Below are positions 1-48,224 of a stretch of DNA of 48,224 bases, one piece after another (positions within the stretch are counted from its first letter, which is position 1; each line of letters starts with the position of its first letter). The stretch is from positions 1-48,224 of the forward strand of contig JAGBBH010000025.1 of the NCBI GenBank assembly GCA_017938505.1, given 5' to 3'. The notes beneath the pieces were generated by a model. That model searched no databases. It was given only the letters and a program-made list of their open reading frames with translations, and was not told the DNA's origin. This DNA is from Clostridia bacterium (GTDB taxonomy: Bacteria; Bacillota; Clostridia; Christensenellales; UBA1242). The translations under genes and the position numbers were made by a program.

Positions 1-174
1 ATTGACAGATTAAGATATTTCATTGGAGATACTTATAGTGCTGAAATTTATAGAATAGATGGTTACGGAAATCTTGAAAATGTTACATCAGAAGATTTAA
101 AAGATTTGTGTGATGACTTAATTGATGAATTAAGGAGACAAATACAGACCTTAAAAGATAGTGAGATGTCGTAG
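1..174 (+). CDS. 3' end of hypothetical protein (partial)
   Basis: Frame 1 is open from the window start (IDRLRYFIGDTYSAEIYRIDGYGNLENV...DSEMS) to TAG at 172-174. Confidence 0.6.
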   Translation: MDRLRYFIGDTYSAEIYRIDGYGNLENVTSEDLKDLCDDLIDELRRQIQTLKDSEMS

Positions 175-338
175 TCGGTTTTTGTTCTATTTTTTGTTTT
201 TCAACTATATATTATAACAGGATTGAATGTTCGTTTAATCTTACAAATAGGGGTGTAGGATATAACAGGATTTCTATCCATTTACGAATGTTTTAGAAAG
301 AAATTTAAAATAAGGCAAAAAAAATAAGGTTTGAAACC

Positions 339-704
339 TTATTTTGGAAATTTAACTATTGAATTTATAGCATTTTGAAAATCTTTGTCGTTGATGTATC
401 TATCTGCAAAGTCTTTGAAATCGCAGTTTCTTTGATATTCTTGAATAACTCTTTGTTCACTAGGGGTTAAAGCTTTTGTATTGTCTAAACCGAATAGTGT
501 AAGAAGTGATATGTTCATTATCTCACAAAGAGTTGGTAAAAGAGAAATATCAGGAAGACAAACACCTTTACGCCAACGCTTAACAGAAGTGTCGGATACT
601 CCAAGTCGTTTTGCTAGTGAAACGCTTGTCTGTTCAGGGTGTTCTTTAAACCATTTTTCAATGTTATTACAAATATTGAGTTTAATGTTATTTTCGCTAT
701 TCAT
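339..704 (-). CDS. XRE-family helix-turn-helix transcriptional regulator
   Basis: SLAKRLGVSDTSVKRWRKGVCLPDISLLPTLCEIMNISLLTL is a typical HTH_3 signature; divergent from the recombinase operon. Confidence 0.9.
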   Translation of the reverse strand: MNSENNIKLNICNNIEKWFKEHPEQTSVSLAKRLGVSDTSVKRWRKGVCLPDISLLPTLCEIMNISLLTLFGLDNTKALTPSEQRVIQEYQRNCDFKDFADRYINDKDFQNAINSIVKFPK

Positions 705-745
705 AAGATTAGTATAGTTTTTTTTCGGCCATTTGTCAATCGATT

Positions 746-826
746 ACGGACTAAAATAGTATGTTTCTTAAATTAAACATACTAAAATAGTTGACAACGA
801 CAAATAAACGGACTATAATAGTCCGT
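746..826. promoter_or_regulatory. SigA promoter of recombinase operon overlapped by three operator-like sites
   Basis: TTGACA 791-796, 17 bp, TATAAT 814-819. Palindrome ACGGACTAT-A-ATAGTCCGT at 808-826, with variants at 746-764 and 777-795. Confidence 0.8.
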
Positions 827-885
827 AGATAAAGTCAAATAGACTATATTATTCAATAGTTAATTCCATTGCCGAAAGGAGTGTA

Positions 886-1080
886 ATGGAAGAAATTAAA
901 GAAACAAACAAAATTGAGCAACCTTTATCAGAGGAAAATGTAAAAATTTATAGAATTGATGGAAGTGTTGTTCGTGTTAAAAGAGAATTTTCACATGGAG
1001 GAACAAATATTCTTGAAAGAGTTATGTGTCTTTTATTAGACATACTTGAACAAGAAAACCAAAAAGAAATTACAAGTTAA
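886..1080 (+). CDS. Small element-encoded protein (possible recombination accessory factor)
   Basis: AAGGAG RBS; first gene of the recombinase operon. Function inferred from position only. Confidence 0.65.
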   Translation: MEEIKETNKIEQPLSEENVKIYRIDGSVVRVKREFSHGGTNILERVMCLLLDILEQENQKEITS

Positions 1081-1105
1081 AATCAGCGAAAGAGGAGGTT
1101 AAAAT

Positions 1106-2743
1106 TTGGAAAATCAAAATTGTAGAGTTGCTATCTATTGCAGATTATCAAGAGAAGATGGAAATGAAGAAAGTCAATCAATTTCTAGCCAAAAAGAAAT
1201 CTTGACAGATTATGTAACTAAACAAGGCTGGAATATTGTTGATATTTATATTGACGATGGCTTTTCAGGAACTAATTTTGAAAGACCAGATTTTAAAAGA
1301 CTTCTCGTTGATATTGAAATTGGGAAAATTGATATAGTAATAACCAAAGACTTATCAAGACTTGGTCGTAATTATATTCAAACTGGATATTATACAGAAG
1401 AATTTTTCCCAGAACATAATGTAAGATACATTGCATTAAATGATGGGTTTGATACTTCACAAGAAGAAACAACGGATTTTGCACCATTCAAAAATATAAT
1501 AAACGAATGGTATGCAAAGGATATTTCAAAAAAGATAAGGTTTACGCTTGATAATAAAGCAAAGAATGGAGACCCAAGAAATACTGTCTTTCCTATATTT
1601 GGATATGCTTATAATGAAAATTATGAGAGAATACCAGACCCGGAAACAGCGCCAATTGTTCAACTTATTTATAAGAAATATGTCGAAATGGGTTCATCTG
1701 TTAAAGTAGCGAGATATTTAAAAGAACAAAAAATTAAAATACCACGTTATTATAATGCTATCAAATATAATTACAACAAGAAAAAAGTTCTGGAAATGTC
1801 GGAAGATGAATTAACTACATGGAGACCAGATGGAATAAGGGAATTGATTGAAAGAGAAGAATATCTTGGTGTATATAAAACAGCTCAATCAACATCTATT
1901 AGTTTTAAAATTAAAAAGAGAAGTGATAATAAGGATTGCTATCGTTTTGAAAACAGATATGAACCTTTGATTGATAGAGAAACTTGGGAATGTGCAAACA
2001 ATTTAAGAACAAGGACACGTTCTGGTGCTATTCCAATGGAAGAAAACAAATTGAAAGGGTTGGTTGTTTGTGAGAATTGTGGCTCTCCAATGAGATTTGA
2101 AAGAAGAATAAATTTAGCACATAATACTTATGATTATAGGTATTTTTGTAAAACTACAAAATCAAATAATTGTTATGCCATAAATTCAACGCCAGTTTAT
2201 ATTTTGCTTAATGTTGTAGAAAGTGAGATTTCTGATTTAAGAAAGGTAATACTTGAACATCAAGAGGAGTTTATAGAATTTTCAAAAAAATATGATAGAA
2301 GAACTAGAAATATCAAGACAAACTATGAACTTGATTTGGAAAAATTTATAAAAAGGAATGTTGAGATTGATAGGTTTATTCAAAAACTTTTTGAAGATAA
2401 CGCAAAGGGTTTAATACCAGACTCAACATTTCAAATGATGATGGAAAAGTATAAAAAAGAAAAAAGCTTAATTGAAGATGAAATTAGAGATTTGACAAGA
2501 AAACAACAAAGAGAACTTTCAACACCAACAAATGAAAAAAATGCAAATGTATTTTTGGAGAAATTAAAAAGTATTTCAGTTAATGAACTTATGGAACCTA
2601 ATAATCTACGTAAAATCATTGATAAAATTACAGTTAAGTCCAGCAAAATAAATAATTCAAATAAAAATAGGATATTTGATATAACGATTTATTACGCTAA
2701 TTGTAACGAAATTATAAAGGAATTTATGACTTATGAGAAATAG
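1106..2743 (+). CDS. Large serine recombinase 1 (resolvase + recombinase + Zn-ribbon + coiled coil)
   Basis: YCRLSRED catalytic motif, DDGFSG, RP, KDLSRLGRN, PIFGY, CENC zinc ribbon; GGAGG RBS with TTG start. Confidence 0.95.
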   Translation: MENQNCRVAIYCRLSREDGNEESQSISSQKEILTDYVTKQGWNIVDIYIDDGFSGTNFERPDFKRLLVDIEIGKIDIVITKDLSRLGRNYIQTGYYTEEFFPEHNVRYIALNDGFDTSQEETTDFAPFKNIINEWYAKDISKKIRFTLDNKAKNGDPRNTVFPIFGYAYNENYERIPDPETAPIVQLIYKKYVEMGSSVKVARYLKEQKIKIPRYYNAIKYNYNKKKVLEMSEDELTTWRPDGIRELIEREEYLGVYKTAQSTSISFKIKKRSDNKDCYRFENRYEPLIDRETWECANNLRTRTRSGAIPMEENKLKGLVVCENCGSPMRFERRINLAHNTYDYRYFCKTTKSNNCYAINSTPVYILLNVVESEISDLRKVILEHQEEFIEFSKKYDRRTRNIKTNYELDLEKFIKRNVEIDRFIQKLFEDNAKGLIPDSTFQMMMEKYKKEKSLIEDEIRDLTRKQQRELSTPTNEKNANVFLEKLKSISVNELMEPNNLRKIIDKITVKSSKINNSNKNRIFDITIYYANCNEIIKEFMTYEK

Positions 2744-4223
2744 AGCAGTGATATATGCACGTCTTTCAAGAGAAGATGAAAATAAGATTGATGGAAATAC
2801 GGAATCAAGAAGTATTGAAAATCAAATTGAAGGTTTATCACTATATGCAAAAGAAAATGGCTTTCAAATTGTCGATATTTACTATGATGATGGTTATAGT
2901 GGTGGAACAATGGAAAGGCCAGCAATGCAAAAACTTCTTAATGATTTAAAACTAAAAAAATTTGATATTATTTTAGTAAAAGATATTTCCAGATTAGGAA
3001 GGTCTTTGCATAGAGTAGGTAATTTAATTGAAAAAATATTTCCAGAGAATAATATCAGAGTGATATCTGTAAATGATAAGTATGATAGTGAAACATACAA
3101 GCAAAACGAGTCCATTGTTTTAAGAAGTTTTTTAAATGACTACTACCTAAAAGAATTTAGAAAAAAGTGTAGGAAAGCGAGAGAACATTACGCACACACA
3201 AAACACTTAAATTATTATCCTAAATATGGTTACAATTTTGATAAAGATAAAAATGAAATAATAGATGAATATTCTGCTGGTATAGTAAAGGAAATATTTG
3301 AACTTGTTGGAATTAAAAAACTCAATCCTTATCAAGTTGCTCGGAAACTAAATCAAGATGGTGTTTTAACACGTTCAAGGTATGCAACCGAAGTATTAGG
3401 CCTTAAAGGCTTAAATAAAGTTCCAGCAAAAGAATGGAATGCTTGCAAAGTTCACGAGGTTGTTAGTGATTATGAATATTGTGGTCATTCTATAAATTGG
3501 GTTTGCCATAAGAAAGAAGACTGGATTTTGCTGAAAAACACGCACAAAGCAATAATTGATGAAGATTTATATAATCTAGCTCAACAAGCAATAAAAGAGC
3601 GTTCTTACTTGGCAAAACATAATAATGAAAGACCTAATCATATTGGAAAGTTGATTTTCGATAGGGAATTTCCAAATAGGAATTATTTGTATTGCAGACA
3701 CAGACGAAATCCAGAAACATCATATTATTTTTCCAGATACTCTCGTAAGAAGGTTAAATGTTCTATATTAGAAGATGTTGTCTATAATGATATTATAAAT
3801 ATAATTCAACAATGTATAGAGAACCCAGAAAGATTGTATAATTACTATAAAGTAAAATTATTTAATGGCAAAGAATATCGAAAGGATAAAATAGAAGATA
3901 GCCTTAAACTTGCTAATGAAGCCTATTCTAAACTTATAGAAAACTATTATAATCAAACCATAACAGAATTAGAATTTAAGAAAAAATCTACTAAAATGAT
4001 TGATGTTATTCATGAATTAGAAAATCAATTAAAGGATTGCAAGGATAACCAAATTGTGATAAAGACGTTTGATATAAAATTCAAAAGATTTTTGGAACAA
4101 ATAAAGAACATTCCACAGAATAAACTTGATGTAATAAGAATGGCGGTTGATAGGATTTATGTTGAAAGATGTTGTGGATATAATGATTTTGATATTACTA
4201 TAAAATATAAATTTGAAATTTGA
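2733..4223 (+). CDS. Large serine recombinase 2
   Basis: YARLSRED, DDGYSG, ERP, KDISRLGR, PKYGY, HKAIIDEDLY; overlaps the stop of recombinase 1. Confidence 0.93.
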   Translation: MRNRAVIYARLSREDENKIDGNTESRSIENQIEGLSLYAKENGFQIVDIYYDDGYSGGTMERPAMQKLLNDLKLKKFDIILVKDISRLGRSLHRVGNLIEKIFPENNIRVISVNDKYDSETYKQNESIVLRSFLNDYYLKEFRKKCRKAREHYAHTKHLNYYPKYGYNFDKDKNEIIDEYSAGIVKEIFELVGIKKLNPYQVARKLNQDGVLTRSRYATEVLGLKGLNKVPAKEWNACKVHEVVSDYEYCGHSINWVCHKKEDWILLKNTHKAIIDEDLYNLAQQAIKERSYLAKHNNERPNHIGKLIFDREFPNRNYLYCRHRRNPETSYYFSRYSRKKVKCSILEDVVYNDIINIIQQCIENPERLYNYYKVKLFNGKEYRKDKIEDSLKLANEAYSKLIENYYNQTITELEFKKKSTKMIDVIHELENQLKDCKDNQIVIKTFDIKFKRFLEQIKNIPQNKLDVIRMAVDRIYVERCCGYNDFDITIKYKFEI

Positions 4224-4246
4224 CCAACAATAGTTGGTCTTTTTTT
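4222..4246 (+). terminator. Intrinsic terminator after recombinase operon
   Basis: GACCAAC-aata-GTTGGTC stem followed by a T7 run. Confidence 0.8.
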
Positions 4247-4285
4247 ATTATATAGGAATATATAAATGTCTATTATAATAATATG

Positions 4286-4339
4286 TTATATACACCTAAC
4301 TTGGTAAAACAGCCCTTTTACCTATTAGGGTGTAGATAA
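4286..4339. repeat. attP-like 54-bp imperfect palindrome
   Basis: Gapless inverted repeat with 20 of 27 positions complementary, centred on GC at 4312-4313. Confidence 0.7.
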
Positions 4340-4368
4340 AGAACGGAAAAATGGATATAAATCGACTT

Positions 4369-4396
4369 TTATCTACACTTAAATGGGCAAAACAGG
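4369..4396 (+). other. Putative att junction (element half-site joined to PBP gene)
   Basis: 4369-4395 matches the left arm 4286-4312 at 22/27. The equivalent central dinucleotide is GG at 4395-4396, in the Gly codon of KTG. Confidence 0.65.
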
Positions 4397-4802
4397 AACA
4401 GCACAAAAATATGATGAAAATGGTCGCATTGCAAGTGGAAAATATATTTCGAGTTTCATCGGAACATATCCTGCAAACGAACCACAATATTTGTTTATGA
4501 TTTTGGTTGATCAGCCAAGTGCGGGAGCATATTATGGTGCAATAGTTGCCGCACCTTATGGAAAGTCTTTTTTTGAAAAACTCTTTGATTTCTATAACCT
4601 TCCGAAAGACGACACTTCAATTGTTTTGGAAGAAGTCGTTATGCCAGATTTGGTAGGTTATTCTCTTGCAAACGCGTTGGCAGAACTAAAGAAACTGGGA
4701 ATAGACTATGAAATTGATGGAGAGGGTTCAAGCATAAAAAAACAACTTCCCCCGGCAGGAGTAAAGATAAAAAAGGGAGATAAAATTTTGCTGATAACAT
4801 AA
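4383..4802 (+). pseudogene. 3' fragment of interrupted class B penicillin-binding protein (SpoVD/FtsI-like): end of transpeptidase domain + PASTA
   Basis: Begins at GKTGTAQK (PBP motif 3), then YISSFIG..P...P, YYGAIVAAP and a PASTA domain VVMPDLVGYS...QLPPAG. No SxxK/SxN part upstream. Confidence 0.85.
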
Positions 4803-4858
4803 AAAAACAATAAGAAAAATTTGTTGATTTAATGTTTATATTGTTATATAATAAATAT

Positions 4859-5587
4859 ATGTGGACATACATTTTAATTGGTGTTGGAGTTGGTGTTGGA
4901 TTGCTGCTTTGCTTTGCTTTGGCGGTGGCGAGTTTTTCTTTTTCAAATTTCAAAGAAAAACAAAAAGAACTTCAAACAAAATCAATTTCCTATGGAATAA
5001 CTGTTTCAGAGTTTATTAAAGAAGTCAACAGACAGATTTTTGGAGGACAACTTCATAGAACATTTTGTGAGCAAGATAAGGACCATTACAGTTCAAATGT
5101 AATTTCTCTCAGTGTGTCAACTTACAATTCAAATTCAATTGTTTCTTTTGCCACAACGGCACACGAACTTGGTCATGCAAAACAAGACTATTCAACAAAG
5201 AAACTGCAAACTTTGTGGAAACTTAAAAATTCTTCTCGTGTTTGTGGTTGGTTCTTTATGCCACTTATTGTTGTAGGATTTGTTCTAAGTTTGCTGACAA
5301 TTTTTCAAATCATTCAACAGCAATTCGTTTTCTACATTGGAGTTGGCATTTTGGGACTTGCAGTTGTGTTGCTCCTTTTTTCGATTTTTCTGAAAATTAA
5401 GGAGATTTCCATTGAAAAAGAAGCATCAACAATTGGTTTGCAATTTCTGAAATCTTTTATGACAGAAAAAGAACTTAAAAGTTGCAAAGATTTTCTTGAC
5501 AGTGCAAGATTTACCTACTGGGCGGCTTTTTTTAGGGGCTTGCTCGGTTGGACTTTTTTGACAAACAAGGAAAGTATGTTTAAGTGA
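4859..5587 (+). CDS. Membrane zinc metallopeptidase (YugP/Zn_peptidase_2-like)
   Basis: AHELGHAKQD HExxH motif, downstream EKEAS, ARFTY; TM segments. Start placed at ATG 4859, 7 nt after TATAAT. Confidence 0.8.
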   Translation: MWTYILIGVGVGVGLLLCFALAVASFSFSNFKEKQKELQTKSISYGITVSEFIKEVNRQIFGGQLHRTFCEQDKDHYSSNVISLSVSTYNSNSIVSFATTAHELGHAKQDYSTKKLQTLWKLKNSSRVCGWFFMPLIVVGFVLSLLTIFQIIQQQFVFYIGVGILGLAVVLLLFSIFLKIKEISIEKEASTIGLQFLKSFMTEKELKSCKDFLDSARFTYWAAFFRGLLGWTFLTNKESMFK

Positions 5588-5595
5588 TAAAATAA

Positions 5596-5623
5596 AAAAA
5601 GCAAATTGATTAATTTGCTTTTT
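5596..5623. terminator. Bidirectional terminator
   Basis: AAAAAGCAAATT-gatt-AATTTGCTTTTT between convergent genes. Confidence 0.6.
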
Positions 5624-6506
5624 CTTTTTCTGTGTTGGATTTTGTGTTTTGATAAGAGTTATCAACTCTCCAAGGAGTCGAAAGCATATCAGATGCACTT
5701 ACATTGTCAAGGGTGGCATTGATTGCGTTTTCAGTTAAAATTAGTGGTGTGTGAATTTTGCTTGAAGTGGTTACGAATGGATATTTTTCTTCTGCAAATG
5801 GTGTGTAAATTTGTGTTGGGAGAGTTGTTGTGTCTTTTGAAAATCTGAAACAAAGACTTTGTTGCAATGGTGCGTCTTTTCCGAAACTTGATGCATTTCT
5901 TCCAAAACAAACCTCTTTATTTTTGATTCCTTCAAGAATCGCGGAGTGGAGTTCATAGGTGTTGTTTATCAGTTTGTAAAGGTGTTGGCTTGTGCGCATT
6001 TGACATTCAACAGCATTTGCAAAAGAGCAAACTTCCGCAGAAGCTTCTTCATCTCTGTCAAGGTCATAAACATTGCTTCTGCAAATTTGCATTCTTTTCT
6101 TGTGAAATTTTCCATTGTGTTCAAACATAGTGAATAAGCAATAGCCATAACCAGATTTTTCTTCTTCAGGAACGGGAATTTTGAGTTCTTGACATTGGAG
6201 ATATTCATATTTGTCTTTCCCGCTGCCGATTAGAAACTCATAACTTTCAAGTTTTCCATTGATTCTGTTGATTATATACAAATTGTCATTGCAAATGGCA
6301 AATTCTCTTGTTTGTTGAAAGATTGTATCAAAGTTTGAAGAAACATATTTGTCAGTTACCTCAATTTCATAAAAAGAGTTGTTGGCTTTCATGATTAAAA
6401 ATTTTGACATTGCGTTTTCTTTGAGAGTAGTTCCTTCTTTTGTTAAACCATATTGTTTTGATTTTGCTCTAAAAAGATTTTTAATGTGTCGTTTTTCTTC
6501 TGTCAT
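5610..6506 (-). CDS. Hypothetical protein
   Basis: 298-aa ORF with AGGAG RBS; no motif recognised. Confidence 0.75.
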   Translation of the reverse strand: MTEEKRHIKNLFRAKSKQYGLTKEGTTLKENAMSKFLIMKANNSFYEIEVTDKYVSSNFDTIFQQTREFAICNDNLYIINRINGKLESYEFLIGSGKDKYEYLQCQELKIPVPEEEKSGYGYCLFTMFEHNGKFHKKRMQICRSNVYDLDRDEEASAEVCSFANAVECQMRTSQHLYKLINNTYELHSAILEGIKNKEVCFGRNASSFGKDAPLQQSLCFRFSKDTTTLPTQIYTPFAEEKYPFVTTSSKIHTPLILTENAINATLDNVSASDMLSTPWRVDNSYQNTKSNTEKEKAN

Positions 6507-6588
6507 TTTTGTTCTCCTGTTTTACGGAAAATATGATAACACAGGAGAGAGGAAAAGTCAATATACAAAAGGTAAGAAAAAAGAGGAG

Positions 6589-6759
6589 TTATTCCCCTTT
6601 TTCGCAGAAACTTTTGCAATAATGTGGTGCGATTCCGTTTGACATTGGTGCGTTTCCGTGAGAAACATCAATGACAAGTTTGTTACACTTGCAACCGCCT
6701 TCGTTGTAAATACATTCGTTAACATTGCAACGAACCCCACAATTAATTTTTTCTTTCAT
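6589..6759 (-). CDS. Small Cys-rich DUF1540-like protein (56 aa; absent from the ORF track)
   Basis: MKEKINCGVRCNVNECIYNEGGCKCNKLVIDVS...HYCKSFCEKGE; strong AAGGAGGT RBS; C.V..C.YN....C....I.V...C.SF pattern. Confidence 0.8.
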   Translation of the reverse strand: MKEKINCGVRCNVNECIYNEGGCKCNKLVIDVSHGNAPMSNGIAPHYCKSFCEKGE

Positions 6760-6914
6760 AAATAACCTCCTTGCTATATTGTTTGCATATTTTTTAAATT
6801 TATATGGAATGAAAAAATTTTTTAATACATATAATAATTTTGAGAAAAATTTGTTGACATTGCATTATTTTCTATGTAAAATGATTGTAACAAACAAAAA
6901 AAGGAGAGAAAGTT

Positions 6915-7136
6915 ATGGCAAAGAAATCAGATTACTTCGGTTTGGACTATATTGTAAGTCTTATTCTTGCAATTATCCCTGTAACTGCTTGGATTTGTGG
7001 TTTTATCACAAGATTGCAAGAAGGCAAAATCGTAGCTGCAATCATCAGATTGCTCGGCGTTGGTGTTGTTCTTTGGGTTATTGACCTTGTGTTGATGATT
7101 ACAAGCAAACACATCTTTAGACTTTTGAATATCTAA
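6915..7136 (+). CDS. Small integral membrane protein
   Basis: AAGGAG RBS; promoter TTGACA 6854-N17-TAAAAT 6877; two hydrophobic segments; own terminator. Confidence 0.8.
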   Translation: MAKKSDYFGLDYIVSLILAIIPVTAWICGFITRLQEGKIVAAIIRLLGVGVVLWVIDLVLMITSKHIFRLLNI

Positions 7137-7144
7137 TTGATGAT

Positions 7145-7180
7145 AAAAAAAGAACGCTTTAAAACAAGCGTTCTTTTTTT
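7145..7180. terminator. Bidirectional intrinsic terminator
   Basis: AAAAAAAGAACGCTT...AAGCGTTCTTTTTTT between convergent genes. Confidence 0.85.
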
Positions 7181-7205
7181 TGTTGCTTTGTTATTTTGAG
7201 ATAAG

Positions 7206-7760
7206 TTATTTTCTCTTGCAAAATACAATATAGTTTTCCATAAGTTCATCACAAATTTCTTCAGGAGTTTTGTTCATACTGTCAATTACAAAATCGAAAT
7301 TTGAAAGGTCTGTCAGGTCAACATTATAGATTTTTTTATAGCGAGCAATTTCTGTTCCTTCTCTCTCTTTTAAAGTTCTTTTTGCTTCTTCAATTGTGTC
7401 GAATTTTTCTTTGCCTGTGCGGTCAGAATTTGCGAGTCGTCTTGCCATTTCATCTTCGTTCAAATCAACAAAGACCTTGAAAGACTTTGGAACAAAATGC
7501 CACGCAAGCCTACTGTCGAAAACCACCTTTTGTCCTTCATATTGTTTTCCTAAAACTTCCGATTGTTTGTCAATATAATAGTCAAAACTTGGGTCAGAAA
7601 GAAGAAATTTATTAAATTCTTCAGAGTTCATTCCCCTCTTTCGAGCTTCCTCCTTGCAGATATCTCCAACGCCTATTCTTTTGAAACCGTATTTTTCAAC
7701 TAAAAGTTTAGAAACGGTTGATTTTCCACTGCAAGGTTTTCCTGTAATAGTGATTATCAT
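7206..7760 (-). CDS. cmk: Cytidylate kinase, archaeal-type/short family
   Basis: True start MIITITGKPCSGKST (P-loop), DSRLAW, RYKKIYNVD, FDFVIDS; AGGGG RBS. The longer ORF-track N-terminus is antisense to jag. Confidence 0.8.
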   Translation of the reverse strand: MIITITGKPCSGKSTVSKLLVEKYGFKRIGVGDICKEEARKRGMNSEEFNKFLLSDPSFDYYIDKQSEVLGKQYEGQKVVFDSRLAWHFVPKSFKVFVDLNEDEMARRLANSDRTGKEKFDTIEEAKRTLKEREGTEIARYKKIYNVDLTDLSNFDFVIDSMNKTPEEICDELMENYIVFCKRK

Positions 7761-7890
7761 AGTTCCCCCTATTTTGTTTGATGATATCACAAATTGCTCT
7801 TTTTTCAAAACAATTCTAAAAAAATGATTGAAGTTTTTTTGTAAATATGTTAAAGTAGAAAGGAAAAGCAAAAAAAGGAGAAAAAACAAA

Positions 7891-8727
7891 ATGCATTCAT
7901 GTGAAGGAACAGGAAAAAACATTGAACAAGCAATCAACAATGCATTGCTTGAACTTAAGGCAGCAAGAGAAGATGTTGACATCAAAATTTTAAGTGAAGG
8001 CGGATTTTTAAAGAAGGCAAAAGTTTTGGTTACAATTTCAGCCGATGCTGTTGAAAAATATGAAAAGAGAGAAAAGTTTAAAGAAGAACTTTCAAAAGAA
8101 GAAACAGACGAAGATTTTGCAGAAAACTTTATGAAAAGAAAAATTGAAACTGCAAAAGAAACAGAAGTCAAAGTTGAAGAAAAGGCAGAAGAACCAAAGC
8201 AAGAAAGAAAAATTCAAATTATCACCGATGAAGAATATGTTGCACCTAAAAAAGTTGAATCCGATGAAGTTATTGGAAAATTGACAGGAGAAGAATTTTT
8301 GCAAGGAGTCCTTTCTGCAATGGAATTGCAAGGAGAAATTGAAAAATTAGAAGATGACAGATTTGTTCGTTATGGGCTTACTGGCGAAAACTTGAACGAT
8401 TTAATTGGTTATCACGGAGAGTGTATGCTTGCGCTTTCTCATCTTATGAATGTTGCTTGCAAGAGTGAAAGCAAAAAAAGATTTGTTCTTGATGTTGAGC
8501 ATTACAGAGAAAAAAGAGCAGAGGCACTCACAGACCTTGCAAAAAAGGTTGCGGGCAAGGTTGCAAAAACTGGAAGATATCACAAGTTTGAACCTATGGA
8601 GGCAAGTGAAAGAAAAATCATTCACACAGCACTTCAAGAAGACGACAGAGTTACAACATTGAGCAAGGGGGAAGAACCTCGCAGATATTTGATTGTTTTT
8701 CCAAGAGAATATAGCGAAAGAGATTAA
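7891..8727 (+). CDS. jag: Jag/EloR (KhpB) RNA-binding protein
   Basis: Jag_N (GKNIEQAI..AL.EL), KH (LIGYHGE..AL), R3H (ERKIIH.AL, SKGEEPRR). Confidence 0.93.
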   Translation: MHSCEGTGKNIEQAINNALLELKAAREDVDIKILSEGGFLKKAKVLVTISADAVEKYEKREKFKEELSKEETDEDFAENFMKRKIETAKETEVKVEEKAEEPKQERKIQIITDEEYVAPKKVESDEVIGKLTGEEFLQGVLSAMELQGEIEKLEDDRFVRYGLTGENLNDLIGYHGECMLALSHLMNVACKSESKKRFVLDVEHYREKRAEALTDLAKKVAGKVAKTGRYHKFEPMEASERKIIHTALQEDDRVTTLSKGEEPRRYLIVFPREYSERD

Positions 8728-8736
8728 TAGCAAACA

Positions 8737-8793
8737 AAAACCAATTTAACTTTGAAAGATTTTGAGATTTTTTGAAAGTGAGTTGGTTTTTTT
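8737..8793 (+). terminator. Hairpin/terminator after jag
   Basis: AAAACCAATTTAACTTT...AAAGTGAGTTGGTTTT plus T run. Confidence 0.55.
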
Positions 8794-8883
8794 GTTGTAA
8801 TTTTCACATAAAAAATAACGCTTCAACAAACTTGACATTTTTAAATTCTTGATTTTTTGACATTATGGTGTTATAATAAAAAA

Positions 8884-10218
8884 ATGGAAACGATAGTAAG
8901 TATTTCGACCCCAATTGGCAAGGGGGCAATTTCAGTTGTAAGAATGAGTGGAGAGAAAAGTCTTGACATGGCTTTACGACTTTTTCACGCAAAAAACTTG
9001 AATAAAGAAAATGTTCAACCTAGATATATGTATTTTGGAAAACTTGAACTTGATGAGGGCCTGTTTGAAGAGTGTTTGATGGTTTATTTCAAGAACCCAT
9101 TTTCATATACGGGAGAAGATATTGTTGAGTTTCAAGTGCATGGAGGGGTTCTCCTTGCACAAAAGGTTGTTCAAAGATGTCTTGATGTTGGTGCGAGAAT
9201 GGCGGAAGCGGGAGAGTTCTCAAAGAGAGCATTTCTTAATGGCAAGATAACTCTTGACAAAGCGGAGGCAATCATTGGGGAAATTAATGCAGAAGCTGAG
9301 GGTGAACTTAAGAGCAGTTTGCAAGTTACAAACGGACGCCTGGCACAAGAGATTTTGTCGCAACAAGAAAATCTAAAACTTATGCTTGCGGAAATAGAAG
9401 TTGGAATGGATTATCCTGATGAAGTTGAAGAACTTGGATTGATTTTAAATGTCAAAGAAAAGCTTCAATCAATTTTTCAAAGATTGGAACAAATCATTGC
9501 TTCATCACAAAGTGCGAAATATTTAAAGAATGGCATAAATGTTGCACTTGTGGGAAAGACAAATGTTGGCAAAAGTAGTGTGATGAATTCGTTGCTCGGT
9601 TCTGACCGTGCGATTGTAACGGATATAAAAGGAACAACACGAGATAGCATTACAGAAAGCTTTGAATTTGGTGGAATAAAAATCAACTTGATTGACACTG
9701 CTGGAATCCGTGAAACTGAAGATGTTGTTGAAAGTTTAGGAATTGAAAAAAGCAAACAAACCCTATCAAGTGCAGATGTAATTCTGTTTGTGCTTGACGG
9801 AAGTGAAACTTTGTCAGAAGAGGACAAATTCATTGAAAAACTGGTAAACGACAAGAATGTTTTAAGAGTTGTAAACAAAACAGACAAAAACAGGGTATTA
9901 CCGAAGTTTGATTCTGAAATTGAAATTTCTGCATTGGAAGGAAAAAACATAGACAAGTTAAAGCAAAAAATTGTTGATATGGTAATTTTGCAAGAGATAG
10001 ATTTTAATGCATTGGTTCTTACGAACGAAAGGCAAATTGAGGTTTTGAAATTGGCACAAAGCCAATTGAGGGAAATCTTGCAAACGGAGAACTTGTCATT
10101 AGATGTGTTGTCAATGCTGATAAAAAATGTGTGGAAGTCGCTTGGGAAGATTACGGGCAACACAGAAAACGAAGACATAATTGACCTTATTTTTTCCAAA
10201 TTTTGTCTTGGGAAATAA
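8884..10218 (+). CDS. mnmE: tRNA modification GTPase MnmE
   Basis: TIVSISTP.G.GAI, SYTGED..E...HGG, GKTNVGKSS, GTTRD, DTAG, NKTD, FSKFCLGK. Confidence 0.98.
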   Translation: METIVSISTPIGKGAISVVRMSGEKSLDMALRLFHAKNLNKENVQPRYMYFGKLELDEGLFEECLMVYFKNPFSYTGEDIVEFQVHGGVLLAQKVVQRCLDVGARMAEAGEFSKRAFLNGKITLDKAEAIIGEINAEAEGELKSSLQVTNGRLAQEILSQQENLKLMLAEIEVGMDYPDEVEELGLILNVKEKLQSIFQRLEQIIASSQSAKYLKNGINVALVGKTNVGKSSVMNSLLGSDRAIVTDIKGTTRDSITESFEFGGIKINLIDTAGIRETEDVVESLGIEKSKQTLSSADVILFVLDGSETLSEEDKFIEKLVNDKNVLRVVNKTDKNRVLPKFDSEIEISALEGKNIDKLKQKIVDMVILQEIDFNALVLTNERQIEVLKLAQSQLREILQTENLSLDVLSMLIKNVWKSLGKITGNTENEDIIDLIFSKFCLGK

Positions 10219-10268
10219 GATGTCAAATCGCGTGAGGGTTAGAGAAAAATTATAATTAAGGAAAAAAG

Positions 10269-12125
10269 ATGAAAGAAAATTTTGAAAAGTTTGACACAAT
10301 TGTTGTTGGTGCGGGACATGCAGGTTGTGAGGCAGCATTGGCGTTGGCAAGAACAGGAAACAAGACCCTGCTTTTGACAATAAGTCTTGATGCCATTGCT
10401 TTTTTGGCATGCAACCCATCAATTGGCGGGACTGCAAAAGGACAATTGGTTGCCGAGGTTGATGCCCTTGGCGGAGAAATGGGAATTAATGCAGACAAGA
10501 CTGCAATTCAAATAAGAATGTTGAACAGAGGCAAAGGCCCCGCTGTTCAAAGTTTGCGTGCACAGGCGGACAAAAAGGCTTATCACATTGAAATGAAGAA
10601 AACCCTTGAAAGAGAAGAAAATCTTTTTGTGAGACAGGGAGAAGTTGTTGACATAAAACTTGTTGGTGAGGAAAAAGAAGTTACGACACATCTTGGGCTT
10701 GTTTATCGTGCAAAAAGTGTTGTGTTTGCAACCGGGGTTTATTTAAAGAGTGAAATTATAATCGGACAAAGTAGAGAGGCAACCGGGCCAAATGGATTTA
10801 AAAATGCTTCCAAGCTTTCTGACAGTTTGAGAGGACTTGGAATTGAACTCTTGCGTTTTAAAACCGGAACGCCGGTCAGACTTCACGCAAGAAGCGTGGA
10901 TTGTTCTCAAATGCAATTGCAAGAGGGAGATGAGGATATATATCCATTCTCATATATGTCGGACAAAAAACCTGAAAACAAGACGGTTTGCTATTTGACA
11001 TACACGACGCCTCAAACGCACGAGATAATTAGAAACAACATTGAAAAAGCCCCTGCTGTTTCAGGAGAGATTAAAGGAATTGGTCCTCGTTATTGTCCAT
11101 CAATAGAAACGAAGGTTGTTAGATTTGCAGACAAAGAAAGACATCAACTTTTCTTGGAACCAGAAGCACTTGACACACAAGAAATGTATTTGCAAGGGTT
11201 TAGCACTTCAATGCCTGCTGACATTCAAAAAGATATGGTTCGTTCTGTGATAGGAATGGAAAAAGCGGAAATTATGAGAGATGCTTATGCTATCGAATAT
11301 GATTGCATTGAACCAACTCAATTGAAGCCAACATTAGAGTTAAAGTCGGTAAAGGGTTTGTTTTTTGCTGGGCAAATTAACGGAACTAGTGGATATGAAG
11401 AGGCTGCGGCACAAGGAATAATTGCAGGAATCAATGCTAACTTATATAACAAAGGGAAAGAACAACTTGTTTTAAAGAGAAGTGATGCATATATTGGCGT
11501 GCTTATTGACGACATTGTAACGAAAGGAACAAACGAACCCTATAGAATGATGACGAGCCGTGCTGAATATAGACTTTTGTTAAGGCAAGACAATGCGGAT
11601 TTAAGATTAACCGAAATAGGTAGAAGAGTTGGCTTAGTAAATGATGAAAGGTATGCTCGCTTTGTTGAAAAACAGAAAAAACTTCAAGAGATTGAAGAAG
11701 TTTTGCAACAAAAAGTAAAGGTTGATGAAACATTGAAAAGGCTTTGTGAAGAAAATGGTGAAAATCTACCTAGAGAAAGTATGAAAATTCACGACCTTAT
11801 GAGAAGAAACAATTTGGACATTTTTAAATTCGCAAAAGCTTATAATTTGTTTGCTGGCATTGACAAAACTTTGCTTGATGTTGTAAATACAAAAGTCAAA
11901 TATGAGGGGTATTTACAACAACAGGAAGATGATGTTAAAAAGATGTTGGCAAACGAAAAGGTATTAATACCGATAGATTTTGACTATGCTGCTCAGAGAG
12001 GATTGAGAACGGAAGCGATTGAAAAACTGAGTAAAATAAGACCATTAAATTTAGGACAGGCTTCAAGAATTTCAGGAGTGTCCCCTGCCGACATATCTGT
12101 TCTTTCAATTCTAATAAAAAAATAA
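10269..12125 (+). CDS. mnmG: tRNA uridine 5-carboxymethylaminomethyl modification enzyme MnmG
   Basis: VGAGHAGCEAA, CNPSIGG, GPRYCPSIE, GQINGTSGYEEAAAQG. Confidence 0.98.
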   Translation: MKENFEKFDTIVVGAGHAGCEAALALARTGNKTLLLTISLDAIAFLACNPSIGGTAKGQLVAEVDALGGEMGINADKTAIQIRMLNRGKGPAVQSLRAQADKKAYHIEMKKTLEREENLFVRQGEVVDIKLVGEEKEVTTHLGLVYRAKSVVFATGVYLKSEIIIGQSREATGPNGFKNASKLSDSLRGLGIELLRFKTGTPVRLHARSVDCSQMQLQEGDEDIYPFSYMSDKKPENKTVCYLTYTTPQTHEIIRNNIEKAPAVSGEIKGIGPRYCPSIETKVVRFADKERHQLFLEPEALDTQEMYLQGFSTSMPADIQKDMVRSVIGMEKAEIMRDAYAIEYDCIEPTQLKPTLELKSVKGLFFAGQINGTSGYEEAAAQGIIAGINANLYNKGKEQLVLKRSDAYIGVLIDDIVTKGTNEPYRMMTSRAEYRLLLRQDNADLRLTEIGRRVGLVNDERYARFVEKQKKLQEIEEVLQQKVKVDETLKRLCEENGENLPRESMKIHDLMRRNNLDIFKFAKAYNLFAGIDKTLLDVVNTKVKYEGYLQQQEDDVKKMLANEKVLIPIDFDYAAQRGLRTEAIEKLSKIRPLNLGQASRISGVSPADISVLSILIKK

Positions 12126-12136
12126 AAGGGGTTAAA

Positions 12137-12835
12137 ATGAAAAATCTAAAAACAATATTTGAAAAATATGGAATTGGTTTAGATGAGTTGCAAGAAAAGA
12201 ATTTTTGCAGATATTTTAACCATATGGTTGAAACGAACAAGTTTTTAAATCTGACAGCCATAACAGAGGAAGATGAAGTTGTTGTCAAACATTTTTTGGA
12301 CAGTGTTTTGCCGAAAAACCTATTTAAAGACGGTGCAACGGTAATTGATGTTGGAAGTGGTGCGGGTTTTCCTGCATTGCCATTAAAGATTGTTCGTAAT
12401 GATTTGCAAATTTGTATGTTGGACAGTTTGAATAAAAGGGTTAATTTTTTAAACGAGGTAGTTGAAAAGTTGCGACTTAAAAATATTTTTGCAGTCCATT
12501 CCAGAGCAGAAGATTATGCAAAGACAAAAAGAGAAAGTTTTGATGTGGCAACTGCGAGGGCTGTGGCGAGTCTTGATACGCTTGTCGAGTATTTACTCCC
12601 TTTTGTAAAGATTGGGGGCTGTGCAATAATTTACAAGGCAGCAAAGTTGGCAGAAGAACTTGGGTTGGCAAAAAAAGCAATCGAAATACTTGGAGGAAAA
12701 ATTGACAAGATTGTAAATTTCAAAATAGAAGAAAATGATATTGAGAGAAATGTTCTTGTGATAAAAAAAATCAAGCAAACTCCTGTCAAATATCCTAGAG
12801 GAAAGAATCTCCCAAAGACGACTCCAATAAAATAA
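12137..12835 (+). CDS. rsmG: 16S rRNA m7G527 methyltransferase RsmG
   Basis: NLTAI, KHFLDS, DVGSGAGFP, ARAVA, YPR; synteny with mnmG. Confidence 0.97.
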   Translation: MKNLKTIFEKYGIGLDELQEKNFCRYFNHMVETNKFLNLTAITEEDEVVVKHFLDSVLPKNLFKDGATVIDVGSGAGFPALPLKIVRNDLQICMLDSLNKRVNFLNEVVEKLRLKNIFAVHSRAEDYAKTKRESFDVATARAVASLDTLVEYLLPFVKIGGCAIIYKAAKLAEELGLAKKAIEILGGKIDKIVNFKIEENDIERNVLVIKKIKQTPVKYPRGKNLPKTTPIK

Positions 12836-12908
12836 GCAAATATGTTTGCAACCAATTTAAAAACCACAAAAAATTTAACATAAATTGGTTTTTTGATTAA
12901 AGATTATA

Positions 12909-12946
12909 AAAAAATAAGCAAAAAGTTATAAAATTGCTTATTTTTT
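12909..12946 (+). terminator. Inverted repeat, probable terminator between rsmG and parA
   Basis: AAAAAATAAGCAA...TTGCTTATTTTTT followed by T-rich sequence. Confidence 0.55.
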
Positions 12947-12995
12947 CTTTATTTTTTTTTAAAATTTATGTATAATTTAACAAAGGAATAGGTGT

Positions 12996-13823
12996 ATGGG
13001 AAAAATTATTGCATTTGCCAACCAAAAGGGTGGCGTTGGAAAAACTACAACTTGTGTGAATGTAGCAACCTATATGGCACTTATGGACAAAAAAGTGCTG
13101 GTTCTTGATTTGGACCCTCAAGGAAATGCGACAACGGCAGTTGGAATCGAAAAAACAAAAGATTTGCTTACAATTTATGACCTAATTGGTGGTGAGTGTG
13201 CTTATGATGAGGTCATTAAGCCAACCATTATAGACAATCTTTATATAATTCCATCAACAATTGACCTTTCAGGTGCTGATGTTGAGTTAATTCAGATGCC
13301 TCAGAGAGAAAAAATCATTAAAAGAATTCTTGATGAGATAAAAGAAAGTTATGATTTCATACTTATTGACTGTCCTCCATCGTTGAATTTAATAACGGTC
13401 AACGCTTTAACTGCTTCTGACAGCGTGTTGATTCCAATTCAATGTGAATTCTTTGCGTTGGAAGGGTTGGCTCAGTTGATGAACACAATTAGGTTGATTA
13501 AACAACACCTCAATGCAGATTTGGATATTGAGGGTGTTGTAATGACAATGAAAGAAAAAAGATATAATCTCACTAATCAGGTTGCCAATGAAGTTATAAA
13601 ACTTTTTAACACAAAGGTGTATCTTACAACAATTCCAAGAAATGTAAGGTTGGCAGAGGCTCCAAGTCATGGCTTGCCAATTGCTCTTTACGATGCAAAT
13701 TCCAAGGGTGCAGAAGCATATTTGAGTTTGGCGGAAGAGATTATGAAAAGGAATAAAATTCCTTTTAAGAAGATTTCTAAGTTGAGAAAGATAAAGTTTA
13801 AGGGAGGAAACAATGATGAGTAG
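12996..13823 (+). CDS. parA: ParA/Soj ATPase
   Basis: NQKGGVGKTTT, DLDPQGNAT, DCPPSL, IPRNVRLAEAPS. Confidence 0.97.
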   Translation: MGKIIAFANQKGGVGKTTTCVNVATYMALMDKKVLVLDLDPQGNATTAVGIEKTKDLLTIYDLIGGECAYDEVIKPTIIDNLYIIPSTIDLSGADVELIQMPQREKIIKRILDEIKESYDFILIDCPPSLNLITVNALTASDSVLIPIQCEFFALEGLAQLMNTIRLIKQHLNADLDIEGVVMTMKEKRYNLTNQVANEVIKLFNTKVYLTTIPRNVRLAEAPSHGLPIALYDANSKGAEAYLSLAEEIMKRNKIPFKKISKLRKIKFKGGNNDE

Positions 13824-14751
13824 TAAAGGTCTTGGTCGAGGTCTTGAGGCGTTATTTGGAATATATAAAGAAGACGATAGTAATAAAAACATAACTACAC
13901 AAACAAAAGAAAGTTCTGGGGTTTTGCAAATTGATATAACAAAAATCAAACCAAATCCCAACCAACCAAGAAAGATTTTTGACGAAGAAGCATTGAAGGA
14001 TTTGGCGGCATCTATCAAAGTCCACGGAATTGTTCAGCCTATTGTGTTGAACAAAAGTAGCAATGGCGAATATCTTATCATTGCTGGAGAGAGAAGGTGG
14101 CGTGCGGCGAACTTGTGCGGTCTAAAAACTGTTCCTGCAGTAGTTAATAATTACACAGAAAAGCAAATCAAAGAAATAAGTATCATTGAAAACCTTCAAA
14201 GAGAAGATTTGAATCCTGTTGAGGCTGCAAGGGCGATTAAAGAGTTGATGGAAGAATACCAATTAACTCAAGAAACGGTTTCTGAGAGAATTGGAAAAAG
14301 TCGTTCCAATGTGGCGAATACATTGAGATTGCTCACTCTTGACCCTACAGTTTTAAATTTGGTGGAAAATGGGAAGGTTTCCGCAGGTCATGCGAGATGC
14401 TTGGTTGTTGTAGAAGATGTTAATCAACAGATTAAGATGGCGCAACTTGTCGCAACAAAAAATTTAAGTGTGCGCGACCTTGAAAAGATGGTAAAAAACT
14501 ACACAAATCCAACAAAAAAGGTTGTTGTCAAGTCAGAACAGTCTTTAGAGCTTAAAGAATTAATAAATCAGATGCAAAAAACATTTGCAACAAAGGTTTC
14601 GGCAATTGGAAATGATTCAAAAGGAAGAATATATATAGATTACTATACTAGAGATGACTTGGATAGAATTGCAGAACTTTTAGAGTTATTAAATAAAAAG
14701 GAAATGACCTTGCAAGACTTGCAAAATTACAATAAAAGAAAAGGCGTTTAG
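13813..14751 (+). CDS. parB: ParB/Spo0J chromosome partitioning protein
   Basis: GLGRGLEAL, PNQPRK, IIAGERRWRA, IENLQREDLNPVE. Confidence 0.97.
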   Translation: MMSSKGLGRGLEALFGIYKEDDSNKNITTQTKESSGVLQIDITKIKPNPNQPRKIFDEEALKDLAASIKVHGIVQPIVLNKSSNGEYLIIAGERRWRAANLCGLKTVPAVVNNYTEKQIKEISIIENLQREDLNPVEAARAIKELMEEYQLTQETVSERIGKSRSNVANTLRLLTLDPTVLNLVENGKVSAGHARCLVVVEDVNQQIKMAQLVATKNLSVRDLEKMVKNYTNPTKKVVVKSEQSLELKELINQMQKTFATKVSAIGNDSKGRIYIDYYTRDDLDRIAELLELLNKKEMTLQDLQNYNKRKGV

Positions 14752-14761
14752 AGGAAAAGAA

Positions 14762-14777
14762 TGTTTCACGTGAAACA
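14762..14777. promoter_or_regulatory. parS site 1
   Basis: Perfect TGTTTCACGTGAAACA. Confidence 0.95.
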
Positions 14778-14909
14778 TTCTTTTTTTGTTTATATTTTGT
14801 TTGATATATATTGATTAAGCATATTGCTGGTATAGTCGCTTGCAAACTGTCAAAAAATTACCAATTCAGAATGGCGCAAACAAATATTGATGAATTTTTG
14901 CAATAAAAA

Positions 14910-14925
14910 TGTTTCACGTGAAACA
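14910..14925. promoter_or_regulatory. parS site 2
   Basis: Perfect TGTTTCACGTGAAACA. Confidence 0.95.
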
Positions 14926-15059
14926 ATTCTGAATATTAATTAATGCGAATATATAATTATATGTTAATGATATAAAATGTGTTTATGTTTATGAAATAAA
15001 TAAAGTGTCAAATTAAACAATTAAAATATGGGTATCAATATATTATAGTAGCGGCAAAA

Positions 15060-15075
15060 TGTTTCACGTGAAACA
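15060..15075. promoter_or_regulatory. parS site 3
   Basis: Perfect TGTTTCACGTGAAACA. Confidence 0.95.
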
Positions 15076-15294
15076 TTTTTACTTGGAAATGGTTTGTGTT
15101 AACAAATTGTCTTAAAATAGAGAGTTGGGTGTAAAAAACAATCAAAAATGGCAAGGTGCTAGACAAAATGTGTTGAAAAATAGCATTGTTTGCCCGATTG
15201 CTGTTTTTTAAATTTGATTATAAATATTAAGAAAAAAGTTGACAGTTAATGGTTTAAAAATGGTATAATATATACGAAACTGTAAGGAGGTTTT

Positions 15295-15837
15295 ATGAAA
15301 GAATTAAAAGGAACAAAAACAGAAAAAAATTTAATGGAAGCGTTTGCTGGGGAAAGTCAAGCTAGAAACAAATACACTTACTATGCTTCAAAGGCAAAGA
15401 AAGATGGATATGAACAAATCGCTGCAATTTTTACAGAAACAGCTGACAATGAAAAAGAACATGCAAAAATGTGGTTTAAAGAACTTCACGGCGGTTCAGT
15501 GCCAGATACATTGACAAACCTTTTTGATGCAGCTGCTGGAGAAAGAGGCGAATGGACAGAAATGTATAAAAGAATGGCTGAAGAAGCAAGAGAAGAAGGA
15601 TTCGAAGCAATAGCAAAGAAATTTGAAGGTGTTGCGGCGATTGAAAAAAGACATGAAGAAAGATATAACAAACTTGCGGAACTTGTAAAAGAGGGAAAAG
15701 TGTTTGTTAAGTCAGAAAAAAAGATGTGGATTTGCAGAAATTGTGGACACATTCATGTTGGTGATGTTGCACCTGAAGTATGTCCAGTATGCGTTCATCC
15801 AAAAGCATATTTCCAAATTCTTACTGAAGAATTTTAA
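15295..15837 (+). CDS. rbr: Rubrerythrin
   Basis: AFAGESQARNKY, EKEHA, EKRHEERY, C-terminal CRNCG...CPVC rubredoxin site. Confidence 0.96.
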   Translation: MKELKGTKTEKNLMEAFAGESQARNKYTYYASKAKKDGYEQIAAIFTETADNEKEHAKMWFKELHGGSVPDTLTNLFDAAAGERGEWTEMYKRMAEEAREEGFEAIAKKFEGVAAIEKRHEERYNKLAELVKEGKVFVKSEKKMWICRNCGHIHVGDVAPEVCPVCVHPKAYFQILTEEF

Positions 15838-16013
15838 TTGGTGTATGTTTAAATATCTCTTTAAAATAAGAAATTAAGTTATATTATCATAACAATATTT
15901 CAAAATAAGCGATTAATAAAAAAATATTAAAAAAGAAAGAATAACTGTTGACAAGGAAGTTTAAAATATGTTAATATATAAGCACCAAGGTTAATTTCCT
16001 TGTTAACATATAT

Positions 16014-16104
16014 GCAGAGATACTCAAGAGGTCGAAGAGGCTCCCCTGCTAAGGGAGTAGGGTTGTAACAGGCCGCGAGGGTTCGAATCCCTCTCTCTGC
16101 GCCA
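16014..16104 (+). tRNA. tRNA-Ser (GCT)
   Basis: Acceptor GCAGAGA/TCTCTGC, anticodon arm CTCCC-CTGCTAA-GGGAG, long variable arm, GGTTCGAATCC, G73-CCA. Upstream TTGACA at 15948. Confidence 0.95.
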
Positions 16105-16111
16105 TATTTTT

Positions 16112-16140
16112 GAAGCACTTGTCAATTCAGGTGTTTTTTT
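16112..16140 (+). terminator. Terminator after tRNA-Ser
   Basis: GAAGCACTTG...CAGGTGTTTT hairpin plus T run. Confidence 0.65.
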
Positions 16141-16841
16141 ATTGCCAATATTAGACAATGAGTTGAATTGATAATTTATTTATATCAGAATTATGAAAGA
16201 ATTAAATAATAGTAAAAAGATAACGCGAAAATATGTGTATATTATATTATTAAATAGATTATAGCATTTATATACTTAAAATTATTAATAAACAAAAAAA
16301 TTAAAGAAAAATATGGTCAACGACCAAGAGTTGTGTGAAATAAAGTTTTATCTGAAAAAGTGATGGTTTAAAGAAAAGGCGAAACAAGTTAAAATGTTGG
16401 AGTGTTTCATTTGAAGAATAAAAATAAAGTTAATAATAAATTATGGTTAAGAGAGAAGTGAACGATTATTGAAAGAAAATAATGTATGAGTTTGAATTAT
16501 GGGTTGTATTAAAATAAAATAGAAAGAAGAATATAATAATATTAATTTTAAATTACAATAAATATGTAAAAAACATATAAATTTCCTTAAAAATATCCAC
16601 ACAAACTAAGTAAAAATCAATATTTTGTTATTTAGTGATGCAAAAATGGGTGGGTTTGCAATATTATACAAAATATCACAAAACCCCATACAAAAAAAAT
16701 AAATTAATTATTAATAAATAAATTTGCTATGAAAATTATCAAAAATATGTTATAATAATTATGGAAACATATCCACAATAATGAACATTTTTGCAAGCAA
16801 TATGCTTGTGCTATATATTTTCAAAAGAGAGGTTTAATAGT

Positions 16842-17174
16842 ATGAAAAATGTAAAAATTGATTTTTACGCATTAGATAATAAAGACTGGGATTGTTTAGG
16901 AGAAAAAATTAATAGATTTCTTCCTCCTGCATATTCTAAAAAACCAGAAGATGTAAAAATTTATAAAAGACGAGATGGAGAAGTTGGTGCGGAAATGGTC
17001 TTTGTTTCTGCTGCTACGGGAAGTTGTAGGGTTGTTAGACTTTACCAAGAGAGCGCATCGATATTTGTTAATGGTTGTCCAATATGTGGTTGTGATAATG
17101 TTAAAAATGAAATTGAAGAAGTATGGAATAATTTTAAATTGTCAAAATTGGCTTTAGAAAATAGTGTTATGTAA
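16842..17174 (+). CDS. Hypothetical protein
   Basis: AGAGG RBS before ATG 16842; contains GCPICGC. Confidence 0.65.
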   Translation: MKNVKIDFYALDNKDWDCLGEKINRFLPPAYSKKPEDVKIYKRRDGEVGAEMVFVSAATGSCRVVRLYQESASIFVNGCPICGCDNVKNEIEEVWNNFKLSKLALENSVM

Positions 17175-17295
17175 AAATATTCTTTGTTTTGATATTTTTT
17201 GATATATTCTTAAGTTGATCGGAATATTGTAATGGAATTGACAAATGTCTAAAATTGTTTTATAATAAATTATATATTGAATTATGGAGGTAGGT

Positions 17296-18351
17296 ATGGC
17301 TTTATATAGCGTTGTTAGATTTGAAGGAACTTCGGACGATTGGTTGTTGTATAAATATAATGGAGATGAAATTAACAATAAATCAAAGTTAATTGTAAGT
17401 CCTGGTCAAGTGGCGATTATTGTTCATAACGGTAAAATTGAAAAAATATGCGAAGAGGGGACATTCACTCTTAATACGGAACTCTTGCCTATTTTAAAAA
17501 CATTCCAAAAGGGGCTTTATGGTGGAGATAATCCATATCCAGTTGAAATCTACTTCATTAATAAGAGATTGAAATTGGATTTGTTCTGGGGAACTGCAGA
17601 CCCAATAAAAATCCTTGATCCTGTTTATAAAATCCAATTAAGGCTTAGGGCGAGAGGTCAAATGGGTGTCAGATTGGCTGAATATCAATTCTTTTACCAA
17701 ACGCTTGTAGGGTCGTTATTAAAAAATAACTACATTACTTTTGATATAATAAGAGATTATTTTAGGGGTGTAATTAATCAAAGAATTAAGCGAATTTTGT
17801 CTAGTTTTATGATAAAACAAAAAATAACTTATTTTGAGATTGATCCACACCTTGATGTTATCCAGGAAGAGTTGCAAAAAGCGCTAAAAATTGATTTAAA
17901 TAAATTCGGCTTTGATTTGGTTAATTTGAGTGTTGAATCTATTAATGTTCCTGATGAAGACCTTGTTAAACTTAACGATATTTTGCATAAGAAAGCAGAA
18001 TATGAACAACTTGGAGATGATATTTATAGAACTGCAAGAGGTTATGATGTTCTGGAGGCTGGTGCCAAAAACAATAATTCTGCTTCAGCATTTATGGGTG
18101 TTGGATTGGGAATGCAAATGGCAAATGAAACAGGTGTTGCCGGTGGAATTATTCCTCCAAAAGCTCCAGTTTCTTCGAATAATAAAAAATTTTGTTCAAA
18201 ATGTGGTGCTCAAATTGCAAAGTCTGCAAAATTTTGCCCTGAATGTGGGGCAAGTCTGCAATTGAAGTGTCCAAGCTGCGACTTTGAAGTAACGGCAAGA
18301 CATAAATTTTGCCCAAATTGTGGAGAAAAACTGAAGAAGGAGGGGAACTAA
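17296..18351 (+). CDS. SPFH (band 7, 'virion core protein'-like) domain protein with C-terminal double zinc ribbon
   Basis: SKLIVSPGQVAII, WGTADPI..DP, GVGLGMQM, four CxxC motifs (CSKC, CPEC, CPSC, CPNC). GGAGGT RBS favours ATG 17296. Confidence 0.88.
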   Translation: MALYSVVRFEGTSDDWLLYKYNGDEINNKSKLIVSPGQVAIIVHNGKIEKICEEGTFTLNTELLPILKTFQKGLYGGDNPYPVEIYFINKRLKLDLFWGTADPIKILDPVYKIQLRLRARGQMGVRLAEYQFFYQTLVGSLLKNNYITFDIIRDYFRGVINQRIKRILSSFMIKQKITYFEIDPHLDVIQEELQKALKIDLNKFGFDLVNLSVESINVPDEDLVKLNDILHKKAEYEQLGDDIYRTARGYDVLEAGAKNNNSASAFMGVGLGMQMANETGVAGGIIPPKAPVSSNNKKFCSKCGAQIAKSAKFCPECGASLQLKCPSCDFEVTARHKFCPNCGEKLKKEGN

Positions 18352-18812
18352 TGAGAAAAAATATCTATTTTTCAATATGTATGTTTTTAGTTTTAGTTTT
18401 GGTTGCTGTAATTCCTTGTTTGCTTGATAACTCATTTTTACAAAGCAGTGTAAATATGGCGGTTTATTTGTCGGTAAAAATTGTTTTTGGGTTGTGGTTA
18501 ATCGTTGCAACGGTGCTCGTATTATGTAAGAAATTGGCTAACACAAGCGGTGTGATTTTGCTCTCAATTGCGGGGGTTGTTCAATTGGTTCCATTGTTGG
18601 CTAGATATGTGTTGCCTTTGAAGTCTGGATTAGTTTGGGTGATTGTAATTTCTGTTGTAATGCTAATTATTGCTGTGGGGTCATTTGGAATGCTGATGAT
18701 TAGTAATAAAAAAATGGTTGAAAGTGATAAAAAATTTGAAGGAAAAACTATTGAGGTGAAAGACGACAAACAAATGTATGATGAAAATAACCATTTTACT
18801 GGAGTTAAATAA
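18351..18812 (+). CDS. Four-TM membrane protein
   Basis: TAATG overlap with upstream stop, GGAGG RBS, four hydrophobic segments. Confidence 0.8.
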   Translation: MRKNIYFSICMFLVLVLVAVIPCLLDNSFLQSSVNMAVYLSVKIVFGLWLIVATVLVLCKKLANTSGVILLSIAGVVQLVPLLARYVLPLKSGLVWVIVISVVMLIIAVGSFGMLMISNKKMVESDKKFEGKTIEVKDDKQMYDENNHFTGVK

Positions 18813-19063
18813 TGGCAAAAAATGAGTGTGCAAATTGTGGCAATATGTTGAGTTTGAATGAACGAAAATGTAAATATTGTGGAACTGCAAACGAATATTT
18901 TGTAAATATGGTTGTATTGCCAGAAAACAAAAGCGAAAATTTGCAAAACAAAACAGAAGAAAAGAAGGTTGAAAAGACAGGTAGCGTTTTTGTGTTTTTT
19001 GTGTTGCTATTTTGCTGTTGGCCGATTGCTGTTCTTTACGCTATAATTAATTTTAGAAAATAA
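18812..19063 (+). CDS. Zinc-ribbon + C-terminal TM protein
   Basis: CANCG...CKYCG and a hydrophobic C-terminus; TAATG coupling. Confidence 0.8.
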   Translation: MAKNECANCGNMLSLNERKCKYCGTANEYFVNMVVLPENKSENLQNKTEEKKVEKTGSVFVFFVLLFCCWPIAVLYAIINFRK

Positions 19064-19064
19064 G

Positions 19065-19096
19065 AAAAAAAACAGTCTATTTTGACTGTTTTTTTT
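19065..19096. terminator. Bidirectional terminator
   Basis: A8-CAGTC-tatttt-GACTG-T8. Confidence 0.85.
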
Positions 19097-19121
19097 GTTT
19101 ATTTATATAATTGGAAAGAAA

Positions 19122-19502
19122 TTATACAATGTCTTTGTATAATCCAAGGTTGTAATACTCAGCAACCAATCTTATTAATTCTCCTGAAGTCGGCTTATCG
19201 TTGAGTTCGTAGAGTTGAATGTTAAACATTTTGTTTAATTCTGAAAAGCTTTTATTTATAAAAGTATTTTCGATTGCGTGGCGTATGCTTCTTTCAACGC
19301 AATTATCTTTTTTAACTTCGAATTTTTTTCCTATTTCTATGTAAAGGCGTTTGCACAGGTTGTGAATAAGTGATGGATTTAAAACAACCAGTTCAATTGC
19401 ATAACATAAATAGTTAAATCCTGCCAAATCGCATCTTATGCCAATTCTGATTAATGCTAATTTAATAATATTTCTCATATTTTCTAATTCGTTATTGTCC
19501 AC
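19122..19502 (-). CDS. Stand-alone Spo0A C-terminal DNA-binding domain protein
   Basis: GFNYL..AI, KRLYIEIGKKF, VERSIRHAIE, KPTSGELI match Spo0A_C; no receiver domain; GTG start with AAGGGA RBS. Confidence 0.88.
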   Translation of the reverse strand: MDNNELENMRNIIKLALIRIGIRCDLAGFNYLCYAIELVVLNPSLIHNLCKRLYIEIGKKFEVKKDNCVERSIRHAIENTFINKSFSELNKMFNIQLYELNDKPTSGELIRLVAEYYNLGLYKDIV

Positions 19503-19882
19503 GCGAAAATCCCTTTTTAAATTTTGTGCAAAATGTGTTAACGGCTCATTTTATAAGGCGGTTAATCATAGATATTATAGCATATTGTAAGTTGTTTGTA
19601 AATTGTTTTTCAATATTTTACAAATTATTTCAAAATGGTTTTATTTAATTAATTCCTTAAATTAATAAATAAAATAAGAGATATATACTAGTTATTTATA
19701 AATTAATTACGAGTGCAGGGATTGATATGAAAAATGATGTCTAAATAAGGTTTGAGGGTGTGTAAAAAATGGGACTTAATAAAAATGTGCTGGAAAAAAC
19801 GAATATGTTATACGATTTTATGTTGTTTTTTTAACAAAATAATGGTAAAATGTTTATGAAAAATAAAAAAAGGAGAAATAAT

Positions 19883-20344
19883 ATGAGAAAATTTGAGGTT
19901 GTTAAAGATGAGTTTATAAAATATGGAGTAAAAAAGGAAGATTTAAAGAAACCTTATAGGGCAACAAGGCATGCGGTTTGTTATGATTGCTTTTCTCCAA
20001 TAGATATCGTTATACCTGCGGAATCTACGGAACTTGTATTTATTAATTATAAAGCTTATTGTAATACAGATGAGGGATATATTTTGGCATCGACTAGCAG
20101 CCTTGGTAAAAAGGGGATTATTTTAGCAAACGGAATAGGAATAATTGAGAGTGATTATGCTGATAATGTAACAAATGATGGAAATATAGGATTTTTGTTG
20201 CATAATTTAAACAAAATTCCTTATCAGGTAAAGGCGGGAGATAAAATTGGTCAAATATTCTTTTTTAAATTTTTGACAGTTGATGATGATGTTCCTGCTG
20301 ATGTGCAAAGGACCGGTGGATTTGGTTCTACAAATAGAAATTAA
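19883..20344 (+). CDS. dut: Trimeric dUTPase
   Basis: GIIESDY, GDKIGQ, RTGGFGST motifs; AAGGAG RBS before ATG 19883. Confidence 0.9.
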   Translation: MRKFEVVKDEFIKYGVKKEDLKKPYRATRHAVCYDCFSPIDIVIPAESTELVFINYKAYCNTDEGYILASTSSLGKKGIILANGIGIIESDYADNVTNDGNIGFLLHNLNKIPYQVKAGDKIGQIFFFKFLTVDDDVPADVQRTGGFGSTNRN

Positions 20345-20349
20345 TTTCA

Positions 20350-20502
20350 ATAACATTTGTATCAAATGTTAAATGTAAAAGAATATTATTGTTCTTAAGA
20401 TTAAAAACGATATTCTTCGCTGTTTTTAATCTTTGTGTTGTGATGTGTTGGTTCAATAATATGAAAAATATGATGAAAATGATGGTTTTTCATCATATTT
20501 TT
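20350..20502. terminator. Three consecutive hairpins between convergent dut and ZIP genes
   Basis: TAACATTTG/CAAATGTTA; AAGATTAAAAAC/GTTTTTAATCTT; AAAATATGATGAAAA/TTTTCATCATATTTT. Confidence 0.6.
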
Positions 20503-20506
20503 TTAT

Positions 20507-21343
20507 TTAAAGGCATATGTCGAGAGCCATCATAAGCAAAAAACCAAAAATAAACGACCAAATTCCAAAAGAGTTGTAATTTTCTGTAGTAATTTCTGGT
20601 AAAAGTTCTTCAATAATTACATAAATCATAGCGCCAGCAGAGAAAGAAAGCAGCCAAGGAAGAAGAAATGTGAGTTGCGTGGCAAGATAAAAACCTATAA
20701 TTGCGAAGATTGGTTCTACAATTCCGCTTAAAAATCCCCCGAAGAACCCTTTAATTCTGCTTTTATAGCAGTTTTTGATTGGAATTGCAGTGGCGAGGCC
20801 TTCAGGAAAATTCTGTATGGAGATTCCGAGGGCGAAAAGAAATGCGGAAAATAGTGGGGAATTCGTTGCGATTGCGGTTCCGATAGCGAAACCGACTGAA
20901 AGGCCTTCTGGTATGTTGTGAATTGTTATAGCGGCAAAGAGTTTGAATGCTTTTTCTTTACTAGGCCGGGGGTTGTTAGTATTGTTCTTGCACAAAATGC
21001 TTTGTTTGTTATTGTATTTATCAAAAATCTTGTCTTTATATTGTTTTTTGGAGATGGATTTGCATATAAAATCAAGTAAAAACATAAAAAGACAGCCTAA
21101 AACAAAACTTGAGGCAACGGGAATTAGTGGGTGAAGGGTTGGATTTGTTGTTTTTGTTTCATCTAGGGCGGGAATAAGCAGGGACCATATTGATGCAGAA
21201 AGCATAATTCCGGAAGCGAAACCTAAAGTTAGGGTATTAATTAGTTTTGAAGGTTTAGAAAACAAGAATATTAATGCTGAGCCTAAGGTTGTGAGAAGGC
21301 AGGGAAGGGTGAAAGATAGGATTATTATTGAAATGTTGTTCAT
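20507..21343 (-). CDS. ZIP-family (GufA/ZupT-like) metal transporter
   Basis: LGFASGIML, ITIHNIPEGLSVG, IQNFPEG, SGIVEP, AGAMIYV..EELLPE. Start uncertain. Confidence 0.92.
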   Translation of the reverse strand: MNNISIIILSFTLPCLLTTLGSALIFLFSKPSKLINTLTLGFASGIMLSASIWSLLIPALDETKTTNPTLHPLIPVASSFVLGCLFMFLLDFICKSISKKQYKDKIFDKYNNKQSILCKNNTNNPRPSKEKAFKLFAAITIHNIPEGLSVGFAIGTAIATNSPLFSAFLFALGISIQNFPEGLATAIPIKNCYKSRIKGFFGGFLSGIVEPIFAIIGFYLATQLTFLLPWLLSFSAGAMIYVIIEELLPEITTENYNSFGIWSFIFGFLLMMALDICL

Positions 21344-21723
21344 TTTTTCATTAGTAAAAATTTTTTTACTCCTCCAGTTACATTTTATTTTGAAATCGAG
21401 TTTTTGACACAAGGGGTGGTTTTGGTGTTGTTTTTACAAAAATAGGGGTGAAATTTCAAAAAAATATTAAAAAATCGGTCAAAAATTAGGGTTTTTTGTT
21501 GTTTTTTGTCAAAACTGGTCAAAAAATTAAGGTTTTTAGGGTGTTTTTTGATAGTTTTTCAAAAAATGCAAAAAATATGGCAAAAAATGCTTAAAAAATG
21601 CCAAAAAAGCGCATTTTTAACAAAAATTAACAATCGCTACATTCCGCTAAATTACGGCGAAAGGGCGGTTTTTCGTGTGTTTCAAAATAATTAAAAAAAT
21701 TGCTCTAATTTTCGAGAATTAAA

Positions 21724-21752
21724 TTGACATTTTTGGTGAAATTATATATAAT
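21724..21752 (+). promoter_or_regulatory. Consensus SigA promoter of giant gene
   Basis: TTGACA 21724-21729, 17 bp, TATAAT 21747-21752. Confidence 0.85.
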
Positions 21753-21766
21753 AATCGCGTAAGAAA

Positions 21767-21889
21767 AAATTGCGAAAATTCTTGAAACGATTTTTGACTT
21801 ACACTCAAAATTTATATGCAGATAGTTCCCTTCCAAAAGATGACCTTTTGAAAAGGGGTTTTTGCGTATATTGAGAATTTTAGCAATTT
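21767..21889 (+). ncRNA. Structured 5' leader (candidate cis-regulatory RNA)
   Basis: Outer 16-nt arms complementary at 15/16, plus an inner stem TATATGCAGA..CCCTTCCAAAAG / CTTTTGAAAAGGGG..TTTGCGTATA. Confidence 0.5.
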
Positions 21890-21932
21890 AAGTCCAGAAG
21901 AAAAAACCAAAAAAAATAAGGAGAGAAATTTT

Positions 21933-24900
21933 ATGGATAATTTCAGACGCAAATTGGGACTTTATGTGGTGGCATTCTTTTGTATGCTCACCTCAGCGTT
22001 CGGAATTGGAGTTAGTTTGACACCTCAAACGAGTGTGCCATCTTTTTCCGTTTCTGAGAACGACAACACAGTTGAAGGAGGAGAAGAGCAAGAGGAAGAA
22101 ATTTCTTCAAATGCTCAAGCCGCTGTTAAAGCTGGAAGCAATAGCGACCTCTATATCACTTCAACAACAGCTTTGACATCGGGGAACAGTTATTCGTTCT
22201 ACAACTGTATCTTCAATTTGTCGAGTTCAAGTGCAGTTTTCTCTGGAGGGGCATCAAGCATCACGATGCAAGACTGTATCATTTTGAACACGTCAACTTG
22301 GGGACTTTCTCCAACAACATTGACAAATGTTTATTCCGAGGCTGCTTTGACAGGAGCAACAAGATTGTCAGATGTTGAAACGAAGTTGAAAGATGTTCGT
22401 TTCTTGGCTGCTCAATCTTATGGTGGGACATCATATTGGACAGGTGCTTGGGATTTTGCAAACACTTGGGTTTATGTTGCACAGGTTCACCCTAACTACT
22501 CTACAGGAAGTGAAAGCGCATCATACTCTCTTGCTATTCCTACAACATATGCATATTTGGGTTGGACTCCAGCTGGTCCATCAGGATATTATCGTGTTAC
22601 AGCACACTACAATGTTGAAGGTAGCACTGATGCATATCGTATTTATTTCAGCACATCAAACACTTCTGCAACTTTGAACAGAGGAACTATTTTCTCTCGT
22701 CCAGGTTATTCAAACAAGTGGGCATATTCTGCAGATGGTCAAGGTCAAAGTTCAATCACTATTGCGTCTGGTGGTGATATCTATGCAATTTGGGAACCTG
22801 CGGTTTATACAATCAGTTTCAATCAAAATAGTGGGTCTGGTGGACAAACAAGTGCTATATATTTGAAGTATGGCACAGGATTCTATTCTTCATTTAACTC
22901 TACTTCATATACAGTGAGTGGGGCTGTTTCTACAGTTACCCCTCCAACAAGAACTGGTTATACATTTAAAGGTTATTACACAGCAGCTTCTGGCGGAACT
23001 CAAATAACAAATGGGGCTGCTTCATATAACTCAACAACGCCAGTTTCAATTCTTTCTGGAAAGACAACATTCACAACATCAAACACGACATTGTATGCAC
23101 AATGGACAGTACATACATATACAATTTCATTCAATGGAAATGGTCATACAAGTGGAAGCACAGCAAGTGTTACTGCAACATATAATTCTACGAGAAGTTT
23201 GACGGCAAACGGCTTTGCAAAAACTGGACACACTTTTGTTGGTTGGGCAACAAGTTCTACTGGGTCAGTTGCATATGCAAACGGTGCAACATTGACTGCG
23301 GCACAAGTTAACTCTCATTACAGTTCGGTTGGCAGTGGTGGAACATTGACACTCTATGCAAAATGGACTGCAAACACCGTTGCTGTTACATTGAACGGAA
23401 ACAGCGGAACTCCAACACATTCTATGGTATATATTACTTATGGAACTAAGAATATATATGCTTCTAGAACTGGTTCGGCTTTGCCTTATGCTGGAAGTGG
23501 TTCAACAATCGCACCAAAGGCAAGCAGGTCATACTATACATTTAATGGTTTCTACACTGCGGCATCTGGTGGCACACAAATTATTAATGCAAATGGTGCG
23601 TTAGTTTCTAACTCAACCTACACTGCAGATGGAACAACTCTCTATGCACAATGGACAGGAAATACAATTACATTGACACTTGACCATAATGGTGGGTCGA
23701 GTTCAATGTCAAAGGTATATTTTAAGTACGGAACAAACACATTCTACAGCGACTCGGCTTGTGCAACAACAATCACAAAGGTTCCGGTTCCAACAAAAAC
23801 GGGTTACACTTATGTTCAATATAACGGTGATGGAACACAAGGTGGAACAGCTGGAGAAAGGTATATTTATACAGACGGAACATTTGCAAGCGACCTTTGC
23901 ACGGACATTCATGCAAATGCAACACTTACTGCACAATGGAATGTGAATACATATACAATCACTCTCAATCAAAACGGTGCGACAACAAACGGAACAGCAA
24001 GTGTTACGGCGACTTATGGCAGTGCGTCTTTAAGTTCTGGAATTACAAATCCAAGAAAAACGGGTTATACATTTGCAGGTTGGACATCTGCTCAAAATGG
24101 TTCAACGGTTGTTATCAACACGAGTGGTGCATTGGTTGCGAGCATTTCTGGTTACACAAACTCAAGCAGACAATGGACAAAAGATGGTGGAACAACACTT
24201 TATGCAAAATGGACAACAAATTCTTACACTGTTACAGCAAATGCAAATGGCGGAACAATTTCTACAACAGATGGTTGGTCTGGAACAGGTGCAAGTGCAA
24301 CAAAGTCAGTGGCTTACAATTCAACTTATGGCACATTGCCATCAGTAACAAGAACGGGTTACACATTCAACGGTTGGTATGACAAGAAAGACATTATGAA
24401 CTTTAACACAGCTTCTTGGAACGATGTGGTTGATTATAATGCAGGCACGGTTCGTTCAAACAAAGAAGGTTGGAACGGCTGGTGTGTTGGTTATTTGAAA
24501 AATCTTGGAATGGTTTCTGGAAAGAAATATACTCTTGAATTTTGGATTAAACTTGATGCGTCAAGCGGAACTATGCCAATGTCTACAAATACATGCTTTA
24601 TCAATGACAGCACAAGCGGAACATTTAATTCAATTGGAAATGTTACAACTTCTTGGCAAAAACTTTCAGCAACATTTACATATACTCCTGTTTCTAGTGG
24701 AAATTATGTAAATGACTCCCTTCACATTTATCCTTCATTGAATAACGGATCGGGATTGGAAGTTATTGTTAAAGGATTTAGATTGCTTGAAACTGATTCT
24801 TCTGTAAAGGTTGAAGCAACAACAACAATGACATCTGCGGCAGACCATACAATTACAGCAAGTTGGACTGCAAACACTGTAAATCTCACTTTGAACGGGA

Positions 24901-27900
24901 ATGATGTTAAGGAAAACAATGGTTCAACAACAGCGACAATTGGTGGAACATCAAATTCAAAAACAGTTTCTGTTACTTATGACACAACAAAGAGTGTTTC
25001 TGTTGCAAGCAGAACGGGTTACTCTTTTAAAGGTTACTACACTGCAAAAACAGGCGGAACTCAAGTTGTAAACTCAAGTGGAAATTTTGTTGCAAGTGTT
25101 TCTGGTTATACAAACTCAAGCGGTGCTTGGGCAAAAGAATCTGCAACAACGCTCTATGCTCAATGGACTGCTGGTACATATACAATCACACTCAATCAAA
25201 ACAGCGCAACAACAAATGGGACAACAAGTGTTACTGCAACTTTTGATAGTGCGACACTTGCAACTATCACTGCTCCAAAAAGAACGGGTTACACATTTGG
25301 TGGCTGGTCAACAGCATCAAGCGGTGGAACAGTTGTTATCAACACAAGTGGTGCCTTTGCTGCGAGCATTTCTGGTTATACAGATTCAAGTTCAAGATGG
25401 ATTAAGGCTGGAACAGCAACACTTTATGCAAAATGGACAGCAAACACAGTTAAGGTTACTTTGAACGCAAATAAGCCTGGTTCTTCAACAGTTTCTCAAA
25501 GTTACTCTACTATATATGTAACATATAATACTAAGAATATGTATTCTTCTAGAAGTGGCTCTGCTTATCCATATACAGCAGGCACATCAATCAGTGATGC
25601 AATAGCAAGTTGCACGGGTTACACATTCAACGGGTACTATACAGCAACTTCTGGTGGAACGCAAATCATAAATGCAAGTGGTGCGTTGGTTTCAAACTGG
25701 ACAACAAATGCGGCAGACGGTCAAAATCTTTATGCTCAATGGACAGTTAAATCTTACACAGTAACTGCAAATGCAAATGGGGGAACAATTCCAACAACAA
25801 GTGGTTGGACGGTTGCTTCTGGTGGTGGAAGTGCAACAAGAAGTGCAGATTGTAATTATGATGCGGCTATGGGGAACGATACATTGCCAGAGCCAACAAG
25901 GGCAGGTTATGATTTCAAGGGTTGGTATAACAACAGTTCGTTTACAACACAAGTTACTGCAAGTTCAACGCTTACAACTTCAAATGCAACAATTTCAGGA
26001 ACTTCTGCAACAATCTATGCAAAATGGACAGAGCATGTCTATACTCTTTCATTTGACGCAAATGGTGGAAGTGTTGCTCCTGAATCAATGACAATTGCAT
26101 ATAAAGCAACGGTAAGTTTGCCAGAATTTACTACATTGTCAAAGACAGGTTACACATTCGCTCATTGGCTTATTGGAAGCACTCAAATTAAGACTGGAGA
26201 TATTTGGAATTACACAGCAAACCAAACAGCAGTTGCTCAATGGACAGCAAACCCATATACATTGACATTGAACGCAAACAGCGGAACGATTTCAGCAAGT
26301 TCAGGAAATTGGACCGGTTCTGGTTCCTCTGTTACAAAATCTGTAACATATAACAGTGCAATTGGAACAATTCCAACTTCTTCAAACATTTCAAGAACAG
26401 GTTACACATTTGGTGGTTGGAAGATTAGTTCAACAACAATCACATCTTCAACAACTTGGACTTATGCATCTAACCAAACTGCAACTGCTCAATGGACTGC
26501 AAATACTGTTTCAATAACATTGAACGGAAACAAGGGTAGTGGTTCTTCGAGTGTTTCTCAAACATATTCAACAATTTATGTAACTTATGGAACGAAGAAT
26601 GTTTACTCTGCAAGAACTGGTTCTGCACTCCCTTATGCAGGAAGTGGTTCAACGGTTTCTCCAAAGGCAAGCAGAACTGGTTACACATTCAAAGGTTACT
26701 ACACAGCTGCAAGTGGCGGAACTCAAATCATCAATGCAAGCGGTGCATTTGTAAACAACTCAACTTATTCGGCAGACGGGACAACTCTCTATGCTCAATG
26801 GAGTGCGATTGAATATATGGTCCAAGCGCTTGCTGAGGGAGGAGTGTTCCCTGAGAACAATGGTTGGACTTATGATAGTGATGATGTTGCAATAACATAT
26901 ATCAATTATGATGAGGCGTTTGGAACTTTGCCTACTGCAACATACACAGGTTATTATTTGGCAGGTTGGTATAACAACTATGCTGGAACTACAAAAATTT
27001 CAACAACATCAACTTTGACAACATCAACGGCTGATTTTTCTAGTGGAACTCCTACTATCTATGCTAAATGGACGCCAATCACGGTTACAATCACACTTGA
27101 TGCGACAACAAATGGCGGAACTTTGTCAGGTTCAACTCCTGTTTATGCTCAATATGATAAGAGTGGACTCTATTCAAACTCTACTCTTGCAACTTCAACA
27201 AGTCCAAAAGCAACAAAAACTGGACACACATTCAAGGGTTGGTTTACTTCTGCAACTGGTGGAACTCAAATAATCGACGGAAATGGTTCAGTTCTTGCAA
27301 CAAACAACTGGTATTCTCATTCATCTGTAAGTGGAAGCAGTGCAACATTGAAACTTTATGCTCAATTTACAACATTAAGTTACACAATCTATGCAACAAT
27401 GGGTGATGCAGATGGTTGGGCTTCAACCGCAAATTGGACGCAAGAAACTTCAGGAACTTACAATGGTTCACTTTCTAAATCTGTTGCATACGGCAGTGCT
27501 TATGGCACATTGCCAACACCATACAGAAATGGTTACACTTTTAAAGGCTGGTTTACGGCAGCAAGTGGCGGAACTCAAGTAACATCTTCAACAACTTTGA
27601 CTTCTGCATCAACTCAAGTTATCTATTCTCAATGGACTGTTAACACATATACAATCACATACGACTTGGACGGCGGTGCGTGGGCGTCTGGTTACGCTCC
27701 TGTAACATCATATAAAACAACAGACACTTCAACTTTGCCAACAGCAACAAATGTTGTGAAAACTGGGTATTCTGTAGACTTTTGGCTTTGTGAATGTGGC
27801 GAAGATGGGAATTGGAATAACGGCGTTCCTGACACGGTGTATGGAATGTATGGAGATGTAACGATTAGGGCGAGTTGGTATGTGCATACTATTCCTCTTG

Positions 27901-30900
27901 ACTTTAATCTAAATGATGTGAATCAAGGTAATGGTTCGACTGAGGCGACGTTGTATAACGGGGGTAATGCAGCTTTTGGTGATGAATATTTTACTGTTGA
28001 CTATGACGGCAATGTTATTTTTGAATATACGTATTGGCTTGATGCTTCTCCAACGGCTTTAAGAGACGGTTATACATTCAACGGATTCTATACAAAGGCG
28101 AATGGCGGAAATAAAGTTATTAATGCTGACGGAACAATGGTTGGTCCTTGGACTGTGGAATTGACAGGGGTTTCTTCGGGAACTGCAACACTCTATGCAC
28201 AATGGACACCACGCACTTACACACTCACAGCAAACGCAAATGGTGGTTCGATTGCAACAACAAGTGGTTGGACAGGAACAGGCACAACTGCAACAAAGAC
28301 GGTAACTTTTGATGCGGCTGTAGGAACGCTTCCAACAACTGAAACAGTAACAAGAACAGGTTACACTCTTGCTGGTTGGTACACTGCTGACCTTGCAGAC
28401 AATGCAAGCACAAGTGGAAAAACACAAATCACAACAGCAAGCAAGGCAACAACAGCAGGCAACTGGACAATTTTTGCTTACTGGACATCAAACAACTATA
28501 AAATTACATTAAATTCAAATTATGAAGATATGACAGGTTATGGCACAGGTGCTGTAACTGCTGGAACATCTGCAATTTGGGAAAAATATGGCGTGAATTG
28601 GTATTCTGACAATGCAGGAACAATCACTACATCAACAATTTCTTCAATTTCTGCTCCAACTAGAGTGGGATACTCTTTCGGCGGATTCTTTACAGGGAAG
28701 AATGGTGCTGGAACACAAATCATTACAAACACAGGTGCAATTGTTTCTGGAAAGACAACTCAATTCACAAGCAACAACACAATCTATGCTTATTGGACTG
28801 CTAACAAATTCAAAGTTACTATGAATATGAATCTTCCAGCAAGCTATCCACAAGCAATCAGCACAAATGTGCCAAATGATGGAAACAACTATTATGTTCA
28901 AGCACAATATGGCACATCAACACTCTATGGTTCTGGAACATCTGCAATCGTTCCAAACGCAAGTTTGAAGGCTTATGATTTCGGTGGTTGGTACACTGAT
29001 GCAACAAGTGGCAATTTGCTTATTGGAACAGACGGAAAGCTTAGAGCAAATGTTTCTGGATATACTGATGCAAATGGAATCTGGACAAGAAGCAGTGTTG
29101 CAACAGTTTATGCTAGATGGACTGTTCACACATATACAATCACATATAAAAACAATGGCGGAACTTTCTCAACAGGTGAAGCTTCTGAAAAGAAAGTTAC
29201 ATACAACTACAACAACGCTCTCACAATTCTTGGCGATGCAGCTGTTACAAAAACTGGTTACAACTTGGCTTGGTCTGTTGCCGCTGGAGATGTAGAGACT
29301 GTTTGGAAAAACTATCAAACATCAAACCTTGCTGCAGGACACACATTCGCTGCAAACACTATGTATGGTGATGTAACATTGAATGCTCAATGGACTGCTG
29401 CAACAAGCGATATTACTCTTGAACTTTACACAACAGGCGAAGGTCAAGCGTATAGCAAACACAGAGTTACTTTTGACAACGCTGTTGGAAACTTGGGAAG
29501 TGCAAATTCAACTTCAACAGGTGTAACTTCAACAGTTGCTGGTCAAAACATTGCTTGGAAAGTTGGTTACACATTCCAAGGATACTTCACTTCTGCAAAT
29601 GGTGGCGGAACAAAAGTTTTTGATGCAAACGGAAATGTTTTGGCTGCAGTTGTTACAAGCGGAAGCACAACTACAACTTGGACTGCTTCAAACGGAACTG
29701 ATATCGTTTGGAAACACCCTGAAACAGAAGACGGAAAAGTTTTCAAATTGTATGCTTACTTCACTCCAAATCAATACGATTTGACAGTTAACCTTGGCAC
29801 AGGCGTTGCTTCTGTTGGGGTTAAACTTGGAAGTGGAAGTGTTACAACTTACACAGCAAACACAACAGTTAAAGTTGCTTATGACACAGTGGTAACTTTG
29901 TCTGCAACTGCAAGTGCTGGTTACTCAATCGGCAAATTCGTAAATGGTTCAAATGCAGAAGTTGGTTCTGTAGGTTCTCACGGATTTACATTCCAATCAA
30001 CAAGTGCGTTGACATTTACAGCAAAAGCAACTGCTCAACAAGTTGCTTACACATTGAAATATAGGTTGGAACAAGCTGACGGTTCTTATGGTGATGCTTA
30101 CACTGTTTCGGGACTTAAAGCAACAACAGACACCTATATTACTCTTTCTGCGCTTCAATCTTCAGTGGCAAGTTCGGCTGGAAGTCTTTTGAATGGTTAT
30201 GCTTACGGAAGTTATGAAAGTGCAACTCCAGCGGTTGACGAAAGCAAAGGCTTAAAAATCAACGGAAACGGAACAACAACAATCACTTTGAAATATGATT
30301 TGGTAACTTACACAATCACTTATGCTGGTCTTACAATACCTTCATCTACAGATTCTAATACAATAGTTTCTTATACTGTGCTTGACACGGTAACAATCGA
30401 TGGAGATCTTTATGTTTTTAATGAAGAAATGTATTATATAGAAACATGGGATTATATTGAGTCTTATACGGTGGCAAGCAATGTTGGAAATTGGTCTGGC
30501 AACTACACGCCTGGACAAGAACTCTCTGGAATGTATGGAAATGTTACACTTAATCCTAATTTAGAGCATATTTGGTGGTGGGTTGAACTTACTCCTACAA
30601 ATGCTGACGAGGGTAAAGAAGGAACAACCATTTTCTGGGCACAATATAACGGAGAGTCTTGGATATTCTGCGAAGATGATGGAACTGGAAATGCACCAAA
30701 TGAAAGCAAGCAAATAACAAAGATTGAAGTTCCTCAAAGAACGGGATATAAGTTCGGTGGGTATTTAGATTATTATACGGATTATGATGTCGTTTTCGCC
30801 GATGGAACAATTGTTACAAATAATAACAATGATAATTTAGGGTCTGCTGTAGATTTTTGGATCAATAGTGTGGCAGATTATTATAATGATTCTAAACAAT

Positions 30901-33900
30901 TCTTGAATAGTTGTTCCGGTGATTTGTGGACTGCAAACGAATACACATTCGCATACAACCCAACAACTGGAAGTGGAACAATTGCAAATCAAACAGACAA
31001 GGCATACACAACGAATGTAACATTGTCTGATGGAACTGGTTTCTCTAAAACGGGTTACACGCTTTCTGGTTGGTCACTCACTAATGGCGCAAGCACAGTT
31101 TCTTACAACCTTGGACAATCTTATTCAGTTAGTGCATTGGCAACTGCTGCAGGAGTTCATCAAGCAGCAAATGGAAGGGATGATGTAACAATCAATCTCT
31201 ATGCAGTTTGGACACCAAACACATATACAATCACATTGAACGGAAACGGTGGAAGTGTGAAGTCTGTTTCAGGACTTTCTGCACTTACAAACTCATCAAA
31301 TGTTCTTACAGCAACTTATGACACACAAGGAACATTTACAGCAGCTCTTACAAGAACTGGTTATACCTTTGAGGGTTGGTCAACAAGTGCAACAGAAGTT
31401 GTTGCAACAACAGGATTGACAAACGGAAGCATCACTGGTTCTGCCGGAAATTATACATCAACATCAACAAAGGTTTTGAATCTTGCTCCAAGCGGAAATA
31501 TCAATTTGTATGCAGTTTGGACTGCTGACCTTGTTGTTGTAACTCTCAATCTTAACGACAGCACAGAAAGCAATGGTTCAACCGTTGCTGGAGTTGTTGC
31601 TGGTGCAACGATTGCAGATAACAAAGTTTATGTTGCTTATGATGCAAAAACATACGCAACAGAAAACACTCAAAAGGTTTATGCAACAAACAACTACAAC
31701 GGAACAATTATCACTCCAACAGCTCAAAGAAATGGATATAAGTTCAATGGTTGGTTTACAGCAAAAACTGGCGGAACACAAATCTTTAACAATGCTGGTC
31801 AATTGGTTAAAGATTGGACTGTTGCAAATGTAGGCACTGGTGCAGACATTTCTGCAACACTCTATGCTCAATGGGTGGCAAACACATATACAATCACATA
31901 CAACAAAAATCACAGCGGAAGCACAGATACTTACGCTGACACAACAAAGGCAACTTTCGACAAGGGATATACTGTATTGTCGAAAGAGGCTTGTTCATTC
32001 AATGTTACTGGTTGGACTTTTGGTGGTTGGGCAACAACTGCAAATGGAAGTGCTTCATATCAACCAGATTCAACTTTGACATTGAACAATTCTAACTTTA
32101 ATTCAATTTCAGGAACAACATACAATCTTTATGCGGTTTGGACAGTAAACTCTTACACTGTAACTTATGATGCAAACGATGCAAATTATCAAGGAACAGC
32201 AACACTTCTTACTGGCAAATCAAAAACACAAACTTACACATATACAGCAGTTGTTGACACAACAACTCGTTATTCAAGAACTGGTTATGCTTTTGCAAGT
32301 TGGAACACAAATGCTGACGGTTCAGGAACAACAATTGCAAGCAACGCAACTGGTCTTGTTGCTGCAGATGGTGGAACAATTACACTCTACGCAATCTGGA
32401 CTGCTGGAAATGTAAACTATAAAGTTGTTCATATGACACAAACAATTGCGGCTGCAATTAGCGGAGTTACAACATTCTCAACTTCTGCACCTACAACAAA
32501 CTACTCAATTTCTTCAGAAGAATCAAAAACTGCAGCAAGCAATACAACAATTACTTCAACTCAAATCAATGGCTTCTATAAGACATTGACAGGATTTACA
32601 AAATTGAACTCTGCTTCAACTCACGAATATGTTGTTCAAGCAGACAGTTCAATGATTATCTATTTGCTCTACACAAGAGACTATGCTGATGTTTCAGTTG
32701 AAATTGGAACTGGCATTGCAAGTGTAACAGCAACAACTGCAGATAGAACTTTGTCAGGAACTTTGGCAAGTTCAACAATGACCTACTCAAAAGTCTTCTT
32801 TGGTGAGTCGGTTACTCTTTCTGCGGCACTTAAAGCTGGTTACGAAAGTGCGAAATTTGAAATTGTAGATGGTCTTGCGGCAGCAAACTTCTCAAACAAC
32901 AACTTCTCAATGCCTGATAATGCTGTTGAATTTACAGTTTCAGCAACACCAAAACAAGTTCCTTATGCAGTGAACATCTATTTGCAAAATGTTGATGGAA
33001 CATACAACAGTGAAGCAAGTGAAGTTATTTCAACAAACTTGACAGCAACAACTGACACAGAAGTTACTGTTGAAACAACAATCTATGCAAAAAGTGGATT
33101 CTCATTTGACACTTCTGCAAGCAATGTTCTTACTCAAACAATCAAGGGTGATGGTTCAACTGTTTATAAACTCTACTTCAAGAGAAATTCTTACACCTTG
33201 ACGCTTAAGTATGAAGATGGAATTGCTGCTGGTGGAATTGAAGCAACTCCTGACACAACAATAACAAAGGTTTATGGGGATACAACAACTGTTGCGGATC
33301 CAGTTAGACCAGGATTTGCTTTCACAGGCTGGACAAAGAGTGCAACTTTCACAGGAACACTTGATGGAACAACTTACACATTTGGTTACACAAATGACAC
33401 ATTGACAGCAACTTGGCTTGAAAATACATATACAATCACATTTGCCACTGTTGGTGGAACAGAATTCGAAGATCAATCTTACACAGCGTTGACTTATGAT
33501 TTCAATGTAACTCCATACATTCCAACAAAAGCAGGCTACACATTCGAAGGTTATACGGTTGCTTGGGCAGATAATGACCATTCCGCAACATTGCCAACAA
33601 TATATAGTGCTGGTGGTGGTGGTCACTATATTATGGAATTTGGTTTTGGTTGTTATGGAGACCTTGTTCTTACAGCAAATTGGGAAATTATAAACTATAC
33701 AATTGAATATCCATTTGCCGTGGGAGTTCTTCCAGAAGGAAAGACAAATCCAACAACATTTAATGTTGAAATGGATCCAATTACACTCAACAATCCAACA
33801 AGAACTGGATATAAATTCTTGGGTTGGAGCTTTATGAACGGAGGAGGAGCTTTGATGCAAACCCTCGTTCTTAACAAAGAGAATGTTTTGCAATATGCTG

Positions 33901-36900
33901 ACGAAACGGATATCGTGGCAATTGCAGAAAATTGGGAAGCAAACACAATTAAGGTAAACCTCAACTTAAATGACAAGACAAATGGAAATGGTTCAACTGA
34001 AGCAAGATATTTAAAATATGCTGGAACGATATCTAATTATGATGGCTTTGTTGGTTATCTTAACTTCGAGTATGCTGGGGCAGCGCCAGAATATGTTCAA
34101 GCTGCAAGAGATGGTTATAGATTTAATGGTTGGTATTCTTCAGCAACTGGCGGAGAACTTGTTTACACTGGTTCAGACACTGGTGAGACTTGGACCTATG
34201 TTGCTTCTGGGGAAACAACTCTTTACGCACAATGGAGTCCAATTGGTTACACATTGACATTGAATCCAAATGAAGGTAGTGTCGCTACAACAACAATGCC
34301 TGTTGTGTTCGACCAAAAGATTGGAACAATTGCAACTCCAACAAGAGTTGGTTACACATTTGGTGGTTGGTCAATTGACGGAACAGCAATCAATGCTGAC
34401 ACATCTTGGACATATACGACAGACAAAACAGCTGTTGCAAGTTGGACTGCAAACACTGTTTCAGTTACACTTGACAAAAATGCAACAATCAACGGCAGTG
34501 ATGTAACTCTTGACTATACAACAGTTTATGTAACATATAACACTACAAACATCTATGCAAGCAGAACGGGAAGTGCTTATCCTTATGCTGGAAGTGGTGC
34601 AACAATTGCTCCAAAAGCAAGCAGAACAGGTTACACATTCAATGGTTTCTGGACAGCAACAACTGGTGGAACTCAAATTATCAATGCAAATGGTGGTTTG
34701 ACATCTGCTTGGTCATTAAATGCAATTGATGGTCAAGTGCTTTATGCACAATTCATTGCAAACACAGACAACACTGTAACATTCGATTTGACAAATGTTG
34801 AAAAGGGTAGTGGTGCTAGCACAGCAACATCTGGTGCGGTTTACACAGCAACGCTTCAAAATGCAACAGGTTACAGCTTGCCTGACACAATTTCAGTTAC
34901 AGTTGGAGGAAGAACTCTTACGGCTGGAACTCAATACACATATACAATCGCAATTGTTGAAGGAACAGAAAGACAAGTTGCAACAATCACAATCAAAGAA
35001 GGTGTTGTTAATGGCAACATTGTTATCTTTGCAGAAGGTGTTGCAAACAGTTATGTTGTAACAGCAAACTTGAACGGTGGAGAAATTCTCTCTGCTGGAG
35101 AATGGACTGTTGCAGCAAACGGCACAAGTGCAACAAAATCAGTAACTTTTGCAAGTGAATATGGTTACCTTCCAACAGCAACAGATGAAATTTACAGAGC
35201 AGGATATAATTTCGCTGGTTGGTACACAACTTCAACATTTGAAAGTGCTTCTCTTATCACAAGCACATCAAAGGTTGCAACAGCAAATGCTCACACAATC
35301 TATGCAAAATGGGAATCAAAGACAATTGAAGTTACAATCAAGGTTTATGACGGAGATTGGTCAACAAAACTTGATGACGATTGCAGTGAAAGCGGAACAT
35401 ACAAAGTCGGTGATGTTATCTATTTCAACGCTTATGCTTCAATTGAATACACAACGTTCTATAGATGGAGAGAAACTTTAATTCCAAGAGCAGGTGGAGA
35501 GACAACATGGTTATATCAAATGTATAATGGAACAGAACTTGTAGTAACGGAAGATATGACTGAAACTTATTCTCAAATTATATACGAAGCGGTTTCCTCA
35601 TATACATGGGAACACTATTCTGTAACGGATTTGAACAAAGATAACCCTGCCGAAGTTACGGCATCTAAAAATAATGCAAACACTGTCGGAGGTATGGTTT
35701 CAGACAACTATTCTTTTGTTAATCATAATGGTTATTGGGGTAGTGTTGGCAAACATGCGGGAGATACTTGCAACAACACGAAAAAAACGCTAGAAATGTA
35801 TGCTCGTGCAAATGCTGGGTATCACTTCTATGGCTGGTATTTGAAATCAACAACTGCTTCTGGAGATGTTGTGGGCGATGCCAGACTAGTGGCATTGGCA
35901 GAAGACTGTGAAATTGTTGAATCTGCTGAACATGGAACATATTATTCATATCAACACACATTATATAGTGAAACAATGGCAGAAGGAACAAGAGGTGGCG
36001 GACAATTCTTTGCACTCTTCTTGTCAAAAACATACGAAATTGAAATTGATTATGCTGGTGGTGCATTGACAACAGGTTCAAACCCAACATCATATCAAAC
36101 AAAAGATACAAACATCTCACTTCTTGCTCCAACAAGAATCGGCTACACATTTGCTGGTTGGGAACTTGAATGGGCAGGAAGCGAACACAGTGCAACACTT
36201 CCAACATATACAAACACATCAATTGCAACAAACGGAGTAACATATGGAGATATGAAACTCACAGCAAAATGGACAGCAATTGGATATGCGGTTAAATATG
36301 TAGTTGCAGGTGGAACACTTAGTGGAACAACACCACAAAGCTATACAATTGAAAGCACAGAAACACTCAACAGCGTAAGCAGAAATGGATATACATTCCT
36401 TGGCTGGAAGGCAACAGAGGCAGAAGGTTCTTGGACACTTAACAGTCAGTACAAGGCAGGAGCAAGTCTTACAGGACAATATGGCAATGTAACACTTACA
36501 GCAGAGTGGAGTGCAAATGTATATGCAATTACACTTGATGGAAACAAAGGTGAAGGCACAAGTGAAGTTACAACAACCCACAGCACAGTATATGTGGCAT
36601 ATGCAAGTGCAACACTTCATGCAGGAAAAGAAAGCAAGACAAGTGTGGCAGAATATGGATATGAAGTAGTAACAGGCAGTGCAATTAAGCCAACAGCATC
36701 AAGAGATGGATATACATTCCTTGGTTGGTTCAATGGCGAAACAGAAGTAATTTCTGCAGCAGGCGAACTCAAAGCAAACTGGGCAACAACAGCTGGAGCA
36801 GCTCTCAAAGCAAAATGGGATGCAAATTCAGTTAAAGTGTTGTTCAACACAAACATTACGACAAACTATCCAAATGACGAAGCAAGTGTAACACCAACAG

Positions 36901-39900
36901 AAGCAACACTTACATTCAACGGAAAATATACAACACTTGCAAGCGGAACAAGAACAGGATATACACTTGAAGGTTGGTACTTTGAAAACACATTGACAAA
37001 CAAAGTAACAACAGAAACACAAATTACAAACCACGCAGAACACACATTGTATGCTAAGTGGACAGCAGTTGAACAAACAGTAACATATAACTTGACAAGA
37101 GTTACAGTAAAGAACGAAACAACAAAAGTTTACTCACATGCAAATGATGCAGTGGCAACATTGACAGCAGACACAGGATTTAGTTTGCCAGGAACAATTT
37201 CAGTTACAGTAGATGGAACAGAGATTGCGACAGCAGGCTATACATACGACTCAACAACAGGTGCATTGACAATTAAGAAAGAATATATCAATGGACCAGT
37301 GGTAGTAACAGTTAAGGGATCTGCAGGATCAAATACAGTAACATTTGTAATTACAGACAGAGCGAACACAACTCCAACTGAGAAGACAATCTTGGCAACA
37401 GGAAACACAACAACAGTAGAGAGTGGTTCAAAATATACAGCAACATTGACTAGGGTAGCAGGATACGACTTGCCATCTTCTATCAGCATAGCTATCGTAG
37501 GTTGTGCAGAACCAAGCTATACATATACAGTAGCGACAGACAAGCAAACAGCAAGCATTGAAATCGATGGAGAGTCTGTAGTTGGAAACATTACAATTAC
37601 AGCAGCAGGTGTAGCTAAGAGTGTGGCGATTACATTCAATGCAAATGGAGGAAGCGCAGTAGCAACAAAGAATGTAACATTCGACCAAGCATATGGCACA
37701 CTTGAAACACCAACAAGAGAAGGATACGATTTCAAGGGTTGGTATTTGACAGACCTTGAAGATGATGCAACAATCGGACAAGCAACAAAGGTAGAAGAAA
37801 CTACAATCTTGAAGAACGAAAATGCACATACACTTCACGCATACTGGACATCAAGAAGCGTAACAGTTACAGTTCGCAACTTGTCAGGAACAGCAAATGA
37901 AGGAAGTTTGACAGGTGCAGGAACATACAAGACACTTGATGTAATCACACTTGGACAAACAGCAAACACAGGATTCAACTTCGTTAAGTGGGTACTTGGC
38001 ACAGCAGAAAGTGGCACAGTTATCGAAGGTGGAAAATATACAGTTAAGACATCAGATACGGCAAGCGACAATGCAACACTTACATTCACAGCAGTATATC
38101 AAGTAAGTGGAACACTCGCAGCAGTAACAGATGGAACAGTAAGCGGAGTAGGCGGTTCTGTTGAAGTAACAGGCGGAGTTGCAGGAGCAACATCAACAGC
38201 AACATGGATTTACACAGGCGCAGCACAAGAAGTTACACTTAAAGCAACAGAAAACGCAGGATACAGCTTTGCAGGTTGGTTTACAACAGCAAGTGCAACA
38301 GAAGCAACATACAGCACAGCAACAGCGACACACGCACTTGGCACAGCAGGAACATTCAACCTTGTAGCTAAGTTTGAAGCGATTACATACTCAATTGATT
38401 ATGTTCTTAATGATGGTTCATTTGTTGATGAATCAGCAGTTGTAAAATCATATAAGATTACAGATGAGGTTATCCTTCCTGTAACAGCACAAATTGCAAA
38501 AACAGGATATACATTTGAAGGTTGGTATGAAGCAGAAACTCTTACAGGAGATAAGGTAACAACTATTGCGGTTGGAACAATTGGAGACAAGAAATATTAT
38601 GCAAACTATACAGCAAATGTTTATAAGGTAAATCTTGACAATCAATCTGCAACAACTTCTACAACAAACACAATTTGGGAAAAATATGCAACAGCTTGGT
38701 ATTCAAATGCTGAAGCAACAAGCGAAATTGAAAGCATAACTGCTCCAGCAAGAACAGGTTATGTATTTGGTGGATATTGGACACAAGTTGGTGGAAAAGG
38801 AACTCAAATTATTGACAATGCAGGAAACATTGATGCAAGCAAGACAACAGAATTTACTGCAGAAACAATTATCTATGCACAATGGATTGCAAACGAATAT
38901 ACAATTACATTCAACGGAAATGGACACACAAGTGGTTCTATGGAAGCTCTTGATATGGTTTATGATGTTGAAAAAGCATTGCCAGGAATTGGATTTGACA
39001 GAGCGGGTTATACATTCAAAGGTTGGGCTACAAGTGCAAACGGAGAAGTTATTTACTCAAATGGTGCAACAGTAATCAACTTGGCAACAGGTGAAACTGG
39101 AGATGAAAGTGTTGAATTGTTCGCAATTTGGGGTGCAAAAGATGACACAGTTTATACAATCAACATTTACTATGCTAACACAGAAGGAACATACGAAGGT
39201 GTTGAGGCGGAAGAACCTATCCAAAGAACAGGTGTCAGCGATGCGAAGATTTCATTCGTTGTAACAGATATTTCTATTACAATTGATGGAACAAAATATG
39301 AAAAGACAGGATTTAGTTATGATGCAAGCACAAGTGGAATAACAAATTCAACAGTTAAGACAATTACTGCTGATGGAAGTCAGGTTCTTAACATTTACTT
39401 CTCAAGAAATGAATATACATTGACAATCAATCCTAATGGCGGTAAATATGACAACAAGACAACTGCAACAGAAGTTAAAGGTTTGTTTGAAACAACTTAT
39501 ACTGTTCTCGAAGCAACAAGAGAAGGACATTCTTTTGCGGATTGGACATTGGCTGGAGAGGGCGACCTTGAAGGGGCAATCTATACATTTGGTGCTGGAA
39601 ATGACACATTGACAGCTCAATGGAACATTCTTTCTTACACACTTACTCTTACAAAAGACAAGGGTGTTGAAAGTGTTTCTGCAAGTGGAACGGGTGTAAC
39701 AAACAAGGGAGATGGAACATATACAATTGTTTATAACTCTACAGTTGCTCTTACATATAAACTTAATGCAGGATTCAACTTCAAGGGTTATGCAACAAGT
39801 GATGTAACTGTTTCTAGTGGTTCATTTACAATGCCTGCAAAAGCAGTTGCAATTGAAGCACAAACAAATGAAAATCCATATATTATCAGACTTAACTTGA

Positions 39901-42900
39901 ATGGTGGAGAAGGTTCTGCTCAAACAAGTGAAATCAGTGCTCTTTATGACACATCAAAGGCTTTGACAACAATCGAAGACCTTGGTTGGACAAAATCTGG
40001 TTATGTATTTGCAGGTTGGTCAGAAAGCGAAACTGGTGCAGTTAAATATAGAGATGGTGAATCGGTTATCAATGGAGCAACAACAGGTTATTATGACTTG
40101 TATGCAATCTGGACTGCTGACACATTTGAAATTTCATTCAATAAGAATGCAGATGACGCAACAGGAACAATTGCAACTATTGAAAATGTTGTATTTAACG
40201 AAAACATCACTCTTACAGCAAACACTGGTTTGATTGCAAGGGTTGGATATACATTCCTTGGTTGGTCTGAAGATGATGAAGCAACATCAGCTACTTATGC
40301 TGACGGAGCAACATTCAAATATACAAACGCATATAACACAGTTCTCTATGCGGTTTGGTCAGAAAATTCTTACACATTGAAACTTGATGCAAATGACAGC
40401 AAATATCAAGGAACTGCAACATTGACAGAAGGTAAGACAAATGTAAGAACAATGAAGTTTACAGATGCTGTTAACTTTGAAAACATTTATACAAGAACAG
40501 GTTATTCATTTGCAGGCTGGGCAGAACTTCCAGCAGGCGAAGTGAAATATCTTGCAACAACAACAGGCGTAAGCGGACTTAGTGCAACAGACAATGCAAC
40601 AGTTACACTTTACGCAATTTGGAATGTTGAAGAAGTTGCATTTACTGTAAATATGTTTGAAAGATATGAACATAAGACAGAATATGTGGCTCTTGAAACA
40701 TACACATTTACAGCAAACACAGATTCTGAAGTTGAGTTCTCAGTAAGTGGTAAGACTCTTACAGTTAACGGAGAAACAAAAGAATTTGCAAATGCTGTTA
40801 ACGCATTTACATTTGAAAATGCAAAGACTACAACAACAGGAACAAATAACGCAATGACAGTTCTTGCTGATGGAAGTTTGGAAATCAATCTCTATGTTTA
40901 TAGAAACAATTTTGAAATTACACTTCTTACATCAGAAAAGGGAATTGAAAATGCGGTATTGACTGGAAGCGGAATTGCTTCAGTTTCTGGAAATAAATAT
41001 ACCGTTGCTTATGATAGCGAATTGAAGTTCTCATATACTGTATCCGCGGGCTATGACTTCAAAGAATATCAAACAGCAATTTCTGGAAACAGCAATTGGA
41101 CAAAACCAGTTTCTGCTTATGAAACAAATGATTGCTTTACTGCACCAGATGCAGATTTGACAGTAACAATTGTTGCAGAAGCAAGAACAGACACGAAATA
41201 TACAGTTAAGCATTACAAAGAAGAATTAGACGGAACCTTCACATTGGCAGACACAGAAAACTTGGAAGGAACAACAGACACAACGGCAACAGTTACAGAC
41301 AAGGGATATGCAAACTATACACTTGACGACACTGTAAGTGGAACACTTCTTTCTGGAAATATCAATGGAACAGGCAGTTTGGTTTTGAGTGCTTACTATA
41401 AACTTGACACATACACATTGACACTCACGAAAGATGAGAAGATGGGTGCTGTTAAAGCAGAAGGTGTTGGCGTAACTGCAAACGCTGGAACTTATACAGT
41501 TAAGTATGGTGCTACAGTTGAACTCTCTTATGAGTCAATTGAAGCGGGTTACAGTTTCAAAGAATGGGAGGTTGTTTCAGGAATTGTTACAGTTTCAGAC
41601 AACACATTCACAATGGCTGCTGATGATGCTGAAATTAAGGCTGTTTCAGAACCAATCACATATCACATTATTTACAATGCAAATGCTGGTAAGATTGCAG
41701 GAGAAGACAGTGTGTCAGTTGAAATTAAACATGATGCAACTGCAACTGTAAGAACAAACAGTGAAAACGACATTTTGAGAACAGGTTACACATTCTCTAC
41801 TTGGAACACAAGTGCAAACGGAAATGGAACAAATTATGCTCCAAATTCAACATTCACATTTGAACTTACAGAAGACTTGATTCTTTATGCAATTTGGACA
41901 GCAAACACATACGATGTTATCTATAATGCAAACAATGGAACAGGCGCAAGCAAGACATTTGCAGATGGCGTAACATTTGATGATGAATATACATTCCTTG
42001 CAAACACAGAAGCAAACGGAATGGCATTCACAAAGACAGGTTATTCATTCCTTGGTTGGGCAAGTGATGAAAGTGCAACAGCAGCAGAATTTGTTGTAGG
42101 CGCAACAATCACTCACACAACAGCAGACGACATCACAGTTTATGCAGTTTGGAAAGCAAACACATATACAATCACTTATGATGCAAATGATGGCGGTGCA
42201 GAAAATGCTCCATACGGAGTTGCAACGGGTTCAACAGCAAGCACAAACGCAACTTTTGATGAAGATGTAATTTTGGCAACAAATGGATTCGACTTTGTTG
42301 GTTATGAATTCCTTGGTTGGTCAGAAGATGCGGACGCAACAGAAGAAGATTTTGAAGAAGGCGAAACTCTTACAACACCAAACTTCTCAAGTGAAGTTAA
42401 TGGAAGCAAAGTTCTCTATGCAGTTTGGAAAGCAGAAAACTATGTAATTACAGTTGACAAAGTTATTGATGGAATTGCTACAGCAGTTGATTCTATTTCA
42501 ATGACTTATGGAAACGATTATACAAATGCAACACTCGTAGCAAATGTTGCAGAATATGACAAGACTGGCTACACACTTGTTGGTTTCTTCACAGCAATCA
42601 CAGGTGGCGTGGAAGTTATTGATGAAAATGGAAAACTTCTTGTAAATGTAGTTGACGAAAAGATTATTGTTGACAATGGAACTTGGGCACACGCAGACAA
42701 CATTGAAATCTATGCTCAATATCAAGCAAAACCATATACGGTTAACTTCAATGTTGAGGTTACAAAACCAGAAGATGTAACTCCTGCAGTTAGCCCAGCA
42801 TCTAAGACGGTTTACTTTGCATCAACTTATGCAGGTGAAGATGGCGTATGGCCAACACCAACTCTTGCAGGTTACTTCTTCGATGGTTGGTCAACAAGAA

Positions 42901-45900
42901 CAGATTTGAGATCTTATGCTCTTGAAATCTTCTTGGCTGATGCAAACTTGAATAAGGGTGGCTTGACAGAAGAATCAATTGGCGCTGAATATGTATTTAC
43001 AAGAGGAAGCGGAACAGACTCTGAAGGAAAACAACCAAAATATGTTTATGTTGATACAGATGACAACACTTTGGTTGCAGTTGCAGATGCAGAAAGCAGT
43101 TTTGTAAGAGCTGATGACACGGTTATCCACTATGAAAGCGGAAGTACAACACTTTACGCAACATGGATTGGAAGAAACGACATTACTTACACTGTTTACT
43201 ATTTGATGGAAGAAGTTTCAGTTGCAACAAATGCAACAGACTTCATCACAGATGGCAGTGCAACATATCCAGAAATTGTTGCTCAAATTGGCGACAAGAC
43301 AAACTACAACTCTAAGACATACAAACTTCACGCAATTGAAGAACATACAAACGCATTGGTTGCTGACAATGTTGAAAACTACATTGACAAGCACGAATAT
43401 GCTGGATTTGAATATTCAACATTCGAATACAAATCAGACACTATTGACGGAACTGGTATCACAAAGATTTATGCATTCTATGCAAGACAATCATATCAAG
43501 TTACACTTGCAACAAGCAAAGGTGTTGCTTCGGTTGAAGTTTTGGCAGGCGATGGAATCTCTGGTGGAACAAATGGCGTATATAGTGTTAAATATGAAGC
43601 AGATGTAAACTTGAAATACACATTGAAACCAGGTTATGAATTCAAAGCTTGGGAAAACAAGGCTGGTGAAACGGCGGTTGAAGTTGAAGATGGCAAGTTT
43701 ACAATGCCAATCACAACAACAGGAAGCGGAGTATATCTCACAGCAACAGCAACTCCACTTACAGTTGGATATAATGTAGAATATTATCAAGAAGATGTTG
43801 ATGGCAATGGTTGGACAAAAGTTGCAACAACAATTGCAGCAGATGCAGTTGATGGCGTAACTCAAGTTGCAGCAAAATCTGGAACAACAGATACAAATGT
43901 TGACATCAAGACCTTGAACAATGTTACATACACAGGATTTACTTATGACCATTACGAAACAAATTCAAGTGCAGCAGGACACGACAGTGCTTCTCTCAAC
44001 ATTGAAGGTGATGGTTCTCTTACAATCAGACTTTACTACACAAGAAATCCATATACATTGACACTCACAGCAGGAACAGGAATTGCTTCTGTAGATGGTG
44101 AAGGTGAATATGTATTTGGTGAAACAGCAACAATCACAGCAGTGGTTAAAGTTGGATACACATTTGCAAGCGTGGCTTCTGAAGACGGTGCTATGACAGC
44201 GGTTGTTACAAACTCAACAGCAGGAGAAAATGGAACAACAGTCGTAACTCTTACATTCACACTCCCTGCGGCAAATGTTGCACTTGTTGCAAAAGCAACA
44301 GCAAACAACACAACAAATTATCAAGTTAACTATTATGTTCAAAAAGCAAATGGCGAATTTGTTCTTGATGGTTCATTTGGTGAATATACAATTGCTGAAA
44401 ACACAGCACTCCACACAAATGGAACAACTGACACATTGGCAGACATTGCAACATTGAGTGCTGTTGAATATGTAGGAATGAAATATGCTTACTACACAGC
44501 AAATTCAACAACAAATGGTGAAGTTACAACTTCTGGAAACCTCAACATTGATGGTGATGGAAGTCTTGTAATCAATCTCTACTACACTCGTTTGACTTAT
44601 GTTCTTACACTCAACACAAATGTTGGTGTGAACAAAGCAATGGTAACAATGGTAGATGGAATTACAGCAGGTGCATCAGCAAACACTTATGATGTAATGT
44701 ATAATGTAGAAGTTGCTCTCACTTACACTCTCACAAATAACGGTTATTCATTCAAAGAATGGACTGTAAATGAGGGTGGAGTTGAAGTAAGTTATGATGA
44801 GGCAACAAAGGTTGGAACATTTACAATGCCAACAAACAAAGTTACTCTCACAGCAACAGCAAAAGAAAACACATACACAATCTCATATTACAGAAATCAT
44901 ACAGCTCAAGACACAACTAAGGAAACTCAAGCAGTAACATACAACACAACAGTTGTTCTTGATGGAAATGAATTTACAAAGACAGGTTACACATTTGGTG
45001 GTTGGGCATTGAGTTCGGCATCAAGTGAAGTGGCTTATGCAGACAAGAAAGAATTTAAATATGAAATCATTGGAAACCTTGATCTTTATGCTATCTGGGT
45101 TCCAGCAGAAGTAGATTTCAAAGTTAATGTAAATGTTCAAAACTTTGCAGATGATGACTATACAACAACAACTCACGAACTCTCTGCAATCACAGGAACA
45201 ACAGTTTCAATCGCAACAAGCGGAAAGACTCTTACAGTTACATCAAAAGTTAAGGGAGCAGCTGGTGCTTCTGAAGACAGTGTTGAAACATTTACGGTTA
45301 TTGATGCGGTTTACGGATTTACTTATGAAACTTCAAAAACAACAGCAGACCTTACAGTTAAGGCTGATGGAAGTTTGGTAATTGATGTTTACTATGCTAG
45401 AAACACATTCAAGGCAACTCTTGAAACAACAGAAGGTGTTTCAGGTGCTTCTCTTGAAAGCGATAACAGAGTTTCTGTAACAAACAATGTTTACGAATTC
45501 TATTATGGCGACACAGTAACATTTGCTTACACAATCTTGCCTGGTTACAGTTTTGGTTCTTTTGAAACAGTAACGGTTGGTTCGTATAGCACTTGGACAA
45601 ATCCTGTTCAAGCAGCAACAAGCACATTCTCTGTTCCAGATGCAAATCTGACAGTTAAGATTAAGGCAAATGCTAGCACAGAAACTCCATACAAAGTTGA
45701 ATATATGTTGCAAGACATTGATGCTGCAACATACTCTCTCGACACCACAAGAACGCTTAACGAAGCAGGAAAGACTGACACGGTTGTCAATACAACACCA
45801 TATCAAGTTGCTATCACAGGCTTCGCATTTGCAAACAAGATTGACTTTGTTCTTGTAGATGGCGAAACAGAAACAGCAACAACAAACAACATTGATGGTT

Positions 45901-47612
45901 CTGGAAAACTCGTAATCAGACTTTACTACAGCAGAAATAGTTACAACTTGTCAGTTGAAGCTAAAGCAAATGACAATGGAATCAAGTCAGTTTCTGGCAC
46001 AGCAACTTACAACTATGACAAAGAAGTAACAATTACAGCAGTTGTAAAAGATGGATACACATTTGCAGGCTTCTCATCTTCTAACACAGAACTTCTTGCA
46101 AACATTGCAAAAGCAGACTGTCAAGAAGTTGTAGATGCGGCAAACCACATCACAACATATACATATTCATTTGAAATGGTTGCGGGCAATGTTACTCTTA
46201 TTGCAAGCACAACAACAAACAAACAAACAGCATTTAACATTGTTTATATGTTTGAAGATTTGACAAGTGAATATGCAGAAAACACAATCTCTGCAACTTA
46301 TGCAAAAGTTGGAAGTGGAGAAACAGATGCAGCAATCACTCTTGCTCTCATTGAAGAAGCAAATGGTGGCGAACTTCCTGTTCCAACAGGATTCACTTAT
46401 GTAAACTTCGGTTTGTATGACAAGAATGCTGCAGAAGGACAACAATATAAGACTGTTAAGATTTCTGGAAATGGTGACAGCACAGTTTATGTTTACTATT
46501 CAAGAAATTCTTACACACTTACAATCAACTACTTTAGACAAGGAACTGAAAATGAACTTGCTGCAACAGCAACAAGAACATTGAAGCATGAAGCAAGCTT
46601 GTCAGAAGCAGTAGTATCACCAGAAGTTGCTGGTTATGAACTTGTAAACACAGCACAAGCAAACATCAACTGGACAGCAAATGGTGCAGACAGCACAGTG
46701 GTAGTTGAATATAAGCCAACAACATACACATTGACTTATGTTATGAATGATGGTACAGACAGCACATCAACTCAAGAATTCAACATTGAAGAAGACATAA
46801 CTCTTACTCAACCAACATACACAGGTTATGACTTTGCAAATTGGGCAGTTACAAGCGTTGCAGCTAAGACAAACTTTGTTGCAGGAACAACATACACAAC
46901 AACAATCGGCAAAGGTAAGTATGGAAATGTAACGCTCACAGCACAATGGACTGCAGAAACAAACAGTGTTACATACAACTTTGCAGTGGCAGAACTTGGA
47001 GATAAGGCAGTTCTTGTAAGTGGTCCAACAAACAACAAGATTGCCAGCGGAACAGAATTTAATGCAACAGTATCAGCAGTTGCAGGATACACTCTTCCAG
47101 CAACAATCACAGTTGTTGTAGGCGAAAAGACATTGGCGGCAGCTGAATACTCTTACAATGCTGCAGCAGGAACAATTACAATTGCTCCTGCAAAAGTAAA
47201 TGGCGACATTGAAATTACAGTTACAGCAACAGCAAACAACTATGATGCAACTGTAAACGGTGTTCATACAACAGTAAGCGTAGATGGCGCTGCTTATGGA
47301 CAAACAAAGACAAAGAATGTTGCAACAGACACAACATTTACTGTTTATGCAAAAGCAGATGAAGGTTATGGATTCAGTGGAATCGAATTTGTAGCAACAG
47401 AGGGAGTTGTTCTTGGTCAAACACAATATGACGAAGAAACAGGAATCTACTCAGCTCAAGTAAGTGGATATACAGCGGCATTTACAATCACAGCTACAGC
47501 AACAATCAATGAATATACCCTTACAGTTAAGTATGCAGATGGTGAAGTTACAGAAGACTTGACAGTAAAACAAGCATACAAGACAACATATGAATTGACA
47601 GTTCCAACATGA
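21933..47612 (+). CDS. Giant surface protein/adhesin with many InlB B-repeat (Flg_new-like) and other Ig-like modules, 8559 aa to first stop
   Basis: AAGGAG RBS; basic-hydrophobic N-terminal signal/anchor; dozens of YTITxNxNGG...PTRTGYTFxGW...TLYAQW modules plus YxVxHY...IxxDGSxVxxLYYxR modules. Confidence 0.93.
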   Translation: MDNFRRKLGLYVVAFFCMLTSAFGIGVSLTPQTSVPSFSVSENDNTVEGGEEQEEEISSNAQAAVKAGSNSDLYITSTTALTSGNSYSFYNCIFNLSSSSAVFSGGASSITMQDCIILNTSTWGLSPTTLTNVYSEAALTGATRLSDVETKLKDVRFLAAQSYGGTSYWTGAWDFANTWVYVAQVHPNYSTGSESASYSLAIPTTYAYLGWTPAGPSGYYRVTAHYNVEGSTDAYRIYFSTSNTSATLNRGTIFSRPGYSNKWAYSADGQGQSSITIASGGDIYAIWEPAVYTISFNQNSGSGGQTSAIYLKYGTGFYSSFNSTSYTVSGAVSTVTPPTRTGYTFKGYYTAASGGTQITNGAASYNSTTPVSILSGKTTFTTSNTTLYAQWTVHTYTISFNGNGHTSGSTASVTATYNSTRSLTANGFAKTGHTFVGWATSSTGSVAYANGATLTAAQVNSHYSSVGSGGTLTLYAKWTANTVAVTLNGNSGTPTHSMVYITYGTKNIYASRTGSALPYAGSGSTIAPKASRSYYTFNGFYTAASGGTQIINANGALVSNSTYTADGTTLYAQWTGNTITLTLDHNGGSSSMSKVYFKYGTNTFYSDSACATTITKVPVPTKTGYTYVQYNGDGTQGGTAGERYIYTDGTFASDLCTDIHANATLTAQWNVNTYTITLNQNGATTNGTASVTATYGSASLSSGITNPRKTGYTFAGWTSAQNGSTVVINTSGALVASISGYTNSSRQWTKDGGTTLYAKWTTNSYTVTANANGGTISTTDGWSGTGASATKSVAYNSTYGTLPSVTRTGYTFNGWYDKKDIMNFNTASWNDVVDYNAGTVRSNKEGWNGWCVGYLKNLGMVSGKKYTLEFWIKLDASSGTMPMSTNTCFINDSTSGTFNSIGNVTTSWQKLSATFTYTPVSSGNYVNDSLHIYPSLNNGSGLEVIVKGFRLLETDSSVKVEATTTMTSAADHTITASWTANTVNLTLNGNDVKENNGSTTATIGGTSNSKTVSVTYDTTKSVSVASRTGYSFKGYYTAKTGGTQVVNSSGNFVASVSGYTNSSGAWAKESATTLYAQWTAGTYTITLNQNSATTNGTTSVTATFDSATLATITAPKRTGYTFGGWSTASSGGTVVINTSGAFAASISGYTDSSSRWIKAGTATLYAKWTANTVKVTLNANKPGSSTVSQSYSTIYVTYNTKNMYSSRSGSAYPYTAGTSISDAIASCTGYTFNGYYTATSGGTQIINASGALVSNWTTNAADGQNLYAQWTVKSYTVTANANGGTIPTTSGWTVASGGGSATRSADCNYDAAMGNDTLPEPTRAGYDFKGWYNNSSFTTQVTASSTLTTSNATISGTSATIYAKWTEHVYTLSFDANGGSVAPESMTIAYKATVSLPEFTTLSKTGYTFAHWLIGSTQIKTGDIWNYTANQTAVAQWTANPYTLTLNANSGTISASSGNWTGSGSSVTKSVTYNSAIGTIPTSSNISRTGYTFGGWKISSTTITSSTTWTYASNQTATAQWTANTVSITLNGNKGSGSSSVSQTYSTIYVTYGTKNVYSARTGSALPYAGSGSTVSPKASRTGYTFKGYYTAASGGTQIINASGAFVNNSTYSADGTTLYAQWSAIEYMVQALAEGGVFPENNGWTYDSDDVAITYINYDEAFGTLPTATYTGYYLAGWYNNYAGTTKISTTSTLTTSTADFSSGTPTIYAKWTPITVTITLDATTNGGTLSGSTPVYAQYDKSGLYSNSTLATSTSPKATKTGHTFKGWFTSATGGTQIIDGNGSVLATNNWYSHSSVSGSSATLKLYAQFTTLSYTIYATMGDADGWASTANWTQETSGTYNGSLSKSVAYGSAYGTLPTPYRNGYTFKGWFTAASGGTQVTSSTTLTSASTQVIYSQWTVNTYTITYDLDGGAWASGYAPVTSYKTTDTSTLPTATNVVKTGYSVDFWLCECGEDGNWNNGVPDTVYGMYGDVTIRASWYVHTIPLDFNLNDVNQGNGSTEATLYNGGNAAFGDEYFTVDYDGNVIFEYTYWLDASPTALRDGYTFNGFYTKANGGNKVINADGTMVGPWTVELTGVSSGTATLYAQWTPRTYTLTANANGGSIATTSGWTGTGTTATKTVTFDAAVGTLPTTETVTRTGYTLAGWYTADLADNASTSGKTQITTASKATTAGNWTIFAYWTSNNYKITLNSNYEDMTGYGTGAVTAGTSAIWEKYGVNWYSDNAGTITTSTISSISAPTRVGYSFGGFFTGKNGAGTQIITNTGAIVSGKTTQFTSNNTIYAYWTANKFKVTMNMNLPASYPQAISTNVPNDGNNYYVQAQYGTSTLYGSGTSAIVPNASLKAYDFGGWYTDATSGNLLIGTDGKLRANVSGYTDANGIWTRSSVATVYARWTVHTYTITYKNNGGTFSTGEASEKKVTYNYNNALTILGDAAVTKTGYNLAWSVAAGDVETVWKNYQTSNLAAGHTFAANTMYGDVTLNAQWTAATSDITLELYTTGEGQAYSKHRVTFDNAVGNLGSANSTSTGVTSTVAGQNIAWKVGYTFQGYFTSANGGGTKVFDANGNVLAAVVTSGSTTTTWTASNGTDIVWKHPETEDGKVFKLYAYFTPNQYDLTVNLGTGVASVGVKLGSGSVTTYTANTTVKVAYDTVVTLSATASAGYSIGKFVNGSNAEVGSVGSHGFTFQSTSALTFTAKATAQQVAYTLKYRLEQADGSYGDAYTVSGLKATTDTYITLSALQSSVASSAGSLLNGYAYGSYESATPAVDESKGLKINGNGTTTITLKYDLVTYTITYAGLTIPSSTDSNTIVSYTVLDTVTIDGDLYVFNEEMYYIETWDYIESYTVASNVGNWSGNYTPGQELSGMYGNVTLNPNLEHIWWWVELTPTNADEGKEGTTIFWAQYNGESWIFCEDDGTGNAPNESKQITKIEVPQRTGYKFGGYLDYYTDYDVVFADGTIVTNNNNDNLGSAVDFWINSVADYYNDSKQFLNSCSGDLWTANEYTFAYNPTTGSGTIANQTDKAYTTNVTLSDGTGFSKTGYTLSGWSLTNGASTVSYNLGQSYSVSALATAAGVHQAANGRDDVTINLYAVWTPNTYTITLNGNGGSVKSVSGLSALTNSSNVLTATYDTQGTFTAALTRTGYTFEGWSTSATEVVATTGLTNGSITGSAGNYTSTSTKVLNLAPSGNINLYAVWTADLVVVTLNLNDSTESNGSTVAGVVAGATIADNKVYVAYDAKTYATENTQKVYATNNYNGTIITPTAQRNGYKFNGWFTAKTGGTQIFNNAGQLVKDWTVANVGTGADISATLYAQWVANTYTITYNKNHSGSTDTYADTTKATFDKGYTVLSKEACSFNVTGWTFGGWATTANGSASYQPDSTLTLNNSNFNSISGTTYNLYAVWTVNSYTVTYDANDANYQGTATLLTGKSKTQTYTYTAVVDTTTRYSRTGYAFASWNTNADGSGTTIASNATGLVAADGGTITLYAIWTAGNVNYKVVHMTQTIAAAISGVTTFSTSAPTTNYSISSEESKTAASNTTITSTQINGFYKTLTGFTKLNSASTHEYVVQADSSMIIYLLYTRDYADVSVEIGTGIASVTATTADRTLSGTLASSTMTYSKVFFGESVTLSAALKAGYESAKFEIVDGLAAANFSNNNFSMPDNAVEFTVSATPKQVPYAVNIYLQNVDGTYNSEASEVISTNLTATTDTEVTVETTIYAKSGFSFDTSASNVLTQTIKGDGSTVYKLYFKRNSYTLTLKYEDGIAAGGIEATPDTTITKVYGDTTTVADPVRPGFAFTGWTKSATFTGTLDGTTYTFGYTNDTLTATWLENTYTITFATVGGTEFEDQSYTALTYDFNVTPYIPTKAGYTFEGYTVAWADNDHSATLPTIYSAGGGGHYIMEFGFGCYGDLVLTANWEIINYTIEYPFAVGVLPEGKTNPTTFNVEMDPITLNNPTRTGYKFLGWSFMNGGGALMQTLVLNKENVLQYADETDIVAIAENWEANTIKVNLNLNDKTNGNGSTEARYLKYAGTISNYDGFVGYLNFEYAGAAPEYVQAARDGYRFNGWYSSATGGELVYTGSDTGETWTYVASGETTLYAQWSPIGYTLTLNPNEGSVATTTMPVVFDQKIGTIATPTRVGYTFGGWSIDGTAINADTSWTYTTDKTAVASWTANTVSVTLDKNATINGSDVTLDYTTVYVTYNTTNIYASRTGSAYPYAGSGATIAPKASRTGYTFNGFWTATTGGTQIINANGGLTSAWSLNAIDGQVLYAQFIANTDNTVTFDLTNVEKGSGASTATSGAVYTATLQNATGYSLPDTISVTVGGRTLTAGTQYTYTIAIVEGTERQVATITIKEGVVNGNIVIFAEGVANSYVVTANLNGGEILSAGEWTVAANGTSATKSVTFASEYGYLPTATDEIYRAGYNFAGWYTTSTFESASLITSTSKVATANAHTIYAKWESKTIEVTIKVYDGDWSTKLDDDCSESGTYKVGDVIYFNAYASIEYTTFYRWRETLIPRAGGETTWLYQMYNGTELVVTEDMTETYSQIIYEAVSSYTWEHYSVTDLNKDNPAEVTASKNNANTVGGMVSDNYSFVNHNGYWGSVGKHAGDTCNNTKKTLEMYARANAGYHFYGWYLKSTTASGDVVGDARLVALAEDCEIVESAEHGTYYSYQHTLYSETMAEGTRGGGQFFALFLSKTYEIEIDYAGGALTTGSNPTSYQTKDTNISLLAPTRIGYTFAGWELEWAGSEHSATLPTYTNTSIATNGVTYGDMKLTAKWTAIGYAVKYVVAGGTLSGTTPQSYTIESTETLNSVSRNGYTFLGWKATEAEGSWTLNSQYKAGASLTGQYGNVTLTAEWSANVYAITLDGNKGEGTSEVTTTHSTVYVAYASATLHAGKESKTSVAEYGYEVVTGSAIKPTASRDGYTFLGWFNGETEVISAAGELKANWATTAGAALKAKWDANSVKVLFNTNITTNYPNDEASVTPTEATLTFNGKYTTLASGTRTGYTLEGWYFENTLTNKVTTETQITNHAEHTLYAKWTAVEQTVTYNLTRVTVKNETTKVYSHANDAVATLTADTGFSLPGTISVTVDGTEIATAGYTYDSTTGALTIKKEYINGPVVVTVKGSAGSNTVTFVITDRANTTPTEKTILATGNTTTVESGSKYTATLTRVAGYDLPSSISIAIVGCAEPSYTYTVATDKQTASIEIDGESVVGNITITAAGVAKSVAITFNANGGSAVATKNVTFDQAYGTLETPTREGYDFKGWYLTDLEDDATIGQATKVEETTILKNENAHTLHAYWTSRSVTVTVRNLSGTANEGSLTGAGTYKTLDVITLGQTANTGFNFVKWVLGTAESGTVIEGGKYTVKTSDTASDNATLTFTAVYQVSGTLAAVTDGTVSGVGGSVEVTGGVAGATSTATWIYTGAAQEVTLKATENAGYSFAGWFTTASATEATYSTATATHALGTAGTFNLVAKFEAITYSIDYVLNDGSFVDESAVVKSYKITDEVILPVTAQIAKTGYTFEGWYEAETLTGDKVTTIAVGTIGDKKYYANYTANVYKVNLDNQSATTSTTNTIWEKYATAWYSNAEATSEIESITAPARTGYVFGGYWTQVGGKGTQIIDNAGNIDASKTTEFTAETIIYAQWIANEYTITFNGNGHTSGSMEALDMVYDVEKALPGIGFDRAGYTFKGWATSANGEVIYSNGATVINLATGETGDESVELFAIWGAKDDTVYTINIYYANTEGTYEGVEAEEPIQRTGVSDAKISFVVTDISITIDGTKYEKTGFSYDASTSGITNSTVKTITADGSQVLNIYFSRNEYTLTINPNGGKYDNKTTATEVKGLFETTYTVLEATREGHSFADWTLAGEGDLEGAIYTFGAGNDTLTAQWNILSYTLTLTKDKGVESVSASGTGVTNKGDGTYTIVYNSTVALTYKLNAGFNFKGYATSDVTVSSGSFTMPAKAVAIEAQTNENPYIIRLNLNGGEGSAQTSEISALYDTSKALTTIEDLGWTKSGYVFAGWSESETGAVKYRDGESVINGATTGYYDLYAIWTADTFEISFNKNADDATGTIATIENVVFNENITLTANTGLIARVGYTFLGWSEDDEATSATYADGATFKYTNAYNTVLYAVWSENSYTLKLDANDSKYQGTATLTEGKTNVRTMKFTDAVNFENIYTRTGYSFAGWAELPAGEVKYLATTTGVSGLSATDNATVTLYAIWNVEEVAFTVNMFERYEHKTEYVALETYTFTANTDSEVEFSVSGKTLTVNGETKEFANAVNAFTFENAKTTTTGTNNAMTVLADGSLEINLYVYRNNFEITLLTSEKGIENAVLTGSGIASVSGNKYTVAYDSELKFSYTVSAGYDFKEYQTAISGNSNWTKPVSAYETNDCFTAPDADLTVTIVAEARTDTKYTVKHYKEELDGTFTLADTENLEGTTDTTATVTDKGYANYTLDDTVSGTLLSGNINGTGSLVLSAYYKLDTYTLTLTKDEKMGAVKAEGVGVTANAGTYTVKYGATVELSYESIEAGYSFKEWEVVSGIVTVSDNTFTMAADDAEIKAVSEPITYHIIYNANAGKIAGEDSVSVEIKHDATATVRTNSENDILRTGYTFSTWNTSANGNGTNYAPNSTFTFELTEDLILYAIWTANTYDVIYNANNGTGASKTFADGVTFDDEYTFLANTEANGMAFTKTGYSFLGWASDESATAAEFVVGATITHTTADDITVYAVWKANTYTITYDANDGGAENAPYGVATGSTASTNATFDEDVILATNGFDFVGYEFLGWSEDADATEEDFEEGETLTTPNFSSEVNGSKVLYAVWKAENYVITVDKVIDGIATAVDSISMTYGNDYTNATLVANVAEYDKTGYTLVGFFTAITGGVEVIDENGKLLVNVVDEKIIVDNGTWAHADNIEIYAQYQAKPYTVNFNVEVTKPEDVTPAVSPASKTVYFASTYAGEDGVWPTPTLAGYFFDGWSTRTDLRSYALEIFLADANLNKGGLTEESIGAEYVFTRGSGTDSEGKQPKYVYVDTDDNTLVAVADAESSFVRADDTVIHYESGSTTLYATWIGRNDITYTVYYLMEEVSVATNATDFITDGSATYPEIVAQIGDKTNYNSKTYKLHAIEEHTNALVADNVENYIDKHEYAGFEYSTFEYKSDTIDGTGITKIYAFYARQSYQVTLATSKGVASVEVLAGDGISGGTNGVYSVKYEADVNLKYTLKPGYEFKAWENKAGETAVEVEDGKFTMPITTTGSGVYLTATATPLTVGYNVEYYQEDVDGNGWTKVATTIAADAVDGVTQVAAKSGTTDTNVDIKTLNNVTYTGFTYDHYETNSSAAGHDSASLNIEGDGSLTIRLYYTRNPYTLTLTAGTGIASVDGEGEYVFGETATITAVVKVGYTFASVASEDGAMTAVVTNSTAGENGTTVVTLTFTLPAANVALVAKATANNTTNYQVNYYVQKANGEFVLDGSFGEYTIAENTALHTNGTTDTLADIATLSAVEYVGMKYAYYTANSTTNGEVTTSGNLNIDGDGSLVINLYYTRLTYVLTLNTNVGVNKAMVTMVDGITAGASANTYDVMYNVEVALTYTLTNNGYSFKEWTVNEGGVEVSYDEATKVGTFTMPTNKVTLTATAKENTYTISYYRNHTAQDTTKETQAVTYNTTVVLDGNEFTKTGYTFGGWALSSASSEVAYADKKEFKYEIIGNLDLYAIWVPAEVDFKVNVNVQNFADDDYTTTTHELSAITGTTVSIATSGKTLTVTSKVKGAAGASEDSVETFTVIDAVYGFTYETSKTTADLTVKADGSLVIDVYYARNTFKATLETTEGVSGASLESDNRVSVTNNVYEFYYGDTVTFAYTILPGYSFGSFETVTVGSYSTWTNPVQAATSTFSVPDANLTVKIKANASTETPYKVEYMLQDIDAATYSLDTTRTLNEAGKTDTVVNTTPYQVAITGFAFANKIDFVLVDGETETATTNNIDGSGKLVIRLYYSRNSYNLSVEAKANDNGIKSVSGTATYNYDKEVTITAVVKDGYTFAGFSSSNTELLANIAKADCQEVVDAANHITTYTYSFEMVAGNVTLIASTTTNKQTAFNIVYMFEDLTSEYAENTISATYAKVGSGETDAAITLALIEEANGGELPVPTGFTYVNFGLYDKNAAEGQQYKTVKISGNGDSTVYVYYSRNSYTLTINYFRQGTENELAATATRTLKHEASLSEAVVSPEVAGYELVNTAQANINWTANGADSTVVVEYKPTTYTLTYVMNDGTDSTSTQEFNIEEDITLTQPTYTGYDFANWAVTSVAAKTNFVAGTTYTTTIGKGKYGNVTLTAQWTAETNSVTYNFAVAELGDKAVLVSGPTNNKIASGTEFNATVSAVAGYTLPATITVVVGEKTLAAAEYSYNAAAGTITIAPAKVNGDIEITVTATANNYDATVNGVHTTVSVDGAAYGQTKTKNVATDTTFTVYAKADEGYGFSGIEFVATEGVVLGQTQYDEETGIYSAQVSGYTAAFTITATATINEYTLTVKYADGEVTEDLTVKQAYKTTYELTVPT

Positions 47613-48224
47613 GAAGGATATACATTCAAAGAATGGAATGTTTCAGAAATTGGCAAGGGAACTCTCAATGCAAACACATTCACATTTGGAGCAAGCAATT
47701 CTACTCTTACAGCAGAATGGAGTGCAAATGTATATGTAATTACACTTGAAGGAAACAAAGGAAACGGCACAAGTGAAGTTACAATCGAAGGTGCAACAGA
47801 TGGCAAGGTATATGTAGAATATGCAAGCACAAAATTGTTCGCAAGCAGAACAGGCGAAGGATATCCATATGCAGGAGCAACAGAAACAGCTCCAACAGCA
47901 AGCAGAAATGGATATGACTTCCTTGGCTGGTTCAACGGACAAACAAAAGTAATCGATGCAGACGGCAAATTGGTTGCAAACTGGGCAACAGCAAACGATG
48001 TAACACTCGTAGCGAACTGGGAAGCAAAAGCAGTTAACTATCAAGTAAAACACATCTACGCAGGATATGCTGGAACATTTGAAGGCGAAGGTGTAGAAGT
48101 TGTTTACAGCACAGCACTTGACGGATCAACAACAAGTGCAGAAGCAAGTTACTTGACAGCGACAGCAGACAGCAAAGTAACAGCATCAGTAGTTGCAAGA
48201 GAAGGATTTGAAAGTCCAGCAACA
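47613..48224 (+). CDS. In-frame continuation of the giant protein beyond the TGA (partial, runs off window)
   Basis: Same frame open for 204 codons to the window end: EGYTFKEW...TLTAEWSANVYVITLEGNKG...ASRNGYDFLGWFNG. No RBS/ATG of its own seen. Confidence 0.85.

Follow-up and report, generated by a model that had tools for sequence, protein, structure and literature searches.

The first 4.4 kb of the window (the whole 48,224-nt contig JAGBBH010000025.1 of Clostridia bacterium assembly GCA_017938505.1) very probably belong to an ICE/IME of the large serine recombinase (LSR) type that is integrated at the glycine codon of the KTG motif in the sole class B PBP gene of the host, which is of the SpoVD type. 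Bases 1-4396 would constitute the right end of this element, comprising an HTH gene, an operon for a small protein and two recombinases, and attR, and serine recombination at a GG dinucleotide would have placed the element inside the KTG Gly codon. The features at this end of the window are as follows.

1 to 174, + strand: 3' end of an element ORF that is truncated at the contig start; the frame is open off the window start, and homologues likewise lie upstream of the HTH gene in loci L047 and L048
339 to 704, - strand: cI/Xre-type HTH regulator, probable element repressor, divergent from the recombinase operon
705 to 885, unstranded: divergent promoter/operator region, from promoter and operator patterns
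886 to 1080, + strand: gene for a small acidic 64-aa protein that opens the recombinase operon; candidate accessory factor or directionality factor
1106 to 2743, + strand: large serine recombinase 1 (Rec1), 545 aa; Pfam Resolvase (8.7e-28), Recombinase (7.2e-17), and Zn_ribbon_recom (1.6e-6)
2733 to 4223, + strand: large serine recombinase 2 (Rec2), 496 aa; Pfam Resolvase (1.7e-26) and Recombinase (1.3e-14); overlaps Rec1 by 11 bases
4222 to 4247, + strand: terminator-like hairpin with a T run after Rec2, from sequence pattern
4361 to 4394, unstranded: element arm of attR (left half of the deduced attP), from inverted-repeat pairing with the attL element arm on contig C90
4395 to 4396, unstranded: GG crossover dinucleotide, which supplies bases 1 and 2 of the KTG Gly codon, with a matching GG at C90 13933-13934
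4395 to 4802, + strand: 3' part of the interrupted class B PBP gene of the SpoVD type, covering the terminal stretch of the transpeptidase domain and PASTA
4832 to 5587, + strand: Zn-metallopeptidase gene of the host flank (Pfam Zn_peptidase_2, 2e-19), the synteny anchor of the empty site

A SpoVD-type class B PBP gene is split at its KTG motif

A preliminary description of this DNA reported two serine recombinases followed, about 160 bp on, by a PBP frame that starts at GKTGTAQK and contains a PASTA domain, and the ORFs and Pfam matches agree with it. The ORF at 4383-4802 encodes 139 aa with the N-terminus MGKTGTAQK, starts 160 bp beyond the stop codon of the second recombinase, matches only positions 237-296 of the 299 positions of Pfam Transpeptidase (E 1e-10), and contains a PASTA domain (E 4.6e-14). 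This profile coverage bears out the reported absence of the N-terminal part of the PBP from the window: the window spans an entire contig, and that contig starts inside the element. The ATG at 4383 is fortuitous: it is missing from other elements, and host DNA begins at the GG at 4395-4396. The window retains the last 136 PBP codons, which run from the KTG motif through the remainder of the transpeptidase domain and PASTA; compared with intact orthologues of 619-694 aa from the genus, this segment shows 57-78% identity to their C-termini.

The 5' half of the gene, which the preliminary description had expected at the other end of the element, is present on contig C90 of the same assembly (12412-13934), downstream of rsmH and an ftsL-like gene. 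It consists of the first 507 codons, with PBP_dimer and Transpeptidase profile positions 3-254. Joining of the halves in silico at the GG (4395-4396 and C90) restored the reading frame and gave a 642-aa product from 1929 nt, with the only stop codon at its end. The joined protein is 75% identical to the intact 643-aa orthologue of genome G019 over 643 aligned columns with one gap. G019 provides the empty site that had been sought in a relative: it is element-free and has an identical gene order around its intact PBP gene, including the Zn-metallopeptidase gene next after it. A second class B PBP was found neither in this assembly (a 92% complete metagenome bin) nor in 5 of 5 other element-bearing genomes, and exactly one class B PBP is encoded in each of the five genus genomes rated 100% complete.

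The SpoVD label was assigned from NCBIfam and PDB rankings. The intact G019 orthologue scored 579.4 bits with TIGR02214 (spoVD_pbp; profile positions 2-632 of 636) compared to 324 bits for the next model and, though TIGR02214 is its best model by 255 bits, it falls below the curated cut-off of 688 bits; the halves of the split gene scored 445.5 and 115.9 bits. The top PDB match was 7rcz, "Stage V sporulation protein D" (322 bits compared to 190 bits for the next). Moreover, the gene has the context in which, in the relevant passages of PMC10693644, dcw-encoded bPBPs of sporulating Firmicutes are interpreted as SpoVD: it belongs to a spore former, follows ftsL in the dcw cluster, and encodes a class B PBP that ends in a PASTA domain. 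The single SEDS gene scored 374 bits with SpoVE, below its cut-off of 449, and 369 bits with FtsW, above its cut-off of 337.5. On these profile scores, "SpoVD" appears to be the best label for a split gene that does not reach the curated family cut-off. The earlier judgement that the gene is probably spoVD and not ftsI holds insofar as SpoVD is the best family and structure match, but the dichotomy itself is inapplicable to what is the genus's only SEDS-partner PBP. None of the three outcomes that the preliminary description had named as contrary to its reading (lack of a 5' half, a second intact copy, or a non-sporulation PBP) was encountered.

Integration site and recombinase operon

The element is flanked by attL at C90 13933-13934 and attR at window 4395-4396, in the manner of an att-flanked integrase element. 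The deduced attP arms form an inverted repeat at 25 of 34 positions, compared to 5 of 34 for the host (attB) arms, and host DNA starts at this GG in all 18 attR sites of relatives (18/18).

By their predicted domains, Rec1 and Rec2 are both large serine recombinases. The catalytic Y-R-S residues of each protein are invariant in alignments of 14 sequences, as are four zinc-ribbon Cys residues of Rec1; Rec2 gave no zinc-ribbon match in Pfam and has no invariant Cys set in its 14 aligned sequences. Rec1 has a weak C-terminal match to DUF4368 (19.4 bits) that is below the cut-off. We suggest that Rec1 and Rec2 may act jointly, as CcrA and CcrB do. A complex prediction for Rec1 (150-545), Rec2 (150-496), and the small protein, all entered as alignments, scored 0.57, compared to 0.63 when an unrelated protein replaced Rec1, and thus speaks neither for nor against binding.

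The small protein of the window matched no Pfam family. In an ORF scan, 18 of 20 places had a homologous ORF of 42-71 aa immediately before Rec1; the homologue in L048, where the scan chose another frame, was found by tblastn, and no homologue was found in L066. Identity of the small protein with TnpW was rejected, with atlas scores of 0.80-0.82 that were under the bar and PF14202 present in 0 of 12 aligned members in a Pfam scan.

The HTH regulator gave weak Pfam matches to HTH_3 and HTH_26 (E 0.002-0.003, below the cut-off), and homologues occupy the same position in L047, L048, L051-L053, and L055-L057. A sigma-A-type promoter at 791-819 (+) matches the consensus at 12 of 12 positions (TTGACA-17-TATAAT), with its -10 box within a palindrome at 808-826, and a second promoter at 739-711 (-) matches at 11 of 12. 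The operator layout, with a ACTAAAATAGT-like sequence on the -35 box and a ACTATAATAGT-like sequence on the -10 box, recurs in L047, L051, L053, L055, and L057. We propose that the HTH protein would be a repressor that holds the recombinase operon off at the sigma-A promoter.

Related elements occupy the same target and move between hosts

Alignment with Rec2 identified 25 loci, and in 18 of them Rec1 and Rec2 are followed by the PBP 3' piece, a count that includes loci with Rec2 alone where the contig starts there. Four of the other seven end before the junction, and three are distant relatives that lack it. The PBP piece of the 18 loci begins at residues 1-5 of the 139-aa 3' ORF of the window, and in each of the 18 loci examined the two gene halves and the two recombinases are intact. 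Complete elements include one of 9.5 kb in G105, with both junctions on one continuous 79.6-kb contig, and those of 4.8-5.8 kb in L065, L058, and L062. The 148 genus genomes with a match include four assembled and two probable element carriers, and none of 400 further genomes sampled across the order had the element. In L058 and L062, a terminator-like hairpin, judged by eye, is present after attL.

Over 5745 nt, the elements of L058 and L062 are 98.99% identical, whereas their host flanks are only 64-72% identical. Likewise, the elements of L059 and L064 are 99.5% identical compared to 64-67% for the flanks, and those of L051 and L053 are 95.5% identical compared to 67-74%. Because near-identical elements are present in hosts with diverged flanks, the element has been recently mobile and has passed horizontally between hosts. 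A Logan contig from run X4 covers window positions 1700-4414 with two other letters, and one from run X12 covers 2908-4396 with none; both have almost no host side. Another 14 runs matched with a share of ~0.5. The preliminary description had proposed a candidate developmentally excised element; the near-identical copies beside diverged host flanks mark it as one of a horizontally mobile ICE/IME family and not as a developmental fixture. The argument that small elements with intact recombinases point to domestication by host selection was rejected, since the small elements are themselves near-identical across species.

The order of the element would be the C90 tail, contig C10, and the first 4.4 kb of the window. 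The C90 tail encodes a Y-family polymerase and YolD, and C10 encodes a MobL relaxase, a T4CP, a VirB4-like ATPase, a T4SS pilin, a primase, and a methylase. In L047 and L048, the sequence immediately preceding the window-start ORF is homologous to the last 2 kb of C10, and a contig from run X1 reaches 10.3 kb beyond the window start; the C10-window link consists of this synteny and of the X1 contig, which is known by its extent and not by its sequence. No overlaps of at least 15 bases were found between the C90 end, the window start, and other contig ends. The whole element is probably an integrative conjugative element spanning at least ~34 kb; its size and conjugative nature are only probable because the contig ends from the C90 tail through C10 to the window do not overlap. 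No relaxase, coupling, or type IV secretion genes were found in the relatives of 4.8-9.5 kb.

Fate of the split gene in carriers

Insertion of the element may be tolerated because the PBP would be unneeded for vegetative growth, as in Clostridioides difficile. We infer this dispensability from C. difficile, whose spoVD is dispensable for growth and which divides by a class A PBP (passages of PMC10693644), and from the existence of carriers. If so, a carrier cell would complete a spore only where the element is excised. Among the genes of this genome are those for Spo0A, SpoIVA, SpoIIID, and sigma-E/K-like factors.

It is possible, but doubtful, that the element is skin-like, such that excision in the mother cell rebuilds spoVD for cortex synthesis and the forespore keeps the element. 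The orthologue of the target acts in the mother cell, the organism has the sporulation genes named above, and SpoIVA is full-length in 5 of 5 other carriers tested. Excision would be exact and would rebuild the reading frame, as judged in silico. The precedents use the same enzyme class, including the non-phage, multi-recombinase gin element in gerE (part of PMC5595907). The gene halves and recombinases are intact in 18/18 loci; however, this intactness needs no host-level selection, because the elements are recently mobile between species and rare, which itself argues against a skin-like role. In L065, the operon for the small protein, Rec1, and Rec2 starts 19 nt past the stop codon of truncated spoVD with no terminator between, and the recombinase operon could be transcribed from the spoVD promoter. 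The hairpins of L058 and L062 stand against a skin-like role. Read-through transcription of the operon from spoVD was rejected as a general mechanism: L065 alone fits, and the spacers of L058, L062, and G105 have their own signals. In 13 of 13 loci, simple consensus patterns revealed no sigma-E/K-like promoter ahead of the small ORF, except for one sigma-K -10-like match in L058. The window instead carries a sigma-A promoter of consensus sequence together with operators and a divergent repressor gene, and the small protein is encoded in the operon that this promoter drives. The sigma-A promoter does not exclude a skin-like element, because the skinCd recombinase is itself sigma-A transcribed and only a small directionality factor is under sigma-E/SpoIIID control (passages of PMC5025042). 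Moreover, the excision product was not seen: 30-mers of the empty-site and circle junctions, with up to 3 mismatches, were absent from the whole assembly, and no joint or loose end at 4396 was present among the run-contig matches listed, where a depth of ~6-10 in the likely source run is silent on rare excision. With comparable reserve, we entertain the idea that a conjugative element and its stripped-down derivatives land in spoVD KTG codons and leave in the mother cell, so that recombination by the paired serine recombinases would gate cortex synthesis and spore completion.

Alternatively, the insertion could be a dead end in which spoVD is knocked out, carriers are asporogenous or losing sporulation, and excision is irrelevant to the host. 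We consider this unlikely. The strongly reduced genus genomes (0.6-1.5 Mb) and the failure to see an empty site in the assembly or among the run-contig matches listed are consistent with such a loss, but carriers keep intact sporulation signature genes, and both gene halves are open and conserved, although the insertions may be too recent for visible decay. An artefact, in which the recombinases and PBP were misassembled or the gene halves came from different organisms, might be feared of a 103-contig metagenome bin with 5.4% estimated contamination, in which C90 and the window lack physical linkage, but is highly improbable given the same recombinase-PBP junction in 18 independently assembled loci, both junctions on the single G105 contig, run contigs that cross the junction (X1 record 5 spans 4212-5940, and X4 record 30 passes 4414), and the end-to-end match of the joined halves to an intact orthologue.

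If the element does land in the spoVD KTG codons and leave in the mother cell, carriers in about twenty species would also show that these Clostridia grow and divide without a functional class B PBP. This would be a natural cell-division experiment: the only class B PBP gene of the genus is split, yet carriers were assembled from gut samples. Such carriers would fit the proposal, made in passages of PMC10693644, that many Clostridia divide by a class A PBP and use the dcw SEDS-bPBP pair for sporulation. The element would also offer a two-recombinase study system with a 2-bp core, arms of ~28-34 bp, a highly conserved coding motif as target, and a broad natural host range.

Comparison with known systems

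We found no description of a spoVD-splitting element in the literature searched; the main texts of PMC4191935 and PMC5595907 do not contain the word "spoVD" (0 occurrences each), and the supplementary tables of these papers and of PMC10693644 may include examples or the lineage. The gin element in gerE of Bacillus cereus ATCC 10987, as presented in parts of PMC5595907, resembles the window element in being non-phage, in having several serine recombinases that include a tandem pair, and in splitting the coding sequence of a sporulation gene; its att sites are palindromic with a central dinucleotide, and a small protein works with the gin recombinase. There, a third recombinase, GirC, and the 42-aa GirX excise gin during sporulation, and the tandem GirAB pair is dispensable and silent (PMC5595907). 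By contrast, the window element has the tandem pair only, a spoVD target, and an uncultured, small-genome Clostridia host.

The skin elements in sigK of B. subtilis and C. difficile and SP-beta in spsM are likewise a few to tens of kb in length, and their exact excision rebuilds a mother-cell gene. They are prophages or remnants with one recombinase, whereas the window element has two, and its full form looks conjugative. Unlike skin and SP-beta, the window element is demonstrably mobile between species at present, and sigma-E/SpoIIID control was not found by promoter scan.

Two co-transcribed large serine recombinases per site-specific element also characterize SCCmec (CcrA/CcrB), a likeness of layout only: Rec1 and Rec2 scored 75.8 and 65.6 bits with the CcrB model, compared to a cut-off of 900, which leaves them outside the CcrA/CcrB/CcrC families. 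SCC elements are not conjugative, and SCCmec has a different target, integrating at the end of rlmH/orfX without destroying the gene. Elements of the Tn4451/Tn5397 type (TnpX/TndX) are clostridial mobilizable or conjugative elements that are likewise moved by a large serine recombinase, and they use a GA/GG-type dinucleotide; the weak DUF4368 match of Rec1 is a further resemblance to them. They differ in having one recombinase and a lower target specificity, and we know of no sporulation-gene target among them.

As with the elements that intervene in sporulation genes (skin, SP-beta, vfbin, vrin, gin, and yin), the insertion appears to lie in the coding sequence of a sporulation gene, whose ORF is rebuilt in silico. 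The gene spoVD would join sigK, spsM, spoVFB, spoVR, gerE, and yabG among split spore genes, with a splitter that would be conjugative and not phage-derived.

Junctions of the element and in silico reconstitution of the split gene

Domain and ORF evidence bears out the preliminary description, which had read from the sequence two recombinases followed by a penicillin-binding protein (PBP) frame that starts at the KTG motif. The features concerned lie in the window, which is the whole of the 48,224-base contig C11, and on contig C90 of the same assembly:

Window 339-704, minus strand: divergent HTH gene, beyond the 64-aa ORF on its upstream side
Window 886-1080, plus strand: small ORF of 64 aa, upstream of Rec1
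Window 1106-2743, plus strand: large serine recombinase Rec1, 545 aa, with Resolvase, Recombinase, and zinc-ribbon domains (Pfam)
Window 2733-4223, plus strand: large serine recombinase Rec2, 496 aa, with Resolvase and Recombinase domains (Pfam)
Window 4383-4802, plus strand: PBP 3' frame, 139 aa, starting MGKTGTAQK, 160 bp past Rec2
C90 12412-13950: PBP 5' frame, 512 aa, 3' of rsmH and an ftsL-like gene, the start of the dcw cluster

Of the Pfam Transpeptidase profile, the 139-aa frame covers the final 60 positions only, and it then runs through a PASTA domain. Transpeptidase and PBP_dimer searches of the genome of the organism located the missing 5' part on C90; the 512-aa frame there passes through the KTG motif and stops four foreign codons later. 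Comparison of the two element-host junctions, attL on C90 and attR in the window, placed the crossover at a GG dinucleotide (C90 13933-13934; window 4395-4396) that forms the first two bases of the Gly codon of KTG. The preliminary description had called for a 5' half and for a check of joining at 4395-4396, and this join restores the frame in silico (1929 nt, 642 codons, one stop, terminal). The rejoined product aligns end to end, at 75% identity and with a single gap, with the orthologue of G019, a relative in which the gene is intact (643 aa). At the empty site of G019, a gene for a large membrane protein precedes rsmH, ftsL, and the PBP gene, and a Zn-peptidase gene follows; on C90 and in the window, these genes are found on either side of the break. 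Around GG, the element-side arms of attL and attR pair as an inverted repeat (25/34 positions, versus 5/34 for the host-side arms), which is the usual serine-integrase anatomy of attP versus attB. The element lies between attL and attR, its GG core falls among the KTG codons of the only class B PBP gene, and exact recombination would restore that gene.

Identity of the split gene

The best NCBIfam model for the intact orthologue is spoVD_pbp, which scores 579 bits over nearly the whole profile, below its curated cut-off of 688; the next model, pbp2_mrdA, scores 324. The N-terminal half of the PBP best matches the solved structure 7rcz, 'Stage V sporulation protein D' (322 bits versus 190 for the next match). 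The assembly (1.19 Mb, 103 contigs, rated 92% complete) contains only one other PBP, a class A protein of 764 aa on C21, and one SEDS gene, which adjoins mraY and has similar scores for SpoVE and FtsW. In 5/5 genus genomes rated 100% complete, the PBP complement is a single class B and a single class A enzyme; in 5/5 further element-bearing genomes, it consists of the split class B gene and one of class A, to which one genome adds an extra fragment. Sporulation genes in the genome include Spo0A, SpoIVA, a SpoIIID homologue, and sigma-E-like and sigma-K-like genes, and the sigma-K gene is uninterrupted. According to Shrestha et al. (PMC10693644), the dcw-encoded class B PBP and SEDS of sporulating Firmicutes are best read as SpoVD and SpoVE, a separate FtsW-FtsI pair is absent from many Clostridia, and C. 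difficile can grow without spoVD, its division relying on a class A PBP. Taken together, the profile and structure matches, the PBP and SEDS gene content, the sporulation genes, and these published points make spoVD the best label that the sequence offers for the split gene. The earlier assignment to spoVD therefore keeps its label, but the gene is not one of two paralogues; it is the only class B PBP of the genus. Carriers presumably tolerate the insertion because vegetative cells do not need the gene, and completion of the spore cortex would need the element out.

Two partial genes were seen elsewhere in these searches. A 47-aa ORF on C79 of the same assembly (8167-8292; locus L010 1468-1611, minus strand) is what remains of the C-terminal end of a second SEDS (FtsW/RodA/SpoVE) gene; it covers profile positions 310-351, has unrelated genes around it, and represents either a relic or a further split gene. 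In addition, a 126-aa ORF at window 19122-19502 (minus strand) consists of the Spo0A C-terminal DNA-binding domain only (86 bits), and is one of three such short paralogues in the genome (on C11, the window contig, C76, and C70), beside full-length Spo0A on C87.

Recombinase operon and its control region

The Rec1 and Rec2 genes overlap by 11 bases, and the two co-translated recombinases probably work as a pair. Between the HTH gene and the 64-aa ORF lies a sigma-A-type promoter match (12/12, at 791-819), whose -10 box is contained in a palindrome and whose -35 box is surrounded by similar half-palindromic repeats. Window 705-885 and the same region of five loci with related elements (L047, L051, L053, L055, and L057) have a common design, in which a ACTAAAATAGT-like palindrome on the -35 box and a ACTATAATAGT-like palindrome on the -10 box accompany a consensus sigma-A promoter. 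This promoter-operator layout is kept in six HTH-bearing elements, and the divergent HTH protein would be expected to repress the recombinase operon at the sigma-A promoter.

Extent and content of the element

Past the break, C90 encodes to its end a Y-family DNA polymerase, a YolD-like protein, a WYL-WCX regulator, a BspA-type LRR protein, and a TfoX_N protein. In L047 and L048, the DNA that immediately precedes the window-start ORF is homologous to the last 2 kb of C10, another contig of the assembly. C10 is 24.4 kb long and has 20 co-oriented genes, among them those for an S24/LexA-like repressor, MobL relaxase, type IV coupling protein, T4SS pilin, VirB4-like ATPase, primase, and cytosine methylase. 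A contig from the likely source run reaches 10.3 kb beyond the first base of the window. Most economically, the C90 tail, C10, and window 1-4396 are probably parts of one integrative conjugative element (ICE) of about 34 kb or more; no overlaps of contig ends that would link the three were found.

The S24/LexA-like repressor (C10 301-933) and the Y-family polymerase with the YolD-like protein (C90 14063-15647) make up an element-borne SOS-type cassette, which hints at DNA damage as the induction signal of the element. Outside the element, window 21933-47612 (plus strand) is a single ORF of 8559 aa.

Relatives at the same site and recent transfer

The PBP 3' piece has a match in 148 of 154 species representatives of the genus. 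It lies within a 135-140 aa frame in six of them, with Rec1/Rec2 orthologues assembled beside it in the genome of the window, G105, G153, and G022, and with contigs that end exactly at the site in G082 and G121. These ends (contig C4 of G082, 64250; contig C10 of G121, 29386) are within two codons of the KTG site, which suggests that an element there was left unassembled or unbinned, or that occupied and empty alleles are mixed. Seven other frames are short; the six at contig edges (four checked directly, two from coordinates) are of another kind, and the seventh is in G127; all remaining rows have frames of 619-694 aa. The G105 element is whole on one 79.6-kb contig, measures 9.5 kb, and encodes a polymerase, YolD, a 1127-aa LRR protein, the small ORF, Rec1, and Rec2; no transfer genes were found in it.

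A Rec2 alignment scan of 185,579 species genomes gave 25 loci, in 18 of which the recombinases are followed by the PBP 3' piece (three being the same places as in G105, G153, and G022); four end earlier, and three are distant relatives without the piece. Host sequence begins at the same GG in 18/18 loci, and what lies to the left of GG varies from element to element. Rec1 and Rec2 are full length in all 18 and retain their catalytic residues, which are invariant in the 14 aligned sequences of each; four zinc-ribbon cysteines are invariant in Rec1, and the aligned Rec2 sequences have no invariant Cys set. Complete small elements of about 4.8 kb (L065) and 5.8 kb (L058 and L062) each hold the small ORF, Rec1, Rec2, and one or two cargo genes, and this three-gene module is the constant core of the family. 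The family is sporadic, since Rec1 orthologues (E 1e-100 or better) were absent from all 400 other genomes sampled from the order. Three assemblies have two copies or variants of the module on different contigs (L054 and L061; L047 and L048; L052 and L055), and in one of the three cases the two PBP 3' pieces differ. Either the bins are mixed or a single sample contained two carriers.

Part of window 3300-5500 was present in 20 of 24 public runs listed, two of which hold nearly all of it (one perhaps the source) and 16 about half. When two half-holding runs were mapped to the window, the element half was present in both and the host side was almost uncovered. One run contig spans 1700-4414 with two mismatches before passing into unlike sequence; that of the second run spans 2908-4396 with no mismatches and ends exactly at the core. 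Pairs of loci gave a similar picture: 98.99% identity over 5745 nt of element in L058 and L062 (host flanks 64-72%), 99.5% in L059 and L064 (64-67%), and 95.5% in L051 and L053 (67-74%). These near-identical elements amid diverged or uncovered host flanks imply that the family, including its small members, moved between species recently. Intact recombinases in the small elements had been considered as a sign of host selection for excision; this argument falls because those members, too, moved recently.

Possible sporulation-linked excision and comparison with known systems

The preliminary description had proposed a skin-like element, cut out in the mother cell during sporulation so that spoVD is rebuilt. 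We consider this reading possible but less likely than not. The target is a mother-cell gene in spore formers, the frame is reconstituted exactly, and there are precedents with the same enzymes, such as gin, described in PMC5595907 as a non-phage element with three serine recombinases. However, the element is rare and recently transferred, and neither an empty-site nor a circle junction occurred in the assembly or among the run-contig rows shown, in which depth was low and rare variants were dropped. Evidence on the control of the operon is likewise divided. In L065 it starts 19 nt past the truncated spoVD without a terminator, and in skinCd, according to PMC5025042, a small directionality factor is under sporulation control and the recombinase is sigma-A transcribed. 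By contrast, simple patterns revealed no sigma-E/K-type promoter before the small ORF at 13 loci, apart from a single match in L058 to a sigma-K-like -10 box, and the sigma-A operon here includes the small protein gene.

In the literature searched, supplementary tables aside, we found no description of spoVD as the target of such an element. Two noteworthy features are the insertion site, in the catalytic KTG codon of the only class B PBP, and the conjugative appearance of the full form; moreover, carriers are in effect naturally occurring knock-outs and are informative about division in these Clostridia. The gene layout of Rec1-Rec2 is like that of CcrAB, but when family membership was tested the pair fell outside CcrAB. 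Serine-recombinase ICEs and IMEs that integrate site-specifically within genes are a known kind (PMC5704250), and the sporulation-gene intervening elements named in PMC4191935 and PMC5595907 are skin, SP-beta, vfbin, vrin, gin, and yin.
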